Assembly (NCBI GenBank): GCA_964514585.1
Contig: CAZETU010000004.1
Location: 1 to 64,000 of the forward strand
Source of the DNA: Candidatus Woesearchaeota archaeon
GTDB lineage: Archaea > Nanobdellota > Nanobdellia > Pacearchaeales > GW2011-AR1
Direction of reading: 5' to 3'
Length of the DNA stretch: 64,000 bases
Shown here: positions 1 through 64,000 of the stretch, piece by piece
Layout of the letters: the number at the start of each line of letters is the position of its first letter
Numbering within the stretch: the first letter of the stretch is position 1
Position numbers and translations under genes: made by a program
Notes under the pieces: model-generated
What the model was told of the DNA's origin: nothing
The model's database searches: none
Seen by the model: only the letters and a program-made list of their open reading frames with translations

Positions 1-521
1 AAATACCAACCATTCTCAACACACCGCTTAATCAAACTCTTCCGTCCACAAAAACAATGCATCACAACCTTCTCGTCCTTCATCCCATTCTCCTCCAGAA
101 TCTCTATAGCTTCCGTCTCAGCCTTCCTAGAATGGATCACAATCGACTTTTTCAACCTCTTCGCCAAATCTATCTGCTTCTCAAAAATAACCTTCTGTTT
201 CTCAAAACTAGCCTTCCTACCCTCAGTATCAAAATCAAGCCCACATTCCCCAACAGCAACACACTCATCCGCATGCTCCTCAATCCAAGCAATCTCACCA
301 TCAATATCCTTAGAAAAATTCCCAATAGGATAAATCCCAAACGAAGCCTTCACGATATCATATTTCTTAGACAACTCCAAACATTCCCGATTCCTCTCAG
401 GACTCGTCCCAGAATTAATCACAAACTCGACCCCTGCCTTCTTACATTTCTCAATAACCTCATCCAAATCATCTTTAAATCTAGAACTTTCCAAATGCGC
501 ATGAACATCAACTAATTTCAT
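1..521 (-). CDS. tatD: TatD family hydrolase/DNase, N-terminal part; gene runs off the window start
   Basis: Manual minus-strand translation from ATG at 521: MKLVDVHAHLES...VAVGECGLDF...SIVIHSRKAE...VVMHCF (DxHxH, GExGLD, IHSR, HCF motifs). Absent from the ORF track. Confidence 0.9.
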   Translation of the reverse strand, partial: MKLVDVHAHLESSRFKDDLDEVIEKCKKAGVEFVINSGTSPERNRECLELSKKYDIVKASFGIYPIGNFSKDIDGEIAWIEEHADECVAVGECGLDFDTEGRKASFEKQKVIFEKQIDLAKRLKKSIVIHSRKAETEAIEILEENGMKDEKVVMHCFCGRKSLIKRCVENGWY

Positions 522-554
522 AAACATTAAATACCTTCACTCCTTAAAAGATTT

Positions 555-773
555 ATGATAGAATATCTAACCCTAATCTTAGCAATCCCCTTAGGAATAA
601 TGCTCGCCGGAATAACAAAAGACGAAAAAGAAATCTACTCTAAACCACCTTACTTCCCAATAATCCTCTGGATTCTCGCTTTCGCCGCAGCAATATTCTA
701 CACCCTAGACAAAACAATCGCATTAACTCTAACATTTGTTTTCATCACCACACTCATTTGGCACAAATCATGA
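555..773 (+). CDS. Small membrane protein (72 aa, about 3 hydrophobic segments)
   Basis: ORF with hydrophobic helices and an upstream TTAAA box. Confidence 0.75.
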   Translation: MIEYLTLILAIPLGIMLAGITKDEKEIYSKPPYFPIILWILAFAAAIFYTLDKTIALTLTFVFITTLIWHKS

Positions 774-1237
774 AATGGAAAACCCCCCCTATTATAAAAA
801 TATACGAAGCACTTGGATGTATCGCAGACGAAAGAATAATAGAAGAAAACAACGAAATACACATATACTCTTCGAGTAAAAACAAATTCTATATAATAAA
901 ATATTCAGAAAAAGAAAATGCCATAATGTCTAACGATAATGGCTCATATTGGAAAGGATATCTTGGATACCCCGCTATAGCCTACCTCATGTTTATCAGA
1001 AAAATAAAATACCAAGAAAAAATATCAAAAGCATTAAAAGGAATAAAATGGAAAGACATAAATCAAAGATTCAAAAATGATTTCTCAAAAACAGAAAAAT
1101 ATATCAGAAGCTCCTTGTTGCTTCAAGGAATAAATCTAAAAGAACTTGACACAGAACTTGATAAGATTATGAAACAAATAAAAAAATTAAATCTAAATAT
1201 TTTAGGAACTAAAACAAAACCTCCAAAAGGTTATTAG
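770..1237 (+). CDS. Hypothetical protein (about 155 aa)
   Basis: ATGA overlap with the upstream stop at 770-773; long open frame (WKGYLGYP). Confidence 0.75.
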   Translation: MKWKTPPIIKIYEALGCIADERIIEENNEIHIYSSSKNKFYIIKYSEKENAIMSNDNGSYWKGYLGYPAIAYLMFIRKIKYQEKISKALKGIKWKDINQRFKNDFSKTEKYIRSSLLLQGINLKELDTELDKIMKQIKKLNLNILGTKTKPPKGY

Positions 1238-1310
1238 CACCCTAGACAAAACAATCGTCCTAACACTGACATTCGTATTCATTACAACATTCATATGGAA
1301 CAAAGCTTGA
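1238..1310 (+). pseudogene. Stranded, diverged copy of the last 73 bp of the 555-773 gene
   Basis: Encodes TLDKTIVLTLTFVFITTFIWNKA* versus TLDKTIALTLTFVFITTLIWHKS* at 701-773; first 20 bp identical. Confidence 0.85.
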
Positions 1311-1529
1311 ATATCCAACATGAAATTTCCCATCAGAAAAAGAAACCCTCCCTGTACCTATGGCGCCAAAAGTGATTTCAAAAAATTCTTCATAAAGAAG
1401 TCGCGGTAAACCCACACACGCTAGAACACTACTAACCTCATTATAAGCCGTTTCTATAGTGTGTCTCCCAGGATCATCATGCACCAAATCAATCAAATAG
1501 CCAACAGAACAAAAATCACATCCCATCAA
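1260..1529 (-). CDS. Possible hypothetical protein (about 89 aa)
   Basis: Open frame filling an otherwise empty gap; no recognisable motif. Confidence 0.4.
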   Translation of the reverse strand: MMGCDFCSVGYLIDLVHDDPGRHTIETAYNEVSSVLACVGLPRLLYEEFFEITFGAIGTGRVSFSDGKFHVGYSSFVPYECCNEYECQC

Positions 1530-1601
1530 TCACAAAAAACAAATTCATTAATAAATCTAACCCTCCCAAAAACTTAAAACCCCCCTTCTTCTCAAAAAAT
1601 T

Positions 1602-2315
1602 ATGACACTTTACATTATAGGAACAGGAATGGACAAAAACTCAATCCCAGCCGACGCTCTAGAAATCCTAAAAACCTGCGACACAATCTACCTAGAAAAC
1701 TACACAGTAAACTTCCCATACCCAACAGAAGAATTAGAAAAAACCTACAAAATAAAAATAACAGAACTAAACAGGCAAAAAGTCGAAGACGAATCAATAC
1801 TACAAGAAGCAAAAGACAAAGAAATCGCACTCCTAGTCTACGGCGACTCACTCTCAGCAACAACCCATATGCAACTAATCCTCGAATGTAAAAAACAAAA
1901 AATCCCTTACCAAGTCTTCCACAACGCCTCAATTATGACCGTAATCGCAACCACAGGCCTCCAACTCTATAAATTCGGGAAAACCGCAAGCATGCCAAAT
2001 TGGGAAGAACACACAAATAAACCGACTTCATTCGCAAATTACATCACACAAAATCAATCAATCGATGCCCACACCCTAATCCTAACCGACATAGGCCTAA
2101 AAATCTCAGACGCAATTAACCAACTCCTAGAGTCCACTAATGACCTTCCAGAAAAAATCATCGCCCTATCAAACGCCGGAACAAAAAATCAAAAACTATT
2201 CTACGACACCCCACAAAACCTAAAAGAAAAAAACATCCCAATGCCATTCTGCCTAATCATCCCGACAAAACTCCATTTCATCGAAGAAGAAGCTATTCAA
2301 GAATTAAAAGAATAA
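1602..2315 (+). CDS. dph5: Diphthine synthase (SAM-dependent methyltransferase)
   Basis: LYIIGTG...IYLENYT, LLVYGDSLSATTH, VFHNASI, YKFGKTAS, HTLILTDI motifs. Confidence 0.9.
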   Translation: MTLYIIGTGMDKNSIPADALEILKTCDTIYLENYTVNFPYPTEELEKTYKIKITELNRQKVEDESILQEAKDKEIALLVYGDSLSATTHMQLILECKKQKIPYQVFHNASIMTVIATTGLQLYKFGKTASMPNWEEHTNKPTSFANYITQNQSIDAHTLILTDIGLKISDAINQLLESTNDLPEKIIALSNAGTKNQKLFYDTPQNLKEKNIPMPFCLIIPTKLHFIEEEAIQELKE

Positions 2316-2345
2316 TCTTAAAAACATCTCTCCCAACATACTATC

Positions 2346-5168
2346 ATGGCCGAAATTAAAGACATCGAAAAAGAAATATTAGAATTTTGGAAGAAAGATG
2401 GAACTTTCGAAAAATCCCTAAAGCAAACTGAATCAGGAAAACCATACATTTTCTACGACGGCCCTCCTTTCGCAACAGGACTCCCGCACTACGGACACAT
2501 TATGGCCTCAATCCTAAAAGACGTCTTCCCAAGATTCTTCACAATGCAAGGAAGGTACGTAAAACGAAACTGGGGATGGGACTGCCACGGACTCCCAGTA
2601 GAAAGCATAGCCGAAAAAGAACTCGGATTAAAATCAAAAGACGAAATAGAAAAAATGGGAGTCAAAAAATTCAACGACTTCTGCCGAAGCAAAGTCCTAA
2701 CTTACTCAGACGAATGGAAAAAATACATCGACAGAATCGGCCGTTGGGTAGACTGGGAAGGCGGCTACAAAACAATGGATACAGACTACATCGAATCAGT
2801 CTGGTGGGCTTTCAAGCAACTCTACGAAAAAGGCTACTTATACGAAGGCGAAAAAATCCTAATGTACTGCCCACACTGCGCAACCCCACTAGCAAAATCA
2901 GAAATCGCAATGGACAACTCCTACAAAAACGTAAAAGATATAACAGTCGTCGTAAAATTCAAACTAGAAGAAGAAAACACCTACGCACTCGCATGGACAA
3001 CAACCCCATGGACACTACCCTCAAACCTCGCCCTAGCAGTAAACCCAAAACTAACTTACGCCTATGTCAAAGACAAATCCGATGGCAACACATACCTCCT
3101 AGCAAAAGACCTAATAGAAAAATTCTACAAATCCAAAGATGAATACGAGATATCAAAAGAAGTAAAAGGAGGAAAACTCGAAGGGAAAAAATATGAACCC
3201 CTATACCCCTACTTCAAAGACACGCCAAACGCATTCAAATTTTTAATAGCAGATTTTGTAACAGCTGAAGAAGGAACAGGAATCGTTCACACAGCTCCGG
3301 CATTCGGTGAAGACGATAATGCAATTTGCAGAAAATACGAAATCCCAATGGTTCAACCAGTTGACGACAATGGACACTTCACCGACGAAGTAACAGACTA
3401 CGCAGGCAAATACGTCCACGACATAAACGAACAAATCGTAATCGACCTAAAAAAAACAAACAAAGCAGTCATGTCAAGAAAAATGGAACACGAATACCCA
3501 TTCTGCTACCGATGCGACACAAAACTAATCTACCGAGCCCTACCAGCCTGGTTCGTAAACATCCAAAAGATAAAAAATAAACTCCTAAAACTTAACAAAA
3601 AAATAAACTGGATTCCAGAATTCCTAAAAGAAGGACGAATGAATCATAACATCTCAACAGCTCCAGATTGGAACGTCACAAGAAACCGATACTGGGCAAC
3701 AGCTATTCCAATTTGGAAATCAGAATCAGGCAAAATAAAAGTAATCGGCTCAATTGAAGAACTAGAAAAATTAACAAATAAAAAAATTACCGACCTACAC
3801 AAAGACACTCTAGATCCAATCAAACTAAAAATCGACGGCGAAGAATATACAAGAATCCCAGAAGTTCTAGACTGCTGGTTCGAATCAGGAGCAATGACCT
3901 TCGCACAATTTCACTACCCATTCGAAAACAAAAAATTCTTCGACGAACATTTCCCCGCCCAATTCGTCGTCGAATACATAGCCCAAACACGAGCTTGGTT
4001 CTACTACATGATGACATTATCCGCAATACTCTTCGACAAAATTCCATTCGAAAACGTTCTAACAACTGGAACAATCCTCGCCGAAGACGGACAAAAAATG
4101 TCAAAATCTCTAAACAATTATCCAGATCCCTTGGAAGTCATAGACAAATACGGAGCCGACGCTTTAAGATTTTACATCTTATCGTCATCATTCGCCATAG
4201 CAGACAACGGAAACTTCTCAGAAAAAGGATTAAAAGAATCCTACAAAAAAGTAATCGTTCTACTATACAACGTCGCAAACTTCTACAAAGACTACCAAAC
4301 CACAAGCGACAAACCACAAGCGACAAGCAAACATATAATGGACCGCTGGATAATCTCAAAAACAGAAACACTAAATCAAGAAGTTAAAAAATACCTAGAA
4401 GAATACAACACTATCAAAGCCTGCGCTGCAATAAAAGAATACATCGAAGACTTGTCAACTTGGTACGTCCGAAACTCCAGAGATCGATTCAACGAAAACA
4501 GCGAAGATGCAAGAAAAACCCTTAGATATGTCCTAGAAAAAATCACAAGAGTTCTAGCCCCAATCCTACCATTCACAACAGAAAAAATATTTAGGGACCT
4601 AAACGGAAAAAACAAGTCAGTCCACCTAGAAGAATATCCAAAACCAAACACAAAAGCTATAGACGAAGGCCTTGAGGCTCAAATGTCTCACACGAGGACA
4701 ATAGTCTCCCAAGGACTAAGACTAAGAGACCAAAACAAAATCGGATTAAAATGGCCGCTATCATCAGTAAACGTCGCCGCAAAGGTCAAATTATCAGAAG
4801 AACTAAAATCAGTCGTAATCCAAGAGCTAAATGTCAAAGAATTCAAAGTTAAACCCTGTAACAACGCAGAGCTTGAAATAACCCTAGACACAAAGATAAC
4901 GCCAGAACTCGAAGCCGAAGGTTTCGCAAGAGAAATCACTAGAAAAGTCCAGGCCGCAAGAAAAGAGGCAGAATTAGTCAAATCGGACTCAATCGAACTA
5001 GAAATATCATCAGAATTCGACGACAAACTAGAATCACAACTCGATTTCATCAAAGAAAAAGTTGGCGCTAAGACCATTTCTCTCAAAGATTCAAAGAAAA
5101 GTTTTAATCACTCCAAAGAGGGTAAAATAAGAGAACAATCTTTCTCCATTAGGTTCAATAAAATTTAA
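2346..5168 (+). CDS. ileS: Isoleucine-tRNA ligase (archaeal/eukaryal type)
   Basis: FYDGPPFATGLPHYGH, GWDCHGLP, WTTTPWTLP, KMSKS. Confidence 0.97.
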   Translation: MAEIKDIEKEILEFWKKDGTFEKSLKQTESGKPYIFYDGPPFATGLPHYGHIMASILKDVFPRFFTMQGRYVKRNWGWDCHGLPVESIAEKELGLKSKDEIEKMGVKKFNDFCRSKVLTYSDEWKKYIDRIGRWVDWEGGYKTMDTDYIESVWWAFKQLYEKGYLYEGEKILMYCPHCATPLAKSEIAMDNSYKNVKDITVVVKFKLEEENTYALAWTTTPWTLPSNLALAVNPKLTYAYVKDKSDGNTYLLAKDLIEKFYKSKDEYEISKEVKGGKLEGKKYEPLYPYFKDTPNAFKFLIADFVTAEEGTGIVHTAPAFGEDDNAICRKYEIPMVQPVDDNGHFTDEVTDYAGKYVHDINEQIVIDLKKTNKAVMSRKMEHEYPFCYRCDTKLIYRALPAWFVNIQKIKNKLLKLNKKINWIPEFLKEGRMNHNISTAPDWNVTRNRYWATAIPIWKSESGKIKVIGSIEELEKLTNKKITDLHKDTLDPIKLKIDGEEYTRIPEVLDCWFESGAMTFAQFHYPFENKKFFDEHFPAQFVVEYIAQTRAWFYYMMTLSAILFDKIPFENVLTTGTILAEDGQKMSKSLNNYPDPLEVIDKYGADALRFYILSSSFAIADNGNFSEKGLKESYKKVIVLLYNVANFYKDYQTTSDKPQATSKHIMDRWIISKTETLNQEVKKYLEEYNTIKACAAIKEYIEDLSTWYVRNSRDRFNENSEDARKTLRYVLEKITRVLAPILPFTTEKIFRDLNGKNKSVHLEEYPKPNTKAIDEGLEAQMSHTRTIVSQGLRLRDQNKIGLKWPLSSVNVAAKVKLSEELKSVVIQELNVKEFKVKPCNNAELEITLDTKITPELEAEGFAREITRKVQAARKEAELVKSDSIELEISSEFDDKLESQLDFIKEKVGAKTISLKDSKKSFNHSKEGKIREQSFSIRFNKI

Positions 5169-5253
5169 TTATCGTCGATAAAAGTCATTTTCACCCCTCA
5201 ATTCCGAGACATTTTAAAGAAACATTTAAATACTATTCAAGACTAAAAGAATT

Positions 5254-6060
5254 ATGATTGTCAAAGAGGAATTTTTGAGCAGACTAAGAAAGATATTCGA
5301 CTTAAATCTCTACGAAGTAAAAGTCTGGACAGCGCTTCTCTCTCGAGGAACCTCAACAGCAGGCGAATTATCCTCAATCTCCGACGTGCCACGTTCTCGA
5401 ACATACGATATCTTAGAATCCCTAGAAAAGAAAGGCTTCATCGTCATGAAGCTAGGAAAACCCATCAAATTCGTAGCACTAAAACCAGAAGAAGTAATCG
5501 AGAGAGTAAAAAAGAATCTCATAATTACAGCAAAAGACAAATCAAAAAGACTAGAAAAACTAAAAGGCGACGACGTTCTTGAAGAATTAAGTGGATTATT
5601 CTCAGAAGGAATAAAATTCGTTGAGCCAACAGATCTCTCAGGCGCACTAAAAGGAAGACAAAACATCTACAACCATCTAGACATGCTAGTCAGAGAAGCC
5701 CAAAAAACAATCACATTAGTAACAACAGCAGACGGACTAAGTAGAAAATTAGAAGTTCTTTTACCAAGCTTAGAAAAAGCAAAAAAGAGAGGCGTTAAAA
5801 TCAGAGTTGCTGCCCCAATAAATAATGAAAACAAGTCAGTAGCAAAAGACTTCGCAAAAGTAGCAGATGTCAAAAATGCCGACGGTCTCAAAGCAAGATT
5901 TATGATAATCGATAGTGAACAATTAATGTTCATGCTTCTAAACGACGAAGAGGTCCACCCAACTTACGACGTAGGAGTTTGGTTAAACACAGAATTCTTT
6001 GCACAAGCACTAGAGCAACTTTTCGAAATTGCTTGGAATGATTTTAAATCAGTTAAATAA
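5254..6060 (+). CDS. TrmB family transcriptional regulator
   Basis: LNLYEVKVWTALL...SDVPRSRTYDILESLEKKGF HTH followed by a PLD-like effector domain. Confidence 0.9.
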   Translation: MIVKEEFLSRLRKIFDLNLYEVKVWTALLSRGTSTAGELSSISDVPRSRTYDILESLEKKGFIVMKLGKPIKFVALKPEEVIERVKKNLIITAKDKSKRLEKLKGDDVLEELSGLFSEGIKFVEPTDLSGALKGRQNIYNHLDMLVREAQKTITLVTTADGLSRKLEVLLPSLEKAKKRGVKIRVAAPINNENKSVAKDFAKVADVKNADGLKARFMIIDSEQLMFMLLNDEEVHPTYDVGVWLNTEFFAQALEQLFEIAWNDFKSVK

Positions 6061-6062
6061 AC

Positions 6063-6485
6063 ATGAAAAAAGGATCCCTTGGTACACTACTAATTACCAT
6101 TTTTATTGTTATAATTATTATTATTATTATTATTATTATTCTAAGACCAAATTGCACCAAAGAAGGAAATCTGTTCCTAAATAACAAAAAACCATGCTGT
6201 TCTGGATTGACCCCAAAATCAGTACATATAAATTTTGTAACAATAGAAGGAAAATGTTATGATTTTATTGATATGTATTCTATGGATCTAAATAAATTTT
6301 GCATTGCATGTGGAGATGGTAAATGCAGTAAATTAGAAAATAAATGCAATTGTGAAAAAGATTGTTCTAATCAACCATCTGATTATGAATCAATTGAAAA
6401 ATTTTGCTCCTCTCAAGACTACTCTAAATATTGCGAAGAAACAAATCAATATAGCGGAAAAGCTTGTGAACTATGTCAAAACTAA
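6063..6485 (+). CDS. Membrane-anchored Cys-rich secreted protein
   Basis: N-terminal poly-Ile anchor; CGDGKCSKLENKCNCEKDC disulfide-type motif. Confidence 0.7.
   Translation: MKKGSLGTLLITIFIVIIIIIIIIIILRPNCTKEGNLFLNNKKPCCSGLTPKSVHINFVTIEGKCYDFIDMYSMDLNKFCIACGDGKCSKLENKCNCEKDCSNQPSDYESIEKFCSSQDYSKYCEETNQYSGKACELCQN
6114..6140 (+). repeat. (ATT)9 trinucleotide microsatellite encoding poly-Ile
   Basis: Nine perfect ATT copies read directly. Confidence 0.95.
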
Positions 6486-6524
6486 GTAAATATCAAGAAT
6501 CAAAGACAGAATAAGTAAAGAATT

Positions 6525-8189
6525 CTACATCTCTTCCAAAGTCTCAATCCCCAACAAACCCAAACTCTTTTTCAAAGTAACCCTAAAAGCATCAACCAAC
6601 TTCAGCCTAAACCCTTCTTCAATGCTCCCCAAAACCGGACAATCATGATAAAACTCATTAAACATCTTAGACAACTCAAAAGCATAATTAGCAATCAGAT
6701 TCGGCGCCAGTCCATCATAAGCTCGTCGGACAACATCCCCAAGCCCATCAATCTTTTTCAATAACCGAATCTCCGAATCCTTCAAATCAACTATTCTTAC
6801 AGCCTTCTTGCTCTTCACTTTCCTAATAATCGAATTCGCCCTAGCATAACTATACAACAAATAGGGGCCCGTATCCCCCTCGAAACTCAAAAATTTATCA
6901 ACATCAAAAACCATATTATTCTCTCGATTATTTTTCAAATCCCCATAAAAAATAGCAGCCATAGCAACCCTATGAGCCCTCATATCAAGTTCTTTCTTAG
7001 AAAGCTTCTCTCTCTCGCTCAAATTCTCCCTCGCCTTCTCAGTCACTTCCTCCAAAATATCTTTCATATAAACAGTTTTACCTTTTCTTGTAGAAAGCTT
7101 CTTTCCATCCGAAGCCAAATAAAGACCGTGAGCAACATGAGTACAATCCTTCGCCCAAGAATAACCCATCATTTCAAGAACCTTAAAAAATTGCTTAAAA
7201 TGAAGCCTCTGTTCACCACCAACCTCATAAATCATCCTGTCAAAATTATACTCCTTCTTTCTATTAATCGCCGCAGCCAAATCTCTCGTAGCATAAAGAC
7301 TCGTTCCATCACTTTTCTGAATCAAAACAACACCAAGTCCTTCGTCCTTCAAGTCAACAATACTCGCCCCATCATCCTTCTTCAATAATTTCTTTTTCTT
7401 CAGCTCGTCGATAACAGGCTCCATCTTATCATTATATTTACTCTCCCCACTAACGACATCAAAAGAAACGCCTAAAACATCATAAAGATCATCAAACTTT
7501 TCAATAGAAAGTTTTCTAAATCTCTTCCAAATATCTAAATTCCCAACATCACCTTCTTCTAATTTTTTAAATTCCGCCCGAGCCTCATCGTCAAACTCAT
7601 CACTAGAACTAACCTTAACATACAATTCCTGCAAATGCAAAACCGCATCTTCCTCAAGTTTCTTCTCATCGCCCCACTTCTTATACGCCAAAATAATCTT
7701 CCCAAACTGAGTTCCCCAATCTCCCAAATAATTAATTTTCACAACCTTATACCCATTAGCCTCACTAATTTTACCAATAGAATTACCAATAATAGTCGAC
7801 CTCAAATGACCAATCCCGAAAGGTTTCGCAATATTAGGACTTGACATATCAATACAAACCGTCTTCCTCTTGCCCAAATCATTATCACCAAAATCTTTCT
7901 TCTTCACCTTGGCTAAAACATCCTTAGCCAAACTTTTTTTGTCAACAAAAAAATTCACATAAGCCCCCTTAAAATCAACATTAGAAACCTCCTTCGGCAA
8001 CTTCTTTCTAAACTTCTCAGCCAAGTCCTCGGCAATCTTCATAGGATTGGTCTTCATTTTTTTAGCCAAACTAAAACAAGGAAAAGCAAAATCACCAAGC
8101 TCCAAACTAGGCGGAACCTCCAATAAATTCGCAACCTCGTCCAGCGAAACCCTAAGCTCATCGGAAATCAACTTAACAACATCTTTCAT
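6525..8189 (-). CDS. argS: Arginine-tRNA ligase
   Basis: SSPNIAKPFGIGHLRSTIIG, YLGDWGTQFG, KSDGTSLYATRDLA, KLSTRKG, FEGDTGPYLLYSYAR. Confidence 0.97.
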   Translation of the reverse strand: MKDVVKLISDELRVSLDEVANLLEVPPSLELGDFAFPCFSLAKKMKTNPMKIAEDLAEKFRKKLPKEVSNVDFKGAYVNFFVDKKSLAKDVLAKVKKKDFGDNDLGKRKTVCIDMSSPNIAKPFGIGHLRSTIIGNSIGKISEANGYKVVKINYLGDWGTQFGKIILAYKKWGDEKKLEEDAVLHLQELYVKVSSSDEFDDEARAEFKKLEEGDVGNLDIWKRFRKLSIEKFDDLYDVLGVSFDVVSGESKYNDKMEPVIDELKKKKLLKKDDGASIVDLKDEGLGVVLIQKSDGTSLYATRDLAAAINRKKEYNFDRMIYEVGGEQRLHFKQFFKVLEMMGYSWAKDCTHVAHGLYLASDGKKLSTRKGKTVYMKDILEEVTEKARENLSEREKLSKKELDMRAHRVAMAAIFYGDLKNNRENNMVFDVDKFLSFEGDTGPYLLYSYARANSIIRKVKSKKAVRIVDLKDSEIRLLKKIDGLGDVVRRAYDGLAPNLIANYAFELSKMFNEFYHDCPVLGSIEEGFRLKLVDAFRVTLKKSLGLLGIETLEEM

Positions 8190-8248
8190 AAAACCCCAAA
8201 CAAAAACTAATTTATTAAACTATTCATTATAAAAATAAAAATAAAAAA

Positions 8249-8264
8249 CCCGGACAAAGCCGGG
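8249..8264 (-). terminator. Hairpin plus U-tract, terminator-like, after the 8274-8762 gene
   Basis: CCCGG-acaaag-CCGGG, followed on the minus strand by TTTTTTATTTTTATTTTT. Confidence 0.6.
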
Positions 8265-8273
8265 CATATAAAA

Positions 8274-8762
8274 TTACTTCTTCTTACTCCAAGCAACTAT
8301 TCCTAATGCTATCAAATAAAGAATGCCTCCAACTTCTGGAATTATCAACGACAAACTAAACCATCCTGGCTGCTTTCTTTTCTCGAAAATCCTCCACAAC
8401 GCAATGATAGACAAAACAAACAAAGCTATCCATCCAAGAACCGGAATAAATATCAAGAATATCCAAGCCCAATGGAAACCGCCAAGGCTCAAAACCATAG
8501 CAATTCTAACTATCGGAATCCAAGCAATCCAAGCGTTCCTATACTTAAGCTTCTTCGCAATCGAATACCATGCAAGAGAAGTATAAACGTAAATACCAGC
8601 AAGAAAGACAAGAGCAATAAGTAGTCCAACAACAAGCAACGACCCTAAAATCGCACCACCAATAAAACCACTAACAACCGGACAAGCCTCAATAAACTCC
8701 GAAGCATTTCCTTCAAAACCCGAAGTCATAATCTCAGCACAACTTTCAAATACAATTTTCAC
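8274..8762 (-). CDS. Membrane protein (DUF5684-like)
   Basis: AWIAWIPIV...LIFIPVLGWI pattern, several TM segments, GGAGGTG SD upstream. Confidence 0.7.
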   Translation of the reverse strand: MKIVFESCAEIMTSGFEGNASEFIEACPVVSGFIGGAILGSLLVVGLLIALVFLAGIYVYTSLAWYSIAKKLKYRNAWIAWIPIVRIAMVLSLGGFHWAWIFLIFIPVLGWIALFVLSIIALWRIFEKRKQPGWFSLSLIIPEVGGILYLIALGIVAWSKKK

Positions 8763-8820
8763 ACCTCCATAAAATAAACGCCAAAAGATTATTTAAAACT
8801 TTAGAACCCGACAACTTCTT

Positions 8821-9375
8821 TTAATTCTCCAGCAACCCATCAATCTTATCAATTATTTTTTCTATTCTAATCTTCGCCAAAACCAACATCTTATATCTCT
8901 CAGGATTTTTCTTACTACGCTCAAGAAGATCATTAAATCGTTCATCAAAAGAAACGACCATGTCATGTTTAATATGACTATCAGCATATGTCAACAATTC
9001 TTCTTCCAAACTTTTCGGCTCAAATTCCCCTACAAAACCCTTCTCCTCAGCAACCTCCATAGCTGAAGAATGTGTTTCGACAATTTTCCCAAGTTCCCCA
9101 AGACCCTCTTCTCTTAAAATATTCGCGCCAGTAAAAGGATGTAAAATATCTGAAACAACTCCATTCTTCCCAATATCATGAAGCAGTCCAACAATCCTCA
9201 TTTTCTCAGAATCAATATTCAACTCAGGATGCAACTTATTCAATCTCACACAAACATCATACAAAAAATCTGCCACAGCCCTAGAATGATTAAAAAGTCC
9301 TTCTAAATTTTTATTTTCACTCAAACGCGTTCTCAACAATTCTTCCGCTTCTTCATAACTAATTTTTCTATCCAT
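8821..9375 (-). CDS. HD (HDIG) domain phosphohydrolase
   Basis: NHSRAV...GLLHDIGK...HPFTGA...LTYAD; start overlaps the ABCE1 stop (TAATG). Confidence 0.85.
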   Translation of the reverse strand: MDRKISYEEAEELLRTRLSENKNLEGLFNHSRAVADFLYDVCVRLNKLHPELNIDSEKMRIVGLLHDIGKNGVVSDILHPFTGANILREEGLGELGKIVETHSSAMEVAEEKGFVGEFEPKSLEEELLTYADSHIKHDMVVSFDERFNDLLERSKKNPERYKMLVLAKIRIEKIIDKIDGLLEN

Positions 9376-11096
9376 TAAAACACCGCCCACTTACCCGCAG
9401 CCTTCTGTTCCCTATCCAAAACCGAACCCTTCTTATTAATCCGCGGCCGACCACTCTCCTTATCTTTCCTCAAAGTTATATCCAAGCTCTTCAACAAATT
9501 TGAAACACCTTCCTCAAAACCTCGAATCTCACTAGCCTCTCCCTTAATACCAGGCTCCCCACCAAAATTAATAACCGAATCCGCCAAATACGAAACCAAC
9601 AACAAATCATGATCAACAACAAACGCCGTCTTCTCCCTCTCATTCATAATATCCTTAATCGCCTTCGCAACCGAAATCCTCTCCTCAACATCCAAATAAG
9701 CCGACGGCTCGTCAATCAAATAAACATCAGCATCCTTCGCCAAACACCGAGCAACACTAAACCTCTGTAACTCACCGCCAGACAACTCCTTCAACTTCTT
9801 AGATTCCAAAACCCCAATATTAAAAACCGACTTCAATTTTTTATTTATCTTCTCCTTAAAGCAAATATCCCGAACAACATCCTCGCTATCCGTAAACAAA
9901 TACTGCGGCTTATATGAAATATCTAAATCTAAATCAAGTCTCCCCAATGAAGTCTCCAGCTCGCCAGCCAAAGCCCGGACAAAAGTAGTCTTCCCTGTCC
10001 CATTCCTACCAAGTATACCAATCACATGATTCTGATGAATCTCCCCCTTCTTAATATCCAACTCAAACCCAGTATCAAACTTAACGCTAAAATCAGGCCA
10101 CTCAGCAATCTTAAACCCGCCCATTGCAGGATTCTTAGTAAAATTAAAATTCAACTCCTTATCCCGAATCCTCAAATTCTCCTCCTTCAAAAACCCATGC
10201 AAATAAGCATTCACACCTTCCTTACTCCCCTTAACACCAGACACCGTCCCAAAAGCACCCTGCCCCCCAAAAAAGATATTCAAAAAATCCGTCAAATAAT
10301 CCAAAATCAACAAATCATGCTCAACAACAATAAGAGTTTTCTCCTTAGAAATCTCTTTCAAAAAATCACTAACCCGAAGTCTCTCGCCAATGTCCAAAAA
10401 AGCCAACGGCTCATCGAAAAAATAAATATCCGCCTCACCCAAACTCGCAGCCAAAATCGCAATCCTCTGTAACTCACCACCAGACAACTTATTCATCTTA
10501 TTCCCAAGAACTTGAGAAACACCCAATCTCTCAGCCAAAGCCTTAATTTCGTCCTTAGAGCCCCTCTTAGACAACAACTCCATCACCGGCACATCAATAG
10601 CCAACTGCGACAAATTCTGCGGCTTATACGAAACCTTCTTATCCTTAAGCGACTCCAAATACCTCAAAATCTCATTCCCCTTAAAAAATTTCTTAATATC
10701 ATCCTTACTAGCTTCACTCTTCCCTAAATTAATCTTCTCAGTCCCAGCCAACAATTTCACAGCAGTAGACTTCCCAATACCATTCCGACCAAGCAACCCA
10801 AGAACAAACCCTTCTTTCGGTGTCGGTAAACCATAAAGCGCAAACCCATTCTCCCCATAACGATGCACCAAATCCTCCTCACTAACCGACGGCAAATTAA
10901 TAATATCAATCGCACCAAACGGACACCGCTTCACACAAATCGCACACCCGACACAAGTATTTTCATCAATAGCACACTTATCCTCAATAGTCACACAGCT
11001 ATCAGACTCCTTCTTCTCAACCGGACAATATTTCTTACACTCACTCCCACAAATCGCCGGCTTACATTTTCCCTTATGAACTATAGCTAACTTCAT
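9375..11096 (-). CDS. ABCE1/RLI ribosome recycling ATPase
   Basis: N-terminal Fe-S Cys cluster (CVGCAICVKRCP), two Walker A motifs (GRNGIGKS, GRNGTGKT), two LSGGELQ signatures. Confidence 0.95.
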   Translation of the reverse strand: MKLAIVHKGKCKPAICGSECKKYCPVEKKESDSCVTIEDKCAIDENTCVGCAICVKRCPFGAIDIINLPSVSEEDLVHRYGENGFALYGLPTPKEGFVLGLLGRNGIGKSTAVKLLAGTEKINLGKSEASKDDIKKFFKGNEILRYLESLKDKKVSYKPQNLSQLAIDVPVMELLSKRGSKDEIKALAERLGVSQVLGNKMNKLSGGELQRIAILAASLGEADIYFFDEPLAFLDIGERLRVSDFLKEISKEKTLIVVEHDLLILDYLTDFLNIFFGGQGAFGTVSGVKGSKEGVNAYLHGFLKEENLRIRDKELNFNFTKNPAMGGFKIAEWPDFSVKFDTGFELDIKKGEIHQNHVIGILGRNGTGKTTFVRALAGELETSLGRLDLDLDISYKPQYLFTDSEDVVRDICFKEKINKKLKSVFNIGVLESKKLKELSGGELQRFSVARCLAKDADVYLIDEPSAYLDVEERISVAKAIKDIMNEREKTAFVVDHDLLLVSYLADSVINFGGEPGIKGEASEIRGFEEGVSNLLKSLDITLRKDKESGRPRINKKGSVLDREQKAAGKWAVF

Positions 11097-11134
11097 ATTA
11101 AACAGAATAAATTTACAGTTTTAAAGCTTTAGAA

Positions 11135-11338
11135 CTAACATTTCTTCCCACATTCCGGACAAAACTTTTCTCCACCTTCCAAAGCCCAATTACAATCCTC
11201 ACACCGCTTAATATCTTTCCTCTCCTCAATAATCGCCTCATAATCATCACGCCCCGAAAGAATCTTCCCCATTATAGACTTAACCTTCTGTTTATCTTCC
11301 CCTTCTTCCTGATATTTCGTCAAATCAAATCCGTCCAT
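11135..11338 (-). CDS. Small zinc-ribbon protein
   Basis: C-terminal CEDC...FCPECG. Confidence 0.75.
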   Translation of the reverse strand: MDGFDLTKYQEEGEDKQKVKSIMGKILSGRDDYEAIIEERKDIKRCEDCNWALEGGEKFCPECGKKC

Positions 11339-11369
11339 TATATTTTCTAGAAATTGCCTCTTTTAAATT

Positions 11370-11576
11370 TTATCTCTCTATAATTTTATACTTTCGATCA
11401 AAGCGCCTCTGCTTCGTAAAAGAAATAACTCCCTCAGCCGCAAAACCAAGACCCGTCAAAAACCAAAACCAATCACTATCTACTCCAATTCCAAAAATCA
11501 ACTTCGAAAAAACTAATCCAGCCATCAAAATCCCGACGACAATCACCAAAACATAAGTCGAATAATCTAATTTCAT
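11370..11576 (-). CDS. Small membrane protein (2 TM)
   Basis: Hydrophobic ORF; start placed at MKLDY. Confidence 0.6.
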   Translation of the reverse strand: MKLDYSTYVLVIVVGILMAGLVFSKLIFGIGVDSDWFWFLTGLGFAAEGVISFTKQRRFDRKYKIIER

Positions 11577-11626
11577 TATTAAGAGAAAACCACATATTTT
11601 ATAAATCTTCACCCCAACATTTAACC

Positions 11627-11791
11627 ATGACAAAATGTGAATTATGCAAAGAAGAAATTAAAACGACTTTCCTAGATAAACTAGACGGAACTATCATAAA
11701 AACAGGGAAAGGCGAAGACTCAAAAACACACTATATCTGTTCAGATTGCCAAAAAGAACACAAAGAAAAATTAAAAGAAAAATTATCTTAA
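11627..11791 (+). CDS. 54-aa zinc-finger-like protein (missing from the ORF track)
   Basis: MTKCELCKEEIKTTFLDKLDGTIIKTGKGEDSKTHYICSDCQKEHKEKLKEKLS*; two CxxC pairs; TTTATAAA box upstream. Confidence 0.8.
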   Translation: MTKCELCKEEIKTTFLDKLDGTIIKTGKGEDSKTHYICSDCQKEHKEKLKEKLS

Positions 11792-11792
11792 A

Positions 11793-11865
11793 GCCTGCGT
11801 AGCTCAGTTGATAGAGCGCAACACTCGTAATGTTGAGGCCACGGGTTTGACTCCCGTCGCAGGCT
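11793..11865 (+). tRNA. tRNA-Thr(CGT)
   Basis: Cloverleaf GCCTGCG/CGCAGGC, anticodon arm CAACA-CT-CGT-AA-TGTTG, T arm ACGGG-TTTGACT-CCCGT. Confidence 0.93.
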
Positions 11866-11891
11866 TAGAAAATAAACCTAAAAAAATAAAA

Positions 11892-11920
11892 GTTCGATCA
11901 GGCCCATAACAAGATCGAAC
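11892..11920. terminator. Hairpin between convergent tRNA-Thr and dsbA, flanked by A/T tracts
   Basis: GTTCGATC / GATCGAAC 8-bp perfect stem; U-tract follows on the minus strand. Confidence 0.6.
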
Positions 11921-11929
11921 AAAATAAAA

Positions 11930-12619
11930 TTATTGCAGTTCAGCGTCGATTACCTGCTTAAAAGCAGAATATGGTTGCGCCCCAGAAAGAAGCTTCCCAT
12001 TAATAAAAAACGCCGGAGTTCCCTGAACGCCCGCACTCTGACCATCCAAAAAATCTTTCTCAACCTCAGAAGCCATTTCTCCAGAATCTAAACACTCATT
12101 AAATTCCGACACATCAAGACCAATATCAACAGCATATTGCTTAAAAGTATCAACGCCACCAACAACACCTTTATCAAATAAAACATCATGCATCTCATAA
12201 TACTTATCTTGCTCACCAGAACATTCAGCAGCCTCAGCAGCCTTCTGCGCATTTTGATGAAAACTCAAAGGAAAATCCCTAAAAACAATCTTTACCTTTC
12301 CAGTCTCAACATAATCCTTACGAATTTGACCTAAAGTTTGGCTATAAAACCTAGCACAAAAAGGACACTCATAATCACTAAATTCAACAATAGTTACCGG
12401 AGCATCAGGATCGCCCTCGACAGAATCATCATCCATTAAAGAATTCAAATCAACCGAAGGAGCTGTCCGAACAGGAGCCTCACGAGAAGGAACCCCCACG
12501 GCATTTCCAGTAACCTGACTACCATTACCCGAAAAAGCAAAATAAGCCAAGCCAACAACCAAAACTATCAGAACAATAGAAACAACCTTCCAGTTATTAT
12601 TCATTTTTTCTTCACTCAT
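11930..12619 (-). CDS. Membrane-anchored DsbA-family thioredoxin-fold protein
   Basis: EFSDYECPFC, FRDFPL, GVQGTPAFFING; N-terminal TM. Confidence 0.92.
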   Translation of the reverse strand: MSEEKMNNNWKVVSIVLIVLVVGLAYFAFSGNGSQVTGNAVGVPSREAPVRTAPSVDLNSLMDDDSVEGDPDAPVTIVEFSDYECPFCARFYSQTLGQIRKDYVETGKVKIVFRDFPLSFHQNAQKAAEAAECSGEQDKYYEMHDVLFDKGVVGGVDTFKQYAVDIGLDVSEFNECLDSGEMASEVEKDFLDGQSAGVQGTPAFFINGKLLSGAQPYSAFKQVIDAELQ

Positions 12620-12620
12620 A

Positions 12621-14774
12621 TTATATTTTCCTCCTTCTCAATAAATTAGCATTAGTAACAACAGTAATACTCGACAACGCCATCGCAGCCTCAGCAAACA
12701 CAGGATTCAAAACTCCCGCCACGGCCAACGGAATCGCAATAACATTATAAAAAAACGCCCAAAACAAATTCTGCTTTATCTTACCAAAAGTCGCATTCGA
12801 CAAATTAATCGCCTGAACAACCCCCGTCAAATTCCCCTTCGCGAGAACTATATCCCCTGCCTCAATCGCAATATCCGTCCCTGTCCCCATCGCAATCCCA
12901 ACATTCGCCTGCTTCAAAGCCGGAGCATCATTAATCCCGTCACCAACAAAGGCAACAAATCCCTTTTTCTGCAACTCCATAACCTTCCGAGACTTATCCT
13001 CCGGCATAACCCCAGCAATAACTTCCTTAATCCCAACCTGTTTCGCAATCGCCCTCGCCGTAATCTCATTATCACCCGTAATCATCACCGTCCTAAAGCC
13101 ACCCCGATTCAACCGACCAACAGCCTCGACAGAATCTTCCTTAACCGCATCAGCAACCCCAATCACACCCACAACCTTCTTATTCTCAACAACAACCATA
13201 ACGCTCATCGCCTTCTCAGCAAACTCTCTAACAACCCCTGAATACTTACCCAAAGCAACCTTCCTATCCTTCATCAGAGCCTCATTCCCAACAACATACT
13301 TCTTTCCCTTAATCGTCCCCTCAAGACCCTTCCCTCGAATAATCTTAAAATTCTTCACACTTAGATACTTCTTCAAATTAGCCTTCCGAACAATCGCCTT
13401 AGCCAACGGATGCTCACTTAATTTCTCAAGCGAACCAGCAATCTCAAATAACCTCTTCTCATCCTCAGCAGAAACTTCAACAACTTCAGGCTCGCCCTTG
13501 GTAATCGTCCCAGTCTTATCGAAAACAACCATTTTAACTTCCTTCATCGTCTGAATCGCCTCACCCTTCCGAATAAGTATCCCTTTCTTCGCACCCATCC
13601 CAGAACCGACCATCAACGAAATCGGAACCGCCAATCCCAAAGAACAAGGACAAGCAATAACCAAAACAGAAATCGCATTACTAAGAGCAACACTAAGTCC
13701 CACTCCACCAAAATAAAACCAACCCAAAAAAGTCAAAACAGCTAAACTCAAAATCACCGGAACAAAAACCCCAGTCACCTTATCGGCCAACTTCTGAATC
13801 GGAACCTTCGTCCCCTGCGCCTCCTCGACCAACTTAATAATATGCGACAAAAAAGTATCCTTGCCAACCTTAGACGCCTTAACATACAAAACCCCATCCT
13901 GATTCAAAGTCGCCCCAATAACCAAACTCTTAACGGTTTTCTCGACGGGCAAACTTTCCCCAGTAATCATCGACTCATCAACGGCACTCTCACCCTTAAC
14001 AACAACACCATCCGTCGGAATTTTCTCACCAGGCTTAACAACCATCACATCACCAATTCTCACGTCCTCAATATCAATTTCAAACTCTTCCTTACCTCTC
14101 AAAATCCTGGCCTTCTTCGCCCCAAGCTCCAACAATTTTCTAATCTCAGAAGTCGCCCGCCCCTTTGCCTTAGCCTCGATAAATTTCCCAGTAATAAAAA
14201 TCGTCATAATCATTCCAGACACCCCAGCAAAACTAGTTACATCAATAAAAAAACTAAGTATACCAGTCAAATAAGCAACAACAGTCCCAAGCGCAATCAA
14301 AGAATCCATCGTAAACTGTAACTTAAAAAATCCTCTTATCCCAGACTTAACCGTATGAAAACCAAAAATAAAAATAATCGGAAAACTCAAAATCAACATC
14401 AAAGGAGTCATCCATTTCATAGGCACTATCCCCACACCAAACAAATCCTCAAAATACATAATCCCCATAATCAAAACCGTCAAAAACCATGTTCCAATAA
14501 GTTTCCTCTTCCAAACCCCAATCTCATCCTTTTTCTCAGATGAAGCCAAAGCCTTACCTTCACCAAAATCAACATTCACCAACTTAAACCCAGCACCCTT
14601 CACAACTTCATCAAGATACTTAGCAGAAACACCATCGCTAACTTCCGCAAAAGCTTTCCCACTAACCGGATTAACACTAACATCATTAGCCCCAATCTTC
14701 TCCAATTCAGAAGACATTATATTCGAACACGAAGCACAATGCATTCCCTCAATATCCAACTTAATTTTTTTCAT
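12621..14774 (-). CDS. copA: Cu(I)-translocating P1B-type ATPase
   Basis: [38 protein letters not shown] and MALSS TM ligands. Confidence 0.95.
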
Positions 14775-14789
14775 TTTTATTACTGTATT

Positions 14790-15002
14790 TTATTCCTTCT
14801 GTATTTGTTTAACTAGCCATACTATTGCCAAAACCAACACAACAACAAACAAAACGCCAATTAACCAACCAAAAAACATTCCACCAAAACCATAATTACC
14901 AGACATCATACCAGACATTCCACAACCATAATCTCCAACATCAGCCGACACAAAACTCATCATCAAACCAACCGCCAAAATAAAAAAATATTTTTTATCC
15001 AT
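14790..15002 (-). CDS. Small Met/Gly-rich membrane protein
   Basis: Signal-like N-terminus, CGMSGMMSG, C-terminal TM. Confidence 0.75.
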   Translation of the reverse strand: MDKKYFFILAVGLMMSFVSADVGDYGCGMSGMMSGNYGFGGMFFGWLIGVLFVVVLVLAIVWLVKQIQKE

Positions 15003-15003
15003 T

Positions 15004-15447
15004 CTAAAACCGATATCGCCCAGCCTCCAAATTTAATTTAGTTATAATAAGATAATCTCCCTCAACTTCCGCAGGCAAATACCCAGGCCAACAACCGCCA
15101 CCCTTTAAGTTCGCACTTCCGATTCCAGAAATCCTATAATGATTCCCACAATTATTACAAACCATATCATCCCCTTCCTGCCGATAACCTTTCTTAGATC
15201 TATAACAAACATCACAAGCATTAAACGCCGTCTTCACCGAACCATCCTTAGCCCGAACAACAAAAAATTCAATCCCATCATAATCAAAAAACTGCGCCTC
15301 TTCGCCAATGCCATCTAAAGAAAACTTTACAACATCTCCATCATCAATCATCTCAGCAGCAACTACATTCCCAGTCATTCCACCAAATACAATATATATA
15401 ACACCAACTAAAACCAAGGCCCCAGCTCCAAAATATATCTTATTCAT
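15004..15447 (-). CDS. DUF2318-like membrane-anchored Fe-S/Cys protein
   Basis: TAFNACDVC...MVCNNCG...GGCWP. Confidence 0.8.
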   Translation of the reverse strand: MNKIYFGAGALVLVGVIYIVFGGMTGNVVAAEMIDDGDVVKFSLDGIGEEAQFFDYDGIEFFVVRAKDGSVKTAFNACDVCYRSKKGYRQEGDDMVCNNCGNHYRISGIGSANLKGGGCWPGYLPAEVEGDYLIITKLNLEAGRYRF

Positions 15448-15604
15448 TCAACACCCTCCTATTAATAGTATTAAACTTCCTCATACAAATCTTACAACAA
15501 AATTCCTCAAGACCCTCAATCGCCATCCCACACATCTTACAGCCTCGACCAACGCCAGAAAAAACTTCCATTTTGCAAACAGGACAATTTAACACATCTC
15601 CCAT
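15440..15604 (-). CDS. 54-aa Cys-rich TRASH/YHS-like putative metallochaperone
   Basis: MGDVLNCPVCK...CKMCGM...FCCKIC; start placed at the ATG at 15604 just after the upstream stop. Confidence 0.7.
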   Translation of the reverse strand: MGDVLNCPVCKMEVFSGVGRGCKMCGMAIEGLEEFCCKICMRKFNTINRRVLNE

Positions 15605-15605
15605 C

Positions 15606-17054
15606 TTATCCTCCACAAGTCGAACCGCCGCCACAGCCCCCTCCACATCCGCCGCCACACGAACCATCACAACTACCACTAGAGGCAGTAACCTCCGCAG
15701 CAACATCTAACTGACTCGCCGACGCAACACCATCATCAGTCACAACAAAAACCCCAGGAATCATTCCCATCCAACAACTCCACCGAACAGTCCCAATCTC
15801 ATCAGGCGTAAACTCTACAACATTCATCCCCTTCTTCAACTTAACATCCAAGCCATAATCCCGAACAACAATCTCATTATTACACCCCGTCAATTCCTTC
15901 ACATCAATATTCCACTTAACAGGAACCCCTTTTTTCAAAGTAAAAGTATCAGGAGTCCAACCATAACGATCAACCTCCATATTAATCACCTGATAATCCC
16001 CTTCTATTGCAGCACCAGCAGAACTCGCACTAACACCAAACACGCTAGCGCCAATCGCACTAAAACTATAATCACTCCCCAAAACAACAAGCCCCCGATT
16101 CAACATTATCAATCCCAAAATTAAAACAAGAACCGCCGCAACTTTCAAAATCCTTTTAGTCGCATTCTTACTAATAACAGAAGTCAACGAACCAAACCCA
16201 ATCAAAACAGGCAACGTCCCAAGACTAAAAGCCCCCAAAGATAAAAACCCAGTCCAAAAACTCCCTGTCCCAGCCGCATACAAATACAAAGCCTGCAACG
16301 GACCACAAGCGATAAACAAACCACTAAGTATACCCGTCATAAAAGGCGCCTTGTAAAAGCCCTTAGCATCATGCGTCGTCTTGCCAGCCCACCTAGTCAA
16401 AAACTTCGGATTAAATTGAAACTTCCTAAAAAACCCGACACCGAGCATACTCAAAGCAAAAGCAATCATAAACAACCCAGCAAAAATCGCAATCCCCCCA
16501 CGAAGCCCAACACTAAAAGCAAAGACCCCTCCAATCAAACCAAAAATTCCTCCGATCACAGCATAAGAAACAACCTTCGCCCCACCATAAACAAAATGCT
16601 GCTTAAACCCCTTGTGCCCCTTCTCAGCATTCTTAGTAGTATACCCCACAACAAAAGCCCCGCACATCGAAATACAATGAAACCCAGTCAACACCCCAAC
16701 AAAAAATAATATAATAAGACCAGAGCTCTCCCCAACACCAGGAATAGAAAAATTCAATTCAGAAACCCATCCATATATAAGATAAGCCAAAACACCCAAA
16801 GAACCAATCATAAACAAAAGCCCAATCTTATCACCAACACTTCTACCCTTCTTCTCTTTCCTAATACTAAACTCATCATCTTCAATCAAACCAACAACTT
16901 CCTTTTCACTAATCTTATCCTCATCAAAATCAACTTCAACAGTACCCTTAGAATAACTAGCCGAAACACTTCTAACCTTCTCCTTCAATTTACCTTCAAT
17001 AAGATTAGAACATGAATTACAAGTCATCCCATCAACTTCAAAAACCTTTTTCAT
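15606..17054 (-). CDS. HMA + TauE/SafE(DsbD_2)-like membrane domain + cupredoxin fusion protein
   Basis: GMTCNSC; GFHCISMCG and ACGPL; FTP...WSCWMGM; Gly/Cys-rich tail. Confidence 0.88.
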   Translation of the reverse strand: MKKVFEVDGMTCNSCSNLIEGKLKEKVRSVSASYSKGTVEVDFDEDKISEKEVVGLIEDDEFSIRKEKKGRSVGDKIGLLFMIGSLGVLAYLIYGWVSELNFSIPGVGESSGLIILFFVGVLTGFHCISMCGAFVVGYTTKNAEKGHKGFKQHFVYGGAKVVSYAVIGGIFGLIGGVFAFSVGLRGGIAIFAGLFMIAFALSMLGVGFFRKFQFNPKFLTRWAGKTTHDAKGFYKAPFMTGILSGLFIACGPLQALYLYAAGTGSFWTGFLSLGAFSLGTLPVLIGFGSLTSVISKNATKRILKVAAVLVLILGLIMLNRGLVVLGSDYSFSAIGASVFGVSASSAGAAIEGDYQVINMEVDRYGWTPDTFTLKKGVPVKWNIDVKELTGCNNEIVVRDYGLDVKLKKGMNVVEFTPDEIGTVRWSCWMGMIPGVFVVTDDGVASASQLDVAAEVTASSGSCDGSCGGGCGGGCGGGSTCGG

Positions 17055-17091
17055 ATAAAACCTAAAAAAATATTTTATTTAACCACTTCGC

Positions 17092-17105
17092 TGAAACTAG
17101 TTTCA
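17092..17105. promoter_or_regulatory. Perfect 14-bp palindrome, candidate operator of the copper operon
   Basis: TGAAACTAGTTTCA, about 40 bp upstream of the 17054 start. Confidence 0.5.
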
Positions 17106-17111
17106 ATTATA

Positions 17112-17597
17112 TTAACTCTTCAAAACAATAATATTATTCATTCCTCGGCGCTTCCTCTCGACAATCTGCTTAGCCTCAAGCTTATCCATCATCCGTGTCA
17201 TCTTCACCTTCCCAACACCCAACTCTTCCATCAAACTCTTCTGAAAAAACGCCCCACCTTCTCTCTCCAAAATCTTAACAACATTTTTCTCAACAGAATC
17301 CAACCCAGAAAGATTAATCTTTTTCTTTTTCTCCCGAACCTTCTTCACAACCACTTTCTCAACAACCCTCTCGCTCTCCTTACTAAAAATCAAAAACAAA
17401 CCAATCAACAAAACCAACCCCGCAACCGCTAAACTCAAATTCGTCTGCAAAGAAATCGTATCATACATAGTACAAGTCGTCCCATGATCACAAGTCTGGT
17501 CAACAACGTTCTTCATACCAGAATTAAACAACAAAATTATAACTCCAATCATAACCGCAATCCCAACAATCAAGAATCCAACATTCCTATTCTTCAT
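17112..17597 (-). CDS. Two-TM membrane protein with C-terminal MarR-like winged HTH
   Basis: TM1, loop CDHGTTCTM, TM2, then LDSVEKNVVKIL...FQKSLMEELGVGKVKMTRMMDKLEAKQIVERKRRGM. Confidence 0.8.
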   Translation of the reverse strand: MKNRNVGFLIVGIAVMIGVIILLFNSGMKNVVDQTCDHGTTCTMYDTISLQTNLSLAVAGLVLLIGLFLIFSKESERVVEKVVVKKVREKKKKINLSGLDSVEKNVVKILEREGGAFFQKSLMEELGVGKVKMTRMMDKLEAKQIVERKRRGMNNIIVLKS

Positions 17598-17700
17598 AAA
17601 AAATCCAGCTAAATCGCCTATAAATAACTATCCTTAACACCGTTGACAAAATATCCCACCTCCGATAATCTTTTATATCGCTTTTATCGCATAATTATAC

Positions 17701-17785
17701 GTGGGGATGCCGGAGTGGCCAAACGGGCTGGACTTAAGATCCAGTAGCATCTTTGCTTACGGGGGTTCGAATCCTCCTCCCCACA
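17701..17785 (+). tRNA. tRNA-Leu(TAA)
   Basis: GTGGGGA/TCCCCAC acceptor, CTGGA-CT-TAA-GA-TCCAG, long variable arm, TTCGAAT loop. Confidence 0.93.
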
Positions 17786-17829
17786 TGGAACACAAAATCT
17801 TAAAAGGCATCCTAATCTAATATTTTCAT

Positions 17830-17905
17830 AGCGGGGTGGAGCAGTCTGGTCAGCTCGTGAGGCCCATAACCTCAAGGTCACGTGGTTCAAATCCCGTCCC
17901 CGCTA
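17830..17905 (+). tRNA. tRNA-Met(CAT), probably initiator
   Basis: AGCGGGG/CCCCGCT with A1-U72, A11-U24, anticodon loop CC-CAT-AA. Confidence 0.85.
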
Positions 17906-17936
17906 TTCTTATAAACTTCACCCATTTATTCTAAAT

Positions 17937-18593
17937 ATGACACTTATCCTAGGAATCGACGATGCAGGAAGAGGCCCCGTCCTAGGACCAATGACTCTAG
18001 CCGGAGTAATAATAGACAAAAAAGACGAACAAACACTAAGAAACTGGAACGCAAAAGATTCAAAACTCCTAACCCCAAAACAACGAGGCGAAATAAAAGA
18101 AAAAATAGTCGCCCAGTTTAAATATCACACAGAAATTTCAACTCCAAAAGAAATAGACGATCACGAAAACTTAAACCTACTAGAAGCCCAAAAAACCGCA
18201 AAAATAATCAATGAACTAACTTACGAGCTAACTGAGAAAGTGGAAGTTATAGTAGACTGCCCCTCAACAAACATCCAATCTTGGACAAATGATGTCCAAA
18301 AACTCCTCAAAAAACCAGAAATCATTTCCCTTTCCTGTGAACACAAAGCCGACGCAAACCACCCAATAGTCTCAGCCGCCTCAATCGTAGCAAAGGAAAA
18401 ACGAGAAGACGAAGTCTACAAATTAAAACTCTCATTAAAGACCGACTTCGGTTCCGGATATCCCGCAGACCCAAAAACAAAAGAGTTCATTACAGAAAAT
18501 TTTAACAACCCTAAATACAAGCACATTATCAGATTCTCGTGGAACACAGTCAAAAAACTAGTCAAAGCAACTAACCAAAAAAAACTATTCTAA
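17937..18593 (+). CDS. rnhB: Ribonuclease HII
   Basis: GIDDAGRGPVLGPM, DSKLL, VDC, HKAD...VSAASIVAK, GSGYPAD. Confidence 0.95.
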   Translation: MTLILGIDDAGRGPVLGPMTLAGVIIDKKDEQTLRNWNAKDSKLLTPKQRGEIKEKIVAQFKYHTEISTPKEIDDHENLNLLEAQKTAKIINELTYELTEKVEVIVDCPSTNIQSWTNDVQKLLKKPEIISLSCEHKADANHPIVSAASIVAKEKREDEVYKLKLSLKTDFGSGYPADPKTKEFITENFNNPKYKHIIRFSWNTVKKLVKATNQKKLF

Positions 18594-19033
18594 GGAATTA
18601 CAAAAAAATAAGCAATCAAAAATACTAAAACTATTACAATTATTCCAAGAAAAACCCAGATCCAATCATTCTTATGATAAATATGCTCACGACCAAACTT
18701 CCTTGGATTTTGCCATAAAGGAACCGTTACTTTTTTCCAATAAAAATATTGAAGGATAGTACCGATAACAACCAGAAACACCATAGAAATAATATTATAA
18801 AACGTGATATCAATCATGAACAACTTAAAAAAAACAATAGCAATAAATGAATTAATAGAGGCATTTATGATGAAAAATTTCTTACTAATCAATAAAAAAT
18901 TTTTCTTAAGAATCAAGCAAACAACTCCTGTCAGAATTAAAAGTATTAAAATAAAAGATACGATAAAAATAAAGCTTTTATTACCAAGAATCCAAGATAA
19001 CATACCCATCAAACTCTCGAATCCCATAAGCAA
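18590..19033 (-). CDS. Hypothetical membrane protein
   Basis: AT-rich ORF with about 4 TM segments. Confidence 0.65.
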   Translation of the reverse strand: MLMGFESLMGMLSWILGNKSFIFIVSFILILLILTGVVCLILKKNFLLISKKFFIINASINSFIAIVFFKLFMIDITFYNIISMVFLVVIGTILQYFYWKKVTVPLWQNPRKFGREHIYHKNDWIWVFLGIIVIVLVFLIAYFFVIP

Positions 19034-19073
19034 TTAATCATAATATTACTTATAAAACCTCATATAATTTCAA

Positions 19074-19331
19074 CTAATTAGAAGAAACTTTTCTAGAAAC
19101 TTTTCTCTTCGAAATAAAATAAATCGCCCACAACGTCGCAACAACAACCGGAGGATATAACATGAAACTTATTATCGCACGATTAATAGTAGCCCCACTA
19201 ACAAGCCTATAAATTCCAAGTGAAAAAATAAAAACACACCCTATAGTTACTAAAAAAATAATAAACCACAATTCTCCATCGCCACCAGAGCTCAATCTTT
19301 CGTCACGCAACTTTTTCATAATAAAACCCAT
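19074..19331 (-). CDS. Hypothetical small membrane protein
   Basis: Two hydrophobic segments; own TATA-like box. Confidence 0.6.
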   Translation of the reverse strand: MGFIMKKLRDERLSSGGDGELWFIIFLVTIGCVFIFSLGIYRLVSGATINRAIISFMLYPPVVVATLWAIYFISKRKVSRKVSSN

Positions 19332-19365
19332 ACTTCAAAACTTATAAAATCTTCCAAACAAAAAA

Positions 19366-20265
19366 CTAAATACCATTCTCACAAGAATAAACGCCATCTA
19401 TCAGATTTGAATTAGAAGGTATAATATATTCAATTTCATACTTCTTACAAATAGCCTCAACCAAAGCCGAGCAAACCCTCGCCCCATGCATCCACTTCGG
19501 AGATTCTGGCATCATACTCTCTAATTCTTGAAACTTAATCTTCGAGAAAATTTCCTCATTCTTCATAGCAAAATCAGCAAAACCTATAACACTCGGATGA
19601 GCAACATCATCAAAAAAAACATTTTTCACCAACGGATAATTCGCAAGTTGCATATAATTCAACTCTCCCCCAGTATAAAACGCCTTCAAAACTTTATTAT
19701 CCAACTCCGGAAGTTCACCCTCAACAAAATCAACAATAACTTTTTTATCAATAGAAGAAATCTCATCATTAACACCCAAAAACTTCTTCAACAAAACGCC
19801 AACTCCAATATCTACATTCTTCTTTTCAATAGACTCACCATTACGCGCAACAACAAATTCAGTAGACCCACCTCCCACATTTATCAAAAGCACAGACTCA
19901 TCTAAATCAAATTTCCCAAGCAAAGCTTTCTCTAAATAAAAATTCTCCATCTCATGAGAAATCACATTAAAAGACAACCCAGTTTTTTCATAAATCTTCT
20001 TCCCCAGTCTTTTACTAGCTTCAGAACTCAACTTTCTAAAAACAGCAGTAGCATATATAGAAACAGAAAACCCAGAATAGGTCTCCTTTAATTCCTGCAA
20101 AAATTTAATCAACATTTCTTCATTTTTCAAACTTATTCCCTCATCAGAAAAACCTTCATTAAAAAAAATCGACTCTATCTTCTCAAGAGAAAGTATCCCA
20201 TCCGATGAGACATACACCTTAATCGTAGAGGATCCCACATCAATCAAAACCTTTTTATCATCCAT
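19366..20265 (-). CDS. Ppx/GppA-like ASKHA phosphatase (catalytic domains only)
   Basis: LIDVGSSTIK, ATAVFR, SHEME, LINVGGGSTEF; start placed at MDDKK. Confidence 0.75.
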   Translation of the reverse strand: MDDKKVLIDVGSSTIKVYVSSDGILSLEKIESIFFNEGFSDEGISLKNEEMLIKFLQELKETYSGFSVSIYATAVFRKLSSEASKRLGKKIYEKTGLSFNVISHEMENFYLEKALLGKFDLDESVLLINVGGGSTEFVVARNGESIEKKNVDIGVGVLLKKFLGVNDEISSIDKKVIVDFVEGELPELDNKVLKAFYTGGELNYMQLANYPLVKNVFFDDVAHPSVIGFADFAMKNEEIFSKIKFQELESMMPESPKWMHGARVCSALVEAICKKYEIEYIIPSNSNLIDGVYSCENGI

Positions 20266-20295
20266 AAAAAACAAACACATCCAATACTTATAAAA

Positions 20296-21198
20296 TTATT
20301 CAACCAACGGCAACTTCATCGCCAAAATCAAGTGAGTCAAGTCCGTCACGCTCTCAGAAATCTCAAAAAAATACCTCGACAACCTAGAATCCCCTTTTAT
20401 CTTCCCAGCAACACCCCTAACCTTTCTCCTAATTTCATAACTTCTATCAATCTCCATAGAATCAAATCTATAAAACAAATCAAAAGAATATTCCAACATC
20501 TCCAGGCACAAATCCGCAAGCTTCCTCAATTCAGCACTCTTCCTCGGACCCTCTTTAATGTTCATCCTCCACAACCTCAAAATGTTATCCCCAATCCGCT
20601 CCAACTCAAAAGAATAAGTAAACAACGCCCGACCATAAACCGCATCCGCGTAACTCATCTTATTAATCGACCTCTGCAAATATAGACACAACTTATTAAT
20701 TTCCTTATCCCTCAAATTAAGATCGCACTCCTTCTCTTTTTCTTCGCCAAAAATATCAGCAATGGCAGATTCAAAAAACAAAATCACCGCTTGAAAAACC
20801 CTCTTAAAAACCTCATCCAAATCACTCAACGGATTACCCCCAATATCTTTTATCAGATACTTATCTCCGTCCTTATCCACAAGAACATACCCAATCAAAG
20901 TATTAAGCGCATTCACAAGCAAAGTTGAAATATCCTTCTCACTTGTAATCTCAATTTCATCAACTCCAACAGCATAAAGAGAATTCAAATGCAAAAACAC
21001 ATTCTTAAAATAAAACCCAGACATATCCACTTTAGCCCGCTTCTTCTTGGTTCCACCCAAATTAGAAACAATCAAACTCTTACCATCCTCAATCACATCG
21101 ACCTCTTTCTTCTCGTCAATATCATTTTCCCGGACCCATTTGATCGGCAAAGTCAAAGTATACGCACTCCCCGCCTGTTTAATCACCTTTCTTTTCAT
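20296..21198 (-). CDS. AbrB-PhoU type phosphate uptake regulator
   Basis: N-terminal RKVIKQAGSAYTLTLPIKWV AbrB domain; PhoU-like LERIGD. Confidence 0.85.
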   Translation of the reverse strand: MKRKVIKQAGSAYTLTLPIKWVRENDIDEKKEVDVIEDGKSLIVSNLGGTKKKRAKVDMSGFYFKNVFLHLNSLYAVGVDEIEITSEKDISTLLVNALNTLIGYVLVDKDGDKYLIKDIGGNPLSDLDEVFKRVFQAVILFFESAIADIFGEEKEKECDLNLRDKEINKLCLYLQRSINKMSYADAVYGRALFTYSFELERIGDNILRLWRMNIKEGPRKSAELRKLADLCLEMLEYSFDLFYRFDSMEIDRSYEIRRKVRGVAGKIKGDSRLSRYFFEISESVTDLTHLILAMKLPLVE

Positions 21199-21265
21199 TT
21201 TATATTATATTATTTATATAAATAATATCGGAAATATATAAGTCTTTCTATGACTAAATACTATT

Positions 21266-21517
21266 ATGACAGACGAAAAAAGATACCTTAAAGGAGAAGA
21301 AATTTTGTATAGCGAAGATAATATGGTTCTTCGAGTAAAAATAATAGAAAATAAATCAACGATCAACCAAGTAGCATATAGACTTGAAATCGTAAAAAAT
21401 CTAGTACCACATTACATTTTCGGAAAACTAAAAGTTGGAGGACAGTTTGAATTTTCTAAATTCAGAAGCTCGCCTGGATGCGGAAATTTAAGACAAATTA
21501 TAGAAGATGGAAACTAA
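21266..21517 (+). CDS. Hypothetical protein
   Basis: 83-aa ORF overlapping the start of the PHP gene. Confidence 0.55.
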   Translation: MTDEKRYLKGEEILYSEDNMVLRVKIIENKSTINQVAYRLEIVKNLVPHYIFGKLKVGGQFEFSKFRSSPGCGNLRQIIEDGN

Positions 21518-22358
21518 ATATATCGACCTCCACACCCACACTTGTAATTACTCCGACGGAGATTTAACTCCAAAAGCAATAGCAAAACAGGCGGCACTAA
21601 ACGGATTAGACATCTTCGCAATCAGCGACCATGACAACTACAGAGCATTCTTCGACGCAAAAAACACAGCCGACGCCTATGGAATAATACTCCTACCAGG
21701 AACAGAATTCACAACTCCCGATTACCACCTCCTCGCCCTGAACTACGATCCCACAGACAAAGCATTCCAAGAATTCACAGACCACTCAAGAGCCCTCCAA
21801 AGAAACGACTGCGAAAGACGAGTAGAAATCCTAAGAAACGACGACGTCCCAATAACAATGGGACAAATTGACAAAGAATACCCACTAGCCCGCCTAGGAA
21901 AAGGAAACCTAATACAAACCCTTTTCATGAACCCCACATGCAAAGAATACATCAGCGCAAGACACCCAAACGAACCAACAAGACAAATCATCAACTACTA
22001 CTTCGGGGAAACCGGGATCGCAAGCAACCTAGACCCACGACACGGCGTCACTCCGGCAGAAGCAATTCATGCAACCCACAAAGCAGGAGGAGCCATTGGA
22101 ATCGCCCACCCCCAAAAAGACGTCGACACTATTGCCGAACTTGAAATCCTAATCGACCAAGGAATCGACTTCATAGAAATCCAACCAGACTTCAAAGAAA
22201 AATACGACTACTCAAAATTCGAAACATACGCCAACGACCACGACATCCCAATATCATACGGTTCAGATTACCACGGCCCATCTATGAAACGAAACATGTT
22301 AAGCAGAGGAGAAAACGTCTTAACAAAAGGACTAGCCAACCTTCTCAAAGTAGCCTAA
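21507..22358 (+). CDS. PHP-domain metal-dependent phosphoesterase/nuclease (TrpH/YciV-like)
   Basis: DLHTHT..SDG, SDHD, GTEF, YHLL, AHP, GSDYHG. Confidence 0.9.
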   Translation: METKYIDLHTHTCNYSDGDLTPKAIAKQAALNGLDIFAISDHDNYRAFFDAKNTADAYGIILLPGTEFTTPDYHLLALNYDPTDKAFQEFTDHSRALQRNDCERRVEILRNDDVPITMGQIDKEYPLARLGKGNLIQTLFMNPTCKEYISARHPNEPTRQIINYYFGETGIASNLDPRHGVTPAEAIHATHKAGGAIGIAHPQKDVDTIAELEILIDQGIDFIEIQPDFKEKYDYSKFETYANDHDIPISYGSDYHGPSMKRNMLSRGENVLTKGLANLLKVA

Positions 22359-22392
22359 TAATATTTATATACGACTCTTCCCTCTACCAACA

Positions 22393-25257
22393 ATGACATA
22401 TGTGAAGAAGATAGTGATGCACGGATTCAAATCTTTCGCCAGAAAAACCGAAATTCCACTAGAAAACGCAATGAATGTAATCGTCGGACCAAACGGCTCA
22501 GGAAAATCAAACATCACAGACGCACTCTGCTTCGTTCTAGGAAGACTTTCAATTAAATCAATCCGAGCAGCAAAGGCAGCGAACCTTCTTTTCTCAGGAA
22601 ACCAGACATACAAGGGTTCCAATGAAGCTTCAGTAGAATTAATCTTCGACAACTCTGACAAAACTTTCGGAGTCGACGCAAGCGAAGTAACCATTAAAAG
22701 AATCGTAAGAAAAAACGGACAATCAATCTATAAAATCAACGGCCAAACAAAAACAAGACAAGATTTACTAGAGCTACTTTCCCAAGGCGGAATCGACCCA
22801 AATGGATTCAACATCGTCCTTCAAGGCGAAATCCAATCTCTAGTCAAAGCAACATCAGAAGAAAGAAGAAAAATAATCGAAGAAGTCGCAGGAATTTCAA
22901 TTTACGAAACAAGAAAACACAAATCCTTAAGAGAGCTAGAAAAAACCGAAGAGAAATTAAAAGAAATCTCCGCCGTTCTAAAAGAAAGAGTATCTTATTT
23001 AAAAAATCTGGATAAAGAAAGACAAGAAGCAATATCATACCAAAAACTTGAAAAAACAATAAAAAAATGCAAAGCAACACTTCTCTCAAGAAGCATGAAC
23101 GAAAAAGAAATTGAAATTTCAAAACTCAATAAAGCAATTGAAGAATTCGAAATAGAAATAGAAAAACTAAGAAAATTAATCTATGAAAAAAACGAAGGCG
23201 TAGATAAGCTCCAAGACAAAATAGTCGTAGTTAACAAACAAATCCAATCTTCAACTAGCGAAGAACAAGAAATACTACACAGAGAAATATCAGACCTAAA
23301 GGCAGATCTTGCAGGATTAAATGTCAGACGAGAAAACTTCGAGAACAGAATTATTCAAGGAAAAGAAAAAATAGATGAGCACAAAGAAAAAATCGAAAAT
23401 CTAAACTTAGAAATATCAAAAATCCAAACCAGCAGCCCAGAGATTAAAAAACAACAAGAACAACAAAAAATCTTACAAGACAAATTCGACATCCTCGAAC
23501 AACAAAGAAGAAAATTTTACATGTTAAAATCAGAACTCTCAACCCTAGAAAACCAAAAATTCGAAAAAGAAAAAACATTAATCGAATCGAAAAAAGAAGT
23601 TCAACTTATCGAACAAAACATAACCTCGCTATTTCACGAAATCAAATATGCCAAATCAGTAGAAAAAGTCAAAGAGCTGAAAAAAGAATCTGAAAAAGAG
23701 ATTGACGAAATTCAAAATAAGATCGCCAAATTAGAAGAAGAAATTTTAGAAAAGGAAAAACGCGTAGCCATTCTTGGACAAGATGTCAAAAGAGAAGAAA
23801 AATTAAAAGATGACATTACAAAATTAGACAAATGCCCAGTCTGCAAACAAGATGTTAAAAACGAATACAAAGACGATATTTCCATAAACGCCAATATAAA
23901 AATAGACGCAGCCAAAATCGAAATCGAACAAAGCATGAAAACCAGAGAAGAAAACGCGAAGAAAATCGCTTTACTAAAACAGTCCCGTTCATCCCTAAGA
24001 ACAAAAATAAACGAATTAGATATCGACCAATTCAAACTGCAAAACTCAGAAGAGAAAAAGAAGCAAATTCAAAAAATAACACTTATGCAAGAAGAATCCC
24101 AAAAAGAACTCGTAAAAATTAATGAGAAAAATCATTCAATACGAGAAGAATTTGAAAAACTAAAAGACATCGAAGAAAAATACGACGACACAAGATTAAA
24201 ACTGCAAGAACTAAGCTTCGCAGATATGGACGTCGACACAGAAATAACAGTCAAACAAAGAGAAGTAAGTAGATTAAGTATGGAACTAAAATCCTCAACA
24301 AGAGATATAGAAGATTCAACAGTAGAACTCAAAAAAATAGAAGTCCTAATTATTGAAAAAGACAAATTAGTTGGCAAAAAAGAAATTGAAGAACAAAAGC
24401 TATATGAAAAATTCCAAAAATTCTTCGAAGAAAGAAACGAAATCCAAGACCAACAAAAAGTCTTAGAAACCGACGTCGTAGGAATGCAACATACAGCAAG
24501 AAATTTCGAAGACAAAATAAACCACAACAAAATCCAAAGAGCCCAATACAAAGCTCAAATAGATTCCATCAAATCAGAACTAACAGAATTTGGCTCTATA
24601 GAAATACTAAGTATACCAATAGATCAAATCAAAGAAAGACTCCAAAAATCTCAATTCAAAATATCAAGATTAGGAAACGTAAATCTAAGAGCCCTAGAAG
24701 TTTTCGACAAGGTTGGAGAACAAGTAAAACTAATACAAGAAAAAGTTACAATAATCATACAAGAAAAAGAAAAAATTGAAACCATTATAGCAGAAATTGA
24801 CAAGAAAAAGAAAAAGTCTTTCTTAGGAACACTAGAAGCTGTTAACGAATACTTCACAAGAAATTTCAAACAGCTATCCAGAAAAGGCGAAGTCTTCCTA
24901 GAACTAGAAAACAAAAAAGAACCCTTCGACGGAGGGCTAAACATTTTAATCAAAGTCTCCCGTGGAAAATACTTCGACATCACAAGCCTATCAGGCGGAG
25001 AAAAAACAATGGTAGCCCTAGCCCTAATCTTCGCGATACAAGAATACAAACCATACTGCTTCTACGTCTTCGACGAAATCGACGCCGCCCTAGACAAACA
25101 CAACTCAGAACTCCTAGCAGCCCTAATCAAAAAATACATGACAACCGGCCAATACATCGTAGTAACCCACAACGACACTCTAATCTCAGAAGCCACAAAT
25201 ATCTACGGAGTATCCATGCAAGAAAATATCTCTAAAATAATTAGCTTGAAACTTTAA
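22393..25257 (+). CDS. smc: Smc-type ATPase lacking the hinge, with a central CPVC zinc-hook motif
   Basis: GPNGSGKSN, DALCFVLG, GNVNLRA, LSGGEK, FDEIDAALD, VVTHN; 954 aa; CPVC at residue 481. Confidence 0.85.
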   Translation: MTYVKKIVMHGFKSFARKTEIPLENAMNVIVGPNGSGKSNITDALCFVLGRLSIKSIRAAKAANLLFSGNQTYKGSNEASVELIFDNSDKTFGVDASEVTIKRIVRKNGQSIYKINGQTKTRQDLLELLSQGGIDPNGFNIVLQGEIQSLVKATSEERRKIIEEVAGISIYETRKHKSLRELEKTEEKLKEISAVLKERVSYLKNLDKERQEAISYQKLEKTIKKCKATLLSRSMNEKEIEISKLNKAIEEFEIEIEKLRKLIYEKNEGVDKLQDKIVVVNKQIQSSTSEEQEILHREISDLKADLAGLNVRRENFENRIIQGKEKIDEHKEKIENLNLEISKIQTSSPEIKKQQEQQKILQDKFDILEQQRRKFYMLKSELSTLENQKFEKEKTLIESKKEVQLIEQNITSLFHEIKYAKSVEKVKELKKESEKEIDEIQNKIAKLEEEILEKEKRVAILGQDVKREEKLKDDITKLDKCPVCKQDVKNEYKDDISINANIKIDAAKIEIEQSMKTREENAKKIALLKQSRSSLRTKINELDIDQFKLQNSEEKKKQIQKITLMQEESQKELVKINEKNHSIREEFEKLKDIEEKYDDTRLKLQELSFADMDVDTEITVKQREVSRLSMELKSSTRDIEDSTVELKKIEVLIIEKDKLVGKKEIEEQKLYEKFQKFFEERNEIQDQQKVLETDVVGMQHTARNFEDKINHNKIQRAQYKAQIDSIKSELTEFGSIEILSIPIDQIKERLQKSQFKISRLGNVNLRALEVFDKVGEQVKLIQEKVTIIIQEKEKIETIIAEIDKKKKKSFLGTLEAVNEYFTRNFKQLSRKGEVFLELENKKEPFDGGLNILIKVSRGKYFDITSLSGGEKTMVALALIFAIQEYKPYCFYVFDEIDAALDKHNSELLAALIKKYMTTGQYIVVTHNDTLISEATNIYGVSMQENISKIISLKL

Positions 25258-26828
25258 TTACAAAAATCAACAACAAAATACTTAGCAGTTAACTTCTCAC
25301 CAGTCGCTCTCTCAACCAACTCAGACGAAGTATACTTGTTCCCAGCCTTAAAAATTTTCTCAATCAAATACTTTGAAACATCCTTGTTTCCAGAATAATC
25401 ACTATCAAAATCCCCCACATAATTCTCAACAATATAATTATGCAACTGACTCGCCATCAACTCCCCAAGCATATAATGATGATAATAAACAGGACAACTC
25501 GCCAAATGAACTTTAGAAGCCCAATCTGGCTTATCACGACTAAAATCAATCAACTGATATTTCTTAACCATGTCCCACCAAAGCTTATTCAAATCTTGAT
25601 CCGGATTCCTATACAACTCCTGCTCAAAATTAAACATAACTAGGCACCACCTACAAAAAACAATCTGTCTCACCCTCAACATCTTACTAATATCTTCTCG
25701 AACACCCTCAACATCAGCACCACAATAACTCTTAATAAAATTAGGGTTCCTTGACTTCCTCCCAAACAACAAGGCAATAGCCTCGGTAGTATATATATTA
25801 GGACTATCTCTCAAAAGAAATGAATCGGCCTCATCATAATTCTTACCATACACCGCATGCCCCAATTCATGCAAAATCGTGTCCATCCACTTTTCATTAT
25901 TTATCAAATTATTAATCGTCCTAACATCTCCCTTTCTATCCATATCAATACAACAAGCATGGGGATATTTTCCCTTACGCTCATAAAGATCACTGAACTT
26001 AATAATATCGTCAATATCAAACCCCAAACTTTCATAGTAACTCCTAGCTTTAACTAAAATATCCTCACCATAAAAAGAATCCAAATCAACATCATAAATA
26101 CTCGGTCCCTCCTGGAAATAAGGATCCTCATAATGCCACGGCCGAAGCTCACTCTTGTCAATATCATGCTTAACAGACAAATAATCATTTATCTCCCCCA
26201 TCAATTTTCTAAATGGAGCATCAGTTTTTTCCTCAAGCTCATCAAAAACCTTTTTCAACTCATCAATATTTTGTTCTTGAAATTCCAACGACATCAAATA
26301 ATAATTCTCAAAACCCAAACTCTTAGCAAGTTTATTCCTCAACTTAATAATCTCAACGATAGGACCACAACAAATCTCCCCTCTTTTCTTGCTAGCCTCC
26401 CAAGCCTCTTTTAATTTACCAGAATCTTTCTCTTTAGACAAAATTTTCTTAATATCATTATCACTAACATCCTCTCCACCAAGACTAGGACGAAAAACAT
26501 TAAACATCTTTTTCACGGCTCCTTCTTTTCTAGTAATCTCCTCCACCAAAGCTTTATCTCCAGCTGCCTCCAAACAAAGATTATATAATATTTTCAACTT
26601 ACGCTTCAACTTAGGCTCCAAACCCTCAATTTCCAAAAATTTCTTCACCTTCCCAAAATCATCAGAATTATTAAAAAAATTCTTAATCTTCAAGTCCGCC
26701 TCAGTATACGCCTCATACTTTTCATCCTCACCACTCAAAACAGCATCCCAATAAGAACAAGTCTCACCACGATACAACTCCCCATAACCTCGTTCTTTCT
26801 CATCAACAAAAGCACCAGAGTCTTCCAT
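25254..26828 (-). CDS. Gluzincin metallopeptidase (M2/M3-like)
   Basis: LHELGHA, TEAIA, KVHL..CPVYYHHY. Confidence 0.85.
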   Translation of the reverse strand: MEDSGAFVDEKERGYGELYRGETCSYWDAVLSGEDEKYEAYTEADLKIKNFFNNSDDFGKVKKFLEIEGLEPKLKRKLKILYNLCLEAAGDKALVEEITRKEGAVKKMFNVFRPSLGGEDVSDNDIKKILSKEKDSGKLKEAWEASKKRGEICCGPIVEIIKLRNKLAKSLGFENYYLMSLEFQEQNIDELKKVFDELEEKTDAPFRKLMGEINDYLSVKHDIDKSELRPWHYEDPYFQEGPSIYDVDLDSFYGEDILVKARSYYESLGFDIDDIIKFSDLYERKGKYPHACCIDMDRKGDVRTINNLINNEKWMDTILHELGHAVYGKNYDEADSFLLRDSPNIYTTEAIALLFGRKSRNPNFIKSYCGADVEGVREDISKMLRVRQIVFCRWCLVMFNFEQELYRNPDQDLNKLWWDMVKKYQLIDFSRDKPDWASKVHLASCPVYYHHYMLGELMASQLHNYIVENYVGDFDSDYSGNKDVSKYLIEKIFKAGNKYTSSELVERATGEKLTAKYFVVDFCN

Positions 26829-26898
26829 ATATAAACAAGAATAATTATAATTTATATGTCTATCCCCCTACCATAATAACTACAAAAATCTTCTAATT

Positions 26899-27381
26899 TT
26901 AAACTCTAGCCCAATATTTTTTAGCCCCATGTTTCTTTAAGAAACCATAGCCCTTGCTTGACCAATAACCAGGATTTGTAACATTAGATAAATAAATTCT
27001 TTCTTCACATCCAAGCCTCTCACCTAGAACATGCATCAAATCAAACAGCATGTCTCCACTCTTACCATCCCCTCTTTGTGCACGACGAAGTTCATACCAA
27101 CAAACACACATAGCAGGATTAGATAAACGATAAAGAAATTCAACCGAAGTACAATCAAGGGGCCAAATAGGATTGTGCTTCATCGGTACAATAAAATCTT
27201 CAACAATAATCGAATTTTCAATAACTTCAGAATCTGGCCACCATCGTTCATAAAATCCCTTATCTCGATTTCTTTCATTAACACTTATTTTAACAATTGG
27301 AGAGTGAAAATTGATTTTTAAACCAAGGAAATCTTCATTAACTCTTTCTATAATCCCTCTAATGTCTTCTATATCTCTCAT
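26899..27381 (-). CDS. Hypothetical protein, possibly a divergent GNAT acetyltransferase
   Basis: RRAQRGDGKSGDML (motif A-like) and NPGYWSSKGY (motif B-like). Confidence 0.45.
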   Translation of the reverse strand: MRDIEDIRGIIERVNEDFLGLKINFHSPIVKISVNERNRDKGFYERWWPDSEVIENSIIVEDFIVPMKHNPIWPLDCTSVEFLYRLSNPAMCVCWYELRRAQRGDGKSGDMLFDLMHVLGERLGCEERIYLSNVTNPGYWSSKGYGFLKKHGAKKYWARV

Positions 27382-27460
27382 TATAAAAAATAAAAACCAC
27401 CCCTACTTTCTCTTTCAACCTTTCTCTTTCAAATAAAAAATAAAATAAAATTTAAACTAA

Positions 27461-28660
27461 TTAATAATAACTAGTTTCTACTTCTTCCATTGGCTTTTCT
27501 TTTCGAGTAAGAAGGACAATTAAAACTGCAAGGAGTACAACAAAGATAATCACAAGGATTACTGTTAAAGCAACAACAGATGACGAGACATTAGTCCCAA
27601 CAACGTTAGCTCCGAAAACAGCTTGTTTACCGTCAACATCTACAGAGAAAGTATAAGTTCCAATTGCAGCATCATCGTCTGCAGTAACTGTTATAGAAAC
27701 TGTTTCGCTAGCATCTGGGCCAACAGTAACTACTGAAGGAGCCGATACGCTCAAAACATCTCCGGAAACAGCACTAATCTGGAAAACCTTAACATTATCT
27801 GCCGAGTTAACAATAACCAATTCATAAGTTACTGTTTCTCCTGCGTTTAAGTCCTTACTTTTTACAGCCGACAAAACCATAGTAGAAGCCGCATCATCAA
27901 TACTGATAAGCTTCTTCACAATAGTTTCAGTGTCTTCATTGTAAACCACGATTTCCATTTCATAAACACCGCTATCAGCGTTCGTTGGAATCTTCAAGTA
28001 TACAATTTCTTCATGAGAGTCTTCTTCGTGATCTTCTTCTCCGTCTTCGATAGGAATCAAGTCTCTAGCATAACCTCGAGTGGAAACACCCAAAGCTGGA
28101 ATAGAGGCAACAACGTAAACGTCGTCCATCCTATTGTAACCATTGTTCTTTATAACAATAGAAACAGGAATAACTTCTCCGCCTTGAACTTTAGAAGTAT
28201 AGTCAACAGATAAGATTTCAAGAGTATATGATTCTCTCTGCATCTTAACAGTATAGTCAACTTCAGATCTATCGTTCTTAGAAACAACTTCAACATAAAG
28301 AGTATATTCTTCAGATAAGTCGTTAGCGTCAGAAGGAAGTCTCAAAGATAAAAGCTTAGTATATGTTGTACCATCTTCGATATCGAATCTAGTAGTAGAA
28401 GCCGAAACATCGTCCCGGTGACCTTCCATATATACCTTAACTTTAACGTCACTCATGTCTTTACTCGCGTCGAAAATAACCTTAACGGGGACTGTACCTG
28501 AAACGTCACCAGCCATATTAGTATTTTGATTTAACCAAACTCCATTGAATTCGGTATCAATACCAGTAACCAGTTCGTCAGCAGAGGCAAAGCCTACAAC
28601 CATCAAAGTTAAAACTGCAATAAAAGCAACCAAAAGCACATTTCTTTTCATATTTTTCAT
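27461..28660 (-). CDS. Putative S-layer/cell-surface protein with Ig-like (CARDB-like) domains
   Basis: Signal peptide, beta-rich acidic body, C-terminal TM and short tail; codon usage distinct from neighbours; start placed at MKNMKR. Confidence 0.7.
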   Translation of the reverse strand: MKNMKRNVLLVAFIAVLTLMVVGFASADELVTGIDTEFNGVWLNQNTNMAGDVSGTVPVKVIFDASKDMSDVKVKVYMEGHRDDVSASTTRFDIEDGTTYTKLLSLRLPSDANDLSEEYTLYVEVVSKNDRSEVDYTVKMQRESYTLEILSVDYTSKVQGGEVIPVSIVIKNNGYNRMDDVYVVASIPALGVSTRGYARDLIPIEDGEEDHEEDSHEEIVYLKIPTNADSGVYEMEIVVYNEDTETIVKKLISIDDAASTMVLSAVKSKDLNAGETVTYELVIVNSADNVKVFQISAVSGDVLSVSAPSVVTVGPDASETVSITVTADDDAAIGTYTFSVDVDGKQAVFGANVVGTNVSSSVVALTVILVIIFVVLLAVLIVLLTRKEKPMEEVETSYY

Positions 28661-28744
28661 TTTGAATTTAGTTAAAATTGAAACAAATGAAAAGTATATA
28701 AAGCTTACCATTGTTGTAATTCCAGAAGGACGAAAACACTTAAA

Positions 28745-28762
28745 AAGTATACTGAAGTATAC
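28745..28762. promoter_or_regulatory. Tandem AAGTATAC repeats (10-bp period) in the divergent promoter region
   Basis: AAGTATAC at 28745 and 28755; related AAGTATAT at 28692. Confidence 0.4.
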
Positions 28763-28791
28763 AATATGTCACAAAAGATAGTAATAAAAAA

Positions 28792-29058
28792 ATGGCTAAA
28801 AAAAACAACCCCGAAGGAAAGATAACAACAATAAAACTCTTAGATGAGACTAAACTTCGTATCGAGAAATTACGAGAACACAAGAGAGAATCCTACGATG
28901 ATATCCTAAGAAAAATACTATATGTTCTAAATGTAGCCAGAGAAAGCCCAGAGAAAGCAAAAAGAGTTTTAGAAAGAATTGGGGAACTTCGAAATAGAAT
29001 GCTTGAGGAAGAAAAACAGCTCAAAGAAGACCTGAAAAAAGAAAAAGAGATGGAATAA
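28792..29058 (+). CDS. Small RHH-like DNA-binding protein
   Basis: ITTIKLLDETKLRIEKLREHKRESYDDILRKIL beta-alpha-alpha pattern followed by a coiled tail. Confidence 0.65.
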   Translation: MAKKNNPEGKITTIKLLDETKLRIEKLREHKRESYDDILRKILYVLNVARESPEKAKRVLERIGELRNRMLEEEKQLKEDLKKEKEME

Positions 29059-29059
29059 A

Positions 29060-29344
29060 ATGAACATAGAATACGCTATCTCTGAACTATCACAAGATTT
29101 ACTAATAAGAGGAGAAAATCATGCAAAAAAATCGTCTCAAAGAATTTATAATACAATCTTTGAAGAATACAAAGAAGAAAGAAGAATTATTGATTGTATC
29201 ATTATTCCTTGGGCAAGGGCTAATGGAGTTACATCCAAAGACGAAATAGAAGGAGCGTTTGAAGAAGCTGAAGACATAATAAATCGACTTAACGAATTTA
29301 ATGAAGATTGGCTCCGTCAATATTCAGAACACTGCCTCAATTAA
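29060..29344 (+). CDS. Hypothetical protein
   Basis: 94-aa ORF directly after the RHH gene. Confidence 0.55.
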   Translation: MNIEYAISELSQDLLIRGENHAKKSSQRIYNTIFEEYKEERRIIDCIIIPWARANGVTSKDEIEGAFEEAEDIINRLNEFNEDWLRQYSEHCLN

Positions 29345-30116
29345 TCCCTTCCCAAATCTCCAAACCCTTAGAAGAATCCAAAACAGGATCAGGACTCTCA
29401 CAAATTATCACAACATCTTTATCAATCCCCTTCAAAAAATTCAAAACACTTTCCCACTCACCCTTCTCAGTCAACTTATGCTTCCTCTCCCCCTTATCCC
29501 CATACTCAATCCCAGAAAAATGAACATGCCAGTTCTTACGAGAAAAAGCCTTCGCAATCGTCTCAAACTCATACTTCCCATACCGAGCCAAAACATGAGC
29601 AATATCAATACAAAAACTACACCCCGTCTCATCAACCAAATCAGCAACCTCATCAATCGAACCAAAAACATTAATCTTCCCCATCACCTCAGGACAAAGT
29701 TCAACATCCCAGCCATTCTTTCCAATAACTTTCATCATCTCCAAAATCCCTTTCTTGATATTAACACCAGCCTTCTCACTGTTCATATCAGAATAAAACC
29801 CCGGATGAAAAACAATACTCCTCGCCCCAAGATAATGCCCAATCTCACAAGACTTCAAAATCCTCTGTTTCGACGCCTCAATCTTCTCAGGCTCTTTAGA
29901 ATTCAAATTAACATAATACGGCGCATGAATCGACAAACTAATCCCCAATCTCTTCGCAGCTTTCCCAATCTCAACAGCATCATCCCTCTTAATATAAGCC
30001 TGCCTCACAAACAAAACCTCACAAGCCTTAAAACCCAACTCGGAATATCTCTCTAAATTAGAAATCGCATCTTTAACCGGCCCAATCCCCGTCGGACCAA
30101 AAATAATCTTTGACAT
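29337..30116 (-). CDS. nfo: Endonuclease IV-like TIM-barrel AP endonuclease
   Basis: SIHAPYYVNLNS, VFHPG, PEVMGK..FG, CIDIAH, HVHFSG, ICESP. Confidence 0.88.
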   Translation of the reverse strand: MSKIIFGPTGIGPVKDAISNLERYSELGFKACEVLFVRQAYIKRDDAVEIGKAAKRLGISLSIHAPYYVNLNSKEPEKIEASKQRILKSCEIGHYLGARSIVFHPGFYSDMNSEKAGVNIKKGILEMMKVIGKNGWDVELCPEVMGKINVFGSIDEVADLVDETGCSFCIDIAHVLARYGKYEFETIAKAFSRKNWHVHFSGIEYGDKGERKHKLTEKGEWESVLNFLKGIDKDVVIICESPDPVLDSSKGLEIWEGIN

Positions 30117-30601
30117 TAAGCCCCAGTCGAATTAATCTCAGGCACATCCAAAACTTCCAAATTAATCCGCCCCAAATTCTGAACGATATTAGCGTGCAAC
30201 CCCTTAATAATCAAATCCTGCAAACCTTCCTTCAGCTCCCCATGACAATTCCCAATATTACTCTCAGGAATCATAACAATCCCCTCCGGCAAACTACACA
30301 TCATTTCTTTATTCTCAAGCCTCAAAGAATCCTGATTATTCAACTGCCCCTGTAACAACCTCACATTAACTTTGCAAATTCCATCCTCATCACCGTCAAT
30401 ACGATATTCAAAAATCATTTCAGACTCACCAATAAAAGTCGCCCGATCACAACCCCCAAGATAATTGTTAAAACACTCCCAATCATTACACTCCGCATAA
30501 CTAAAAAAGAAAAACCAAATAATCCAAATCAAAATAACTAAAGACACCAAAAAAATAAACCACTTCAAATTAAAAATACTATTCTCCTTGCCCATCACCA
30601 T
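30116..30601 (-). CDS. Membrane-anchored Cys-containing hypothetical protein
   Basis: N-terminal TM, several Cys; start uncertain. Confidence 0.7.
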   Translation of the reverse strand: MVMGKENSIFNLKWFIFLVSLVILIWIIWFFFFSYAECNDWECFNNYLGGCDRATFIGESEMIFEYRIDGDEDGICKVNVRLLQGQLNNQDSLRLENKEMMCSLPEGIVMIPESNIGNCHGELKEGLQDLIIKGLHANIVQNLGRINLEVLDVPEINSTGA

Positions 30602-30639
30602 GAATAACAAACACCAACACGGTATATAAATATTATCAA

Positions 30640-31041
30640 TTATTTATTTTCTTTCAAAAAATTAACCAACTCATCAAGATCCTGAGCAACATAATCACAA
30701 ACAGCATCTAACCAACTAGAATATTGTCTAGTTTCATCAACTCTCAAAGCATATACTTTCTTTCCAAGGGCCTTCGCAAATCCAGCCTCAATATAAATTC
30801 CCCTTGTATCAGACAAAACTAAGATTAAAAATTCACAATCTTTTATAATTCTTTTTTGCTCCTCCCACACATCTTCCATACTCATATTCTGATGATGATG
30901 AGGAACGTAAACATCCAATCCAATTTCTTTTAATGCAGAAGCAATCTCATCATTCCTAGACAATTTCCAATCAGAAGACGACCAAACCCCTTTATCCTTA
31001 GGCTCCGTAGACCCAATCGGACTCGCCAAATATACAACCAT
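30640..31041 (-). CDS. Nucleoside 2-deoxyribosyltransferase-like protein
   Basis: VYLASP...VYVP...GIYIEAGFAKALGKKV. Confidence 0.7.
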   Translation of the reverse strand: MVVYLASPIGSTEPKDKGVWSSSDWKLSRNDEIASALKEIGLDVYVPHHHQNMSMEDVWEEQKRIIKDCEFLILVLSDTRGIYIEAGFAKALGKKVYALRVDETRQYSSWLDAVCDYVAQDLDELVNFLKENK

Positions 31042-31122
31042 AACAAATCAATAGTCGAAAAGCTATATAAAAGTTTTCAAAAAATAAAAAAAATAAAAAA
31101 AGGTCAATAAGACCCAATAAAT

Positions 31123-32292
31123 TTACAAAGAAACTAATTGTATCTTCGTCTCTGGAATCTTTCCAAATGTCTTAGCTGCAACAGCTCTAGAGCCTAACTT
31201 CTCCGCTCCTTGAATAACAGCGCCAGTAGCACTGCCAACCATCAATACAAAAGCTTCCTTCGCGTTAACAGAATCAAGTCTCGAAGCAGGAACATTCTTA
31301 ACAACTTCCAATTCGTCGTTCAAAACCAAAACGTTCTTACCCTTAATCTCAGGGGCAAGCTCTCTCAGCTTCGAAATATCGCTATCGTTCAATTCTCTTC
31401 GAACAACATCTTCAGCCGGCTCAGAATCAAATCTAGGCTTACGTTCAAATTTCTTTGAACGGTCCTCACCCTTACCTAAAAAAACTCTAGCAGGAACTTT
31501 CTTCCTCAATGCCTGCAATAATTCTTTTCCAGCAAGTTCTTCAACTTCCTTTCCGTCTGGAGCCTGCGCGATATAAACAACCTTAGCGTTGTCACAAACA
31601 TTCTTTGCAATCAAATTTCCGCCTCGGTCGCCATCAACAAATAAAGTTAATTCTTTAGTTTCCCCAAGCTTCGTAATCGTCTTCGGAAACTTTGTTCCTT
31701 GCATACCAATAACATTCTTAATCCCATGTTTCAACATGTTAATAACATCTGCTCGACCTTCACAAACAATCAATTCTTTCTCATTGTCAATATCAGGACC
31801 TGCCGCCAAACCTTCCGGACCGTATTCAACAGCCTTAGAAACTCTATTAGATTCCCTAAGTTCAGTTTCCATTTCTGTAGAATCCATACCCTCGTTCTTA
31901 ATTCCAGCCAGCAAAGCTTTCGCTCTCTCCATGATATAATCCCGCTTCGAACCTCTAACATCACTAATATCTCTAATAGTAATCTTAGCGTCGGTAGGAC
32001 CAATCTTATCAATCGTTTCCAAAGAAGCCGCAATTATCGTAGTCTCGGTTTTATCCAATGCAGACGGAATCGTAATCTCTCCAGTTGTCTTGCCACCCTC
32101 GGTAACCAAATCAACTTCGATACGACCAACTTTTCCTTCTTTTTGAAGTTCCCTCAGTTCCATGTCGCTGCCAAGCAAACCCTCGGTCTGCCCAAACAAA
32201 GCGCCAATAACATCAGGTTTCTGGAACGGACCATCCGCTACGAAATCAGCTATAATCGAATATTTTATCGACGTTGGACTAATTTTTGCCAT
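31123..32292 (-). CDS. dnaG: Archaeal DnaG-type TOPRIM primase
   Basis: KPDVIGALFGQTEGLLG, VCEGRADV, FVDGDRGG, KEVEEL. Confidence 0.93.
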   Translation of the reverse strand: MAKISPTSIKYSIIADFVADGPFQKPDVIGALFGQTEGLLGSDMELRELQKEGKVGRIEVDLVTEGGKTTGEITIPSALDKTETTIIAASLETIDKIGPTDAKITIRDISDVRGSKRDYIMERAKALLAGIKNEGMDSTEMETELRESNRVSKAVEYGPEGLAAGPDIDNEKELIVCEGRADVINMLKHGIKNVIGMQGTKFPKTITKLGETKELTLFVDGDRGGNLIAKNVCDNAKVVYIAQAPDGKEVEELAGKELLQALRKKVPARVFLGKGEDRSKKFERKPRFDSEPAEDVVRRELNDSDISKLRELAPEIKGKNVLVLNDELEVVKNVPASRLDSVNAKEAFVLMVGSATGAVIQGAEKLGSRAVAAKTFGKIPETKIQLVSL

Positions 32293-32574
32293 ACTTTATT
32301 TTCTCCTATTTAGTTCATTAGAAATAACCTATTCTTTGCTCTTCTAAAGCCACTCGTGAATGTGAATGTGATAATCGTAATACTGATACCCTAAAGGCCA
32401 TCTCTAACAAATATCAAAGCAATTTTCGCTTTTTAAAACTTACTATCCAAAGAAAGCATTAAAAAAAATAAACAATCCCCTTTAAATTCTTTTAGATTCT
32501 CGACAAAACAGAAAATTTTACACAAATCTTTATAAACTTTCTAAGTCAAAAAAGTTTAAATAAAAGAGGGTAAA

Positions 32575-32649
32575 ATGGAACTCAACGAAGATAACAACCT
32601 TGAAACCGAAGAATTCGACGATAAGGAAGAACTCGGAGATGAGCAATAA
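32575..32649 (+). CDS. 24-aa hyperacidic micropeptide 1
   Basis: MELNEDNNLETEEFDDKEELGDEQ*; GAGGG SD and TTTAAATA/TTTATAAA boxes upstream. Confidence 0.55.
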   Translation: MELNEDNNLETEEFDDKEELGDEQ

Positions 32650-32658
32650 CCCAAAAAC

Positions 32659-32733
32659 ATGAGTGTAGAAGAAGACTTAAACAAAGAACATGCAGACATC
32701 GATAGCATGGATGTCACAGAAGATTTAGACTAA
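32659..32733 (+). CDS. 24-aa hyperacidic micropeptide 2
   Basis: MSVEEDLNKEHADIDSMDVTEDLD*; immediately followed by a long T-tract. Confidence 0.55.
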   Translation: MSVEEDLNKEHADIDSMDVTEDLD

Positions 32734-32735
32734 AC

Positions 32736-32767
32736 TTTTTTTTATTTTTTTATTTTTTTATTTTTTT
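32736..32767 (+). terminator. Long T-rich tract (archaeal terminator-like)
   Basis: Runs of 6-8 T separated by single A, after micropeptide 2. Confidence 0.65.
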
Positions 32768-33329
32768 AAATCCCCTCTAATAACTTTGCCTCTCTAAACA
32801 TTCCAAGCGCCTTATACGTCGTCAGTAACCTATCCTTAATCATCATCTTCTCCATATCATCCAAATTCATCTTAATCAACTTCTCATAAAACTTCGTCGC
32901 CCCAGCCTTCTTACCCTTATTCTCAAACTCCTTCGCAAAAACAACATAAATATTCTTCCGCGCCAACTTCACCTTAGACCTCTGTTCAACATTAGCATCC
33001 CGACTCGCCCGAATAAACATCTCATCAGCCTCGTCAACCTTACCCATCCTAGCAAACAACTCAGCCGCCACTAAATGACTATCAATCTTATCCTTAAGCG
33101 TCACCTCGACCGCCGCCTTATTCCCCATCGCCTTAGCCGCCCTGTCATACATTTTCCTCTCAGCATAAAGCCCAGCCAACTCACCCCACAAAAATCGCTT
33201 AATCTCATAACTAAAACCTGACTCCTTCAACGCCGACTCCAAATACATTATCTTATTCAAAATCGTATTCATAGAAGCCAGCTTACCCTCAATTTCCTCA
33301 ATACTCCGCTCCCTAACTTGAACACCCAT
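32766..33329 (-). CDS. TPR-like helical protein
   Basis: Repeated LAGLYAERKMYDRAA / AAELFARMGKVDEAD helices. Confidence 0.7.
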   Translation of the reverse strand: MGVQVRERSIEEIEGKLASMNTILNKIMYLESALKESGFSYEIKRFLWGELAGLYAERKMYDRAAKAMGNKAAVEVTLKDKIDSHLVAAELFARMGKVDEADEMFIRASRDANVEQRSKVKLARKNIYVVFAKEFENKGKKAGATKFYEKLIKMNLDDMEKMMIKDRLLTTYKALGMFREAKLLEGI

Positions 33330-33375
33330 AATAAAAAAAGCTTCTCCGACTTTTTAAGAATTTATATGATTCATA

Positions 33376-33675
33376 TCAACGAGGCAACTTCAAAGAAATC
33401 TCATCGGGCAAACACTCAAGGCCCATGCCATTAAACTCCCAGCCATCCTCTCCACTCAAAACTTCCATAGGATCAACCTTTTTTTGTTCCTGATTATAGA
33501 GCTCACCCTCTAAACCCAAACCAAACCTCAGCTCATCTCCAGCCATTCTACCATAATCATAAGTCCTAAATCCCTGACCAGGCCTCAACCTACCAGATTC
33601 AAGTCGTTCATAAAACTCATTTGATCCATGGAACAAGCCCTCTTCCGAAACAAGAAACCGAGGTAAATCTCCCAT
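33376..33675 (-). CDS. Hypothetical protein
   Basis: 99-aa ORF with its own TATA-like box. Confidence 0.55.
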   Translation of the reverse strand: MGDLPRFLVSEEGLFHGSNEFYERLESGRLRPGQGFRTYDYGRMAGDELRFGLGLEGELYNQEQKKVDPMEVLSGEDGWEFNGMGLECLPDEISLKLPR

Positions 33676-33812
33676 AACAAAAATTATACTAACGACTTTT
33701 TAAAAATTTATACACTTACAGCTCACATCAATAAAATAAAAACATTTTTACCCTCAGGGATTTTACCCCCGAAGGATTTTAATTATAAAAATAAAAAAAT
33801 AAAGTTGTAAAA

Positions 33813-35099
33813 TTACAACTTCTTTTCAACAAGAGATTTACAAACGCCTGCCGCAACTGTAACACCAGCGTCTCGGATAGCGAATCTCGCCATGTATGGA
33901 TTATCTGTAACAGATTCCATAACTAGATTTCCGATCGGTTTGATCTTAACAATAGCAACATCCCCATTCTTCAAAAAGTCTGGGTTCTCTTCAGAGACTT
34001 GTCCGCTTGCAGGGTCCAACTTAGCCTTAAGTTCCACGAATTGACATGGGACTTGAGCTGTGTGAACATGGAAAACTGGTGTGTAACCTTTAGCGATTAC
34101 TGTTGGGTGGTTGATAACAGCAATTTGTGCTTCAAACTCTTCAACAATCTTAGCCGGGTTAGCAGCATCACAAATAACGTCGCCTCGAGCCATGTCTTTC
34201 TTACCAACACCTCGGATGTTGATACCGACATTGTCTCCAGCTTCGCCTTCTTTTAACTGCTCATGGTGAGCTTCGATAGATCGAACTTCACCTGCAATTC
34301 CAGTTCCAGATCGTCCTGGTAATACGATAACCTTTTGACCGATTTTCATAATTCCAGTTTCAATCTTTCCTACAGGAACAGTACCAATACCCGTGATATC
34401 ATAGACATCTTGGATTGGCATTCTCATCGGTAAAGTAGTTGGTTTTTCTGGTGCAGGGAACTTATCAATCTGTTCTAGAACAGTTGGTCCTTTGTACCAT
34501 GCTATATTCTCGCTTCTCTTAGCCATGTTGTCGCCCATAAGAGCGGAACCTGCGATAAACGGAGTTTCGTCAGGATTGTATCCAGCTTGTTTAATAACAA
34601 CCTTTACATCCTCAACAGCCTTATTGTACTTAGTCTCATCATACTTAACAACGTCCATTTTATTAATAAGAACTGCAATGTTTTTTACACCCATAGTTCG
34701 AAGTAACCAAACGTGTTCTTTTGTCTGAGGTTGTACACCGTCTTCGCATCCAACAACTAAGAAGGCAGCATCTGCTTGCGAAGCACCTGTGATCATGTTT
34801 TTAACAAAATCCTTATGTCCTGGTGCATCAATAATTGTAACTTCATAATTCTGAGTAACAAGCTTCTTGTAAGACAAGTTAATAGTAACTCCTCTTTCTC
34901 GCTCTTCCTTCAGATTATCAGTAAAATAAGCAAACTCAAATCCTGCTTTACCGTGTTTCTCTGCTTCTTCCTTGAACTTCTTCATTTCCTGATCGGAAAT
35001 AGCTCCGCCTTCAAAGAATACTCTACCAACTGCGGTAGACTTTCCCTGATCGACGTGCCCAACGAAGACAACATTCATTCCTGGTTTTTCTTTAGCCAT
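33813..35099 (-). CDS. tuf: Translation elongation factor EF-1 alpha
   Basis: GHVDQGKST, ERERGVTI, DAPGHKDFVKNMITG, NKMD. Confidence 0.97.
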   Translation of the reverse strand: MAKEKPGMNVVFVGHVDQGKSTAVGRVFFEGGAISDQEMKKFKEEAEKHGKAGFEFAYFTDNLKEERERGVTINLSYKKLVTQNYEVTIIDAPGHKDFVKNMITGASQADAAFLVVGCEDGVQPQTKEHVWLLRTMGVKNIAVLINKMDVVKYDETKYNKAVEDVKVVIKQAGYNPDETPFIAGSALMGDNMAKRSENIAWYKGPTVLEQIDKFPAPEKPTTLPMRMPIQDVYDITGIGTVPVGKIETGIMKIGQKVIVLPGRSGTGIAGEVRSIEAHHEQLKEGEAGDNVGINIRGVGKKDMARGDVICDAANPAKIVEEFEAQIAVINHPTVIAKGYTPVFHVHTAQVPCQFVELKAKLDPASGQVSEENPDFLKNGDVAIVKIKPIGNLVMESVTDNPYMARFAIRDAGVTVAAGVCKSLVEKKL

Positions 35100-35228
35100 T
35101 TTCTAATTTTTTTAATTTAGTTAGTTTTATTTAGTCCTCGAAGATAAATCCCTCCGAAAGACATAAAATATGATATTAAAATCGGTTTTTAAGGGTTGTG
35201 GTTGGATATCTCATTGAGTACATTAAAA

Positions 35229-35702
35229 TTACAAACAACATATTCTTGCAGGTTGTACATCTCCCATTAACACATAAACAGAATAATGATTATCCTTAGC
35301 ATCAACACAATATTTTCTCCTTACCTCTCCAGCCTTATTACTTTTACCATAAGGACTATAACGAATTCTTGAATCACTTTTTTTATTACCTGGCGCACCT
35401 TCCCAAGTATCATTTAATTCACTATCTTCAACCCTTTCTTGACTCCCTTTTACACAAGTAACGACAACAAACTCTCCACTCTCCAAGGCTTTTCCCCTGA
35501 AAAAAGCAGTATTAACAACATCGCCAGATAAATCCTCAAGGCTACGCCGAACCGCTCCTTCAAACAACTCAAACCTCCTCTGACGTTCTATTGCAATTGA
35601 ATACGCACCTAAAAGATTCTTTACAGTTGTCATTTTATCTTTGCCATTTCTTAATTTATCAGAACTCTTATTCCCTTTCGGATAAAAAAACACAGTAATC
35701 AT
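35229..35702 (-). CDS. Orphan protein inserted between fusA and tuf
   Basis: 157-aa ORF, no recognised motif. Confidence 0.55.
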   Translation of the reverse strand: MITVFFYPKGNKSSDKLRNGKDKMTTVKNLLGAYSIAIERQRRFELFEGAVRRSLEDLSGDVVNTAFFRGKALESGEFVVVTCVKGSQERVEDSELNDTWEGAPGNKKSDSRIRYSPYGKSNKAGEVRRKYCVDAKDNHYSVYVLMGDVQPARICCL

Positions 35703-35726
35703 AATTTATAAAATTTGCTATTTCCC

Positions 35727-35831
35727 AATTTTTGATTCTTTTTAGAGTTAGACGAGGCGTGAGGTTGCGCAGTGTGCTCACGCACATAAGCATTTTCACA
35801 ACAAAGTATAAACTAAAAAGAATCAAAAATT
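35727..35831. repeat. 105-bp element with 19-bp perfect terminal inverted repeats and an internal GC stem
   Basis: AATTTTTGATTCTTTTTAG (35727-35745) is the reverse complement of 35813-35831; GCGTGAG/CTCACGC at 35757-35763 and 35777-35783. Confidence 0.85.
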
Positions 35832-38001
35832 ATTGGTTTTCGGAAAGTCCTTTCCTATCCCTAATCTGCTTGATAATCTTAACCTGCAATTCATTAGGCA
35901 ATTTCTTAAAACTCTGACTAACCAACGAAGAAACTCCTCGACCACCAGTAGTACTTCTAAGGTCACTAGTCCATCCAATCATTTCCTGAACCGGAAGCTC
36001 TGCCCTAATCGTAACACCAGTTTCATCCTGCTGAACATCAACTAAAGTTCCTCTCTTTGTAGAAACTAAACTCGTCACAGCACCCATATACTCTGTAGGC
36101 GCCTCAATCTGATGAACCTGAACAGGCTCATAAATAGTCGGAACAGCCTTAGCAAAAGCGGCTCGAAGACCTTCTCTAATCGCAGGGTATACCTGAGCAG
36201 GACCCCTATGAATCGCGTCCTCATGCAACTTCAAATCAACCAAAGAAACCTTCAACTTCAAAGTCGGCTCCCTAGCCAAAGGACCGCTCTTCATAACTTC
36301 TTCAAAACTATCCAAAACCAACTCGATAACTTCACCAATATGGACCTCACCCTTAGTCTTATCCAAGAAAACATTCCCATTAAAAATATCCCTATATTGC
36401 TGAGCCTCATCTCTAGAAATCCCAAGACCAACCAAAGTCTCATCAAGCGCTTTGTCCTTCTTCTTAATCCTACCTCTTGGCAAAGTACCATCAGCAACAG
36501 CCTCGACAATCGCATCCTCCAAAGGCTCAACCGTCATAAAGAAACTATTATGCTTATTCGGAGACCTACCCTCAGCAGGATCAGAAGTCTTTGCAACCGA
36601 TTCCCTATAAACAATAATCGGAGGTCCCATTTCAATCTCAAGCCCCTTCTCTGTCTTAATCCTATTCTCAATAATCTCCAAATGCAACTCCCCCATACCA
36701 GACATCAAAGATTCCCCAGTCTCCTCATTAATCTCAATCCGAAGGCTAGGATCTTCCTTTCCAACCTGTCTCAATGTCTCAATCAACTTAGGCAAATCAG
36801 CAGTCTTCTTAGCAGCAATAGACTTTGTAACAACCGGTTCAAACAAATGACTAATCGCTTCAAATGGCTCAATTGGATTCTTACTAACAGTCTCACCAAC
36901 AACGACATCCCTCAACCCAACAATACCAACAATATTACCCGCAACAACCTCGTCAAGCTGAACCCTATTCGCACCCTTGTAAATCGAAACCTGCTGCGCC
37001 CGAACATTAGTCCCTGCAATATTCATATACAACTCATCACCCTGTTTAATCGTCCCACCAAACAATCTACCAGCAGCAACCTCACCAGCATGAGGATCAA
37101 TCACAATCTTAATCGGAACAAAAGCAACCTCACCCTTAATATTACAACTCGTTAAATCCTTCCCAGCCTGACTCTCCAAGTCACCATGCCAAATCTTAGG
37201 AATCCTATAAGCCTGAGCAGTCACAGGATCAGGATGGTTATTAACAACCATAGAAAGAATAACCTCATGAATTGGAGCCTTCTTCGCCAAAATCTTATAT
37301 TCTTCCCCACCTGCCTCATAAGCATCAATAATTTCTTTAAAACTAATACCATGCTTTTGCATATACGGAATCGAAAGAGCCCAATTGTGAAAAGCACTAC
37401 CAAACGCAACCGAGCCATCAGCGACGCTAACTTGCCACTTCTGCTTATAATCAGGCTCAGCAATCTCAGCAATCAACTTATTCACCGAATTAATAATATC
37501 AATAAATCTCTTCTGCATTTCCTCAGGAGTCAACTTAACTTCCCTAATCAAACGGTCAACCTTATTGATAAACAAAATAGGCCTAACTCTTTCCTTCAAA
37601 GCCTGTCGAAGAACAGTCTCAGTCTGAGGCATAATCCCTTCACTAGCACAACTCAAAACAATCGCACCGTCCACTGCCCTCATAGCTCGTGTAACATCAC
37701 CACCAAAATCAACATGCCCAGGTGTATCAATTAAGTTAATCAAATAATCCTGGCCATCAACAGTATGAACCATAGAAACTGAAGCCGAATCAATAGTAAT
37801 CCCCCTCTCCGCCTCATCATCATGAAAATCCAAAGTCCTAGCCTTTCCAGCCAAAGCCTCACTCATCATCCCAGCACCAGCCAACAAATTATCAGAAAAC
37901 GTCGTCTTACCATGATCGATGTGCGCACAAATAGCAATATTCCGAATATGCGTCGGATCATTCTGCAATTCCTTAACTTTAGTAGTCATATCTGCCATCA
38001 T
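35830..38001 (-). CDS. fusA: Translation elongation factor EF-2
   Basis: AHIDHGKTT, ERGITI, DTPGHVDF, NKVD; diphthamide loop EDAIHRGPAQ. Confidence 0.97.
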   Translation of the reverse strand: MMADMTTKVKELQNDPTHIRNIAICAHIDHGKTTFSDNLLAGAGMMSEALAGKARTLDFHDDEAERGITIDSASVSMVHTVDGQDYLINLIDTPGHVDFGGDVTRAMRAVDGAIVLSCASEGIMPQTETVLRQALKERVRPILFINKVDRLIREVKLTPEEMQKRFIDIINSVNKLIAEIAEPDYKQKWQVSVADGSVAFGSAFHNWALSIPYMQKHGISFKEIIDAYEAGGEEYKILAKKAPIHEVILSMVVNNHPDPVTAQAYRIPKIWHGDLESQAGKDLTSCNIKGEVAFVPIKIVIDPHAGEVAAGRLFGGTIKQGDELYMNIAGTNVRAQQVSIYKGANRVQLDEVVAGNIVGIVGLRDVVVGETVSKNPIEPFEAISHLFEPVVTKSIAAKKTADLPKLIETLRQVGKEDPSLRIEINEETGESLMSGMGELHLEIIENRIKTEKGLEIEMGPPIIVYRESVAKTSDPAEGRSPNKHNSFFMTVEPLEDAIVEAVADGTLPRGRIKKKDKALDETLVGLGISRDEAQQYRDIFNGNVFLDKTKGEVHIGEVIELVLDSFEEVMKSGPLAREPTLKLKVSLVDLKLHEDAIHRGPAQVYPAIREGLRAAFAKAVPTIYEPVQVHQIEAPTEYMGAVTSLVSTKRGTLVDVQQDETGVTIRAELPVQEMIGWTSDLRSTTGGRGVSSLVSQSFKKLPNELQVKIIKQIRDRKGLSENQ

Positions 38002-38070
38002 AATTAATTGAAAAAACGGTTTATAAAAGTTTGCCTTCCAAAATCAAAAATCACCGTCGAGCATTTAATA

Positions 38071-38439
38071 TCACCAATAACTATGACGAAGAGGACTTAT
38101 TTCATACCCAAAATGCTTTTTGTAAAGACCAATCATCTCTTTCTCCTTTAAAGAAGCAACGCTATGAAAAGATCCACGCAACCAACTATCTCCCCTATCA
38201 TATAAGGAATCGTCATCCGTTGAACTTGAAGACGATCTCCTAGAATCCCTATGAGAATCTAAAACCATTGTACCTCCAAACAAAGCAACCATATTGCCTC
38301 TTATGCCAAATTCATCTTGATGGGCATCAGAACAAAAATGAGCTTCCACAATCTTACCCTTTCGACCAGCATAATTAACAGAACAATCTTTTGAACCCGG
38401 CGCTCCACAATAACATTTATCAATAACTCTAGTTGTCAT
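38071..38439 (-). CDS. Orphan Cys/His-containing protein inserted between rps7 and fusA
   Basis: CYC...C...HFCSDAH possible Zn site. Confidence 0.55.
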   Translation of the reverse strand: MTTRVIDKCYCGAPGSKDCSVNYAGRKGKIVEAHFCSDAHQDEFGIRGNMVALFGGTMVLDSHRDSRRSSSSSTDDDSLYDRGDSWLRGSFHSVASLKEKEMIGLYKKHFGYEISPLRHSYW

Positions 38440-38493
38440 AAACAAACCAATAAGAAACCTTCTTTATAAAAATAATTATCCTAAAGAACACAC

Positions 38494-39090
38494 TTAACGA
38501 GCAGCATCAGCCTGCTTCTCCGCATCATTCTTCTTAGAAACAGCATAGCTCTCAGAACTACCTTCAGCCGCCAACATTATCTCCTTTGCCAAAGCCTCAA
38601 CAATCGTAGCCTTCTTATTAAAAGCCTTATCATAAGAACCATTAATAATATACCGAAGAACCAAATTCAATCTTCTCCGTGGAGAAACATCAACTGCCTG
38701 CGGATATCTAGCTCCACCATACTCAATAGAAGTAACCTCATCCCGCGGTGCCCCATTTTCAACAGCCTTAACAAAAACCTTCAAAGGATTCTCACCAGTC
38801 TTCTCCTCGATAATCTTAAACGCATCAATCACAATACCAGTACACCGAGTATGCTTCCCCGTAATCCACCCAGTAATAATCCTATGCTTCTTCCCTCTAC
38901 TACCAGGAACCTGCAACAAATTTACCAACCTCTCAACAACATTAACCTTCGCCCTCGTCGGATCCCACTTAATCCTACCATGAGACTTCAACATCAACTT
39001 CGCATTCAAATTAATAACCTTCTTCAAACCAGGATCCTCAACCCTAACCTCAGAAGCATCAAATAAACCAAAAACCTTCATTTGTACCAT
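38494..39090 (-). CDS. rps7: 30S ribosomal protein S7 (uS7)
   Basis: ENGAPRDE...YGGARYPQAVDVSP.RR, KQADAAR. Confidence 0.95.
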   Translation of the reverse strand: MVQMKVFGLFDASEVRVEDPGLKKVINLNAKLMLKSHGRIKWDPTRAKVNVVERLVNLLQVPGSRGKKHRIITGWITGKHTRCTGIVIDAFKIIEEKTGENPLKVFVKAVENGAPRDEVTSIEYGGARYPQAVDVSPRRRLNLVLRYIINGSYDKAFNKKATIVEALAKEIMLAAEGSSESYAVSKKNDAEKQADAAR

Positions 39091-39092
39091 AA

Positions 39093-39515
39093 TTATCTTC
39101 GACCCTTCTCAATCTTACCTGACCAAAGTCTAGCCAATGGCTGATCGTTCACTTTAATAATTTGAAATCTAACGCCTGACAAATCTCCCTTAGTCCGACC
39201 CTGCTTCCCACCAATTCTCTCAATCAAAACTTCATCATGCTCATCAACAAACTTCTGCGCCAAATTCCCAGGAATAAAAGCAGTAACTTCCTTACCATTC
39301 TTAATCAACTGAACCCTCGCACATTTCCTCATAGCCGAGTTCGGCTGCTTAGCTTCCTTCTGAATCTTCTTCGTAACAATTCCTTTAGCCTGCGCCGCTC
39401 GCCCAATCGGATCAAACTTCAAACTAATCCCAAGCCGCTTCTTTTTGTCAGGCAACCTGCTATCTCTAAACTTACTCCGCGCTTTCTTCAATTTTCGTCC
39501 ATTCATTAATCCCAT
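39093..39515 (-). CDS. rps12: 30S ribosomal protein S12 (uS12)
   Basis: EAKQPNSAMRKCARVQLIKNGK, GDLSGVRF. Confidence 0.95.
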   Translation of the reverse strand: MGLMNGRKLKKARSKFRDSRLPDKKKRLGISLKFDPIGRAAQAKGIVTKKIQKEAKQPNSAMRKCARVQLIKNGKEVTAFIPGNLAQKFVDEHDEVLIERIGGKQGRTKGDLSGVRFQIIKVNDQPLARLWSGKIEKGRR

Positions 39516-39558
39516 CGTATAAATTAAGTGAAAAGTTGGTTTAAAAACTTTTACATAT

Positions 39559-39984
39559 CTAAGCTATTCTAAATTTAATAATCCCAAAAAAATTCTTCAA
39601 AACTTCAGCTAATTCCTTCTCTCTCTGACGACCACGACCAATCAAAGCAGCCTTGCTCTGACGACCAGCAGTAATCGTTAACGAATTTTCCTTTACTTCA
39701 ACTTTATTAAATTCAACAGGGTCGACAACATCCTCGACAAACTTCCCAATACCATCTCTATCTTCACAATCAGGCATAGCGACAACCTTAATCTTCTTCC
39801 TCAAAATATCCCTCAGCCTCTTAACATTCACAGCATTCTTCCCAATCGCCAAAGAAACCTTAGAACTAGGAACAGCAAAAATAATCTGATTATTATAAAC
39901 AAAACACTTCGTCGTCGAAACCTTGGAAACCTTAGAAAACAAATTAATGTACCTCATCAACTGCATATCAATAGTTCCAGCCAT
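39559..39984 (-). CDS. nusA: Archaeal NusA (KH domains)
   Basis: AIGKNAVNV and ALIGRGRQ KH loops; canonical operon position. Confidence 0.9.
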   Translation of the reverse strand: MAGTIDMQLMRYINLFSKVSKVSTTKCFVYNNQIIFAVPSSKVSLAIGKNAVNVKRLRDILRKKIKVVAMPDCEDRDGIGKFVEDVVDPVEFNKVEVKENSLTITAGRQSKAALIGRGRQREKELAEVLKNFFGIIKFRIA

Positions 39985-39985
39985 T

Positions 39986-40222
39986 TTATCTCAAAGAGAA
40001 AACTTCAGATTCAAAATCGAGATTTAATTCCTTGGCTAATTCTGCTTTAGGCTTCAAAACAACAAATTCAATTCCAGCAGATTCCAACTTTTCAACAGTC
40101 TCATCTCGAGTATCTTTAGCAATAAAAACGCCTTTCAATCCCTTCGGATTTTTCAAAGCTTGACGAACACCAAAACAAACATTCTTTTTTTCCATTCCTT
40201 CCCGAATTTCTTTTACGCTCAT
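39986..40222 (-). CDS. rpl30e: Divergent L30e/L7Ae-family ribosomal protein
   Basis: Canonical position between rpoA and nusA; FGVRQALK and VFIAKD motifs. Confidence 0.65.
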   Translation of the reverse strand: MSVKEIREGMEKKNVCFGVRQALKNPKGLKGVFIAKDTRDETVEKLESAGIEFVVLKPKAELAKELNLDFESEVFSLR

Positions 40223-43200
40223 ACTTTCTTCTCCTTTGTCTTCTCTTCTTTCTTAAGTTTCGATTGGACAGCCAATGGGCCAGTAACTTTAACCAACAAC
40301 CCAGGAAGACCCGTACCAACAGGAACCGGCTGATTCAAAATAACATTCTCAATCACCGACGCCAACTTATCCTTTCTACCAGTCTTAGTAGCCTGAACAA
40401 ACTGCTTATCTGGAGTCTCAAACGCAGCCCTTGCCAAAATCGAACTCTTGTCCCCAATAATACCCATTCGAGTAATACCCTTAACAGCACCAGAACCAGT
40501 CATAGTATCCGCGACAAGCATAGCGTGCTTGCCATCAATCGCAAGACCCTGAGAAACAATTACACCATTAATTTCATTAATAACTAATTGTCGAGCAGCC
40601 TCAATTCCCAAAACATCCGAAACCTCATAAATATCATTCGTAATAATCCTATCAGCATCGATACCCTTAAACTTCAGCAAATCCTTTAAATTTGAACCAG
40701 CCGTCAAAATCACATAATCCCTATCCCTCTTAACAACCAAAACCTGCGAAATCTTCTTAACACCAGTCAAAATAACTTCCTTAATTTTCTCCTTAGTTTT
40801 ATAAATCATCTTAAAATCTTCCTTAGACATATCAAGAGTAATTCCGTCAGACAACTTCTTAGCATCGAAACCCTTATCATTCAAAACCTCAACAGCCTTA
40901 TCTAAAGTTATGTGAGCCAATTTCAAAGATGCATTATCAACACCAATCTTAATCTTCTTAGAGCCAAAATCAATCCCAATCTCAGAAACAATTTCCTTCA
41001 ACTTAACTTCCTTAATCTTCTCAGCAACAACCCTAGCATCCTTCTCATTATTATGATCCTTATCCAAATAAATAACCATAGCTGGTGTCTTAGGTAACTT
41101 ACGAGCATCCAAAATTTCAATTATTCTCGGCAACCCCTGAGTAACCTGCATCTCTGCAACACCAGCAGCGTGAAACGTATTCAAAACCATCTGAGTCGAA
41201 GCTTCACCAAAACTCTGAGCAGTCACAACACCAATAGCTTCACCAGACGCAACCGGCATATTCTTATGTTTAGCAGAAACATCAATCCCATCAAGACCAT
41301 ACTTAAACTGAACAATATTATTAGAAGCATCCCTCACAGTACCGTCGTAAGCCATAACCAAATCCTGCAAAGAATTTGCCAACCTTCTATACAAATAACC
41401 AGACTTCGGCGTCCTAAGAGCTACATCCATCAGACCATCTCGACCAGTCATAGAACCAAAGAAAAATTCCTGAGCAGTCAAACCTTTCATCAAAGAACTA
41501 TAAATAAACCCTCTAGCCTTCGGCGACAAATCTCCCTTCTTGAAAAACGGCAATGTCCTATCGGTATACCCAAAATCAATTCTACGCCCATTCAATACTT
41601 GCTGCCCAACCGAACAGGCAATCTGAGTAATATTAAGCATACTACCCTTCGCCCCCGAACCAATCATCTTACTAGTCAAATTATCCTTAGGAAAACCTTC
41701 CTTAACAGCGTCACCAATCTCAGTTCGAGTCTCATTCAAAACCTGCAAAACCTTATTTTCCCTCGTCTCCTCAGAACTCTTACCCGGCAAGCATTCAATA
41801 CTGCCATCGTAATAACTATCAATAATTTTCTGAGACTTAGCCTCAGCAACTTCAATAATCTTAGCCGTCTTATTCTTAACTTCCTTAGGAACGTCTAAAT
41901 CAGTCATAGAAAGTGTAAACCCCGTCCTCGATAAAAAAGTCGTACCAATGGCAAAAACTCTTCTCAAAAGTTCAGTAACCTCACTTCGACTCATCTTAGT
42001 ATCAGCGATCCTTAAAGCGTCGCCACTACCTTCCTTAAATCCTTTAAAATCGACATTATCTCCAGCCATAACTTTAGGGATAACTTTATCAAAAACATCC
42101 TTTCCTGAATTCATTGCCTTAAAATTAGGAACCTCAACGCCCGCTTCATACATCAATTGCGAAGCGTCCTCCTTACTAAGTTCAGCCTCATTCAACATAA
42201 AATTCCCACTAACAGCATCCGCAACACAGCCTAAAAAATTCATATTATTCTTTGGCGAAAATAAATTATTATCAACATTCAACAAAACCTCTGCTTCAGC
42301 CCTAGCCTCTTCAGTCTGTGGAGCGTGAATATTCATCTCATCCCCATCAAAGTCCGCACCATAGGGACCACAAACAGCAGGATGAATTCTAAAAGTCCTA
42401 CATGGAAGAACCTTAACAAAATGAGCCATCAGCGACGCTCTATGCAAAGAAGGATGCCTATTAAACAAAACAATGTCTCCATCAATCAAATGCCTCTCAA
42501 CAACATAACCAGGCTCAATCTCCTCTTTCAATTCTTCCCTCAAATCATTAGTAATTCTTTTCCTCTTCCCATCAGGTCGAATAATATAATTAGCACCAGG
42601 ATATTCCGCCTTCATAATCAATTCCTTCAACTTCTTAATATTAAGCGATGTCACCCTCTCTGCAGCAGTCAAAATCTTTGCAACTTCAAAAGGAACACCA
42701 ACTTCATTTAGCCTCATATTAGGATCCGGAGAAATAACAGTACGAGCAGAAAAATTAACTCTCTTCCCAGCCAAATTCTTTCTAATTCGTCCTTCCTTAC
42801 CTTTAATTCTCTCAGTAATAGTCTTCAATGGCTGACCACTTCTATGCCTCGCTGGCGGAATCTTTGCAATTGAATTATCAAAGAAGGTCGTAATATGATA
42901 CTGCAATAAATCCCAAAGATCCTCGATAATAACCTCAGGCGCACCAGCATTCAAATTTTCCCAAAGCCTTTGATTAGACCGAATAATATCCGACAACTTA
43001 TGTGTCAAATCATCTTCACTTCTTTCACCAGATTCCAAAGTAATAGAAGGTCGAACCGTTACAGACGGAACAAGCAACAAAGTCAAAATCGCCCATTCAG
43101 GCCTCAAAGTCTCAGCATTAATTCCCAAAATCTTCAAATCGTCGTCGCTAACCTTAACCAATCTCTCCCTAATCTCAGAAGGGAAAAGTCTCCGCCTACC

Positions 43201-43659
43201 TGATCTAAAGGTAGTAGGTTTCTCCAACTTAACTTTCTCCTGAATAATACTACAATGAGGACATTTCTTTCCATCCTTAGCCTTCTTAATTCTATCAATC
43301 AAATTCTTACTCAAATCCTTCTCTTCTTTAATTAAAACCTTACCACAAGCCTCACAAGTTGACCTCAAAACCAAATCAATAATTGGCAGATACTTAATAT
43401 GAACAAGAGGTCGAGCTAATTCAATAACACCAGGATGACCAAGACATTCCTTCAATCGACCACCACAAGTTCTACACCGAACACCAGGGTCAATCGCACC
43501 AAGCCTCAAATCCATCAAACCACCATCAACCGGATAACCATCAACGTCATAAAGCTCCGGCGTCACAATCTTCGCAACACTCAACTTCTTAATCTGCTCA
43601 GGACTAAGTAAGTGAAAAGTCATCGCATCAATTTGTTTCTTAATTGGTTTCCTACTCAT
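40219..43659 (-). CDS. rpoA1: RNA polymerase largest subunit, A' and A'' fused (1146 aa)
   Basis: Clamp Zn sites, FNRHPSLHR, GADFDGDEMN, bridge helix, then in frame GEAIGVVTAQSFGEASTQMVLNTFHAAG and A'' C-terminal motifs. Confidence 0.95.
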   Translation of the reverse strand: MSRKPIKKQIDAMTFHLLSPEQIKKLSVAKIVTPELYDVDGYPVDGGLMDLRLGAIDPGVRCRTCGGRLKECLGHPGVIELARPLVHIKYLPIIDLVLRSTCEACGKVLIKEEKDLSKNLIDRIKKAKDGKKCPHCSIIQEKVKLEKPTTFRSGRRRLFPSEIRERLVKVSDDDLKILGINAETLRPEWAILTLLLVPSVTVRPSITLESGERSEDDLTHKLSDIIRSNQRLWENLNAGAPEVIIEDLWDLLQYHITTFFDNSIAKIPPARHRSGQPLKTITERIKGKEGRIRKNLAGKRVNFSARTVISPDPNMRLNEVGVPFEVAKILTAAERVTSLNIKKLKELIMKAEYPGANYIIRPDGKRKRITNDLREELKEEIEPGYVVERHLIDGDIVLFNRHPSLHRASLMAHFVKVLPCRTFRIHPAVCGPYGADFDGDEMNIHAPQTEEARAEAEVLLNVDNNLFSPKNNMNFLGCVADAVSGNFMLNEAELSKEDASQLMYEAGVEVPNFKAMNSGKDVFDKVIPKVMAGDNVDFKGFKEGSGDALRIADTKMSRSEVTELLRRVFAIGTTFLSRTGFTLSMTDLDVPKEVKNKTAKIIEVAEAKSQKIIDSYYDGSIECLPGKSSEETRENKVLQVLNETRTEIGDAVKEGFPKDNLTSKMIGSGAKGSMLNITQIACSVGQQVLNGRRIDFGYTDRTLPFFKKGDLSPKARGFIYSSLMKGLTAQEFFFGSMTGRDGLMDVALRTPKSGYLYRRLANSLQDLVMAYDGTVRDASNNIVQFKYGLDGIDVSAKHKNMPVASGEAIGVVTAQSFGEASTQMVLNTFHAAGVAEMQVTQGLPRIIEILDARKLPKTPAMVIYLDKDHNNEKDARVVAEKIKEVKLKEIVSEIGIDFGSKKIKIGVDNASLKLAHITLDKAVEVLNDKGFDAKKLSDGITLDMSKEDFKMIYKTKEKIKEVILTGVKKISQVLVVKRDRDYVILTAGSNLKDLLKFKGIDADRIITNDIYEVSDVLGIEAARQLVINEINGVIVSQGLAIDGKHAMLVADTMTGSGAVKGITRMGIIGDKSSILARAAFETPDKQFVQATKTGRKDKLASVIENVILNQPVPVGTGLPGLLVKVTGPLAVQSKLKKEEKTKEKKV

Positions 43660-43660
43660 T

Positions 43661-46600
43661 TTATTCGTACTTGTTCTTTAGCTCGAATTTAGTTAATAAA
43701 TGCAATCCCTGTAATTCCTCAACCAACAACTTGAAAGCATACGAAACCTCAATGGGTTCAATCTGATTTGAATGACAAAGGCTACAAACTTTCTTATTAT
43801 GAATCTGATCATCGATAACAACACTCCCACACTTCGAACAAATATTCAAAACAACCTTATCAGAATCGTAACGCTCCTTCAAAAGAAGAGACGCCCCATG
43901 CCCAACCAAAGCTTCCTGCTCCATTTCTCCAAGTCTCAAAGCTCCACCCCGACTCCTACCCTCGATAGGCTGCCTAGTCAACAAAGCAATCTTCCCCGAA
44001 GCTCGAGCGTGCATCTTATCCGCAACCATATACTTCAACTTCAAATAAAACATATTACCAATAAAAATCTTAACAGGCATTCGCTTCCCAGTAATCCCGT
44101 TATACATAACTTCCTTACCACTCGCTCTAAATCCTAACTTCTTCAAATTATCTTCAAGACTATCAATCGTCTCACCACTAAAACTAGAAGCATCAACAAT
44201 TCTTCCAGAAAGAGCAGCCAACTTACCAGCCAAAACATCCATCAAATAACCAACAGTCATACGCGATGGTATACCATGAGGATTAAACATAATGTCCGGT
44301 CGTATACCACTAACAGTAAACGGAATATCAGCCTCCTTAGCAATCATACCAACAATACCTTTCTGTCCATGAGGCACCGAAAACTTATCTCCAACTTCAG
44401 GAATTCTCAATTCTCGAGTTCTAACCTGAACAATCTTATTACCTTCTTTATCTTGAGTAATAAAAACAGCGTCGACAATACCAGTCTCTTCTTGCTTAAT
44501 AGCAGAAGAATTCTCCTTCTTTGTCTGAATAGAAATTTCCCTAGCCTCACTCAAAAATTTAGGAGGACTAATCTTGCCAATAACAACCTCACCCTCATTC
44601 AAAGAAGCCTCAGGATAAACAATACCATCATCTTCCAAAAACCTATAGCTCTCTTCCAATCTGTAACCAGAAACATCCTTGTCAGGAATCATAATCTCAT
44701 CACGAAGACCACCGGCATAGTTCAACTCAATAGAAGTATACGGCCTAAATCTAGAGCTTCTACCAAATCCCCTATCAACAGAACCACCATTCAAAACAGT
44801 AGCATCTTCCATATTATAACCCTCATAAGGCATAATCGCCAAAACAACATTCTGCCCAACAGGATGAACATTTAAAGTATCATAAACAAAACTTCTAACT
44901 AGGGGCTTCTGCGGATAATGCAAAAGAGAAACATCAGTATCAATTCTAACAGGAAAATTACCAGCATAAATTCCAAGGCCCTGTCTATAAGCTCTAGAAC
45001 CACCCTTAACCATACGCGCAGGAGGATCATGATTTCCAAAAGGAATCAAAGAAACCGAAACACCAAAAACATCAATATCATCAATCTCAAGATGAGTATG
45101 CTCCTCAGTCAAGCCATCTTCTTTCAAAGAAAGATAACAATCATCTTCCTCAGCAGCATCAAGATACTCCAAAATTCCCTGCCTAAACAATTCTTCCCAA
45201 GACAAATTTCCTTCCTTAACCAATTCCAAATGTTCTTCCTTTAATCTAGAAACGCCATTCTCAACGATAATCAAAGGTCGAATAACTCTACCAACTTCAG
45301 AACTTATAAAAACAGTATTCAAAAACTTATCAAACCGAACAGACATTTCAACCGGTAACCTATTTTCTCTCCTAGCTTCTCTAACCAACTTCGTAAAATC
45401 TTCAGCCTCATCAATAGAACCAACAAATCGTCCATTATAAAAAACATCAACATTCCCTTCGTCACTAATCATTCCAGATTCCTTCAAAACCTTCAAAACA
45501 TCATCATGCTCCATCGTCGTCCTCGTAGTAATTCTAGCAAGCAATGCCAAATTTTTCCTAAGACCAATCTCAGTTCCTTCTGGAGTTTCAATCGGACAGA
45601 ATCGACCATAATGAGTTGGATGAACAGTCCTAGCAGCCAAATTTTCCTGCTCACCAGGCAAAGTCGAAGTCACTCTCTGTAATTGAGACATAATCGCAAA
45701 AGAATTATTCTTATCCATATTCTGAGTCACACCATTTCTCTCACCAATCCACGAACCGGTCGCAATCGCCGATTCAACCCTGTGAGTAAACAAAGTCGAC
45801 TTAGCAATAGTCTTAATAGAATAAAACTTACGTCTCTTCACAGTCTTCTGCAAAGTATGCTGAACCTCTCTAAGCAAAATATTAATATTAACCCTAAACA
45901 AATCAGACAACAAATCCCCACTCAATCTAACTCTCTTATTAGCATAATGGTCCTTATCAGTAAAAGCATCACCAGGATTTTCCCTCGCAATATAAAACTG
46001 CTTAATAAATTTACAAAGCGTCTTAGCTTTCTCAAGACGAGCCGCCTTGTCTAAACCAATATGAGGTAAAAAGTAAGAATCCATTCTCTGCTTAACCCTA
46101 TCAAGCATCTCCTTGTTCGTACCCTGCAAAGAACTCTTCTCCGCAATCCACATCAAAGCATCATTCACATTAGCAATTTCAGCATATTCATAAAGATTAA
46201 CGGCCAAACTATCCGTCTGCTTCCCAATCAACTGCGCAATCTCAGCGTCACTAGTCAAGCCCAAAGCCTTCAAAAGAACAATAGCCGGAATATCTCTAAA
46301 CCTCGAAAACGAAGCCTCCAAAATTCCCTCAGGACTCTCAACTAAATTAACTGGAATCTTATAAGCCCCTCGCTGCGAGAACAGCCTCAAAACCAATCTA
46401 TTCTTAGTCTTCTGCCACTCAACAAAAGTTTGATTCGAAGCCAAATCCTCAGCCATAACCATAACTCTCTCATTACCATTAATCAAAAAATAGCCACCAT
46501 GATCTTTAGGATCAATATAATTCTTAATCAAATCCTCCTCATTCATTCCATCAAGATTACAAGCCCGACTCTTAACCATAATCGGAATCCTACCAAGCTG

Positions 46601-46915
46601 AACTTCCTCAGTCTCAACCTGACCAGCATAATTAATCGCCATCTCAATCCAAATCGGAGCAGAATAAGTCAAATTTCTCAAACGAGATTCAGCAGGAGTA
46701 ATCGGCCGACTAGAACCATCACTCTCGATAATATTCGGCTTACCAACCCTAACCTTACCAAGTTTAATCTCAAAATCCTCATTAGGCAAACCGTCAGACA
46801 ACTCCGTCACAATTTCCTGCATCTTATTTTCAACAAAATCATTAAAAGACTTAATATTAGACTCAACAAGTGAATGGTTCTTCAAAAACTCTTTAACTAA
46901 AACATGCTCAGCCAT
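43661..46915 (-). CDS. rpoB: RNA polymerase subunit B (single chain)
   Basis: GGYFLING, CPIETPEG, GYNMEDA, GDKF..PHGQKG, LKYMVADKMHAR, GGALRLGEME. Confidence 0.96.
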   Translation of the reverse strand: MAEHVLVKEFLKNHSLVESNIKSFNDFVENKMQEIVTELSDGLPNEDFEIKLGKVRVGKPNIIESDGSSRPITPAESRLRNLTYSAPIWIEMAINYAGQVETEEVQLGRIPIMVKSRACNLDGMNEEDLIKNYIDPKDHGGYFLINGNERVMVMAEDLASNQTFVEWQKTKNRLVLRLFSQRGAYKIPVNLVESPEGILEASFSRFRDIPAIVLLKALGLTSDAEIAQLIGKQTDSLAVNLYEYAEIANVNDALMWIAEKSSLQGTNKEMLDRVKQRMDSYFLPHIGLDKAARLEKAKTLCKFIKQFYIARENPGDAFTDKDHYANKRVRLSGDLLSDLFRVNINILLREVQHTLQKTVKRRKFYSIKTIAKSTLFTHRVESAIATGSWIGERNGVTQNMDKNNSFAIMSQLQRVTSTLPGEQENLAARTVHPTHYGRFCPIETPEGTEIGLRKNLALLARITTRTTMEHDDVLKVLKESGMISDEGNVDVFYNGRFVGSIDEAEDFTKLVREARRENRLPVEMSVRFDKFLNTVFISSEVGRVIRPLIIVENGVSRLKEEHLELVKEGNLSWEELFRQGILEYLDAAEEDDCYLSLKEDGLTEEHTHLEIDDIDVFGVSVSLIPFGNHDPPARMVKGGSRAYRQGLGIYAGNFPVRIDTDVSLLHYPQKPLVRSFVYDTLNVHPVGQNVVLAIMPYEGYNMEDATVLNGGSVDRGFGRSSRFRPYTSIELNYAGGLRDEIMIPDKDVSGYRLEESYRFLEDDGIVYPEASLNEGEVVIGKISPPKFLSEAREISIQTKKENSSAIKQEETGIVDAVFITQDKEGNKIVQVRTRELRIPEVGDKFSVPHGQKGIVGMIAKEADIPFTVSGIRPDIMFNPHGIPSRMTVGYLMDVLAGKLAALSGRIVDASSFSGETIDSLEDNLKKLGFRASGKEVMYNGITGKRMPVKIFIGNMFYLKLKYMVADKMHARASGKIALLTRQPIEGRSRGGALRLGEMEQEALVGHGASLLLKERYDSDKVVLNICSKCGSVVIDDQIHNKKVCSLCHSNQIEPIEVSYAFKLLVEELQGLHLLTKFELKNKYE

Positions 46916-46916
46916 C

Positions 46917-47120
46917 TTAAATCACAACCCTATAATAAACTTCGGCCAAATCACCCTTTCGTTCAATTTTAACAACGTCTCCAGTCTCACAACCTTCAGG
47001 AAGAGCAGCGTCCTTCTTAGAAATTTTCGGCAACTGCGCCAAAGCAATATTAAACTGAAGCAGAACCTTCTCTACCTCATTGGGATTCAGCTTCGTGTGC
47101 TTTGGTTGGAGTATATGCAT
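46917..47120 (-). CDS. rpoH: RNA polymerase subunit H (Rpo5)
   Basis: HILQPKH, LPKISKKD, GDVVKIER, YYRVV. Confidence 0.93.
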   Translation of the reverse strand: MHILQPKHTKLNPNEVEKVLLQFNIALAQLPKISKKDAALPEGCETGDVVKIERKGDLAEVYYRVVI

Positions 47121-47278
47121 CTTACTTTTAGAATATTACCTTTAGATAAAAAAAAGACCAAAAATGGCTTTAAAAACTTTTGCTTTTTGTTATTATAAAG
47201 TAGTTCGAGACAAAATTGCCCTCCCACAAAGATACATTACAATAATACTTTTAAATCACATTAATATAATTCATTAAA

Positions 47279-48196
47279 ATGATTAACAGACAAAGAACCA
47301 TCAAAAAACCATTTAAGCTTTCAGGAATAGAAGCACTTGGTGGAAAATCTGTATATGTTTATTTTGAGAAAGCTCCAGTAGACAATGGAATTAAGTTTAT
47401 AACTCCCTCTGGATACATTCCTGCATCATTAGATTGCGTTAAATCGAAAACAGCTTTTTTAGATCTTGCACGAACATTATCCCTAAGCAATGGAAGAAAT
47501 GATATTCTAGTGCCAGAACATTTACTTGGGATCGTCTTTGGAATGGAGCTAGATAATGCAAATATAATCTTAGAAACAGAAGAATCAAGAAGTTATTCTG
47601 CTTTAAAAGGAATATTGGGGTCTTCTAATTCTGATGTTGTACCATATCTCGGAGAAGCTCTATATGATCACTTAGAAAATAATTTAGAAGAACAAGAAAC
47701 CCCTAGAAAAAATTTATTTCTCGAACACAGAATAGAAAGTGATAGATTATCCATAGAACCAACAGATAGAAAGGGAATAATTATAGACATAGAAACTGAC
47801 TATAAATTAAGAAGTGGAGAAAGAGTGATTCAATCATATAAGGGGGAAATAACACCCGAACTAGTAAAAGAAATTTCATTAGCCAGAGCCTATTGCAGAG
47901 TTCCACACTGGTCCCCAAAAACTTTAACAAAATTTCTGAGTCAGTTCTTCTATCTTTCACAAGGCTTAGGGAATGGGAGCAATAAAGATAATATTTTTTA
48001 TCCAGAAAAAACCGCCAATGGTTGGCATGCCCAAGAAAGAGTGGAGGCCGAAATAGTCAAACATTCAATTTTAGACAAACTGGGAGAAATAGCATTACTA
48101 TCAGGAAGATTATCTAGAGTAAAAATAACATCTCGTGGAGCAAGTCATAAACACACAATGGGGTTTCTTCAAAAATATCAAGACAAATTTAGATAA
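47279..48196 (+). CDS. LpxC-like Zn-dependent deacetylase
   Basis: QRTIKKP..LSG, PEHLL, EISLARAY, VKHSILDKLG, ASH align with LpxC QRTLK, VEHL, EISRARTF, RHKMLD, SGH. Confidence 0.75.
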   Translation: MINRQRTIKKPFKLSGIEALGGKSVYVYFEKAPVDNGIKFITPSGYIPASLDCVKSKTAFLDLARTLSLSNGRNDILVPEHLLGIVFGMELDNANIILETEESRSYSALKGILGSSNSDVVPYLGEALYDHLENNLEEQETPRKNLFLEHRIESDRLSIEPTDRKGIIIDIETDYKLRSGERVIQSYKGEITPELVKEISLARAYCRVPHWSPKTLTKFLSQFFYLSQGLGNGSNKDNIFYPEKTANGWHAQERVEAEIVKHSILDKLGEIALLSGRLSRVKITSRGASHKHTMGFLQKYQDKFR

Positions 48197-48301
48197 AAAA
48201 TAGTCCGAGGGAATTAAAGAGTCTTTATAACTCCTTAGAAATTATTTACAATTTCGGCCGAGCTTCTTTGAAGCGACGGTTGTTCAAAGACCCGAGAAAA
48301 A

Positions 48302-48376
48302 TGGCCCCGAGGGGATTTGAACCCCCGACACCTGGATTAAAAGTCCAGTGCTCTAACCAGGCTGAGCTACGGAGCC
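48302..48376 (-). tRNA. tRNA-Lys(TTT)
   Basis: GGCTCCG/CGGGGCC acceptor, CTGGA-CT-TTT-AA-TCCAG, TTCAAAT loop. Confidence 0.94.
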
Positions 48377-48452
48377 ATTAAATTACTGAGAAAATTTAAC
48401 TTTAAAAACTTGTGGGATTAAAGCACTGACACCTCAATCTTAACTTTAAAAA

Positions 48453-49556
48453 CTATTTATTCATATCAAAATATTTAGCCAACTTCGGACCATGTTGACC
48501 CTGATAATGAGAGCCCTTTCCCTTCTCTCCATATAAAACCTCTGGGAGATCTTTCATACGATAAAACTTGAAACTCCCTATCCTTTGTCCATCCGTCAAT
48601 AAAAAAGGCTGGCCAAAATTCCTAACCTCAAGAGTTGCTTGCGCTCTAAAATTAGGATCAAAAAACCCTGCATAATGAACACGAACTTCTCCAGCATCCG
48701 TTTCGATATCAACCATTTCCGAACAAAGATTTGCAGGGATGCTAATAATCTCCTTACTAGAAAGAATATAGAAAGAATTAGAATTAACAATAAGCCCCTT
48801 ACCCAAACCCTTAGATAAATAGACTTTATCAAAATACTCTGAAAAGGGAAGATCTCTTTTAGAAAGATCGACAGGAGGAGCATTTTCCTTAGAAACAAAC
48901 CCAGGAAACCTTTCATCCAAATCTAAAGTTAAAGAAAATATTCCGTTAAAAAGCCCTTTACCTTCACTCAAAAGACATTCAGTATCATTGTTTGACTCAA
49001 ACAATAAACCATAATTTTTATTAATTTTTTTCAAACAATCTTCATCAAGACAACAAGTGTTAGAGTCAAAAAATCTAAGCTGATTAAGACAATCCCCTTT
49101 GCGAACAATAATATCAAAAGACCTAGGATATATTTCAACCCACAACTTCCCACTATAACCATAAGGTATCTTATCAAAAGAAGTTCCATTTTCAGCTATT
49201 AATCTAACATGAACATCAATTCTACCAATAGAACTTTTAGGATTAACTCTCCCAGAAATTCCCGGAGGCAATTTCAAATATTCTTGCAACTCAAAAACAT
49301 AAACACAATTTTTATGCAAAAATCCATTCTTACTCAAATCAACGTCATAAGAAGAATTATTTTTCAAAAACTCTTCAAAATTTCCATTAGAAGAAATAGA
49401 AGAAAAAGGCAAACAATAACCCATCTCACCTAACCTCAAGTCCAAAGAAGAAGGTTGTATTTGATTTTCGTTTACAGCCTCCTTTGAACAAATCAACCCT
49501 CTTTCAATTAATTTCTTAATACCCTTATCGGAATAAACGCCCCCTTCTTCAATCAT
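48453..49556 (-). CDS. dcd: dCTP deaminase, long two-domain form
   Basis: QIQPSSLDLRLG, NPKSSIGRIDV, RVHYAGFFDP, SHYQGQ. Confidence 0.85.
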   Translation of the reverse strand: MIEEGGVYSDKGIKKLIERGLICSKEAVNENQIQPSSLDLRLGEMGYCLPFSSISSNGNFEEFLKNNSSYDVDLSKNGFLHKNCVYVFELQEYLKLPPGISGRVNPKSSIGRIDVHVRLIAENGTSFDKIPYGYSGKLWVEIYPRSFDIIVRKGDCLNQLRFFDSNTCCLDEDCLKKINKNYGLLFESNNDTECLLSEGKGLFNGIFSLTLDLDERFPGFVSKENAPPVDLSKRDLPFSEYFDKVYLSKGLGKGLIVNSNSFYILSSKEIISIPANLCSEMVDIETDAGEVRVHYAGFFDPNFRAQATLEVRNFGQPFLLTDGQRIGSFKFYRMKDLPEVLYGEKGKGSHYQGQHGPKLAKYFDMNK

Positions 49557-49637
49557 ACAAAAAAATGATTAATCCCATTTATATAAATTATTGTGATTAG
49601 TTAAGCTATAAATAAAATTAAAAATTAGCCCACTCTA

Positions 49638-49721
49638 CTAAATATTACTTCCACCGCTACCAAAAGCCCTGTTACCCAGAACACTATCACTAAGCTCGCC
49701 GACAACCGACAACTCAATCAC
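49638..49721 (-). pseudogene. Stranded dUTPase 3'-end remnant
   Basis: Translates VIELSVVGELSDSVLGNRAFGSGGSNI*, matching the intact dut end ETVDELSDSVRGEAAFGSG*SNI*. Confidence 0.8.
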
Positions 49722-49807
49722 TCAAAATCATAACTAACAAAAAATTATTCATCTACATATTGTTACAATAAGGTAAACTATAAATAACAACACTGCCTCA
49801 ACAACTT

Positions 49808-50266
49808 ATGGAACAATACAACTTCCAATACTGCCCAAAAATAATAATATTCTCAAAAGACAAATCAAAAGTACTCTTATGCAAAAGAAAAGGAGAAAAC
49901 GACTACGACGGAACATTTGGGTTCCCGGGAGGAAAAATGGAAACAACCGACAACTCAATCATCGAAGGACTAGCAAGAGAGAAAAACGAAGAACTAAGCC
50001 CATCCTTCAAAATCAAAATCTTAAAAACATTCACAAACAACATCCTATTCAAAAAGAAAAACGGGAAATCCATGATTCTGCCATACTACCTAGCAATACA
50101 TGAAAACGGAGAGGTAAAAATAAATGAAGAATATTCAGAATACAAATGGGTCCAAATAAAAGATTTAGAAGAATTCGGCCCCAGAATGCCAAACATCCCT
50201 GAAGTTACAGAAAAAATGAAAAAACTATTAACAATCTCAAAAGAACACGACTTCGAAATAATCTAA
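49808..50266 (+). CDS. NUDIX hydrolase
   Basis: FPGGKMETTDNSIIEGLAREKNEE Nudix box. Confidence 0.88.
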   Translation: MEQYNFQYCPKIIIFSKDKSKVLLCKRKGENDYDGTFGFPGGKMETTDNSIIEGLAREKNEELSPSFKIKILKTFTNNILFKKKNGKSMILPYYLAIHENGEVKINEEYSEYKWVQIKDLEEFGPRMPNIPEVTEKMKKLLTISKEHDFEII

Positions 50267-50312
50267 ACCCAAAACAATAAACAAAATTAAATAACTCTAA
50301 TTAAATATTACT

Positions 50313-50951
50313 TCAACCACTTCCAAAAGCCGCTTCTCCTCGAACAGAATCTGACAATTCATCTACAGTCTCAATATCCACCATTGCAACCGGCGCAATC
50401 ACAACTTGAGCAACTTGATCTCCAGTTCTAATCACAAAATCCTCATCACTTGTATTCAAGAAAACAACCCCATATTCTCCAGTATAAGTATACTCGATTA
50501 CTCCCCCAAGAATACAAATCCCCCTCTTATATGCCAAACCACTCTTCCCCCGAATCGAAGCGAAATAACCCTCAGGCAATTCCATCGCAATCCCCGTAGA
50601 AATCAACTGTCTTTTTCCAGCCGGCACAACATAATCTTCACAAGAATGCAAATCTAAAGCAGCATCACCAGGATGTCCATAACTAGGAATGATAGCATTC
50701 TCCTTCAATTTTTTAATCTTCACTTTAACCGCCCCCTCGTCAATCAACTCAAACCGCTTAACCCTTCGACCATCCTCAAAAATCTTATCCCCACAAAACT
50801 CATCCAACAACCTAACCCAAGTCACGCCATCACCGTAAAGAGCCTTATACACAACTAACATCTGATCCGTATTATCACAATTCCGCGCAACATCAACAAT
50901 CTCATATTCGCCCCCCTTAAAATGCCGATACCGCTCTCCAACCTCAACCAT
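50313..50951 (-). CDS. dut: DUF1653-dUTPase fusion protein
   Basis: N-terminal YRHFKGGEY...VVYKALYG; trimeric dUTPase motifs AALDL, GKSG, GGVIEYTYTG, AQVVI, RG..AFGSG; start at ATG 50951. Confidence 0.88.
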   Translation of the reverse strand: MVEVGERYRHFKGGEYEIVDVARNCDNTDQMLVVYKALYGDGVTWVRLLDEFCGDKIFEDGRRVKRFELIDEGAVKVKIKKLKENAIIPSYGHPGDAALDLHSCEDYVVPAGKRQLISTGIAMELPEGYFASIRGKSGLAYKRGICILGGVIEYTYTGEYGVVFLNTSDEDFVIRTGDQVAQVVIAPVAMVDIETVDELSDSVRGEAAFGSG

Positions 50952-51007
50952 AAAAAACAAAACAACTAACACTTTATAAAAATTATTACACTCTAATCTC
51001 CACTTCT

Positions 51008-51235
51008 TCAAACCGAACTCTCATCAATCAACTCAAACCGTTTAACCCTCCGTCCATCATCAAAAACTTTATCTCCACAAAACTCATCAAGCGACCTGTC
51101 CCAAGTCCCACCCTCGCCATAAAGCGCCTTATACTTAACTAACATCTGACCTGCATTATCACAATTCGGCGCAACATCAATAATCTCATACTCGCCACCC
51201 TTAAAATGCCGATATCTCTCTCCAGCCTCAACCAT
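51008..51235 (-). CDS. Stand-alone DUF1653 protein
   Basis: MVEAGERYRHFKGGEY..., near-identical to the N-domain of the dut fusion. Confidence 0.8.
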   Translation of the reverse strand: MVEAGERYRHFKGGEYEIIDVAPNCDNAGQMLVKYKALYGEGGTWDRSLDEFCGDKVFDDGRRVKRFELIDESSV

Positions 51236-51269
51236 AAAAAACAAAACCCAAAATACTTTATAAAAATTA

Positions 51270-51971
51270 TTACACCCTGATATCTACTTTCTCAAAATAC
51301 TCAACAGCAACAGCCTTCAATTTCTCCAAATATTCCTCACGCACATCCAATTCCGTCACCAAACTCTTATCTATCATCTCATGCCCAGATTTAAACCCCT
51401 GCAAAAATAAATTCTTAGGCTTGCCCCCACAAACATCATTCAACCACCGACCCATTTCCTCAACAACACTCTCGTCATGAAACTTATTCAAAATCGTCGT
51501 CCTAAACTCGTACTTCCCAAAATCATAAATAATCTTCATCGACTTCTCAACCTTCTCAATATTAACATCAACCCCGACAACATTAGAATAATTCGCCCGA
51601 GAACTCTTAACATCCATCGCAATATAATCAATCAAACCCTCGTCAATCAACTCTTTCAACTTGTCTGGAAACGACCCATTAGTATCAATCTTCACCAAAT
51701 AGCCCATGGCCTTAATCTTCTTCAAAAAACCAACATCCAAAGTCATCAACGGCTCACCACCAGTCACACAAACAGCGTCCAGCTTCCCACGACGCCTCTC
51801 TAAAAATTCCAAAATATAACTCTCAGAAAAAATCTCACTATCACCTCCAAGTACCAACAATGGATTATAACAAAACCCACAACGAAAATTACAACCAAAT
51901 AAAAAAATGGTACACGCAACTTTCCCTGGATAATCAACCAGAGTAGTCCTTTGCAAACCTAAAATTTTCAT
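51270..51971 (-). CDS. nrdG: Anaerobic RNR activating radical SAM enzyme
   Basis: GCNFRCGFCYN (CxxxCxxC), VTGGEP, DTNG; GGAGGTG SD. Confidence 0.92.
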   Translation of the reverse strand: MKILGLQRTTLVDYPGKVACTIFLFGCNFRCGFCYNPLLVLGGDSEIFSESYILEFLERRRGKLDAVCVTGGEPLMTLDVGFLKKIKAMGYLVKIDTNGSFPDKLKELIDEGLIDYIAMDVKSSRANYSNVVGVDVNIEKVEKSMKIIYDFGKYEFRTTILNKFHDESVVEEMGRWLNDVCGGKPKNLFLQGFKSGHEMIDKSLVTELDVREEYLEKLKAVAVEYFEKVDIRV

Positions 51972-51994
51972 AAACACCTCCAAAAAAATTAAAA

Positions 51995-52009
51995 GGGGGG
52001 AAATCCCCC
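51995..52009 (-). terminator. GC hairpin plus U-tract between the small NrdD ORF and nrdG
   Basis: Minus strand GGGGG-ATTT-CCCCC then TTTTAATTTTTTT, then the nrdG SD. Confidence 0.55.
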
Positions 52010-52016
52010 AGGAAAT

Positions 52017-52139
52017 TTAACAATCGGAACAGAACATAGAACGATCCTTAAACTCTTCTAGTTTACCGTCGTTCCATCGAGCAGTCGGTCTCAAATATCC
52101 GCAAACCCTGCTCCAAACTTCACACTTAGTTCTCCCCAT
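52017..52139 (-). CDS. 40-aa stand-alone glycyl-radical segment of class III RNR
   Basis: MGRTKCEVWSRVCGYLRPTARWNDGKLEEFKDRSMFCSDC*; GGAGGTG 6 nt before the ATG; different frame from nrdD. Confidence 0.88.
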   Translation of the reverse strand: MGRTKCEVWSRVCGYLRPTARWNDGKLEEFKDRSMFCSDC

Positions 52140-54360
52140 TGGCATCACCTCCAAAATTTAGTTGAGATTCAAAATTAACACTCGAAACACTAGGGGCCGA
52201 CAAATTGTCCTCAACAACAACATTGGCAACCTTCAAAACAGGAACTTCTGCAACCGGAGCAACGACGACTGGAGCTTCAGCAATAGGGGCTTCAGCAATT
52301 TCCTCAGGTTGTACCTCAGGCAAAACATCTTTAGCAACAGGAGTTGTATGTGCCTCAGCTTCAGCAATATCAGCATCACACTTAGGACAATATTCATGTT
52401 CCCCAGCCAAATAACCATGAATCGGACAAATCGAAAACGTAGGAGTAATTGTAAAATAAGGCAAATGATAATTATTAGAAATCTTTTTAACCATCGTCCT
52501 AACAGCATCCTTACTCAGCTTCTCCCCAACAAAAGTATGAAACACCGTTCCCCCAGTATACTTACATTGCAAGTCATCCTGCAAATCAAGCGCCTCAAAA
52601 ACATCATCAGTATGATTCACTGCCAACTGTGTCGAATTAGTATAATACGGCTTCGCCCCGTCCTGGTACGCCTTTTCATTCGCAACCAAAATTCGGCCAA
52701 ACCTTTTCTTATCAATCCGTGCAAACCTATAAGTCGTACCCTCACCCGGAGTCGCCTCAAGATTGTAAATACTATTAGTCTCTTCCTGATATTCCTCAAG
52801 CTTCTCTCTCATAAAATCCAAAACCTTAATAGAAAAAGCCATCCCCTTCTCCGTCGCAATATCCTCACCAGGCATAAAATTAGTAATCGACTCATTCATA
52901 CCCAAAAGTCCAATCGTCGAAAAATGATTCTTCCAATACTCTCCAAACCGTTGATGAACCTGTCTCAAATAAAACCTAGTATACGGATAAAGCCCCACAT
53001 TAATAAACTGCTCAATCGTCTTCCTCTTAATCTCAAGGCTCTCCTTCGCCAACTCCATCAATCTAGCCAGCCGCGCCATATAGTCATCTTCACTCGTCGA
53101 CACATAACCAAGTCTAGGCATATTAATCGTCACAACCCCAATCGAACCAGTCAAGGGATTAGAACCAAATAAACCACCACCCCTCTTCTTTAGTTGAGTA
53201 TTATCAATACGAAGACGACAACACATACTTCTAGCGTCCTCAGGATTCATATCTGAATTAACAAAATTGGAAAAATAAGGTATACCATACTTCGCCGTCA
53301 TTTCCCAAAGTAAATCGTGGGAAGGATTGTCCCAATCAAAATTTTTCGTAATATTATATGTCGGAATAGGAAAAGTAAAAACCTGCCCCGTCGCATCGCC
53401 CTCAAGCATGCATTCAGCAAACGCCCGATTAATCATTTCCATCTCAACCTCAAAATCCCCATAAGTCTCGCTCTGCGGTTGCCCACCAATAACAACATGT
53501 TCATCCTTCATATAAGACGGAATCTCCAAGTCCATAGTAATATTTGTAAACGGCGTCTGAAACCCAACCCTCGTCGGCACAGCCATATTAAAAATAAACT
53601 CCTGCATCGCCTGCTTCACCTGCTTATAGTCCAACTTATCATAACGAACAAATGGAGCAAGTAAAGTATCAAAATTAGAAAACGCCTGAGCCCCGGCAGT
53701 CTCACCTTGTAAAGTATAAAAGAAGTTCACCATCTGCCCCAAAGCAGTCCTCAAATGCTTAGCAGGCTTACTCTCAACTTTCCCCTTAACGCCCTTAAAC
53801 CCAACCGTCAACAAATCCTTCAAATCCCAACCAACACAATAAGCACCAAGAGTCCCCAAGTCATGAATATGCAAATCACCAGCCTCGTGAACTTTCCGAA
53901 TCGCCTCAGGATAAATCCGCCTCATCCAATAATTCGTAATAATCTTCGTCGCAATATAATTATTCAACCCCTGCAACGAAAACCCCATATTAGAATTCTC
54001 CTTAACCATCCAATCATTCAAACCAATATAATCATCAACTGCCTCAATCGTATCAAACAACCCCTTAACATCCCGTAGCTCCTGTCGGCTCTGTCTATAC
54101 AAAATAAACGATTTAGAAACCTTCGCATGCCCCTCCTCAATTAAAACCTTCTCAACAAGATCCTGAACCTCTTCAACGTCAGGTATACCAAAATCCCCAT
54201 AAGTTTCATCTAACTTTTCACAAACTAAGCCTGCAAGATGCACCGACTTCTCTTTATCTTTCCCGCCAACAGCCTTAACCGCCTTCCAAATAGCGTCGGA
54301 AATTTTATCTTTCTGAAAGAATACAACACACCCATCTCTTTTTCTTATTTTTTTAACCAT
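52126..54360 (-). CDS. nrdD: Class III ribonucleotide reductase catalytic subunit with ATP cone, lacking the Gly-radical loop
   Basis: ATP cone IRKRDG, HIHDL, GAQA, SMCCRLR finger loop, LEATPGEG, CPIH...CPKC; ends in an A/P/E/V-rich tail with no RVxGY. Confidence 0.95.
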   Translation of the reverse strand: MVKKIRKRDGCVVFFQKDKISDAIWKAVKAVGGKDKEKSVHLAGLVCEKLDETYGDFGIPDVEEVQDLVEKVLIEEGHAKVSKSFILYRQSRQELRDVKGLFDTIEAVDDYIGLNDWMVKENSNMGFSLQGLNNYIATKIITNYWMRRIYPEAIRKVHEAGDLHIHDLGTLGAYCVGWDLKDLLTVGFKGVKGKVESKPAKHLRTALGQMVNFFYTLQGETAGAQAFSNFDTLLAPFVRYDKLDYKQVKQAMQEFIFNMAVPTRVGFQTPFTNITMDLEIPSYMKDEHVVIGGQPQSETYGDFEVEMEMINRAFAECMLEGDATGQVFTFPIPTYNITKNFDWDNPSHDLLWEMTAKYGIPYFSNFVNSDMNPEDARSMCCRLRIDNTQLKKRGGGLFGSNPLTGSIGVVTINMPRLGYVSTSEDDYMARLARLMELAKESLEIKRKTIEQFINVGLYPYTRFYLRQVHQRFGEYWKNHFSTIGLLGMNESITNFMPGEDIATEKGMAFSIKVLDFMREKLEEYQEETNSIYNLEATPGEGTTYRFARIDKKRFGRILVANEKAYQDGAKPYYTNSTQLAVNHTDDVFEALDLQDDLQCKYTGGTVFHTFVGEKLSKDAVRTMVKKISNNYHLPYFTITPTFSICPIHGYLAGEHEYCPKCDADIAEAEAHTTPVAKDVLPEVQPEEIAEAPIAEAPVVVAPVAEVPVLKVANVVVEDNLSAPSVSSVNFESQLNFGGDANGEN

Positions 54361-54403
54361 CTATTTTTCCTTATGTATTTATGTTACTCTTTGAGCAACC
54401 ATC

Positions 54404-54847
54404 TTATTTTCCTAATTTAGCAAGCTCATCTTTGAACTCATCAATATCTGCAAAGTCACGGTATACCGCAGCAAATCGAACATACGCAACCTTATCGACT
54501 TTCTTCAGCTTATTCATAACAATCTCCCCGATACGCGTACTCTTAATGTCCTTATCTTTAGCAACCCGATAAACATTCGCCTCAACCTCATCCACAATTC
54601 TTTCTATCTCAGCACTCGTGAATGGCCTCTTCTGAAGATTATTATCAATTCCCTCAAAAAGCTTAGCTCGCGAAAATTTCTGCCTCCGACCGTCCTTTTT
54701 AATAACGTTCAAATCCAACTCCACTCGCTCATACGTAGTAAACCGCTTACCACATTTCAAGCACTCTCGCCGCCTCCGAGTCAAAGATTCACTATCTCTT
54801 TTATCAGTAACTTTCGTTTCAGCAGCACAACAGTATGGACATTGCAT
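54404..54847 (-). CDS. nrdR: NrdR transcriptional repressor
   Basis: MQCPYC...RRRRECLKCGKRFTTYER, VIKKDG ATP cone, VAYVRFAAVYRDF; start at 54847. Confidence 0.95.
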   Translation of the reverse strand: MQCPYCCAAETKVTDKRDSESLTRRRRECLKCGKRFTTYERVELDLNVIKKDGRRQKFSRAKLFEGIDNNLQKRPFTSAEIERIVDEVEANVYRVAKDKDIKSTRIGEIVMNKLKKVDKVAYVRFAAVYRDFADIDEFKDELAKLGK

Positions 54848-54866
54848 TTTTGTTATTTTATAATGA

Positions 54867-54882
54867 ATACAAGATATTGTAT
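54867..54882. promoter_or_regulatory. NrdR box 1
   Basis: ATACAAGATATTGTAT; fits the acaCwAtATaTwGtgt consensus. Confidence 0.8.
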
Positions 54883-54898
54883 CTCGCACCCCTTTTTG

Positions 54899-54914
54899 CC
54901 ACAATAAATTGTGG
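54899..54914. promoter_or_regulatory. NrdR box 2
   Basis: CCACAATAAATTGTGG; starts 32 bp after box 1. Confidence 0.8.
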
Positions 54915-55072
54915 GCGTAAGAGAATATTAACCAAAAGAGTATTTAAAGATTATTGTCCTCCAGCTACTATTTATGTTAACTATAGTAAACATTGTAGAC
55001 TGACAGTTACTTTTTTCAAATGATTACGCATCTTTAAGAACCTCTCACATCAAAACTCCCATAAAGAATTCA

Positions 55073-56317
55073 TTAATAAAAAGAAAACCTTTTACACAAC
55101 TCCCCAACCTCTAACTTAATCTTAGAACAAACAGATTCATCAGACAAATTTTCAATAACATCAGCAATCCAATTCCCAACGATAATCATTTCATTCTCCT
55201 TCATACCCATAGTTGTCAAAATCGGGACACCCAACCTAATTCCAGATGGTTTAAACGGAGTAGATGGATCAAACGGAACAGTGTTGGCGTTAGTCACAAT
55301 TCCCGCTTCCTCCAAAGCAACAGCAACCTCTCGACCCCTGCCCGGCTCACCAATAGCAGAAGTCTTAATCAAATCAATCAAAATCAAATGATTATCGGTC
55401 CCATCACTAACCAACTTAATATTCCTCTTCTTCAAGGTCTCCGCCAAAATAAAACAATTATCAATAATCTGCTGAGAATATTTTTTAAACTCTGGCTTTA
55501 ACGCCTCGCCAAAAGCAATTGCCTTAGCCGCAATCGTATGCTCATGAGGACCGCCCTGCAACCCCGGGAAAACGGCCTTATCAATTGCCTTACCAAATTC
55601 TTCCTTACACATAATTATTGCACTCCTAGGACCTCTCAAAGTCTTATGCGTTGTCGTCGTCACAAAATCAAAATCCGGAAACGGAGTTGGATGAACACCA
55701 CTAGCAACTAAACCAGCAACATGAGAAATATCCGCCAAACAATAAGCTCCAATCTCCTTAGCAATTAAAGCGAAGGCCTTAAAATCAATCTCTCGAGGAT
55801 AAGCCGTCGCCCCACAAACAATCATCTTCGGCCTCTCGCGCAAAGCAATCTCTCTAACCTTCTCCATGTCAACAATTCCAGTTTCCTCCTCAACACCATA
55901 AGAAACAAAATCATAGTCTTTCCCAGAAAAATTCACCTTCGACCCATGAGTCAAATGTCCACCATGCATCAAATCCATTCCAAGAATCTTATCCCCCTTC
56001 TCCAAAACCGCAACATAAACCGCCATATTCGCAGGACTCCCAGAATTCGGCTGCACATTTACATGTTCAGCCCCAAACAATTTCTTCGCCCGCTCAATCG
56101 CCAAATTCTCAACCTTATCAACAAACTCATTCCCTTGATAATACCTCTTCCCAGGATAACCCTCTGCATACTTATTATTAAAAACCGAACCACACGCCGC
56201 CAAAACATCCTTAGAACAAAAATTCTCCGAAGGAATCATATTCAAAGTCGTCTTCTGTCGCTCCAACTCGTCAACAACGATCTCATTCACCTCAGAATCC
56301 AAAATCCAAAAAGTCAT
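55073..56317 (-). CDS. glyA: Serine hydroxymethyltransferase, bacterial type
   Basis: MIPSENF, KYAEGYPGKRYY, GGHLTHG, TTTHKTLRGPR, PGLQGGPH. Confidence 0.96.
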   Translation of the reverse strand: MTFWILDSEVNEIVVDELERQKTTLNMIPSENFCSKDVLAACGSVFNNKYAEGYPGKRYYQGNEFVDKVENLAIERAKKLFGAEHVNVQPNSGSPANMAVYVAVLEKGDKILGMDLMHGGHLTHGSKVNFSGKDYDFVSYGVEEETGIVDMEKVREIALRERPKMIVCGATAYPREIDFKAFALIAKEIGAYCLADISHVAGLVASGVHPTPFPDFDFVTTTTHKTLRGPRSAIIMCKEEFGKAIDKAVFPGLQGGPHEHTIAAKAIAFGEALKPEFKKYSQQIIDNCFILAETLKKRNIKLVSDGTDNHLILIDLIKTSAIGEPGRGREVAVALEEAGIVTNANTVPFDPSTPFKPSGIRLGVPILTTMGMKENEMIIVGNWIADVIENLSDESVCSKIKLEVGELCKRFSFY

Positions 56318-58542
56318 AACAAAGTACTCTTGGCTTCAGTTTGTTCCTCAGCCTTCAACCGACCAAGCTCCTCCTCAGAATAATTGCAAACAATATACTT
56401 CGCCAAAATCGGATACCTCTCTTTCATTATCTCATAAACCCTATAAGCGATTCTCCTATACGAATCATGCGCCAACGGAATCGTCCTCAACTTAATCAAA
56501 TGATACAACTCCCTTAAATTCATCGTAATCAAAAACCTCTTCCTAAATCCAAGCGGCAAAAGATACTGCGCCTGCCACGGATACTTCTCACGAACCCTAT
56601 CGTAAACAACCTTCGCCTTTTCCATCGCAAGTCGATACTCACTTTCAACCCCAGCAGCCACGATATCTTTCGGAATATCATAGCCAAGGTCAGCAGTAAA
56701 AAGAGGATTCGTCTGAGTACAAATCCTATGCCTCTGCAAATCACGAAAAGCCCCATAATCCATCACAATCTCAAAACTAAAACTCTCATGCTCTAATTCC
56801 CTCATCGGATAATCAAATTCCCCCATCTTCCCAAGGTAATCATCCAAAACTCTTTCCTTATCAAAAACACTCATCAAAGCAACCTCTCGACTAATCTTAT
56901 CAAACGACTTATTATTAAATCTATACAAAATAGAAGAAACAATTCTATCCTCAGGATTTTCAGGAACCCCAACCAACTTCACCTTCTCCCCATCAAAATT
57001 ATTATCACCAAAATCATAACTCTGCATCGCATCCTGTGTATCACAAATATAATTTTTCTTATCCGCAAATTCCAATAAAGACGGCAAAACCTTCCGCCCC
57101 TCAACTTTCAACATCTCGCCAATCTCCTTCATCTCTTTCAGCGGATGCGACGAAAGCTTCGAAATAGCATGCGACAACTGTCTAGCATTAAGAGTCCACC
57201 CAAGGCTCGTCTTAGTACAGGTCGGAAGCAAATAACGAATAGCATCAAATCTCCGAGAACCACAAGCCCTTTCCCAAGCCGCCTTTGATCCCCCCGCCCC
57301 AAAAGGAGCCGAACCCTTGACATAATCCAAAACTGGAACATGTAGCTTCGTATAAGTCTCAAAAAGATAATCCAACATCTCACCAATCTCACCAACAAAT
57401 TCAGAATTCTTCAAAACAGGATCAAGATAAAACGAACTCCTATTAAACGAAACATACCTCGTAGACTTTTCGCAAAAAGAAGCCAATCTATTATCCTCAA
57501 TAATCTTCGTCGCCAAAATACTCACTCCCTCAAGACCAAATCCAACAACAGCCCCCTCAGCAATAGAACTATGACCATAACCAAGAACCCATTTCTCCAT
57601 AAATTGAATCGCCTTTTCCGTCGCGTGCTTAGTCGCCTCCCCAGCACCAGTCTTCTTTAACTCAGCAACAAGCAAATTAAAATTACTTTCATCCTCCTTC
57701 AGTAAATCCAAAAAACTATCCCTCAACCCGCCCTGAGACCGGCTATATCTCGCCTGCATCAAAGCCCAAACCTCAGGATGAAAATTCTTAGTAGCAAAAA
57801 TCGAGCTATCAACATTAGTAAAAAAATAATCCAAAACCAATCTTTCGTCAGAACTATAACTCAAACTATCACCCAACTTCTCCCAAAGTTCCTTATGAAT
57901 TTCTTCTGGTGTCTTCAAAGAGGCCATCGTTCCATCAGGCGCACAATTAATCTTAATCCAACCATACAACTCCGCCAAATGCAAATACGACTCCTCCGCA
58001 TTCCTCATATGCTCCTCATTACTCTCATGCCCATCAATATCCCCCTTCTCGGAACGAAACCTAGAACCCCGATTCCCCATTAACTCCTGACTAACCCCAT
58101 ACGGCATATAAAGAAAAACAACGACATCAGGCCTCGGCAAACTAAAATTCTCATACTCCAACTCACGCAACCACTCAAAAAAACTCTCCCTCTCTATCTC
58201 ATCACGAATCTTCCCTCCCTGGTGCCCCATATTAGACTCAACATATCTATCCAAAATCGTCACATTACCCTTCTTCAACTCGTCCTGAATAAACCTCTTT
58301 GACGCAAATCTATCCTCGGCATAAAAAATCGAAGCAACCTTCGCCGGAACCTCATTCGCAGGTCCAAGCCAACCATCAAGATACCGTCTCACAACCTTCC
58401 CAGTCGGCGTAGAATAATCCGGAAAATCCAAAGCCACAACTCCACGATTCATCGATTTCAATTTCTCAATCAACAAATCAATCTGCGTAGATTTCCCACA
58501 ACAATGACTTCCTTCAAAAACAATCAACTTACCCTTCCTCAT
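56314..58542 (-). CDS. thyX: Thymidylate kinase fused to two-domain flavin-dependent thymidylate synthase
   Basis: N-terminal Tmk (EGSHCCGKST, LDRY..SN); ThyX-like GHSSIAE, EKSTRYV and RDLQRHR. Confidence 0.88.
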   Translation of the reverse strand: MRKGKLIVFEGSHCCGKSTQIDLLIEKLKSMNRGVVALDFPDYSTPTGKVVRRYLDGWLGPANEVPAKVASIFYAEDRFASKRFIQDELKKGNVTILDRYVESNMGHQGGKIRDEIERESFFEWLRELEYENFSLPRPDVVVFLYMPYGVSQELMGNRGSRFRSEKGDIDGHESNEEHMRNAEESYLHLAELYGWIKINCAPDGTMASLKTPEEIHKELWEKLGDSLSYSSDERLVLDYFFTNVDSSIFATKNFHPEVWALMQARYSRSQGGLRDSFLDLLKEDESNFNLLVAELKKTGAGEATKHATEKAIQFMEKWVLGYGHSSIAEGAVVGFGLEGVSILATKIIEDNRLASFCEKSTRYVSFNRSSFYLDPVLKNSEFVGEIGEMLDYLFETYTKLHVPVLDYVKGSAPFGAGGSKAAWERACGSRRFDAIRYLLPTCTKTSLGWTLNARQLSHAISKLSSHPLKEMKEIGEMLKVEGRKVLPSLLEFADKKNYICDTQDAMQSYDFGDNNFDGEKVKLVGVPENPEDRIVSSILYRFNNKSFDKISREVALMSVFDKERVLDDYLGKMGEFDYPMRELEHESFSFEIVMDYGAFRDLQRHRICTQTNPLFTADLGYDIPKDIVAAGVESEYRLAMEKAKVVYDRVREKYPWQAQYLLPLGFRKRFLITMNLRELYHLIKLRTIPLAHDSYRRIAYRVYEIMKERYPILAKYIVCNYSEEELGRLKAEEQTEAKSTLL

Positions 58543-58611
58543 AAAAAACCCAATCTCCTATCCTTAATAAAAAAATATATACTCCAATATATATATTCCC
58601 CCTCAAGCTTC

Positions 58612-59358
58612 TCAATCGACTCCTTCCTTCTCCTTCTCATTCATGCCCTTCGTACTAAAAACAATCTCTTTCTCCTCAGTATCCTCAATCTCCACCTTCA
58701 CAATCTTGTAAACATCCTCATGTATTTCTTCAACACTTCTCATTTTCCCATCCGGAGTACACTTAATAACAGACCAACCAAATTTATCAGCACAATACAA
58801 AAACGCCTCAGAAGCATCATTAAGATGATTTATATCCGCCTCATGTATATCTCTTTTATTCCCACCAACATAATCTCGATGCCCCTTTTCATCAACCAAA
58901 ATCTGAGCAACAGCAGGATCAGCATAAAGTAAAATTTGACAATCAGGCTTCGGTATTTCAAAAATACTATATTCTAATTCATGCAGCCAATCCAAAAACT
59001 TATCTCTTTCAATAATATCTTTAATTTTACCAGATTGATGTCCCATATTCGCAGAAACATAACGATTACTAATACCTATTTCTCCATTTTCAAGACGCTT
59101 CCTAGCATCCTTTGATACAGCAAAACGATCACAGGCATAAAAAATAGATGCCCTATAAGGACCAACTTCCTCAGCACTACCAAATTTCCCAGTCAAATAA
59201 TCTTCAACCAATGCTGCACTTCTTTCTCCATATTGAGGAAAATCCAAAACAAAAACTGGGTACCCCTCTTCTTTCAACCTCTTAACCAACACCTCGGTCT
59301 GTGTTCCCTTTCCACTACCATCAATTCCATCAATAACAATCAACTTCCCCCTTTTCAT
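58612..59358 (-). CDS. tmk: Thymidylate kinase (second, stand-alone copy)
   Basis: DGIDGSGKGTQ, DFPQYG, SNRYVSANMGHQ; start placed by comparison with the paralog. Confidence 0.9.
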   Translation of the reverse strand: MKRGKLIVIDGIDGSGKGTQTEVLVKRLKEEGYPVFVLDFPQYGERSAALVEDYLTGKFGSAEEVGPYRASIFYACDRFAVSKDARKRLENGEIGISNRYVSANMGHQSGKIKDIIERDKFLDWLHELEYSIFEIPKPDCQILLYADPAVAQILVDEKGHRDYVGGNKRDIHEADINHLNDASEAFLYCADKFGWSVIKCTPDGKMRSVEEIHEDVYKIVKVEIEDTEEKEIVFSTKGMNEKEKEGVD

Positions 59359-59457
59359 ACAAAAATCAAAGTTCATCCCTTTATAAAAAAATATGCACTA
59401 CAGAATATACCTCACAAAAAACAATAAATTAATATAAACACATTCACAAAATATATT

Positions 59458-59874
59458 ATGAAAATATATTTCGCAGGATCAATTCGCGGAGGAAGAAAAG
59501 ACGCCGAACTCTACAATCAAATAATTGAATATCTAAAAACTCTAGGAGAAGTTCTCACTGAACACGTAGGAGACACAAACCTCTCACACCTTGGAGAAAA
59601 AACAAAAACACAATATATTCACGACAGAGATTTAAAATGGATAACAGAATGCAATATAATGATTGCAGAAGTTTCAACACCATCACTCGGAGTAGGATAC
59701 GAAATAAAAGACGCAATAACCAAAAACAAAAAAATTCTATGCTTATATCACCCACAAGAAAACAAAAGTCTCTCGGCAATGATAGCAGGCAGTCTAAATA
59801 TAACAAATAAATCCTACACAAATCTAGACGAAGCAAAACAAATAATTAATGAATTCCTAAAAACAATACAATAA
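59458..59874 (+). CDS. DNPH1/Rcl-like deoxynucleoside monophosphate N-glycosidase (NDT fold)
   Basis: KIYFAGSIRGGR, VLTEHV, IHDRDL.W, AEVSTPSLGVGYEI. Confidence 0.85.
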   Translation: MKIYFAGSIRGGRKDAELYNQIIEYLKTLGEVLTEHVGDTNLSHLGEKTKTQYIHDRDLKWITECNIMIAEVSTPSLGVGYEIKDAITKNKKILCLYHPQENKSLSAMIAGSLNITNKSYTNLDEAKQIINEFLKTIQ

Positions 59875-60708
59875 TCACATACACCCAATAATCTTACAAA
59901 AATTACAAACCTCTCCCGTCGACGGCTCCCCACATTTCCCACAAACCTTCAACTCCCGCTTATTCTCAGTCCGCAAAGAAGGAACCAGTTTTTGAAAATT
60001 TTCAACAATAGCTAACTTCTCATCATCCCCAATATGAGACATCCATTCCCTCGTATCAACCCGGTAAGTCCCAAAAGCACAAGGACACTTATCATACAAA
60101 ATATCAAACTTCTTCGACTTAGCATACTTCATAATCTCCGACTCCGGAACAAAAAACAAAGGCTTAACCCTCTGAGCAAATCCCTCAATCCTCCGTTCCC
60201 CAGCCGACGGCGCCGAATTAACCCCCAACAAAACATTCCCCTTCAAAAAATTCATCAAAACATTCTGAGCCTCATCATCCAAATTATGCCCCGTCACCAA
60301 AACATCACCCCCAAGCTTCTTCGCCCACTTATTCAAAATCCATCTCTTAATAATCCCACAAACAGTACACCCCGTCAAATTCTTCTCCTTCTTTAAAACA
60401 GCCTTAATAAAACAAATCCCCTGCCCCAACTCCTTCTTCAAATCAACAATAGTCAACGGCACACCAAGCTCCCCACAAAACGTCGTCATATTCTCATTAT
60501 GAACCCTCGACCAATCCCCCAAATGCAAATCAATCAACAACCCATGAACATCATAGCCCAAATTTTTCAAAATATACAAAACCGAAGTCGAATCCTTCCC
60601 ACCGGATAAAGCCACGACTACCTTATCTTTTTTCCCAATCAACTTATACTTGTCCACGGTTTCAGCGACTTTCTTCTCTATATCCATAATATAATAACAA
60701 AAAATCAT
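59875..60708 (-). CDS. TtuA/Ncs6-family tRNA 2-thiolation PP-loop ATPase
   Basis: ALSGGKDS, CTVC, TGHNLDDE, RVKPL, CP, C-terminal CGKC...CNFC. Confidence 0.88.
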   Translation of the reverse strand: MIFCYYIMDIEKKVAETVDKYKLIGKKDKVVVALSGGKDSTSVLYILKNLGYDVHGLLIDLHLGDWSRVHNENMTTFCGELGVPLTIVDLKKELGQGICFIKAVLKKEKNLTGCTVCGIIKRWILNKWAKKLGGDVLVTGHNLDDEAQNVLMNFLKGNVLLGVNSAPSAGERRIEGFAQRVKPLFFVPESEIMKYAKSKKFDILYDKCPCAFGTYRVDTREWMSHIGDDEKLAIVENFQKLVPSLRTENKRELKVCGKCGEPSTGEVCNFCKIIGCM

Positions 60709-60772
60709 CTTTTAAGTATAACGTTAACACAGATTCCCAAAACTTTATAAAGAAAAACAATCTTGACAAATA

Positions 60773-61714
60773 ATGACAGACAAGAAAGATACCAAAAAAA
60801 TTCTAAAAGACTTGTCTCAAAACTACTGGACGATTTCCACAGTTGTTTTAGCAGTAATTTTAATCATGGTATTAATTATAGGAAACACAGCTACTCCAAC
60901 AATCAACACAGACGCAATAGCACAAAAAGTTGTAGAACTCGCAGAAGCACAGGGAGCAAAGGCAGAATTGATAACGGCGGTTGATAACGGACAATTAATC
61001 GAAGTAACACTTTCAATGCCAGACCAACAAGGAAATATGCAAGAAGTTTCTCTATATGCAACACGAGATGGAGAAAACCTAATCTTACCAAACGGAATGA
61101 TCCCATTAGAAATACAAGAAACACCAGCGCCTACAGCACCAGCGCCTACACAAGTTCCTACTTCTAACAGACCCTCAGCAGAATTATTTATCATGACACA
61201 TTGCCCTTACGGAACTCAAGCAGAAAAAGGATTCATCTCAGCAATGAAAACATTACAGGACGTCGCTAATGTACAAATCAGATTCGTTCACTATTTTATG
61301 CACGACCCTGAAGAAACAGAAACACCAATTCAAGTCTGCATCAGAGAAGAACAACCAAGCAAATTCCTACCATACTTAGAATGTTTCCTTGAAGCAGGAG
61401 ACACAGACGCTTGTATCACAACAGCAAACGTAGACAAAACAAAAGTCGACGAATGTATCGCTAACGGAAACGCAGCAAAATACTACGAAGCAGATTCTGC
61501 ACTAAGCCAACAATACGGAGTAAGCGGAAGTCCAACATTAATAGTCAACGGAGCAAAATCAAGCGCAGGACGAGACTCAGCCTCATACCTAGCTGGAATC
61601 TGTTCAGCATTCAACGACGCTCCAGAAGTTTGTAACACAGAGTTATCAACAGCAGCTCCAAGCCCAGGATTCGGATACACAGCAGCAGGAAGCGCAACAA
61701 CAGCTCAGTGTTAA
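60773..61714 (+). CDS. Membrane-anchored thioredoxin-fold surface protein (single-Cys THCPYG site)
   Basis: N-terminal TM, Pro/Thr linker, LFIMTHCPYG, GVSGSPTL. Confidence 0.75.
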   Translation: MTDKKDTKKILKDLSQNYWTISTVVLAVILIMVLIIGNTATPTINTDAIAQKVVELAEAQGAKAELITAVDNGQLIEVTLSMPDQQGNMQEVSLYATRDGENLILPNGMIPLEIQETPAPTAPAPTQVPTSNRPSAELFIMTHCPYGTQAEKGFISAMKTLQDVANVQIRFVHYFMHDPEETETPIQVCIREEQPSKFLPYLECFLEAGDTDACITTANVDKTKVDECIANGNAAKYYEADSALSQQYGVSGSPTLIVNGAKSSAGRDSASYLAGICSAFNDAPEVCNTELSTAAPSPGFGYTAAGSATTAQC

Positions 61715-61734
61715 TAAAAATATTTTTAATTTTT

Positions 61735-62937
61735 TCAAGCAACAATCGGTTTATCTAAATATCCAATCTCGTCATCAGACAATCTCAAATCTTCTCGAAT
61801 CTTAGAACCCTGCAAAATAATCTTCAACAACATAAAATCCTTCATCGCAGTCTTCGTCGAAATATGACAATGCTTAGCATACTTCTGGCAAATCGTCTTC
61901 TTCTTCGCCGCCCTTTGATTCTGCAACCAAATCTTCAAAATCCGACTCGGCTTCTTATAACTAGTCCACCCCTTCCTATCATATTTCTTAACAGACGCAA
62001 CACCTGCCCCAAGCAAAAAATATTCATAAACCATAAACCTCCAATGCCTCTGCCTCCGAATCCGCCCACGAAAAACATCAGCCAAACTCAAAGCCTCAAT
62101 CGCCCGACACAATTCCTCACCCTGATACGCAATCGGCAAATTCTCCTCGACCCACAAAAACACATCGTCAATCGGCATGTTCACATCGTCATAAATATTC
62201 AACATCTTCTTATCAATATTAGCATTCTGAAAAACATGCTGCAAAGCCGAAAAAATCGACTGCTCCTTATCCCTCTCACCAACCTCCTGTAAAAGATCCG
62301 GCGAATCCATTTTCGACAAAAGCTGCAAATCATTCAACGCCGCCCGAATATCCCCCCGAGCCTTAATCGCAATCGACTTCAAAACGTCCCCACTAACAAC
62401 AACGCTCTCCTTCTCGCAAACATCCATCATAATCTTCAACACAACCTTATAGTCAACCTCCTTCAACGCAATCAACTCAGACTTATTCCGAAGCAAATTA
62501 AATTTCTTCTGCCAAATATCATTCGCCGTCACAACCACAGGAAACACCGACTTCTCCAAAAGACCCAATAACTCAGCAAGACCACCCCTATCCTTCATCG
62601 CCGAAATCCCATCAACCTCATCAACCAAAATAATCTTATTCTTCCTAAACAAACTCTTCTGTCTCGAAGCCGGCCCAACAATCATTGAAATCTTATCTTT
62701 ATTCCGAAAATCACTCGCATTCATTTCCAAAACCTCAGCATCAGTTTCAAACGCAATCGCATAAGCAAGACTAGTCTTCCCAACTCCCGGCGGCCCATGC
62801 AAAACCATCGCCTTCTTCTTCGGAAACATCTTCAAAAACAACTTAGCCTTATCAATCGCCAAATCCTGCCCCTTCACATCGTCAAAACATTTCGCCCGAT
62901 ACTTCTCGCACCACGGCACATTATCCATGTTCATCAT
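61735..62937 (-). CDS. rfcL: Replication factor C large subunit
   Basis: PWCEKYR, HGPPGVGKT, EMNASD, LVDEVDG, GDIRAALNDLQ. Confidence 0.93.
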   Translation of the reverse strand: MMNMDNVPWCEKYRAKCFDDVKGQDLAIDKAKLFLKMFPKKKAMVLHGPPGVGKTSLAYAIAFETDAEVLEMNASDFRNKDKISMIVGPASRQKSLFRKNKIILVDEVDGISAMKDRGGLAELLGLLEKSVFPVVVTANDIWQKKFNLLRNKSELIALKEVDYKVVLKIMMDVCEKESVVVSGDVLKSIAIKARGDIRAALNDLQLLSKMDSPDLLQEVGERDKEQSIFSALQHVFQNANIDKKMLNIYDDVNMPIDDVFLWVEENLPIAYQGEELCRAIEALSLADVFRGRIRRQRHWRFMVYEYFLLGAGVASVKKYDRKGWTSYKKPSRILKIWLQNQRAAKKKTICQKYAKHCHISTKTAMKDFMLLKIILQGSKIREDLRLSDDEIGYLDKPIVA

Positions 62938-63341
62938 CGTACCAACTCCAACTCCCCATTTATCACAACCAGAGACATCCCCCTCAATTCATCACTAAAA
63001 GAACAATTCGGCAAAGGATTATAAAAAAATATTTTCTTATTCATTTCCCATGCTTTAATCACTTCCATAAAAGTCGCGCCACCAATATAATTCGGAATTC
63101 CATTTTTCTCAAAATTCAAAACAAGAATTGCATCCTGCGGAGCAATAGACGCATCAGTTCTCCTCATCATCTCGTCCTTCCAATTTACATGCTCCTCGCT
63201 TCCACTCTCCATCTCCTCTTCCTCAAACGGATTCTCAAAACAATTAGGTAACGTAATCTCATGTCCTCTTAATTCCAAATTCTCTTTAATTGGCATAATC
63301 CTATCATAAAAATGCTTACTTGAAGCAATGAAAATTTTCAT
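62934..63341 (-). CDS. Hypothetical NDT-like protein inserted between rfcS and rfcL
   Basis: KIFIASS...DAILVLN...YIGGATFME...KKIF flavodoxin-like pattern. Confidence 0.55.
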   Translation of the reverse strand: MKIFIASSKHFYDRIMPIKENLELRGHEITLPNCFENPFEEEEMESGSEEHVNWKDEMMRRTDASIAPQDAILVLNFEKNGIPNYIGGATFMEVIKAWEMNKKIFFYNPLPNCSFSDELRGMSLVVINGELELVR

Positions 63342-63343
63342 AT

Positions 63344-64000
63344 TTACTCCGCCCCCTTCAGCCTACCCGTCTCACAACCGTCACCAATGCCAGCCATAAT
63401 AAACGCAGCAATCAAAGCTTCCAACTGAATAAACTCATCAGCACCCTCAACCAACCTAAACTCAGCCTCGCCAGTCTTCTCAGTCAATCGAACCTTCAAC
63501 GCATTATCAATCGGCAAATTCCAAACCTCTTTCTGAATCGCCTTAATCACATCCTGCCCCGAAATCGACTCTTTCAACATAATATCCAACAACTTCTCCC
63601 TCGAACTCTGAAAATCCCCACTCAAAGCATAATCAAGAACAATCTTAATATCCGAAGGCTTTGCCTTACTAACAATCGTGTTCACCAAATCCGGAGTAAT
63701 ATTAGGACTAATCGACGCCGTCGCCTGCAACAAATTAATAATCCTCCTACAATCTCCCTCGCTAGCCTCATACAAGGCATCAAACGCATCAGGAGTAATA
63801 CTAAGGCCCTCATACTCAGAAATCAAATCAATCCGCTTCTTAACGTCCTTCTTCTCCAACAACTGAAACCTAAACACAACCGTCCTAGACTGTATAGGGT
63901 CAAGTATCTTCGACGAATAATTACAAGACATAACAAACCTACAAGTCGAAGTATAATTCTCCATAGTCCTTCTCAAAGCCTGCTGCGCCTCCCTCGTCAA
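63344..64000 (-). CDS. rfcS: Replication factor C small subunit, C-terminal part; 5' end lies beyond the window
   Basis: AQQALRRTME, SCNYSSKILDPIQSR, GDCRRIINLLQ, IQLEAL. Confidence 0.95.
   Translation of the reverse strand: MTREAQQALRRTMENYTSTCRFVMSCNYSSKILDPIQSRTVVFRFQLLEKKDVKKRIDLISEYEGLSITPDAFDALYEASEGDCRRIINLLQATASISPNITPDLVNTIVSKAKPSDIKIVLDYALSGDFQSSREKLLDIMLKESISGQDVIKAIQKEVWNLPIDNALKVRLTEKTGEAEFRLVEGADEFIQLEALIAAFIMAGIGDGCETGRLKGAE

Follow-up and report, generated by a model that had tools for sequence, protein, structure and literature searches.

The smc gene and its ATPase heads

Within the 64,000-nucleotide stretch of archaeal DNA analysed here (the window), an open reading frame runs from position 22393 to 25257 of the forward strand, and encodes a protein of 954 amino acids, plus the stop codon. 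From its translation and its matches to the SMC_N and SMC_prok_A profiles, I describe it as an smc gene whose product is a hinge-less Smc with a putative zinc hook at its apex (hereafter referred to as the hook-Smc). All features given below lie on the same strand. The protein contains only five cysteines, at residues 46, 226, 481, 484 and 889.

The two halves of the ATPase head were delimited from sequence motifs and from conservation across 29 homologs, and for the N-terminal half also from the strands and helices of a structural model. The N-terminal half spans about residues 1–169 (22393–22899), and includes the Walker A motif GPNGSGKSN at residues 32–40 (22486–22512), the stretch DALCFVLG at residues 43–50, and the Q-loop glutamine Q144 (within 22819–22833). 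The C-terminal half (24877–25254) is preceded by the stretch GNVNLRA (residues 761–767), and contains the signature LSGGEK (residues 866–871; 24988–25005), the Walker B and D-loop segment FDEIDAALD (residues 893–901; 25069–25095) and the H-loop THND (25165–25176). The full motif set of an SMC-type ABC ATPase is present, namely Walker A, Q-loop, signature, Walker B, D-loop and H-loop, and residues K38, Q144, S867, G868, G869, E870, D894, E895, D897 and H926 are invariant in the 29 homologs. A preliminary description, made from the sequence alone, had read these heads as those of a condensin-type Smc, and every motif that it quoted was located at the residues given above.

Profile searches assign the heads to the same class. 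The Pfam SMC_N profile scores 193 bits on the protein, while SMC_prok_A and SMC_prok_B score 522 and 505 bits, respectively; the SMC_prok_A match consists of two stretches, with the hinge skipped. Because the hinge is missing, the 522 bits fall below the curated Smc equivalog cut-off (TIGR02169, 729.4 bits). The Rad50 equivalog models reach only 52–76 bits, against cut-offs of 700–1087, the RecN model 53 bits, and the ASRP model NF045487 97 bits, against a cut-off of 300. A Foldseek search with the full-length model identified the condensin Smc4 6yvu_B (9e-35), the Pyrococcus Smc 5xei (3e-31), 5xns and 4i99_B (TM 0.92 on the target) as the best matches, with the first Rad50 only at rank 15. 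In a tree of the head domains, the Rad50 of the same genome lies outside all Smcs, on a branch of length 10. The heads of the 954-residue protein are of the genuine Smc type, as the preliminary description had supposed, and group with Smc rather than with Rad50 or with ASRP/ClsN/Sph.

Coiled-coil arms and the missing hinge

An AlphaFold2 model of the full-length protein was obtained with a mean pLDDT of 81.5; its pTM of 0.43 is expected for a long rod, and the relative placement of its parts is unreliable. In its secondary structure, an ascending coiled-coil arm extends over about residues 170–476 (22900–23820), collinear with sister Smcs to about residue 480, and is broken at residues 206–218, 345–350 and 416–423. 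The descending arm extends over about residues 490–828 (23860–24876), and its breaks at residues 589–593, 611–616 and 732–769 pair with those of the ascending arm. The two strands, with helices at residues 169–476 and 490–828, have the Smc-type length of ∼300 or more residues each. At the apex, the helices 423–476 and 490–589 are linked by a 13-residue turn, which contains the tetrapeptide CPVC, and the model shows no globular domain between the heads.

Pfam searches for SMC_hinge (PF06470) gave no match in the protein, its 29 homologs or the genome as a whole. When aligned to hinge-bearing sister Smcs, the hook-Smc is collinear to about residue 480, where the alignment jumps by 154–178 residues, exactly at the apex. 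Since this jump is confined to the apex, the arms have been kept and the hinge region alone is missing. A hinge region of ∼155–175 residues is replaced by a short Rad50-type hook module, on arms that are near full-length. Both the Pfam results and the model agree with the continuous, hinge-free coiled coil that had been read from the sequence.

A Rad50-like hook at the apex

The CPVC motif occupies residues 481–484 (23833–23844), at 0.50 of the protein length, and supplies two putative zinc ligands per protomer. Among the 29 homologs, which share 29–77% identity, C481 and C484 are the sole invariant columns in residues 213–764, and P482 is conserved in at least 90%. All 120 of the nearest database matches have a CxxC at the apex (118 CPxC and 2 CFxC), and 77 of them are exactly 954 residues long. 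Full-length representatives of ∼950 residues, down to 37% identity, every one carry CPxC at 0.50 of their length, while none of the 1100–1200-residue hinge-bearing Smcs examined has CPxC at its midpoint. Judging by these alignments, the presence of CxxC at the apex is far beyond chance; the near-central position and the conservation anticipated by the preliminary description both hold, the motif being kept in all orthologs examined.

The likeness to Rad50 extends over a module of about residues 437–526 (23701–23970), identified by profile searches against the PDB, by hhalign and from a model of the apex, and is strongest in about residues 470–500. The motif of this protein is L-D-K-CPVC-KQDV-KNEYK, within a family consensus of L-x-x-CPxC-K-Q-x-V-x-x-E-H-K-x-K-I; a tyrosine (NEYK) stands where most relatives, and Rad50, have the histidine of the E-H-K motif. 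The Pfam profile Rad50_zn_hook has no match in this 954-residue protein at E-values up to 1, and the signal arises in relatives and in profile searches only. It matches the apex in 11 of the 29 family members, with 26.6 bits for the member P0133 (cut-off 24.3) and 20–22 bits for others, as compared to 19.6 bits for the real Rad50 of the genome.

A profile of the apex retrieved from the PDB two crystal structures of the Pyrococcus furiosus Rad50 hook, 1L8D (E 2.5e-10 over 90 residues) and 6ZFF (E 7.2e-10), together with the human hook 5GOX. Aligned with hhalign to the Rad50 hooks of its own lineage, the apex matched in register with a probability of 99.1 (E 1.2e-18); a segment of the Smc arm, used as a control, gave a probability of 1 (E 0.052). 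This control rules out coiled-coil composition as the source of the likeness. The full-length Foldseek search is dominated by the heads and uninformative on the apex, and a separate model of the apex was made (pLDDT 94.4). In a fold search with this model, the two top ranks are chains of 1L8D (TM 0.85, rmsd 2.3 Å), and other Rad50 hooks are found at ranks 3 and 5. Foldseek gives the apex only a weak E-value (9e-3), which reflects the simplicity of the helical hairpin as a fold. The likeness to Rad50 hooks reaches 15 or more residues past the cysteines. In both sequence and fold, the apex resembles Rad50 hooks specifically, and well beyond the two cysteines, which supports the term “chimeric” that had been used for this SMC.

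Genomic context

The genome encodes both partners of a Smc complex, ScpA (38.2 bits, cut-off 24.6) and ScpB (107.6 bits, cut-off 27.4). It also encodes, on another contig, a separate Rad50 of 682 residues with its own central CPTC and an adjoining Mre11 gene; no Mre11 gene lies beside the hook-Smc. Neither a second Smc, and with it a canonical hinge-bearing one, nor an ASRP was found in the genome.

Distribution and evolutionary origin

SMC_hinge is found in none of the 151 genomes of the order, against 278 of the 301 of the phylum. Within the genus, the hook form is present in all 24 genomes, and within the order it extends to six families; the 954-residue architecture recurs on hundreds of independent contigs, which rules out an artefact of assembly or truncation. 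In the head tree, the Smcs of the order fall into a single clade (SH-aLRT 99) that lies within the hinge-bearing Smcs. Recombination with a Rad50 gene, in an ancestor of this order (Pacearchaeota-type DPANN archaea), is the probable source of the hook, rather than convergence.

Some families of the same order possess shorter Smcs, of 783–837 residues, which lack both the hinge and the cysteine motif and are not conserved at the apex; ScpB has been kept in at least one genome with such a Smc. A hook also seems to have been gained separately in a second, Micrarchaeota-like lineage. When a single origin of both hook lineages was put to an AU test, p was 0.035; with the group set post hoc and a quick search only, this result against a single origin is suggestive only. 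The joint reading, in which a Rad50 hook was captured in the ancestor of the order, the Micrarchaeota-like lineage made its own swap, and the hook was lost several times together with ∼75 residues per arm, leaving Smcs that have no recognisable apex dimerisation element and coexist with ScpB, is a tentative one, and rather doubtful as a whole. Should all three parts prove true, Smc-ScpAB would not depend in vivo on the hinge or on any other dimerising element at the apex.

Proposed mechanism and alternative explanations

The hook-Smc is very likely the sole genuine Smc of the cell, and the ATPase of a condensin-type Smc-ScpA-ScpB complex, in which the hinge has been swapped for a Rad50-type hook. 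Each chain would fold back on itself to form a head and a near full-length antiparallel coiled-coil arm, at the tip of which the 13-residue turn would present Cys481 and Cys484. Two chains could then share one Zn2+ among four cysteines, as in Rad50, giving a constitutive V- or rod-shaped homodimer. ATP-driven engagement of the heads, together with the kleisin ScpA (with ScpB), would close the ring and operate it on chromosomal DNA. In this scheme zinc binding and dimerisation through the hook are putative, as are the binding of ScpAB and the role in chromosome organisation.

It is also conceivable, if improbable, that the protein is a true hinge-less Smc whose conserved CxxC has no part in a zinc-mediated dimer. 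The cysteines might instead stabilise the turn of the hairpin within one chain, make up a redox-sensitive disulfide, or serve to bind a partner, with dimerisation provided by arm-arm, head-head and kleisin contacts. The 783–837-residue Smcs of sister families, having neither hinge nor hook, speak for this explanation: an apex dimeriser is apparently dispensable there and may not be strictly required in the lineage, which makes the hook less compelling as the necessary point of dimerisation. However, the in-register likeness at the apex reaches solved structures of Rad50 hooks, whose sole known role is intermolecular dimerisation through Zn(Cys)4. The two cysteines of one chain cannot complete a tetrahedral zinc site, and the remaining ones (46, 226 and 889) are in or near the head.

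Slightly less probable still is that the hook-Smc has changed its job, and acts as a Rad50-like factor in DNA tethering or repair, or as a coalescin-like compartment factor, instead of a condensin that extrudes loops or segregates chromosomes. A Rad50 module has indeed been gained, and a reduced genome may merge roles. Nevertheless, the genome has no other Smc, it has retained both ScpA and ScpB, and across the order 97 of 101 genomes carry ScpB. The separate Mre11-Rad50 has been kept here, and each of the five hook-Smc relatives tested (5/5) has a separate Rad50. The heads and the arm length are still Smc-like, and an engineered Smc with a Rad50 hook, Smc(Zh), retains Smc function in Bacillus subtilis (PMC5344682). 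Finally, although a central CxxC without a hinge is a hallmark of Rad50/SbcC and ASRP (PMC9389158), and the SMC_prok_A score of 522 is below the curated cut-off of 729, a non-Smc member of one of these hook families is hardly credible given the profile scores (at most 76 bits for Rad50 and 97 for ASRP, against 522 for Smc), the position of the real Rad50 of the genome far outside the Smc tree and the lack of an ASRP in the genome, on which membership of either family was rejected, and an assembly or truncation artefact is equally implausible for an architecture of 954 residues shared by all 24 genomes of the genus and seen on hundreds of independent contigs.

Comparison with known systems

The hook-Smc shares its heads, ATPase motifs, arm length and coiled-coil breaks with the canonical Smc of Smc-ScpAB (TIGR02169/TIGR02168; Pyrococcus 5XEI, 5XNS, 4I99), and ScpA and ScpB are encoded in both cases; it differs in carrying a CPxC hook instead of the hinge domain. 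With the Rad50 zinc hook (PF04423; 1L8D, 6ZFF, 5GOX), it has in common the CPxC, the pattern x-x-x-[VL]-x-x-E-H-[KR] that follows it, and the hairpin fold, whereas everything outside this module is Smc, and a Mre11-Rad50 pair is encoded elsewhere in the genome.

The closest parallel in layout is an engineered one. In B. subtilis Smc(Zh), the hinge was exchanged for the zinc hook of P. furiosus Rad50 (Burmann et al., 2017; PMC5344682), and the resulting protein supports Smc function, pointing to arm geometry, and not the type of dimerisation domain, as critical (PMC5344682). In both, a Rad50 hook caps the arms of an otherwise Smc-type protein, but Smc(Zh) was made in the laboratory, whereas the hook-Smc occurs naturally, has become fixed throughout an archaeal order and keeps a conserved length.

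Two natural groups are also related in design. The archaea-specific SMC-related proteins (ASRP; coalescin ClsN, Sph1/Sph2; Yoshinaga et al., 2022; PMC9389158) are likewise archaeal members of the SMC superfamily with a zinc-hook motif in place of the hinge, but their profile covers ∼590 positions and they have a head family of their own, in contrast to the 954 residues and Smc heads found here. A cluster of SMC proteins from marine Actinobacteria is hinge-less and explicitly without CXXC (Süssfeld et al., 2025; PMC12153180). These too are natural hinge-less SMC-type proteins; they are bacterial, however, and what defines the hook-Smc is its conserved hook. The marine Actinobacteria case is more closely matched by the short Smcs of sister families, which have no hook.

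Significance

The role of the SMC hinge has long been debated, as a DNA entry gate, a DNA-binding site, or a simple dimeriser. The engineered B. subtilis Smc with a Rad50 hook is the sole direct test known so far, and the swap of a Smc hinge for a Rad50 hook has been known only as a laboratory construct. Literature searches on zinc hooks, SMC and the DPANN groups found no paper on a natural hook-Smc, subscription journals being largely outside their coverage. One practical consequence is that searches based on the hinge, and curated Smc cut-offs, miss or under-score such proteins. The hook-Smcs offer natural proteins for biochemistry, in which near-normal arms end in a small, putative dimerisation module and which have their matching ScpAB, and the hook-less sister lineages form a comparative system for the minimal apex of the SMC motor. 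The near-constant arm length fits the view that arm geometry, and not the hinge, is critical. The same swap would here have been made by evolution, and kept, in the only Smc of a large archaeal order.

Sequence features and predicted structure

The smc gene (22393–25257, + strand) is an intact ORF of 954 residues, in which the condensin-type Smc head motifs reported in the preliminary description and the CPVC motif (residues 481–484, nt 23833–23844, at 0.50 of the protein length) were each found at their reported position. The protein contains five cysteines in total. In a Pfam scan, SMC_N scores 193 bits and SMC_hinge is not found. The NCBIfam models SMC_prok_A and SMC_prok_B score 522 and 505 bits, each in two stretches; because these matches skip the middle of the protein, neither model reaches its curated cut-off (729 and 567, respectively). 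Scores for the rival families are 52–76 bits for the Rad50 equivalogs, 97 for the archaea-specific SMC-related proteins (ASRP; ClsN and Sph1/Sph2) and 53 for RecN. Public records label the hook-bearing homologues merely as 'chromosome segregation protein SMC'.

A full-length AlphaFold2 model, generated from 29 homologues (pLDDT 81.5), shows two head halves followed by one long coiled coil of antiparallel strands. At its apex, a 13-residue turn (477–489) joins helices 423–476 and 490–589, and the arms show paired breaks (206–218/758–769, 345–350/611–616 and 416–423/589–593). No globular domain is present in the middle of the model, which, together with the Pfam scan, bears out the proposed absence of a hinge. 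The best full-length Foldseek matches are condensin Smc4 (6yvu_B, 9e-35) and Pyrococcus Smc heads (5xei, 5xns, and 4i99_B with a TM of 0.92 on the target), with the first Rad50 entry at rank 15. In the alignment, the protein is collinear with the nearest hinge-bearing Smcs to about residue 480, and by residue 497 the offset has grown by 154–178 residues. The arms are thus preserved, and what is lacking is essentially the hinge region alone.

The apex resembles a Rad50 hook

C481 and C484 are invariant in 20 homologues of 65–78% identity, and across 29 homologues with identities as low as 29% no other column within residues 213–764 is invariant; P482 is conserved at 90% or more. A CxxC is found at the same site in all 120 of the 120 nearest matches (CPxC in 118, CFxC in 2); 77 of these are 954 residues long, and most others differ only by the called start. 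Among representatives of 50%-identity clusters, CPxC lies at 0.50 of the length in all full-length relatives of ∼950 amino acids, and at that place in none of the Smcs of 1100–1200 amino acids.

The Pfam Rad50_zn_hook model (cut-off 24.3 bits) does not match the protein's own apex alone; this copy is slightly atypical (NEYK), with a Tyr where the motif has His. Of the 29 family members, 11 match the model at the apex, with 26.6 bits for the homologue P0133 and 20–22 bits for others. The hook of the genome's true Rad50 scores 19.6 bits. For a profile built from the apexes of 15 Smcs (hook ±45 residues), the best PDB matches are Pyrococcus furiosus Rad50 hooks (1L8D, E 2.5e-10 over 90 aligned residues; 6ZFF, 7.2e-10), with the human Rad50 hook 5GOX also among them. 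Compared by hhalign with a profile of hooks from the lineage's own Rad50s, the apex profile aligns in register at the CPxC (probability 99.1, E 1.2e-18), the common motif being L-x-x-CPxC-x-Q-x-V-x-x-[ED]-H-K-x-K-I. Coiled-coil composition does not account for this likeness, since a control profile taken from the arm, 150 residues upstream in the Smc, gave a probability of 1 and an E of 0.052. Folded alone (pLDDT 94.4), the apex most closely matches both 1L8D chains (TM 0.85, RMSD 2.3 Å, 92 columns); next come the Rad50 hooks of human and Chaetomium. The Foldseek E-values are weak, which is to be expected of a helical hairpin. The profile matches and the apex fold show a specific similarity of the apex to Rad50 hooks.

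Genomic context

The genome (1.04 Mb, 18 contigs, 89.65% complete) encodes no SMC hinge anywhere, and no ASRP. Homologues with a taxonomic name indicate an affiliation with Pacearchaeota or Nanoarchaeota. ScpA (38 bits, over the cut-off) and ScpB (108 bits) are on contigs other than that of smc. A compact Mre11 of 397 amino acids with a Metallophos domain (contig C1, L004:302–1495, +) lies directly upstream of, and overlaps by 4 nt, a Rad50 of 682 amino acids that has a central CPTC of its own, at residue 349 (contig C1, L005:163–2211, +). This Rad50 is ∼200 residues shorter than curated archaeal Rad50 models. The remaining SMC_N matches are ordinary ABC ATPases. ScpA/ScpB and a separate Rad50 are thus present and a hinge-bearing Smc absent, and the 954-aa protein is therefore the genome's only Smc, with its usual partners encoded, and not a stand-in for Rad50. 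Its gene neighbours are unrelated: a PHP-domain protein gene upstream and, downstream, a convergent gene for an M3/M32/M2-like metallopeptidase of 524 amino acids (25254–26828, −), whose end overlaps the smc stop codon by 4 nt.

Distribution and evolution of the hook

All 24 genomes of the genus carry the hook form, which occurs across six families of the order (f1–f4, f8 and f9), with 37–43% identity between families. Within the order, no SMC_hinge match was obtained in any of 151 genomes (0 of 69 high-quality genomes; 84 genera). Of 301 genomes sampled from the phylum, 278 have a hinge, a count including two unpublished genomes, G405 and G406 (276 of 299 when excluded), on which nothing else depends. 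Of 101 genomes of the order, 97 encode ScpB, and all five hook-Smc relatives tested have a separate Rad50.

In a tree of the heads alone (IQ-TREE quick search, LG+C20 PMSF, support as SH-aLRT only), the Smcs of the order form one clade (99) nested among hinge-bearing Nanoarchaeia-type Smcs, whose hinges score 105–123 bits. The genome's Rad50 falls outside the Smcs, on a very long branch; with the family scores, this places the heads with Smc and not Rad50. Together, the genome tallies and the nesting of this clade indicate that the hinge-to-hook change is derived and lineage-wide.

Shorter Smcs (779–837 amino acids) occur in families f5, f6 and f7 and in several metagenomic relatives (proteins P0141, P0143, P0145 and P0152; loci L028:170–2581 +, L029:3–2513 −, L030:116–2470 +, L031:120–2468 − and L032:44–2479 +). 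Their heads are those of Smc, but they lack a hinge and a CxxC, and the apex is unconserved. Those of f5 are sister to all remaining Smcs of the order (99), and the others are scattered among hook forms, such as P0145 with f4 hook Smcs (98). This partial nesting suggests that the hook was lost repeatedly within the order, together with arm shortening.

A protein from the representative search, P0266 (999 amino acids, CPVC at 0.50, no hinge), groups with hinge-bearing Micrarchaeota-type Smcs (99), outside the Pacearchaeota clade, a placement suggesting an independent second hinge-to-hook origin. Constraining it to group with the clade of the order lowers the log-likelihood by 48 units (AU p = 0.035); as this test was framed post hoc, it is only suggestive of two separate origins.

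Several homologues carry an insertion of ∼530 residues near the N-terminal head (P0102, 1486 amino acids; P0126, 1479; P0131, 1483; P0249). The annotation of P0102 includes intein and LAGLIDADG domains, and P0249 has an Intein_splicing domain inside the N-terminal head (residues 46–194). In the hook-type P0126 and P0131, the N-terminal offset is ∼530 residues, and the query match starts only at residue ∼22–38. P0196 (968 amino acids, no CxxC) matches SMC_hinge by its first half only (29 bits, profile positions 2–63), and its hinge may be decaying. In another genome of the order, which also has Smc fragments, a further 1000-aa ORF (G039:C20:633–3542, −), only 29% identical to the query over the full length, may be a second SMC-like paralogue.

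Relation to known SMC proteins

ASRPs also bear hooks (Yoshinaga et al., 2022; PMC9389158), but belong to a different family from the 954-aa Smc. Actinobacterial SMCs without a hinge have been described, explicitly without CXXC (Süssfeld et al., 2025; PMC12153180). The literature searched contained no account of a naturally occurring Smc that bears a zinc hook. A B. subtilis Smc with its hinge swapped for the P. furiosus Rad50 hook is functional, and it was concluded that the type of dimerisation domain is surprisingly uncritical, arm geometry being dominant (Bürmann et al., 2017; PMC5344682). With zinc binding, Cys-dependent dimerisation and function as putative properties, the 954-aa protein is a natural Smc(Zn-hook), a real and conserved feature.

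What the first reader, a model, noticed from the sequence alone, without database searches (positions are those of the whole stretch)
47279..48196. Orphan LpxC-like deacetylase in an archaeon
Seen: equivalents of LpxC E78/H79 (PEH), H238 and D242 (KHSILD) and H265 (ASH) are present, while the K239 position is Ser. No lpxA/B/D lies nearby. The gene is AT-rich and abuts the 3' side of tRNA-Lys. Established: LpxC commits UDP-3-O-acyl-GlcNAc to lipid A, which archaea do not make. Inference: an acquired enzyme with a new substrate (nucleotide-sugar or surface glycan deacetylation), or one acting on bacterial metabolites.
Basis: partly seen in the sequence, partly recalled or inferred. Interest (0 to 1): 0.7.

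Follow-up and report, generated by a model that had tools for sequence, protein, structure and literature searches.

The report
Orphan LpxC-fold amidase in DPANN archaeon
A tiny symbiotic-type archaeon with no lipid A pathway keeps, under selection, a true structural relative of the bacterial lipid A enzyme LpxC; it belongs to a small archaeal-only branch with an intact zinc centre but changed substrate-binding residues, so it probably deacetylates some other, still unknown molecule.

Summary
ORF 47279-48196 (+), 305 aa, passes Pfam LpxC (69.5 bits, cut-off 27). Its AlphaFold model (pLDDT 92) superposes on solved LpxC structures (Z about 30, 254-264 residues). E78, H79, H238, D242 and H265 equivalents are present and invariant in its clade.

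It is not an ordinary LpxC:
- It fails the NCBIfam lpxC equivalog (35.7 vs 187 bits).
- T191, H19, K239 and K262 are replaced; D246 is Glu here and Ala in most of the clade.
- LpxA, LpxB, LpxD, LpxK, ACP and FabZ were not found in the 1.04-Mb genome (about 90% complete).

It belongs to a well-supported clade of about 50-60 sequence clusters. Every context and named record I saw for this clade is a Woese-/Pace-/Nanoarchaeota (DPANN) archaeon, with no conserved neighbour gene.

In this lineage it is a single-gene insertion into the conserved tRNA-Lys/rpoH gap. A species 84% identical has it in the same place, with dN/dS 0.20.

Most likely it is an accessory cytoplasmic zinc deacetylase acting on a non-lipid-A substrate, possibly a lipid-linked amino sugar. 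The substrate is unknown.

The scan has noted the same kind of gene in another DPANN genome, and this same stretch twice more.

The parts
47279..48196 (+). LpxC-fold zinc amidase gene (305 aa) of the DPANN-specific clade I. Key residues: E80, H81, H262, D266, H290. S263 stands at the K239 position, A204 at T191, L20 at H19.
   Evidence: ORF. Pfam 69.5 bits. AF2 pLDDT 92.1. Foldseek E 1.7e-21. VIA-align Z 30. Residue table. dN/dS 0.20 against the ortholog in L054.
47248..47256 (+). TATA-like box CTTTTAAAT centred about 27 nt before the ATG. This suggests an archaeal promoter and a leaderless mRNA (inference from sequence only).
   Evidence: Sequence. The same sequence stands upstream of the ortholog in L054.
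47216..48200 (.). Approximate extent of the inserted DNA (gene plus its promoter) relative to same-genus genomes that lack it.
   Evidence: Comparison of tRNA-Lys/rpoH intergenic regions in relatives.
47121..47215 (-). Native rpoH promoter/leader, conserved in same-genus genomes. This is the rpoH-side border of the insertion.
   Evidence: Alignment by eye of intergenic regions from 9 relatives.
46917..47120 (-). rpoH (Rpb5 C-terminal domain, 67 aa), followed by unsplit rpoB and rpoA. These are the archaeal anchor genes.
   Evidence: Pfam.
48197..48300 (-). About 100-nt unit between tRNA-Lys and the gene's stop codon, shared with L054 and G027. It ends (48200-48215) in a degenerate copy of the tRNA-Lys 3' end, which looks like an att remnant.
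   Evidence: No Rfam family. Fold z-score -1.97.
48301..48377 (-). tRNA-Lys(UUU). Its 3' end faces the 3' end of the gene.
   Evidence: ARAGORN. Rfam tRNA 71 bits.

Best explanation
The gene encodes an active, cytoplasmic, zinc-dependent amidase (N-deacetylase) with the complete two-domain LpxC fold. It belongs to a clade found only in DPANN archaea (Woese-/Pace-/Nanoarchaeota).

Shown:
- The fold.
- The zinc ligands (H81, H262, D266) and the general base/acid pair (E80, H290), invariant across the clade.
- Purifying selection.
- A stand-alone gene with no conserved partner.
- None of the other lipid A or acyl-ACP genes searched (LpxA/B/D/K, ACP, FabA/Z) found in the genome.
- Arrival as a single-gene insertion in the tRNA-Lys/rpoH gap, probably from another DPANN archaeon.

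Inferred mechanism: it uses the LpxC chemistry, in which zinc-bound water is activated by Glu, His protonates the leaving amine, and acetate is released. The substrate is different. The diphosphate-binding lysines (K239, K262), T191 and H19 are replaced, and D246 is Glu here (Ala in most of the clade). The region that forms the hydrophobic passage (Insert II) is kept and is 11-15 residues longer.

My favoured substrate class, held with low confidence, is an amphipathic N-acetyl amino sugar made by the archaeon itself. An example is a lipid-linked GlcNAc intermediate of its N-glycosylation pathway. That would make this an accessory surface-glycan or glycolipid modification.
For: Fold:
- AF2 pLDDT 92.1, pTM 0.91.
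- All top Foldseek PDB hits are LpxC, E 1.7e-21.
- VIA-align Z 28-30, rmsd 2.1-2.6 A over 253-264 residues. The next unrelated fold scores Z 6.

Catalytic set: E80, H81, H262, D266 and H290 are invariant in 40 members and kept in 57-58 of 58 clade members.

Changed substrate residues in the clade:
- T191 -> P/A/S
- K239 -> T/S in 47 of 58
- K262 -> F/R/G
- H19 -> Y/F/L
- D246 -> A/E
The roles of these residues in E. coli LpxC are taken from PMC13333357 and PMC10254716.

Insert II region: median 62 residues against 46.5 in classic LpxC, with hydrophobic fraction 0.44 against 0.41.

Equivalog models fail: TIGR00325 scores 35.7 against 187.25.

No pathway: LpxA, LpxB, LpxD, LpxK, ACP and FabA/Z were not found. 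The only hexapeptide protein is Vat/CatB-like. LpxA and LpxB were also not found in five other DPANN genomes that carry LpxC-like genes.

Clade:
- SH-aLRT 100 in IQ-TREE LG+C20; 98 in FastTree.
- All 8 named loci are Woesearchaeota or Nanoarchaeia MAGs.
- Neighbour genes were named for five clade I loci; all are archaeal.
- None of 16 clade I loci shares a conserved neighbour.

Selection: dN/dS 0.20 against an ortholog at the same site.

Insertion.

An endogenous lipid-linked GlcNAc is plausible. AglH-type GT4 and AglB/STT3 are present, and no PIG-L deacetylase was found.
Against: - No substrate evidence exists, either biochemical or from gene context. The gene has no conserved neighbour.
- I had no model coordinates, so I could not check whether the hydrophobic passage is open. 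In the alignment, bulky residues (F/I/Y) stand at the G210 position, and the F212 position is charged. This could close or reshape the passage, but the alignment is uncertain in this region.
- The uracil-stacking residue F161 is kept as an invariant Tyr, and D160 is often Asp/Asn. A nucleotide-sugar substrate is therefore not excluded.
- N-glycosylation genes are near-universal in the relatives, whereas this gene occurs in only about 1-2% of sampled genomes. Any link to that pathway would be an optional extra.
- The genome is only about 90% complete.
Confidence: 0.7

Rival explanations
1. It is a soluble nucleotide-sugar deacetylase (UDP-GlcNAc or a derivative to UDP-GlcN) feeding an unusual surface glycan, with no lipid part in the substrate.
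For: The F161 equivalent, which stacks on uracil in E. coli LpxC, is an invariant Tyr. D160 is often Asp/Asn. The K262 position is often aromatic or Arg and could still stack. The genome has glycosylation genes and no PIG-L.
Against: The phosphate-binding K239 and K262 are mostly lost. The hydrophobic Insert II is retained and enlarged, which a soluble substrate would not need. There is no linkage to glycan genes in 16 loci.
Confidence: 0.15
2. It is a genuine UDP-3-O-acyl-GlcNAc deacetylase that acts on lipid A precursors taken from, or exposed by, a Gram-negative bacterial partner.
For: It has the full LpxC fold with Insert II and an intact catalytic core. DPANN cells depend on partners. Earlier unchecked scan notes report bacterial outer-membrane-type genes in this genome.
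Against: T191, H19, K239 and K262 are changed, and D246 is Glu here (Ala in most of the clade). TIGR00325 scores 35.7 against 187. No LpxA, LpxD, LpxB or LpxK was found to use the product. The protein has no signal peptide; its N-terminus aligns with residue 1 of LpxC. My check of the Slam family found only a sub-threshold hit, 20.1 bits against a cut-off of 22.
Confidence: 0.07
3. It is a decaying remnant or a non-catalytic pseudoenzyme.
For: T191 and, in most of the clade, D246 are missing. The gene is rare among relatives.
Against: dN/dS is 0.20 over dS 0.41. The frame is intact. Five catalytic residues are invariant across a deep clade. The model is confident.
Confidence: 0.04
4. It is an assembly chimera or a bacterial contaminant binned into an archaeal genome.
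For: None beyond the family's bacterial reputation.
Against: The gene lies between archaeal rpoH-rpoB-rpoA and tRNA-Lys on a long contig. An independent assembly, L054, has the same junctions on both sides. Every clade I locus whose neighbour genes were named has archaeal neighbours, and all 8 organism-named loci are archaeal MAGs. Codon usage is typical of the genome.
Confidence: 0.01

Closest known systems
Bacterial LpxC, UDP-3-O-acyl-N-acetylglucosamine deacetylase (EC 3.5.1.108; PF03331, TIGR00325; e.g. E. coli 4MDT, P. aeruginosa 7CIC, A. aeolicus 1P42)
   Same: Whole two-domain fold (Z 28-30, 253-264 residues aligned). Zinc ligands H79, H238 and D242. E78 and H265. R190. An aromatic residue at F161. 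The Insert II region is present.
   Different: T191, H19, K239 and K262 are replaced, as is the MDGS motif; D246 is Glu here (Ala in most of the clade). Insert II is 11-15 residues longer. An extra helix of about 16 residues (104-113) sits in domain I. It fails the equivalog cut-offs. It is not in a lipid A operon, unlike the control P0062, which sits in BamA-Skp-LpxD-LpxC-FabZ-LpxA-LpxI-LpxB. The host is an archaeon in which no lipid A genes were found.
Second DPANN LpxC-like group ('clade II' here: G045, G050, G224, G326, G412, P0097)
   Same: Archaeal, stand-alone, with no lpx partners. The catalytic core is intact. T191 and H19 are also replaced.
   Different: It is a separate, supported clade (95-97). 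It keeps K239 in 13 of 13 members. It scores higher against the LpxC models (Pfam 118-138 bits; TIGR00325 58-105).
Shortened LpxC-like amidases of Asgard archaea and Methanopyrus
   Same: LpxC-derived zinc site in archaea that lack lipid A.
   Different: Those are reported to have lost the acyl tunnel and to have conserved partners or coenzyme A gene contexts. This clade keeps and enlarges Insert II and has no conserved partner.
PIG-L/LmbE-family sugar de-N-acetylases (e.g. MshB, BshB, GlcNAc-PI deacetylase)
   Same: Possible functional analogy only: zinc-dependent removal of the N-acetyl group from a GlcNAc conjugate (own knowledge).
   Different: Unrelated fold. Only PF03331 matched above its cut-off in the Pfam scan of this protein, and no PIG-L gene was found in this genome.

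Membership tests
LpxC (PF03331 superfamily level) | Sequence match to Pfam LpxC above the gathering score, over the full length | tested here: met
   69.5 bits against 27, profile positions 1-265 of 268
LpxC (PF03331 superfamily level) | Two-domain LpxC fold | tested here: met
   AF2 pLDDT 92. Foldseek E 1.7e-21, TM 0.75-0.80. VIA-align Z 30, rmsd 2.2 A, 254-264 residues aligned.
LpxC (PF03331 superfamily level) | Zinc ligands H79, H238, D242 and catalytic E78, H265 | tested here: met
   H81, H262, D266, E80 and H290, invariant in 40 members
True LpxC enzyme (EC 3.5.1.108, equivalog) | Score above the NCBIfam equivalog cut-off | tested here: not met
   TIGR00325 35.7 against 187.25; NF009667 54.4 against 465; NF009666 23.6 against 423
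True LpxC enzyme (EC 3.5.1.108, equivalog) | Thr191 (oxyanion stabilisation) and the H265-D246 dyad | tested here: not met
   A204 stands at T191 (P/A/S in the clade). E270 stands at D246 (Ala in 36 of 58 members).
True LpxC enzyme (EC 3.5.1.108, equivalog) | UDP-diphosphate contacts K239, K262 and K143, plus H19 | tested here: not met
   S263, G287, Asp and L20 in the query. The clade has T/S, F/R/G and Y/F/L at these positions. Roles are from PMC10254716.
True LpxC enzyme (EC 3.5.1.108, equivalog) | Hydrophobic acyl passage formed by Insert II | tested here: inconclusive
   The region is present, longer (58 against 47 residues) and hydrophobic, and it is structurally aligned. I had no coordinates to test whether the tunnel is open. 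Residues at the 210 and 212 positions differ.
True LpxC enzyme (EC 3.5.1.108, equivalog) | Lipid A pathway partners in the genome (LpxA, LpxD, LpxB, LpxK) and an acyl-ACP supply | tested here: not met
   None found in a genome 89.65% complete. The only hexapeptide protein is Vat/CatB-like.
True LpxC enzyme (EC 3.5.1.108, equivalog) | Deacetylation of UDP-3-O-acyl-GlcNAc | not testable with these tools
   Needs an enzyme assay or complementation.
DPANN LpxC-like clade I (unnamed) | Falls inside the supported clade and scores at least 250 bits against the clade profile | tested here: met
   336.6 bits against the A2 profile. Clade support is 98 (FastTree) and 100 (IQ-TREE).

The most novel reading that the evidence does not exclude
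The enzyme works on the lipid A precursor, or another acylated amino sugar, of a Gram-negative bacterial partner. In that case a DPANN archaeon would use a remodelled LpxC to scavenge from, or interfere with, bacterial outer-membrane biogenesis. A milder novel reading, about 0.2 probable, is that the enlarged Insert II binds an isoprenoid chain and the enzyme de-N-acetylates a lipid-linked GlcNAc of the archaeon. That would be the first non-lipid-A reaction assigned to a full-length LpxC fold.
Probability: 0.05. Interest if true: 0.85.

Novelty: new variant of a known kind. Interest (0 to 1): 0.45.

Why it matters
LpxC is known for one reaction, the committed step of lipid A synthesis, and it is a major antibiotic target. 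A full-length LpxC fold conserved under selection in archaea with no lipid A pathway detected shows that the fold has at least one other job. NCBI's annotation pipeline names these archaeal proteins 'UDP-3-O-acyl-N-acetylglucosamine deacetylase', which is probably wrong. Finding the substrate would give a new reaction for the fold. It could also shed light on the envelope or partner biology of uncultured DPANN archaea. The locus further shows a tRNA-Lys-linked slot where single accessory genes come and go in very small genomes.

Tried and rejected
- Gene context as a guide to function. I clustered the neighbours of 16 clade I loci and found no family shared beyond local synteny.
- att-type flanking repeats. 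A 19-nt direct repeat brackets the gene. Its first copy lies inside the conserved rpoH leader, and the second is weaker in the ortholog, so it is probably chance. A degenerate tRNA 3'-end copy abuts the stop codon, but I found no matching copy on the rpoH side.
- The 100-nt unit as a known RNA. No Rfam family matched, and the fold z-score is -1.97.
- Defence or phage cargo. There were no PADLOC or PHROGs hits. No clade I gene turned up in IMG/VR by pattern scan. The phage records hold only classic Acinetobacter-type lpxC.
- LpxD-like, ACP or PIG-L partners, a lead from an earlier scan note. None was found in this genome.
- Slam outer-membrane gene, also a lead from earlier notes. I found only a sub-threshold hit of 20.1 bits, so I did not use it.
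- ESM Atlas look-alikes were all LpxC clusters and added nothing.
- Literature. Six full-text searches, four of them aimed at archaeal LpxC, found no paper describing archaeal or DPANN LpxC homologues.
- The search for related loci with the 40-sequence alignment failed because no stretch was conserved enough. A 12-sequence subset worked.

Full report
1. WHAT IS THERE

The ORF at 47279-48196 (+) encodes 305 aa. It matches Pfam LpxC end to end: 69.5 bits against a cut-off of 27, profile positions 1-265 of 268. It falls far below all three NCBIfam lpxC equivalog cut-offs; TIGR00325, for example, scores 35.7 against 187.25. The best solved relatives by sequence are P. aeruginosa LpxC chains, at E 3e-10.

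- E80/H81 in VPEH
- H262, S263 and D266 in KHSILD
- H290 in GASH

2. FOLD

An AlphaFold2 model was built on a 40-sequence alignment of the subfamily. It has mean pLDDT 92.1 and pTM 0.91.
- Every significant Foldseek hit in the PDB is LpxC. The best is 7cic_B, E 1.7e-21, TM 0.75-0.80.
- VIA-align gives Z 28-30 and rmsd 2.1-2.6 A over 253-264 residues, for A. aeolicus, P. aeruginosa and E. coli LpxC alike.
- The next unrelated fold scores Z 6.

3. ORGANISM AND CONTIG

The gene lies between rpoH-rpoB-rpoA (archaeal; both large subunits unsplit) and tRNA-Lys. Beyond the tRNA sits a nucleotide-metabolism block: DCD, NUDIX, DUF1653-dUTPase, NrdG, NrdD, NrdR and SHMT.

The genome is 1.04 Mb in 18 contigs and 89.65% complete. 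Genomes with 83-91% identical RpoB are labelled Pacearchaeota, Woesearchaeota or Nanoarchaeota MAGs.

An independent assembly, ENA contig L054, carries an 84%-identical ortholog between the same rpoH and tRNA-Lys, with the same junction sequences. The contig is therefore not chimeric at this point.

4. A DISTINCT ARCHAEAL CLADE

A profile search of 1.84 billion representative proteins found 41 clusters at E <= 1e-30 and 118 at E <= 1e-10. The top 50-60 or so are full-length, single-stretch matches. Classic LpxC sequences follow from about 1e-13. Against the subfamily profile there is a clear score gap: at least 250 bits for the subfamily and at most 210 for everything else.

Trees of 145 rows (FastTree) and 78 rows (IQ-TREE, LG+C20) give three groups:

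| Group | Support (FastTree / IQ-TREE) | Content |
|---|---|---|
| Clade I | 98 / 100 | The query's group |
| Clade II | 97 / 95 | A second DPANN group |
| The rest | not applicable | Classic LpxC |

Checks on what the groups are:
- A classic-group member (P0062) sits in a BamA-Skp-LpxD-LpxC-FabZ-LpxA-LpxI-LpxB-MsbA operon. This is a positive control that the rest are real bacterial LpxC.
- A clade II member (P0097) sits among archaeal ribosomal protein genes.
- For clade I, all 8 loci with organism names are Woesearchaeota or Nanoarchaeia MAGs. One member is HLC65788.1, named 'UDP-3-O-acyl-N-acetylglucosamine deacetylase' by its source.
- The four other clade I contexts read with Pfam are archaeal, with TBP, TFIIE, L15e, S15, FEN1 and ATP-dependent DNA ligase.
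- Across 16 clade I loci, no neighbour gene is conserved beyond local synteny.

The gene is rare:
- 4 of 401 sampled genomes of the phylum have clade I, and 5 more have a weaker LpxC-like match; four of those five fall in clade II and one on a long branch among classic LpxC.
- 2 of 24 same-order genomes have clade II.
- Only one very weak hit turned up in 36 same-genus genomes.

Two of the four clade I genomes in the phylum sample, G391 and G451, are unpublished. The following rest partly on them: the count '4 of 401', rows L005 and L006 in the trees and the context analysis, and their share.

5. WHAT IS KEPT AND WHAT IS CHANGED

This is the comparison against E. coli LpxC. Residue roles are taken from PMC13333357 and PMC10254716.

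Kept in all three groups:
- E78, H79, H238, D242, H265 and R190
- An aromatic residue at F161, which is an invariant Tyr in clade I

Changed in clade I:

| E. coli residue | Clade I | Query |
|---|---|---|
| T191 | P/A/S | A204 |
| K239 | T/S in 47 of 58 | S263 |
| K262 | F/R/G | G287 |
| H19 | Y/F/L | L20 |
| G17 | E/D | E18 |
| D246 | Ala in 36 of 58 | E270 |
| D105 (MDGS motif) | lost | gap in the alignment |

F192 becomes Tyr in 42 of 58 members. I suggest, as inference only, that this Tyr could replace T191 as the hydrogen-bond donor to the oxyanion.

The Insert II region, which forms the acyl passage in LpxC, is not lost. It measures 58 residues in the query and a median of 62 in clade I, against 46.5 in classic LpxC. 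Its hydrophobic fraction is 0.44 against 0.41. It carries a clade-specific P-x-F-G-x-G-H-G-F motif. Domain I has an extra helix at 104-113.

I could not get the model coordinates, so whether the passage is open remains untested.

6. NO PATHWAY

The following were not found in the genome: LpxA C-terminal domain, LpxB, LpxD and LpxK, ACP and FabA/FabZ. The only hexapeptide-repeat protein is Vat/CatB-like. LpxA and LpxB were also not found in five other DPANN genomes that carry clade I or clade II genes, at 77-96% completeness. The classic substrate therefore cannot be made by the cell.

The genome does have AglH-type GT4 and AglB/STT3, which are also present in 9-10 of 11 relatives sampled. It has no PIG-L, and two CE4 hits just above the cut-off. 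A lipid-linked GlcNAc therefore exists in this cell as one candidate substrate, but nothing links the gene to it.

7. HOW IT GOT THERE

All 23 same-genus loci that hold rpoH-rpoB carry rpoH directly upstream of rpoB. ARAGORN found tRNA-Lys(UUU) next to rpoH in 15 of them. In 12 of those the tRNA-to-rpoH gap is 115-375 nt. In this genome the gap is 1181 nt and contains the LpxC-like gene on the opposite strand.

The borders of the insertion are as follows:
- On the rpoH side, 95 nt are the conserved rpoH promoter/leader.
- On the tRNA side, about 100 nt are shared with G027.
- The insert is therefore about 47216-48200, which is just the gene plus its promoter.
- A TATA-like CTTTTAAAT lies about 27 nt before the ATG.

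Three relatives carry other, unrelated ORFs in the same gap. Eight of 24 related loci carry one to three extra copies of the last 17 nt or so of tRNA-Lys, spaced 66-144 nt apart. That is the usual scar of tRNA-targeted integration. One degenerate copy abuts the stop codon of the gene here and in L054. The slot therefore looks like a recurrent integration site.

The nearest homologues (47%, 40% and 38% identity) are all clade I, so the donor was probably another DPANN archaeon. Composition is nearly native: GC at the 20th percentile, GC3 at the 4th and codon usage at the 28th. Against the L054 ortholog, dS is 0.41, dN is 0.083 and dN/dS is 0.20. The gene is under purifying selection.

8. READING

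Shown:
- It is an intact LpxC-fold zinc amidase, kept under selection.
- It belongs to a DPANN-only clade.
- It stands alone, without a conserved partner.
- It was inserted at a tRNA-linked hot spot.
- The genome shows no lipid A pathway among the families searched.

Inferred:
- It uses LpxC chemistry on a different substrate.
- That substrate still has a hydrophobic part, because Insert II is retained and enlarged.
- That substrate lacks the UDP-diphosphate contacts, because K239 and K262 are lost.

My favoured guess is an endogenous amphipathic N-acetyl amino sugar, such as a lipid-linked GlcNAc. A plain nucleotide sugar is the main rival. The bacterial lipid A precursor is unlikely but not excluded.

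9. NOVELTY

I found no paper on archaeal or DPANN LpxC homologues in six full-text searches, four of them aimed at that question. Public annotation simply calls them LpxC.

The scan itself has noted the same kind of gene in another DPANN genome (e1-3529200). It has also noted tunnel-less LpxC-like genes in Asgard archaea and Methanopyrus. This same stretch was noted twice more.

I rate it a new variant of a known kind. Interest is moderate because the function is still open.

Noticed in passing
L043:34-380; L042:846-1040; L040:897-1019; L045:3176-3304; L048:3038-3122; L034:1088-1170; L051:3906-4068; L054:1485-1604: In same-genus genomes, tRNA-Lys(UUU) is accompanied by 1-3 extra copies of its last 17 nt or so (AAATCCCC[TC][CT]GGGGCCA) at 66-144 nt spacing. 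L043 has four copies. They look like stacked att remnants of serial integrations, or like a small tRNA-end-bearing repeat family.
   Followed up: partly
window 48197-48300: A unit of about 100 nt between tRNA-Lys and the LpxC-like stop codon is conserved in L054 and in G027 (L040:1020-1125). It matches no Rfam family, and its predicted fold is only mildly stable (z -1.97).
   Followed up: partly
L036:334-1193; L039:380-1189; L051:3020-3685: Three relatives carry other ORFs (93-269 aa, no Pfam family) in the same tRNA-Lys/rpoH gap. The gap is therefore a variable single-gene slot.
   Followed up: partly
L002, L003, L009-L012, L067: A second, separate DPANN LpxC-like clade keeps Lys239 but also lacks Thr191 and His19. 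It too stands alone in archaeal contexts, with no LpxA or LpxB in the genomes checked.
   Followed up: partly
L004:927-1790 (-), genome G003, same genus: A 287-aa ORF has a sub-threshold LpxC match (24.5 bits, C-terminal domain only) but keeps an H-K-x-x-D motif and a G-H-K motif. It may be a third, still more divergent LpxC-like protein.
   Followed up: partly
L019:7370-7999 and L059:2926-3600: A GGDEF-domain gene ends 2 nt before the LpxC-like gene in two related archaeal contigs. GGDEF proteins are unusual in archaea.
   Followed up: no
L017:2024-7980: A Nanoarchaeia MAG carries bacterial-type MEP pathway genes (Dxs, Dxr, IspD/F fusion, GHMP kinase) and a dienelactone-hydrolase-type esterase directly upstream of its LpxC-like gene.
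   Followed up: no
L020:9020-9949: The 309-aa ORF downstream of a clade I gene has a weak MaoC-like (hot-dog dehydratase) hit of 19 bits, below the cut-off. This recalls bacterial LpxC-FabZ fusions, but the hit is too weak to use.
   Followed up: no
window 40219-46915 (-): Both large RNA polymerase subunits are unsplit: RpoA is 1146 aa with Rpb1 domains 1-5, and RpoB is 1084 aa.
   Followed up: no
window 48453-51244: A two-domain DCD-type dCTP deaminase of 367 aa is patchy in the genus (6 of 41 genomes). Next to it lie a NUDIX gene, a DUF1653-dUTPase fusion and a second free-standing DUF1653 ORF (51008-51244).
   Followed up: no
G000 contig C1:155000-165000: A glycan gene neighbourhood holds a Vat/CatB-like hexapeptide acetyltransferase, AglB (STT3, 919-aa frame) and an AglH-type GT4 within about 7 kb.
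   Followed up: no

Follow-up and report, generated by a model that had tools for sequence, protein, structure and literature searches.

A class III ribonucleotide reductase of DPANN archaea with its glycyl-radical loop encoded as a separate 40-residue peptide: evidence for a two-chain enzyme

Background

Class III ribonucleotide reductase (RNR) is a textbook enzyme that carries its radical on its own C-terminus. The enzymes nearest to the one described here are the single-chain NrdD proteins working with the activase NrdG, such as those of Prevotella copri (8P23/8P2S), Thermotoga maritima (4COI/4U3E), phage T4 (1H78) and S. thermophilus (9D3X). The locus analyzed below lies in the window, i.e. 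the whole 64,000-nucleotide stretch of Candidatus Woesearchaeota archaeon DNA (GCA_964514585.1, CAZETU010000004.1:1-64000), and consists of a large gene, nrdD-L, and a small one, nrdD-S. Like single-chain NrdD, it encodes an ATP-cone, a barrel, a Cys finger loop, a zinc ribbon and the RVxGY sequence, and NrdG is its neighbour. Unlike in single-chain NrdD, the protein is interrupted after the zinc ribbon and before the glycine loop, which in P. copri NrdD corresponds to residues ~704 and 710. A separate protein of 40 aa comprises the loop and the C-terminal helix, and the large chain ends in a long, acidic and poorly conserved tail.

Small proteins bearing a glycyl-radical loop are otherwise described as cofactors of pyruvate formate-lyase (PFL), namely GrcA/YfiD in E. 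coli and Y06I in phage T4; according to reviews, spare parts of this kind are known only for formate lyases (PMC13450708; PMC8683613). The likeness with nrdD-S is that of a stand-alone loop protein whose partner is a large barrel enzyme, nrdD-S having its own Shine-Dalgarno site and ATG and a second copy, of 43 aa, existing unlinked. Virus-encoded versions also exist for both. The differences are that GrcA is of the PFL type (Pfam Gly_radical) and about 127 aa long whereas nrdD-S is of the NrdD type and 40 aa long, and that GrcA repairs an enzyme which possesses a loop of its own, whereas nrdD-L has none to be replaced, which would make nrdD-S an obligate subunit.

RNR genes in pieces are known from other classes. 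In phages, the class I gene nrdA is split by a homing endonuclease gene. A split class II enzyme, NrdJa/NrdJb, has also been described (PMC9669993). Both resemble the present locus in that the catalytic chain is the product of two consecutive genes and assembles non-covalently; they differ in RNR class and cut points, both of their pieces are sizeable domains, and the detached piece is never the radical-bearing element. No description of a split NrdD, or of a spare part for a class III RNR, was found in the searchable literature, whose coverage leaves out most subscription journals.

The RNR locus in the window

The features on which the analysis relies are the following, from upstream to downstream along the genes:

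54404..54904, minus strand: NrdR-like repressor gene (Pfam Zn_ribbon_NrdR and ATP-cone), directly upstream of nrdD-L
52126..54360, minus strand: nrdD-L, 744-aa class III RNR large chain (Pfam ATP-cone and NRDD)
52378..52428, minus strand: zinc-ribbon ligands C645-x2-H648...C658-x2-C661 (CPIH...CPKC), a metal site predicted from the alignment
52129..52377, minus strand: acidic low-complexity tail of nrdD-L, 83 aa, with 16 D+E and 2 K+R
52146..52152, minus strand: Shine-Dalgarno-like GGAGGTG, 6 nt before the nrdD-S ATG, read from the sequence
52017..52139, minus strand: nrdD-S, 40-aa glycyl-radical peptide in the +1 frame (Pfam NRDD), stop included
52098..52100, minus strand: Gly14 codon of RVCGY, the radical glycine predicted by alignment to the Gly711 loop of P. 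copri NrdD
51270..51983, minus strand: nrdG, radical-SAM activase, 233 aa from the ATG at 51971 (Pfam Radical_SAM and Fer4_12; CxxxCxxC)

The large chain is composed of an ATP-cone (aa 4-93), an alpha/beta barrel, a zinc ribbon and the acidic tail. It matches positions 1-528 of the 562 of the Pfam NRDD profile with an E-value of 9e-180 (PF13597 score of 599.5 bits for a cut-off of 26.2), and positions 2-654 of the 684 of NCBIfam NF006126 (1039.7 bits for a cut-off of 548). The initial annotation stated that NrdD stops after its zinc site and tail with no RVxGY. This is borne out: the profile match ends at 528/562 and the glycyl-radical loop is absent from nrdD-L. In an alignment of 52 homologues C175, M379-C380-C381, C645, C658 and C661 are invariant, and H648 is kept in at least 90% of the sequences; the finger-loop and bottom cysteines for thiyl-radical chemistry (C175, C380 and C381) are present in nrdD-L. 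The zinc ribbon is the last conserved element of the chain. Beyond CPKC the tails of different species cannot be aligned, and their length ranges from 14 to 102 aa, with a median of 56 aa in the genus of the window and 19 aa in other split genera. The tail of nrdD-L itself is rich in A, E, P and V, the chain finishes as ...CPKC-DADIAEAE...NFGGDANGEN-TAA, and its final codons hold both the Shine-Dalgarno site and the start of nrdD-S.

The missing loop had been assigned to an ORF overlapping the end of nrdD in the +1 frame, and profile searches agree. nrdD-S (MGRTKCEVWSRVCGYLRPTARWNDGKLEEFKDRSMFCSDC; ATG at 52139, stop at 52017-52019) matches NRDD at positions 531-562 (E 2e-10) and TIGR02487 at positions 547-579, and overlaps nrdD-L by 14 nt. 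NRDD is the only family that it matches in Pfam, no homology with the PFL-type domain PF01228 being found. In the +1 frame the junction reads TTG(52154) GAG GTG ATG(52145) CCA ATG(52139) GGG AGA ACT AAG TGT; a direct reading likewise confirms GGAGGTG at 52152-52146, 6 nt ahead of the ATG as announced. Since the ribosome-binding site and the ATG of nrdD-S are located within the last codons of nrdD-L, translation of the two genes is probably coupled. The peptide aligns to residues 710-736 of P. copri NrdD, around Gly711 (LQRITGYL), a residue named in PMC11226230. Among 51 split, unlinked and fused sequences, residues R11, G14, R17, N23, G25, K26, E29 and R33 never vary. A comparison of 31 core codons gives a pN of 0.16-0.24 versus a saturated pS of ~0.78: nrdD-S is under purifying selection.

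The genomic context is that of nucleotide metabolism. nrdG directly follows the RNR genes, a position which is unchanged on independent contigs, and the locus is part of a dNTP-supply island encoding NrdR, NrdG, dUTPase, dCTP deaminase, ThyX and SHMT. In the host genome (1.04 Mb, 89.65% complete) we found no class I/II RNR barrel (PF02867), no fused NrdD and, anywhere, no PFL-type Gly_radical domain (PF01228); another RNR could be present in the unassembled ~10%.

Reality of the split

With one G fewer in the GGGG run at 52133-52136 the two frames would be joined and a single ORF restored, as expected if the split resulted from a sequencing or assembly indel or marked a decaying pseudogene. 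Such an origin is extremely improbable. Several JGI and ENA samples, and several assemblers, yielded the exact 744-aa nrdD-L, which is present on 14 contigs with an identical junction throughout; moreover the layout is kept in dozens of species, purifying selection acts on both parts, and no other RNR was found in the genome. Single-chain NrdD would also result from a programmed +1 ribosomal frameshift or from stop read-through, the small ORF not being translated alone. The overlap of the frames in the window, where a +1 shift within ~30 nt would join them, is compatible with this possibility, and the prfB frameshift is likewise stimulated by a Shine-Dalgarno-like element that precedes a stop codon. 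The junctions of 37 split loci speak against it and make it very unlikely. Relative to nrdD-L, 5 loci have the small ORF in frame 0, behind an in-frame TAA, TAG or TGA, 19 have it in frame +1 and 13 in frame +2; with respect to the nrdD-L stop, it may overlap by as much as 53 nt or follow after a gap of up to 70 nt. All 37 small ORFs start with ATG, and a Shine-Dalgarno-like site (GGAGG, GAGGT or AAGGA) is present upstream in 36 of them. No common slippery site is found among the 37 loci, and the conserved shift site and constant frame relation of genes of the prfB or dnaX type are lacking here. In addition, nrdG intervenes between the two genes in Halanaerobium and Orenia, and lone copies of the peptide exist, unlinked or in viruses. 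A minor fused product may nevertheless be formed by occasional frameshifting in the species of the window.

The small gene was expected to be easily missed by gene callers. This is not the case here: the overlapping 40-aa gene is called on each of the four contigs displayed among the 14. Public protein sets contain thousands of small proteins like nrdD-S, under names such as "anaerobic ribonucleoside-triphosphate reductase" or "hypothetical".

Conservation and history of the split in related archaea

The close relatives of the window are labelled Pacearchaeota, Nanoarchaeota or Woesearchaeota archaeon, i.e. they are DPANN archaea. In the genus, 49 species genomes were searched and NrdD was found in 37. 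A survey of homologs, as proposed in the initial annotation, showed the loop to be carried by an open frame of 39-73 aa in 36 of these 37 species; the remaining one has an N-terminal NrdD fragment only. There is no fused NrdD among the 37. At the level of the family the loop was detected in 94 of 301 sampled genomes, in a small frame in 62 cases and in a long frame in 32. Split and fused forms both occur in the order and in the phylum, where the two are about equally frequent; this last tally takes in two unpublished genomes (G755 and G685), both of the fused type, on which no claim depends.

A maximum-likelihood tree was built from 54 large chains after removal of the tail and of the loop. 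One clade (SH-aLRT 99) contains 35 split genes and a single fused gene (L045), which reads ...CPKCDVRTRCEVYSRVVGY; the sister of this clade is made of fused genes from the same family. A split gene of another family (L027, family f4) is located in the other main clade, where the 14 remaining genes are all fused. Because L027 is outside the split clade and L045 is a fused gene within it, a single origin for all split genes is rejected (AU test, p 0.0001). The tree and the AU test thus indicate a split that is old and stable, that arose or was transferred more than once, and that was reversed at least once. Relatives also have NrdD frames of 1000-1800 aa with in-frame inserts, which were suspected to be inteins; in the one tested (L022) there is no Pfam intein family.

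Structural comparison

When aligned with phmmer to P. copri NrdD (8P23), nrdD-L stops at the CPKC of the latter, ~residue 704. A structural model was obtained for the single-chain read-through of a relative (L012), in which the in-frame TAA between the two ORFs was read as Q. The core of the model is confident (mean pLDDT 84.6), the linker which is equivalent to the tail has a pLDDT of 50-60, and the part corresponding to the peptide (pLDDT 84-90) is predicted as a beta-hairpin with the glycine at its tip, followed by a helix. Residues 93-744 of the model superpose on residues 85-735 of 8P2S, the P. copri structure in which the radical domain is ordered (Z 34.9, rmsd 2.7 A), and the superposition on T4 NrdD extends through residue 587; with the single-chain NrdD structures compared Z is 30-35. 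This agreement is a matter of consistency rather than proof, as expected from the likeness of the model to solved NrdDs: AlphaFold would place the loop by this likeness in any case. In cryo-EM of single-chain NrdD the radical domain has proved mobile: it leaves the barrel and is invisible in the dATP-inhibited state (PMC11226230), hence a detachable loop is plausible.

Unlinked and viral copies of the peptide

A second copy of the peptide, not linked to nrdD-L, is found in the genome of the window (G000 C3:39870-39998). It is 43 aa long (MKSERVKCVIYSRVTGYLRPVDQWNEGKRAEFNSRKVFKIGLD) and is flanked by a ROK kinase gene on one side and, on the other, by a gene for a Laminin_G/CARDB surface protein; nothing around it relates to oxidative stress. 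This copy is identical on 18 contigs, and independent contigs are nucleotide-identical across the gene and 1.5 kb on each side. It is most closely related (75% identity) to a linked small subunit encoded in another split operon. Extra unlinked copies are also present in two other genomes (G019 and G337). The best matches of unlinked copies are cellular (67-75% identity) as well as viral (69-77%), values which are equivalent for a length of 40 aa. In some genomes of the phylum 2-4 small-frame matches are observed, most split genomes having a single copy.

In IMG/VR, the small ORF has no nrdD-L within 3 kb in 67 of the best 80 loci. Four viral genomes rated complete (49-62 kb, two of them with terminal repeats) carry the peptide only; one lone viral copy is 1.3 kb from a terminase gene. 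Some viral peptides bear the signature of the window's genus, CE[VI]WSRVVGYLRPT.RWN, and originate from the sample series that also yielded the window's population. These lone genes suggest that viruses may plug a radical module of their own into the host enzyme. One viral match seemed to extend into the zinc ribbon (NRDD 489-562, with an internal stop), but the extension does not hold: in the ORF upstream on this contig (L075) neither a Pfam match nor NrdD-like sequence is found.

A probable two-chain class III RNR and the possible role of its peptide

Gene structure, conservation, selection on the peptide and genomic context, all directly observed, lead us to consider it very probable that the locus encodes a class III RNR made of two obligate chains, the radical peptide being translated separately. 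nrdD-L would supply the ATP-cone, the zinc ribbon and a catalytic barrel that includes the Cys finger loop; the contribution of nrdD-S, translated from its own putative Shine-Dalgarno site and ATG, would be limited to the glycine loop (RVCGY), which is buried, and to a short helix after it. The use of the radical loop in trans, put forward in the initial annotation, is supported by the presence of the loop on a small protein with its own initiation site and by its absence from nrdD-L. For assembly, activation and radical transfer we infer that the peptide inserts non-covalently into the barrel, in the place taken by the C-terminal loop of single-chain NrdD; NrdG would then abstract a hydrogen atom from Gly14 of the peptide, and the radical would shuttle to Cys380/381, where nucleotide reduction would begin. 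This layout presumably arose in the ancestor of a large Pacearchaeota-like DPANN clade and was kept while the junction was repeatedly remodelled. As the peptide is expected to work in trans, extra copies, i.e. the unlinked one in the genome and the lone ones in viruses, could serve as well.

Why the split is kept is a distinct matter, and the proposals on this point add to the two-chain reading without excluding it. O2 cleaves the chain at the radical glycine, and the split might have been retained because only 40 residues are lost when the peptide is detached; this rationale, put forward in the initial annotation by analogy with GrcA, we hold to be doubtful. By extension the peptide would be an exchangeable, consumable cofactor: nrdD-L would release the O2-cleaved peptide and take a fresh one, linked, unlinked or viral, activated by NrdG and swapped in as with GrcA/YfiD, a scheme which we regard as rather unlikely. 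Swapping demands a peptide that works in trans, and the gene layout supports this; the unlinked copies in G000, G019 and G337, the multiple small-frame matches of some phylum genomes and the complete viral genomes with the peptide alone point in the same direction, as do the mobility of the radical domain of single-chain NrdD, which exits the barrel (PMC11226230), and a 2026 review in which spare parts outside PFL are left as an open possibility (PMC13450708). Against it, the linked peptide is a regular subunit and not a spare, since nrdD-L has no loop of its own; the unlinked copy lies beside surface-protein and ROK kinase genes, away from any oxidative-stress context, and most split genomes have a single copy. 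Moreover, DPANN archaea are known for split protein genes, so that a neutral origin of the split is plausible, and the re-fusion in one lineage (L045) argues that the split is not strongly advantageous. The exchange scheme also includes a viral part, in which an infecting virus would carry only the peptide gene to keep host dNTP synthesis running; we give this part a low probability too. If exchange did take place, the peptide would represent the first spare part for an enzyme other than pyruvate formate-lyase, and its viral copies a new type of viral auxiliary gene.

The two-chain reading itself has consequences for a well-known enzyme, the radical-bearing loop being here, and in many other lineages, the product of a separate 40-residue gene. 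For annotation, it means that the large ORF should not be taken for a truncated pseudogene, nor the small one called "hypothetical". nrdD-S would also constitute a natural minimal substrate for the activase NrdG, and the question left open in the 2026 review, that of spare parts for glycyl-radical enzymes besides PFL, becomes directly testable.

Wider occurrence of split forms

A search with a profile of these peptides in a set of 5.8 billion proteins retrieved at least 7,931 small proteins of 19-123 aa. Among the 80 closest named genomes, split forms are found in Iainarchaeum, Diapherotrites, Micrarchaeota, Thermoplasmatales, several CPR bacteria and Elusimicrobia. In Halanaerobium kushneri ATCC 700103, Halanaerobium sp. 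MA284 and Orenia metallireducens MSL40 the genes come in the order nrdD-L, nrdG, peptide; H. kushneri ATCC 700103 and O. metallireducens MSL40, which are in culture, could be used for the spare-part question.

Sequence features of the two chains

The sequences of the large reductase chain (nrdD-L) and of the small glycyl-radical peptide (nrdD-S) were compared with those of related genomes. Two features of the window were considered:

52122-52124 (-): Cys6 of nrdD-S (KCEV), 8 residues N-terminal to the predicted radical glycine
52129-52377 (-): acidic, low-complexity tail of nrdD-L following CPKC, 83 aa, with 16 D+E versus 2 K+R

An equivalent of Cys6 was present in all split peptides (37/37) and in both unlinked copies. 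Among 156 small database proteins, a set biased by the query profile, 155 had it as well; it was rarer in fused NrdDs of the same order (5/20). This cysteine could touch the zinc site of nrdD-L.

The nrdD-L tail has a median length of 56 aa in this genus, against 19 aa in other split genera. Tails could not be aligned across species, with the exception of the last codons, which carry the Shine-Dalgarno site of nrdD-S. In six relatives, G013 (locus L022), G019, G043, G047, G050 and G052, the nrdD-L open frames reach 1000-1800 aa and the NRDD profile is broken near positions 77, 157 and 472 by in-frame inserts, each several hundred residues long. The inserts were suspected to be inteins, but Pfam detected no intein family in L022, the single frame tested.

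Radical-peptide genes at other loci

A second NrdD-type radical-peptide gene, unlinked to the first, lies outside the window in the same genome (G000):

C3:39870-39998 (equivalent to L003:1480-1611 and L063:8870-8998): glycyl-radical peptide, 43 aa

The sequence of this gene is identical on 18 contigs. No Shine-Dalgarno site was present upstream of it; a TTAAAT motif, located about 25 nt before the ATG, is a possible sign that the archaeal transcript is leaderless. On one side the gene is bordered by a Laminin_G/CARDB surface-protein gene and on the other by a convergent ROK kinase gene, and a NiFe-hydrogenase cluster adjoins the locus.

NrdD-type radical-peptide genes also occur alone on viral contigs (L075, L077, L082, L091, L097 and other IMG/VR loci within L074-L153). 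Four viral genomes rated complete contain the peptide gene and lack nrdD-L. Two viral loci, L086 and L087, come from sample series shared with the population of the window (3300005935 and 3300005915), and their peptides resemble those of its genus.

Among cultured Halanaerobiales, the order nrdD-L, nrdG, radical-peptide gene was observed in Halanaerobium sp. MA284 (L197/L234), H. kushneri ATCC 700103 (L221/L235) and Orenia metallireducens MSL40 (L206/L236). Their nrdD-L ends with a short acidic tail, and the peptide gene (43-47 aa) has its own Shine-Dalgarno site. These strains would lend themselves to experimental work.

Other genes of the window

The reductase genes are part of a dNTP-supply island:

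48453-58542: nrdG, nrdD-S and nrdD-L; one NrdR-like gene; long dCTP deaminase (367 aa, DCD_N + DCD_C); NUDIX gene; DUF1653-dUTPase fusion; lone DUF1653 gene; SHMT gene; thymidylate kinase-ThyX fusion (742 aa)
54404-54904 (-): NrdR-like repressor, zinc ribbon + ATP-cone
40219-43659 (-): RNA polymerase subunit A, single ORF of 1146 aa, Rpb1 domains 1-5

The NrdR-like repressor is encountered here in an archaeal genome; NrdR is mainly bacterial. RNA polymerase subunit A is split into A' and A'' in most archaea.
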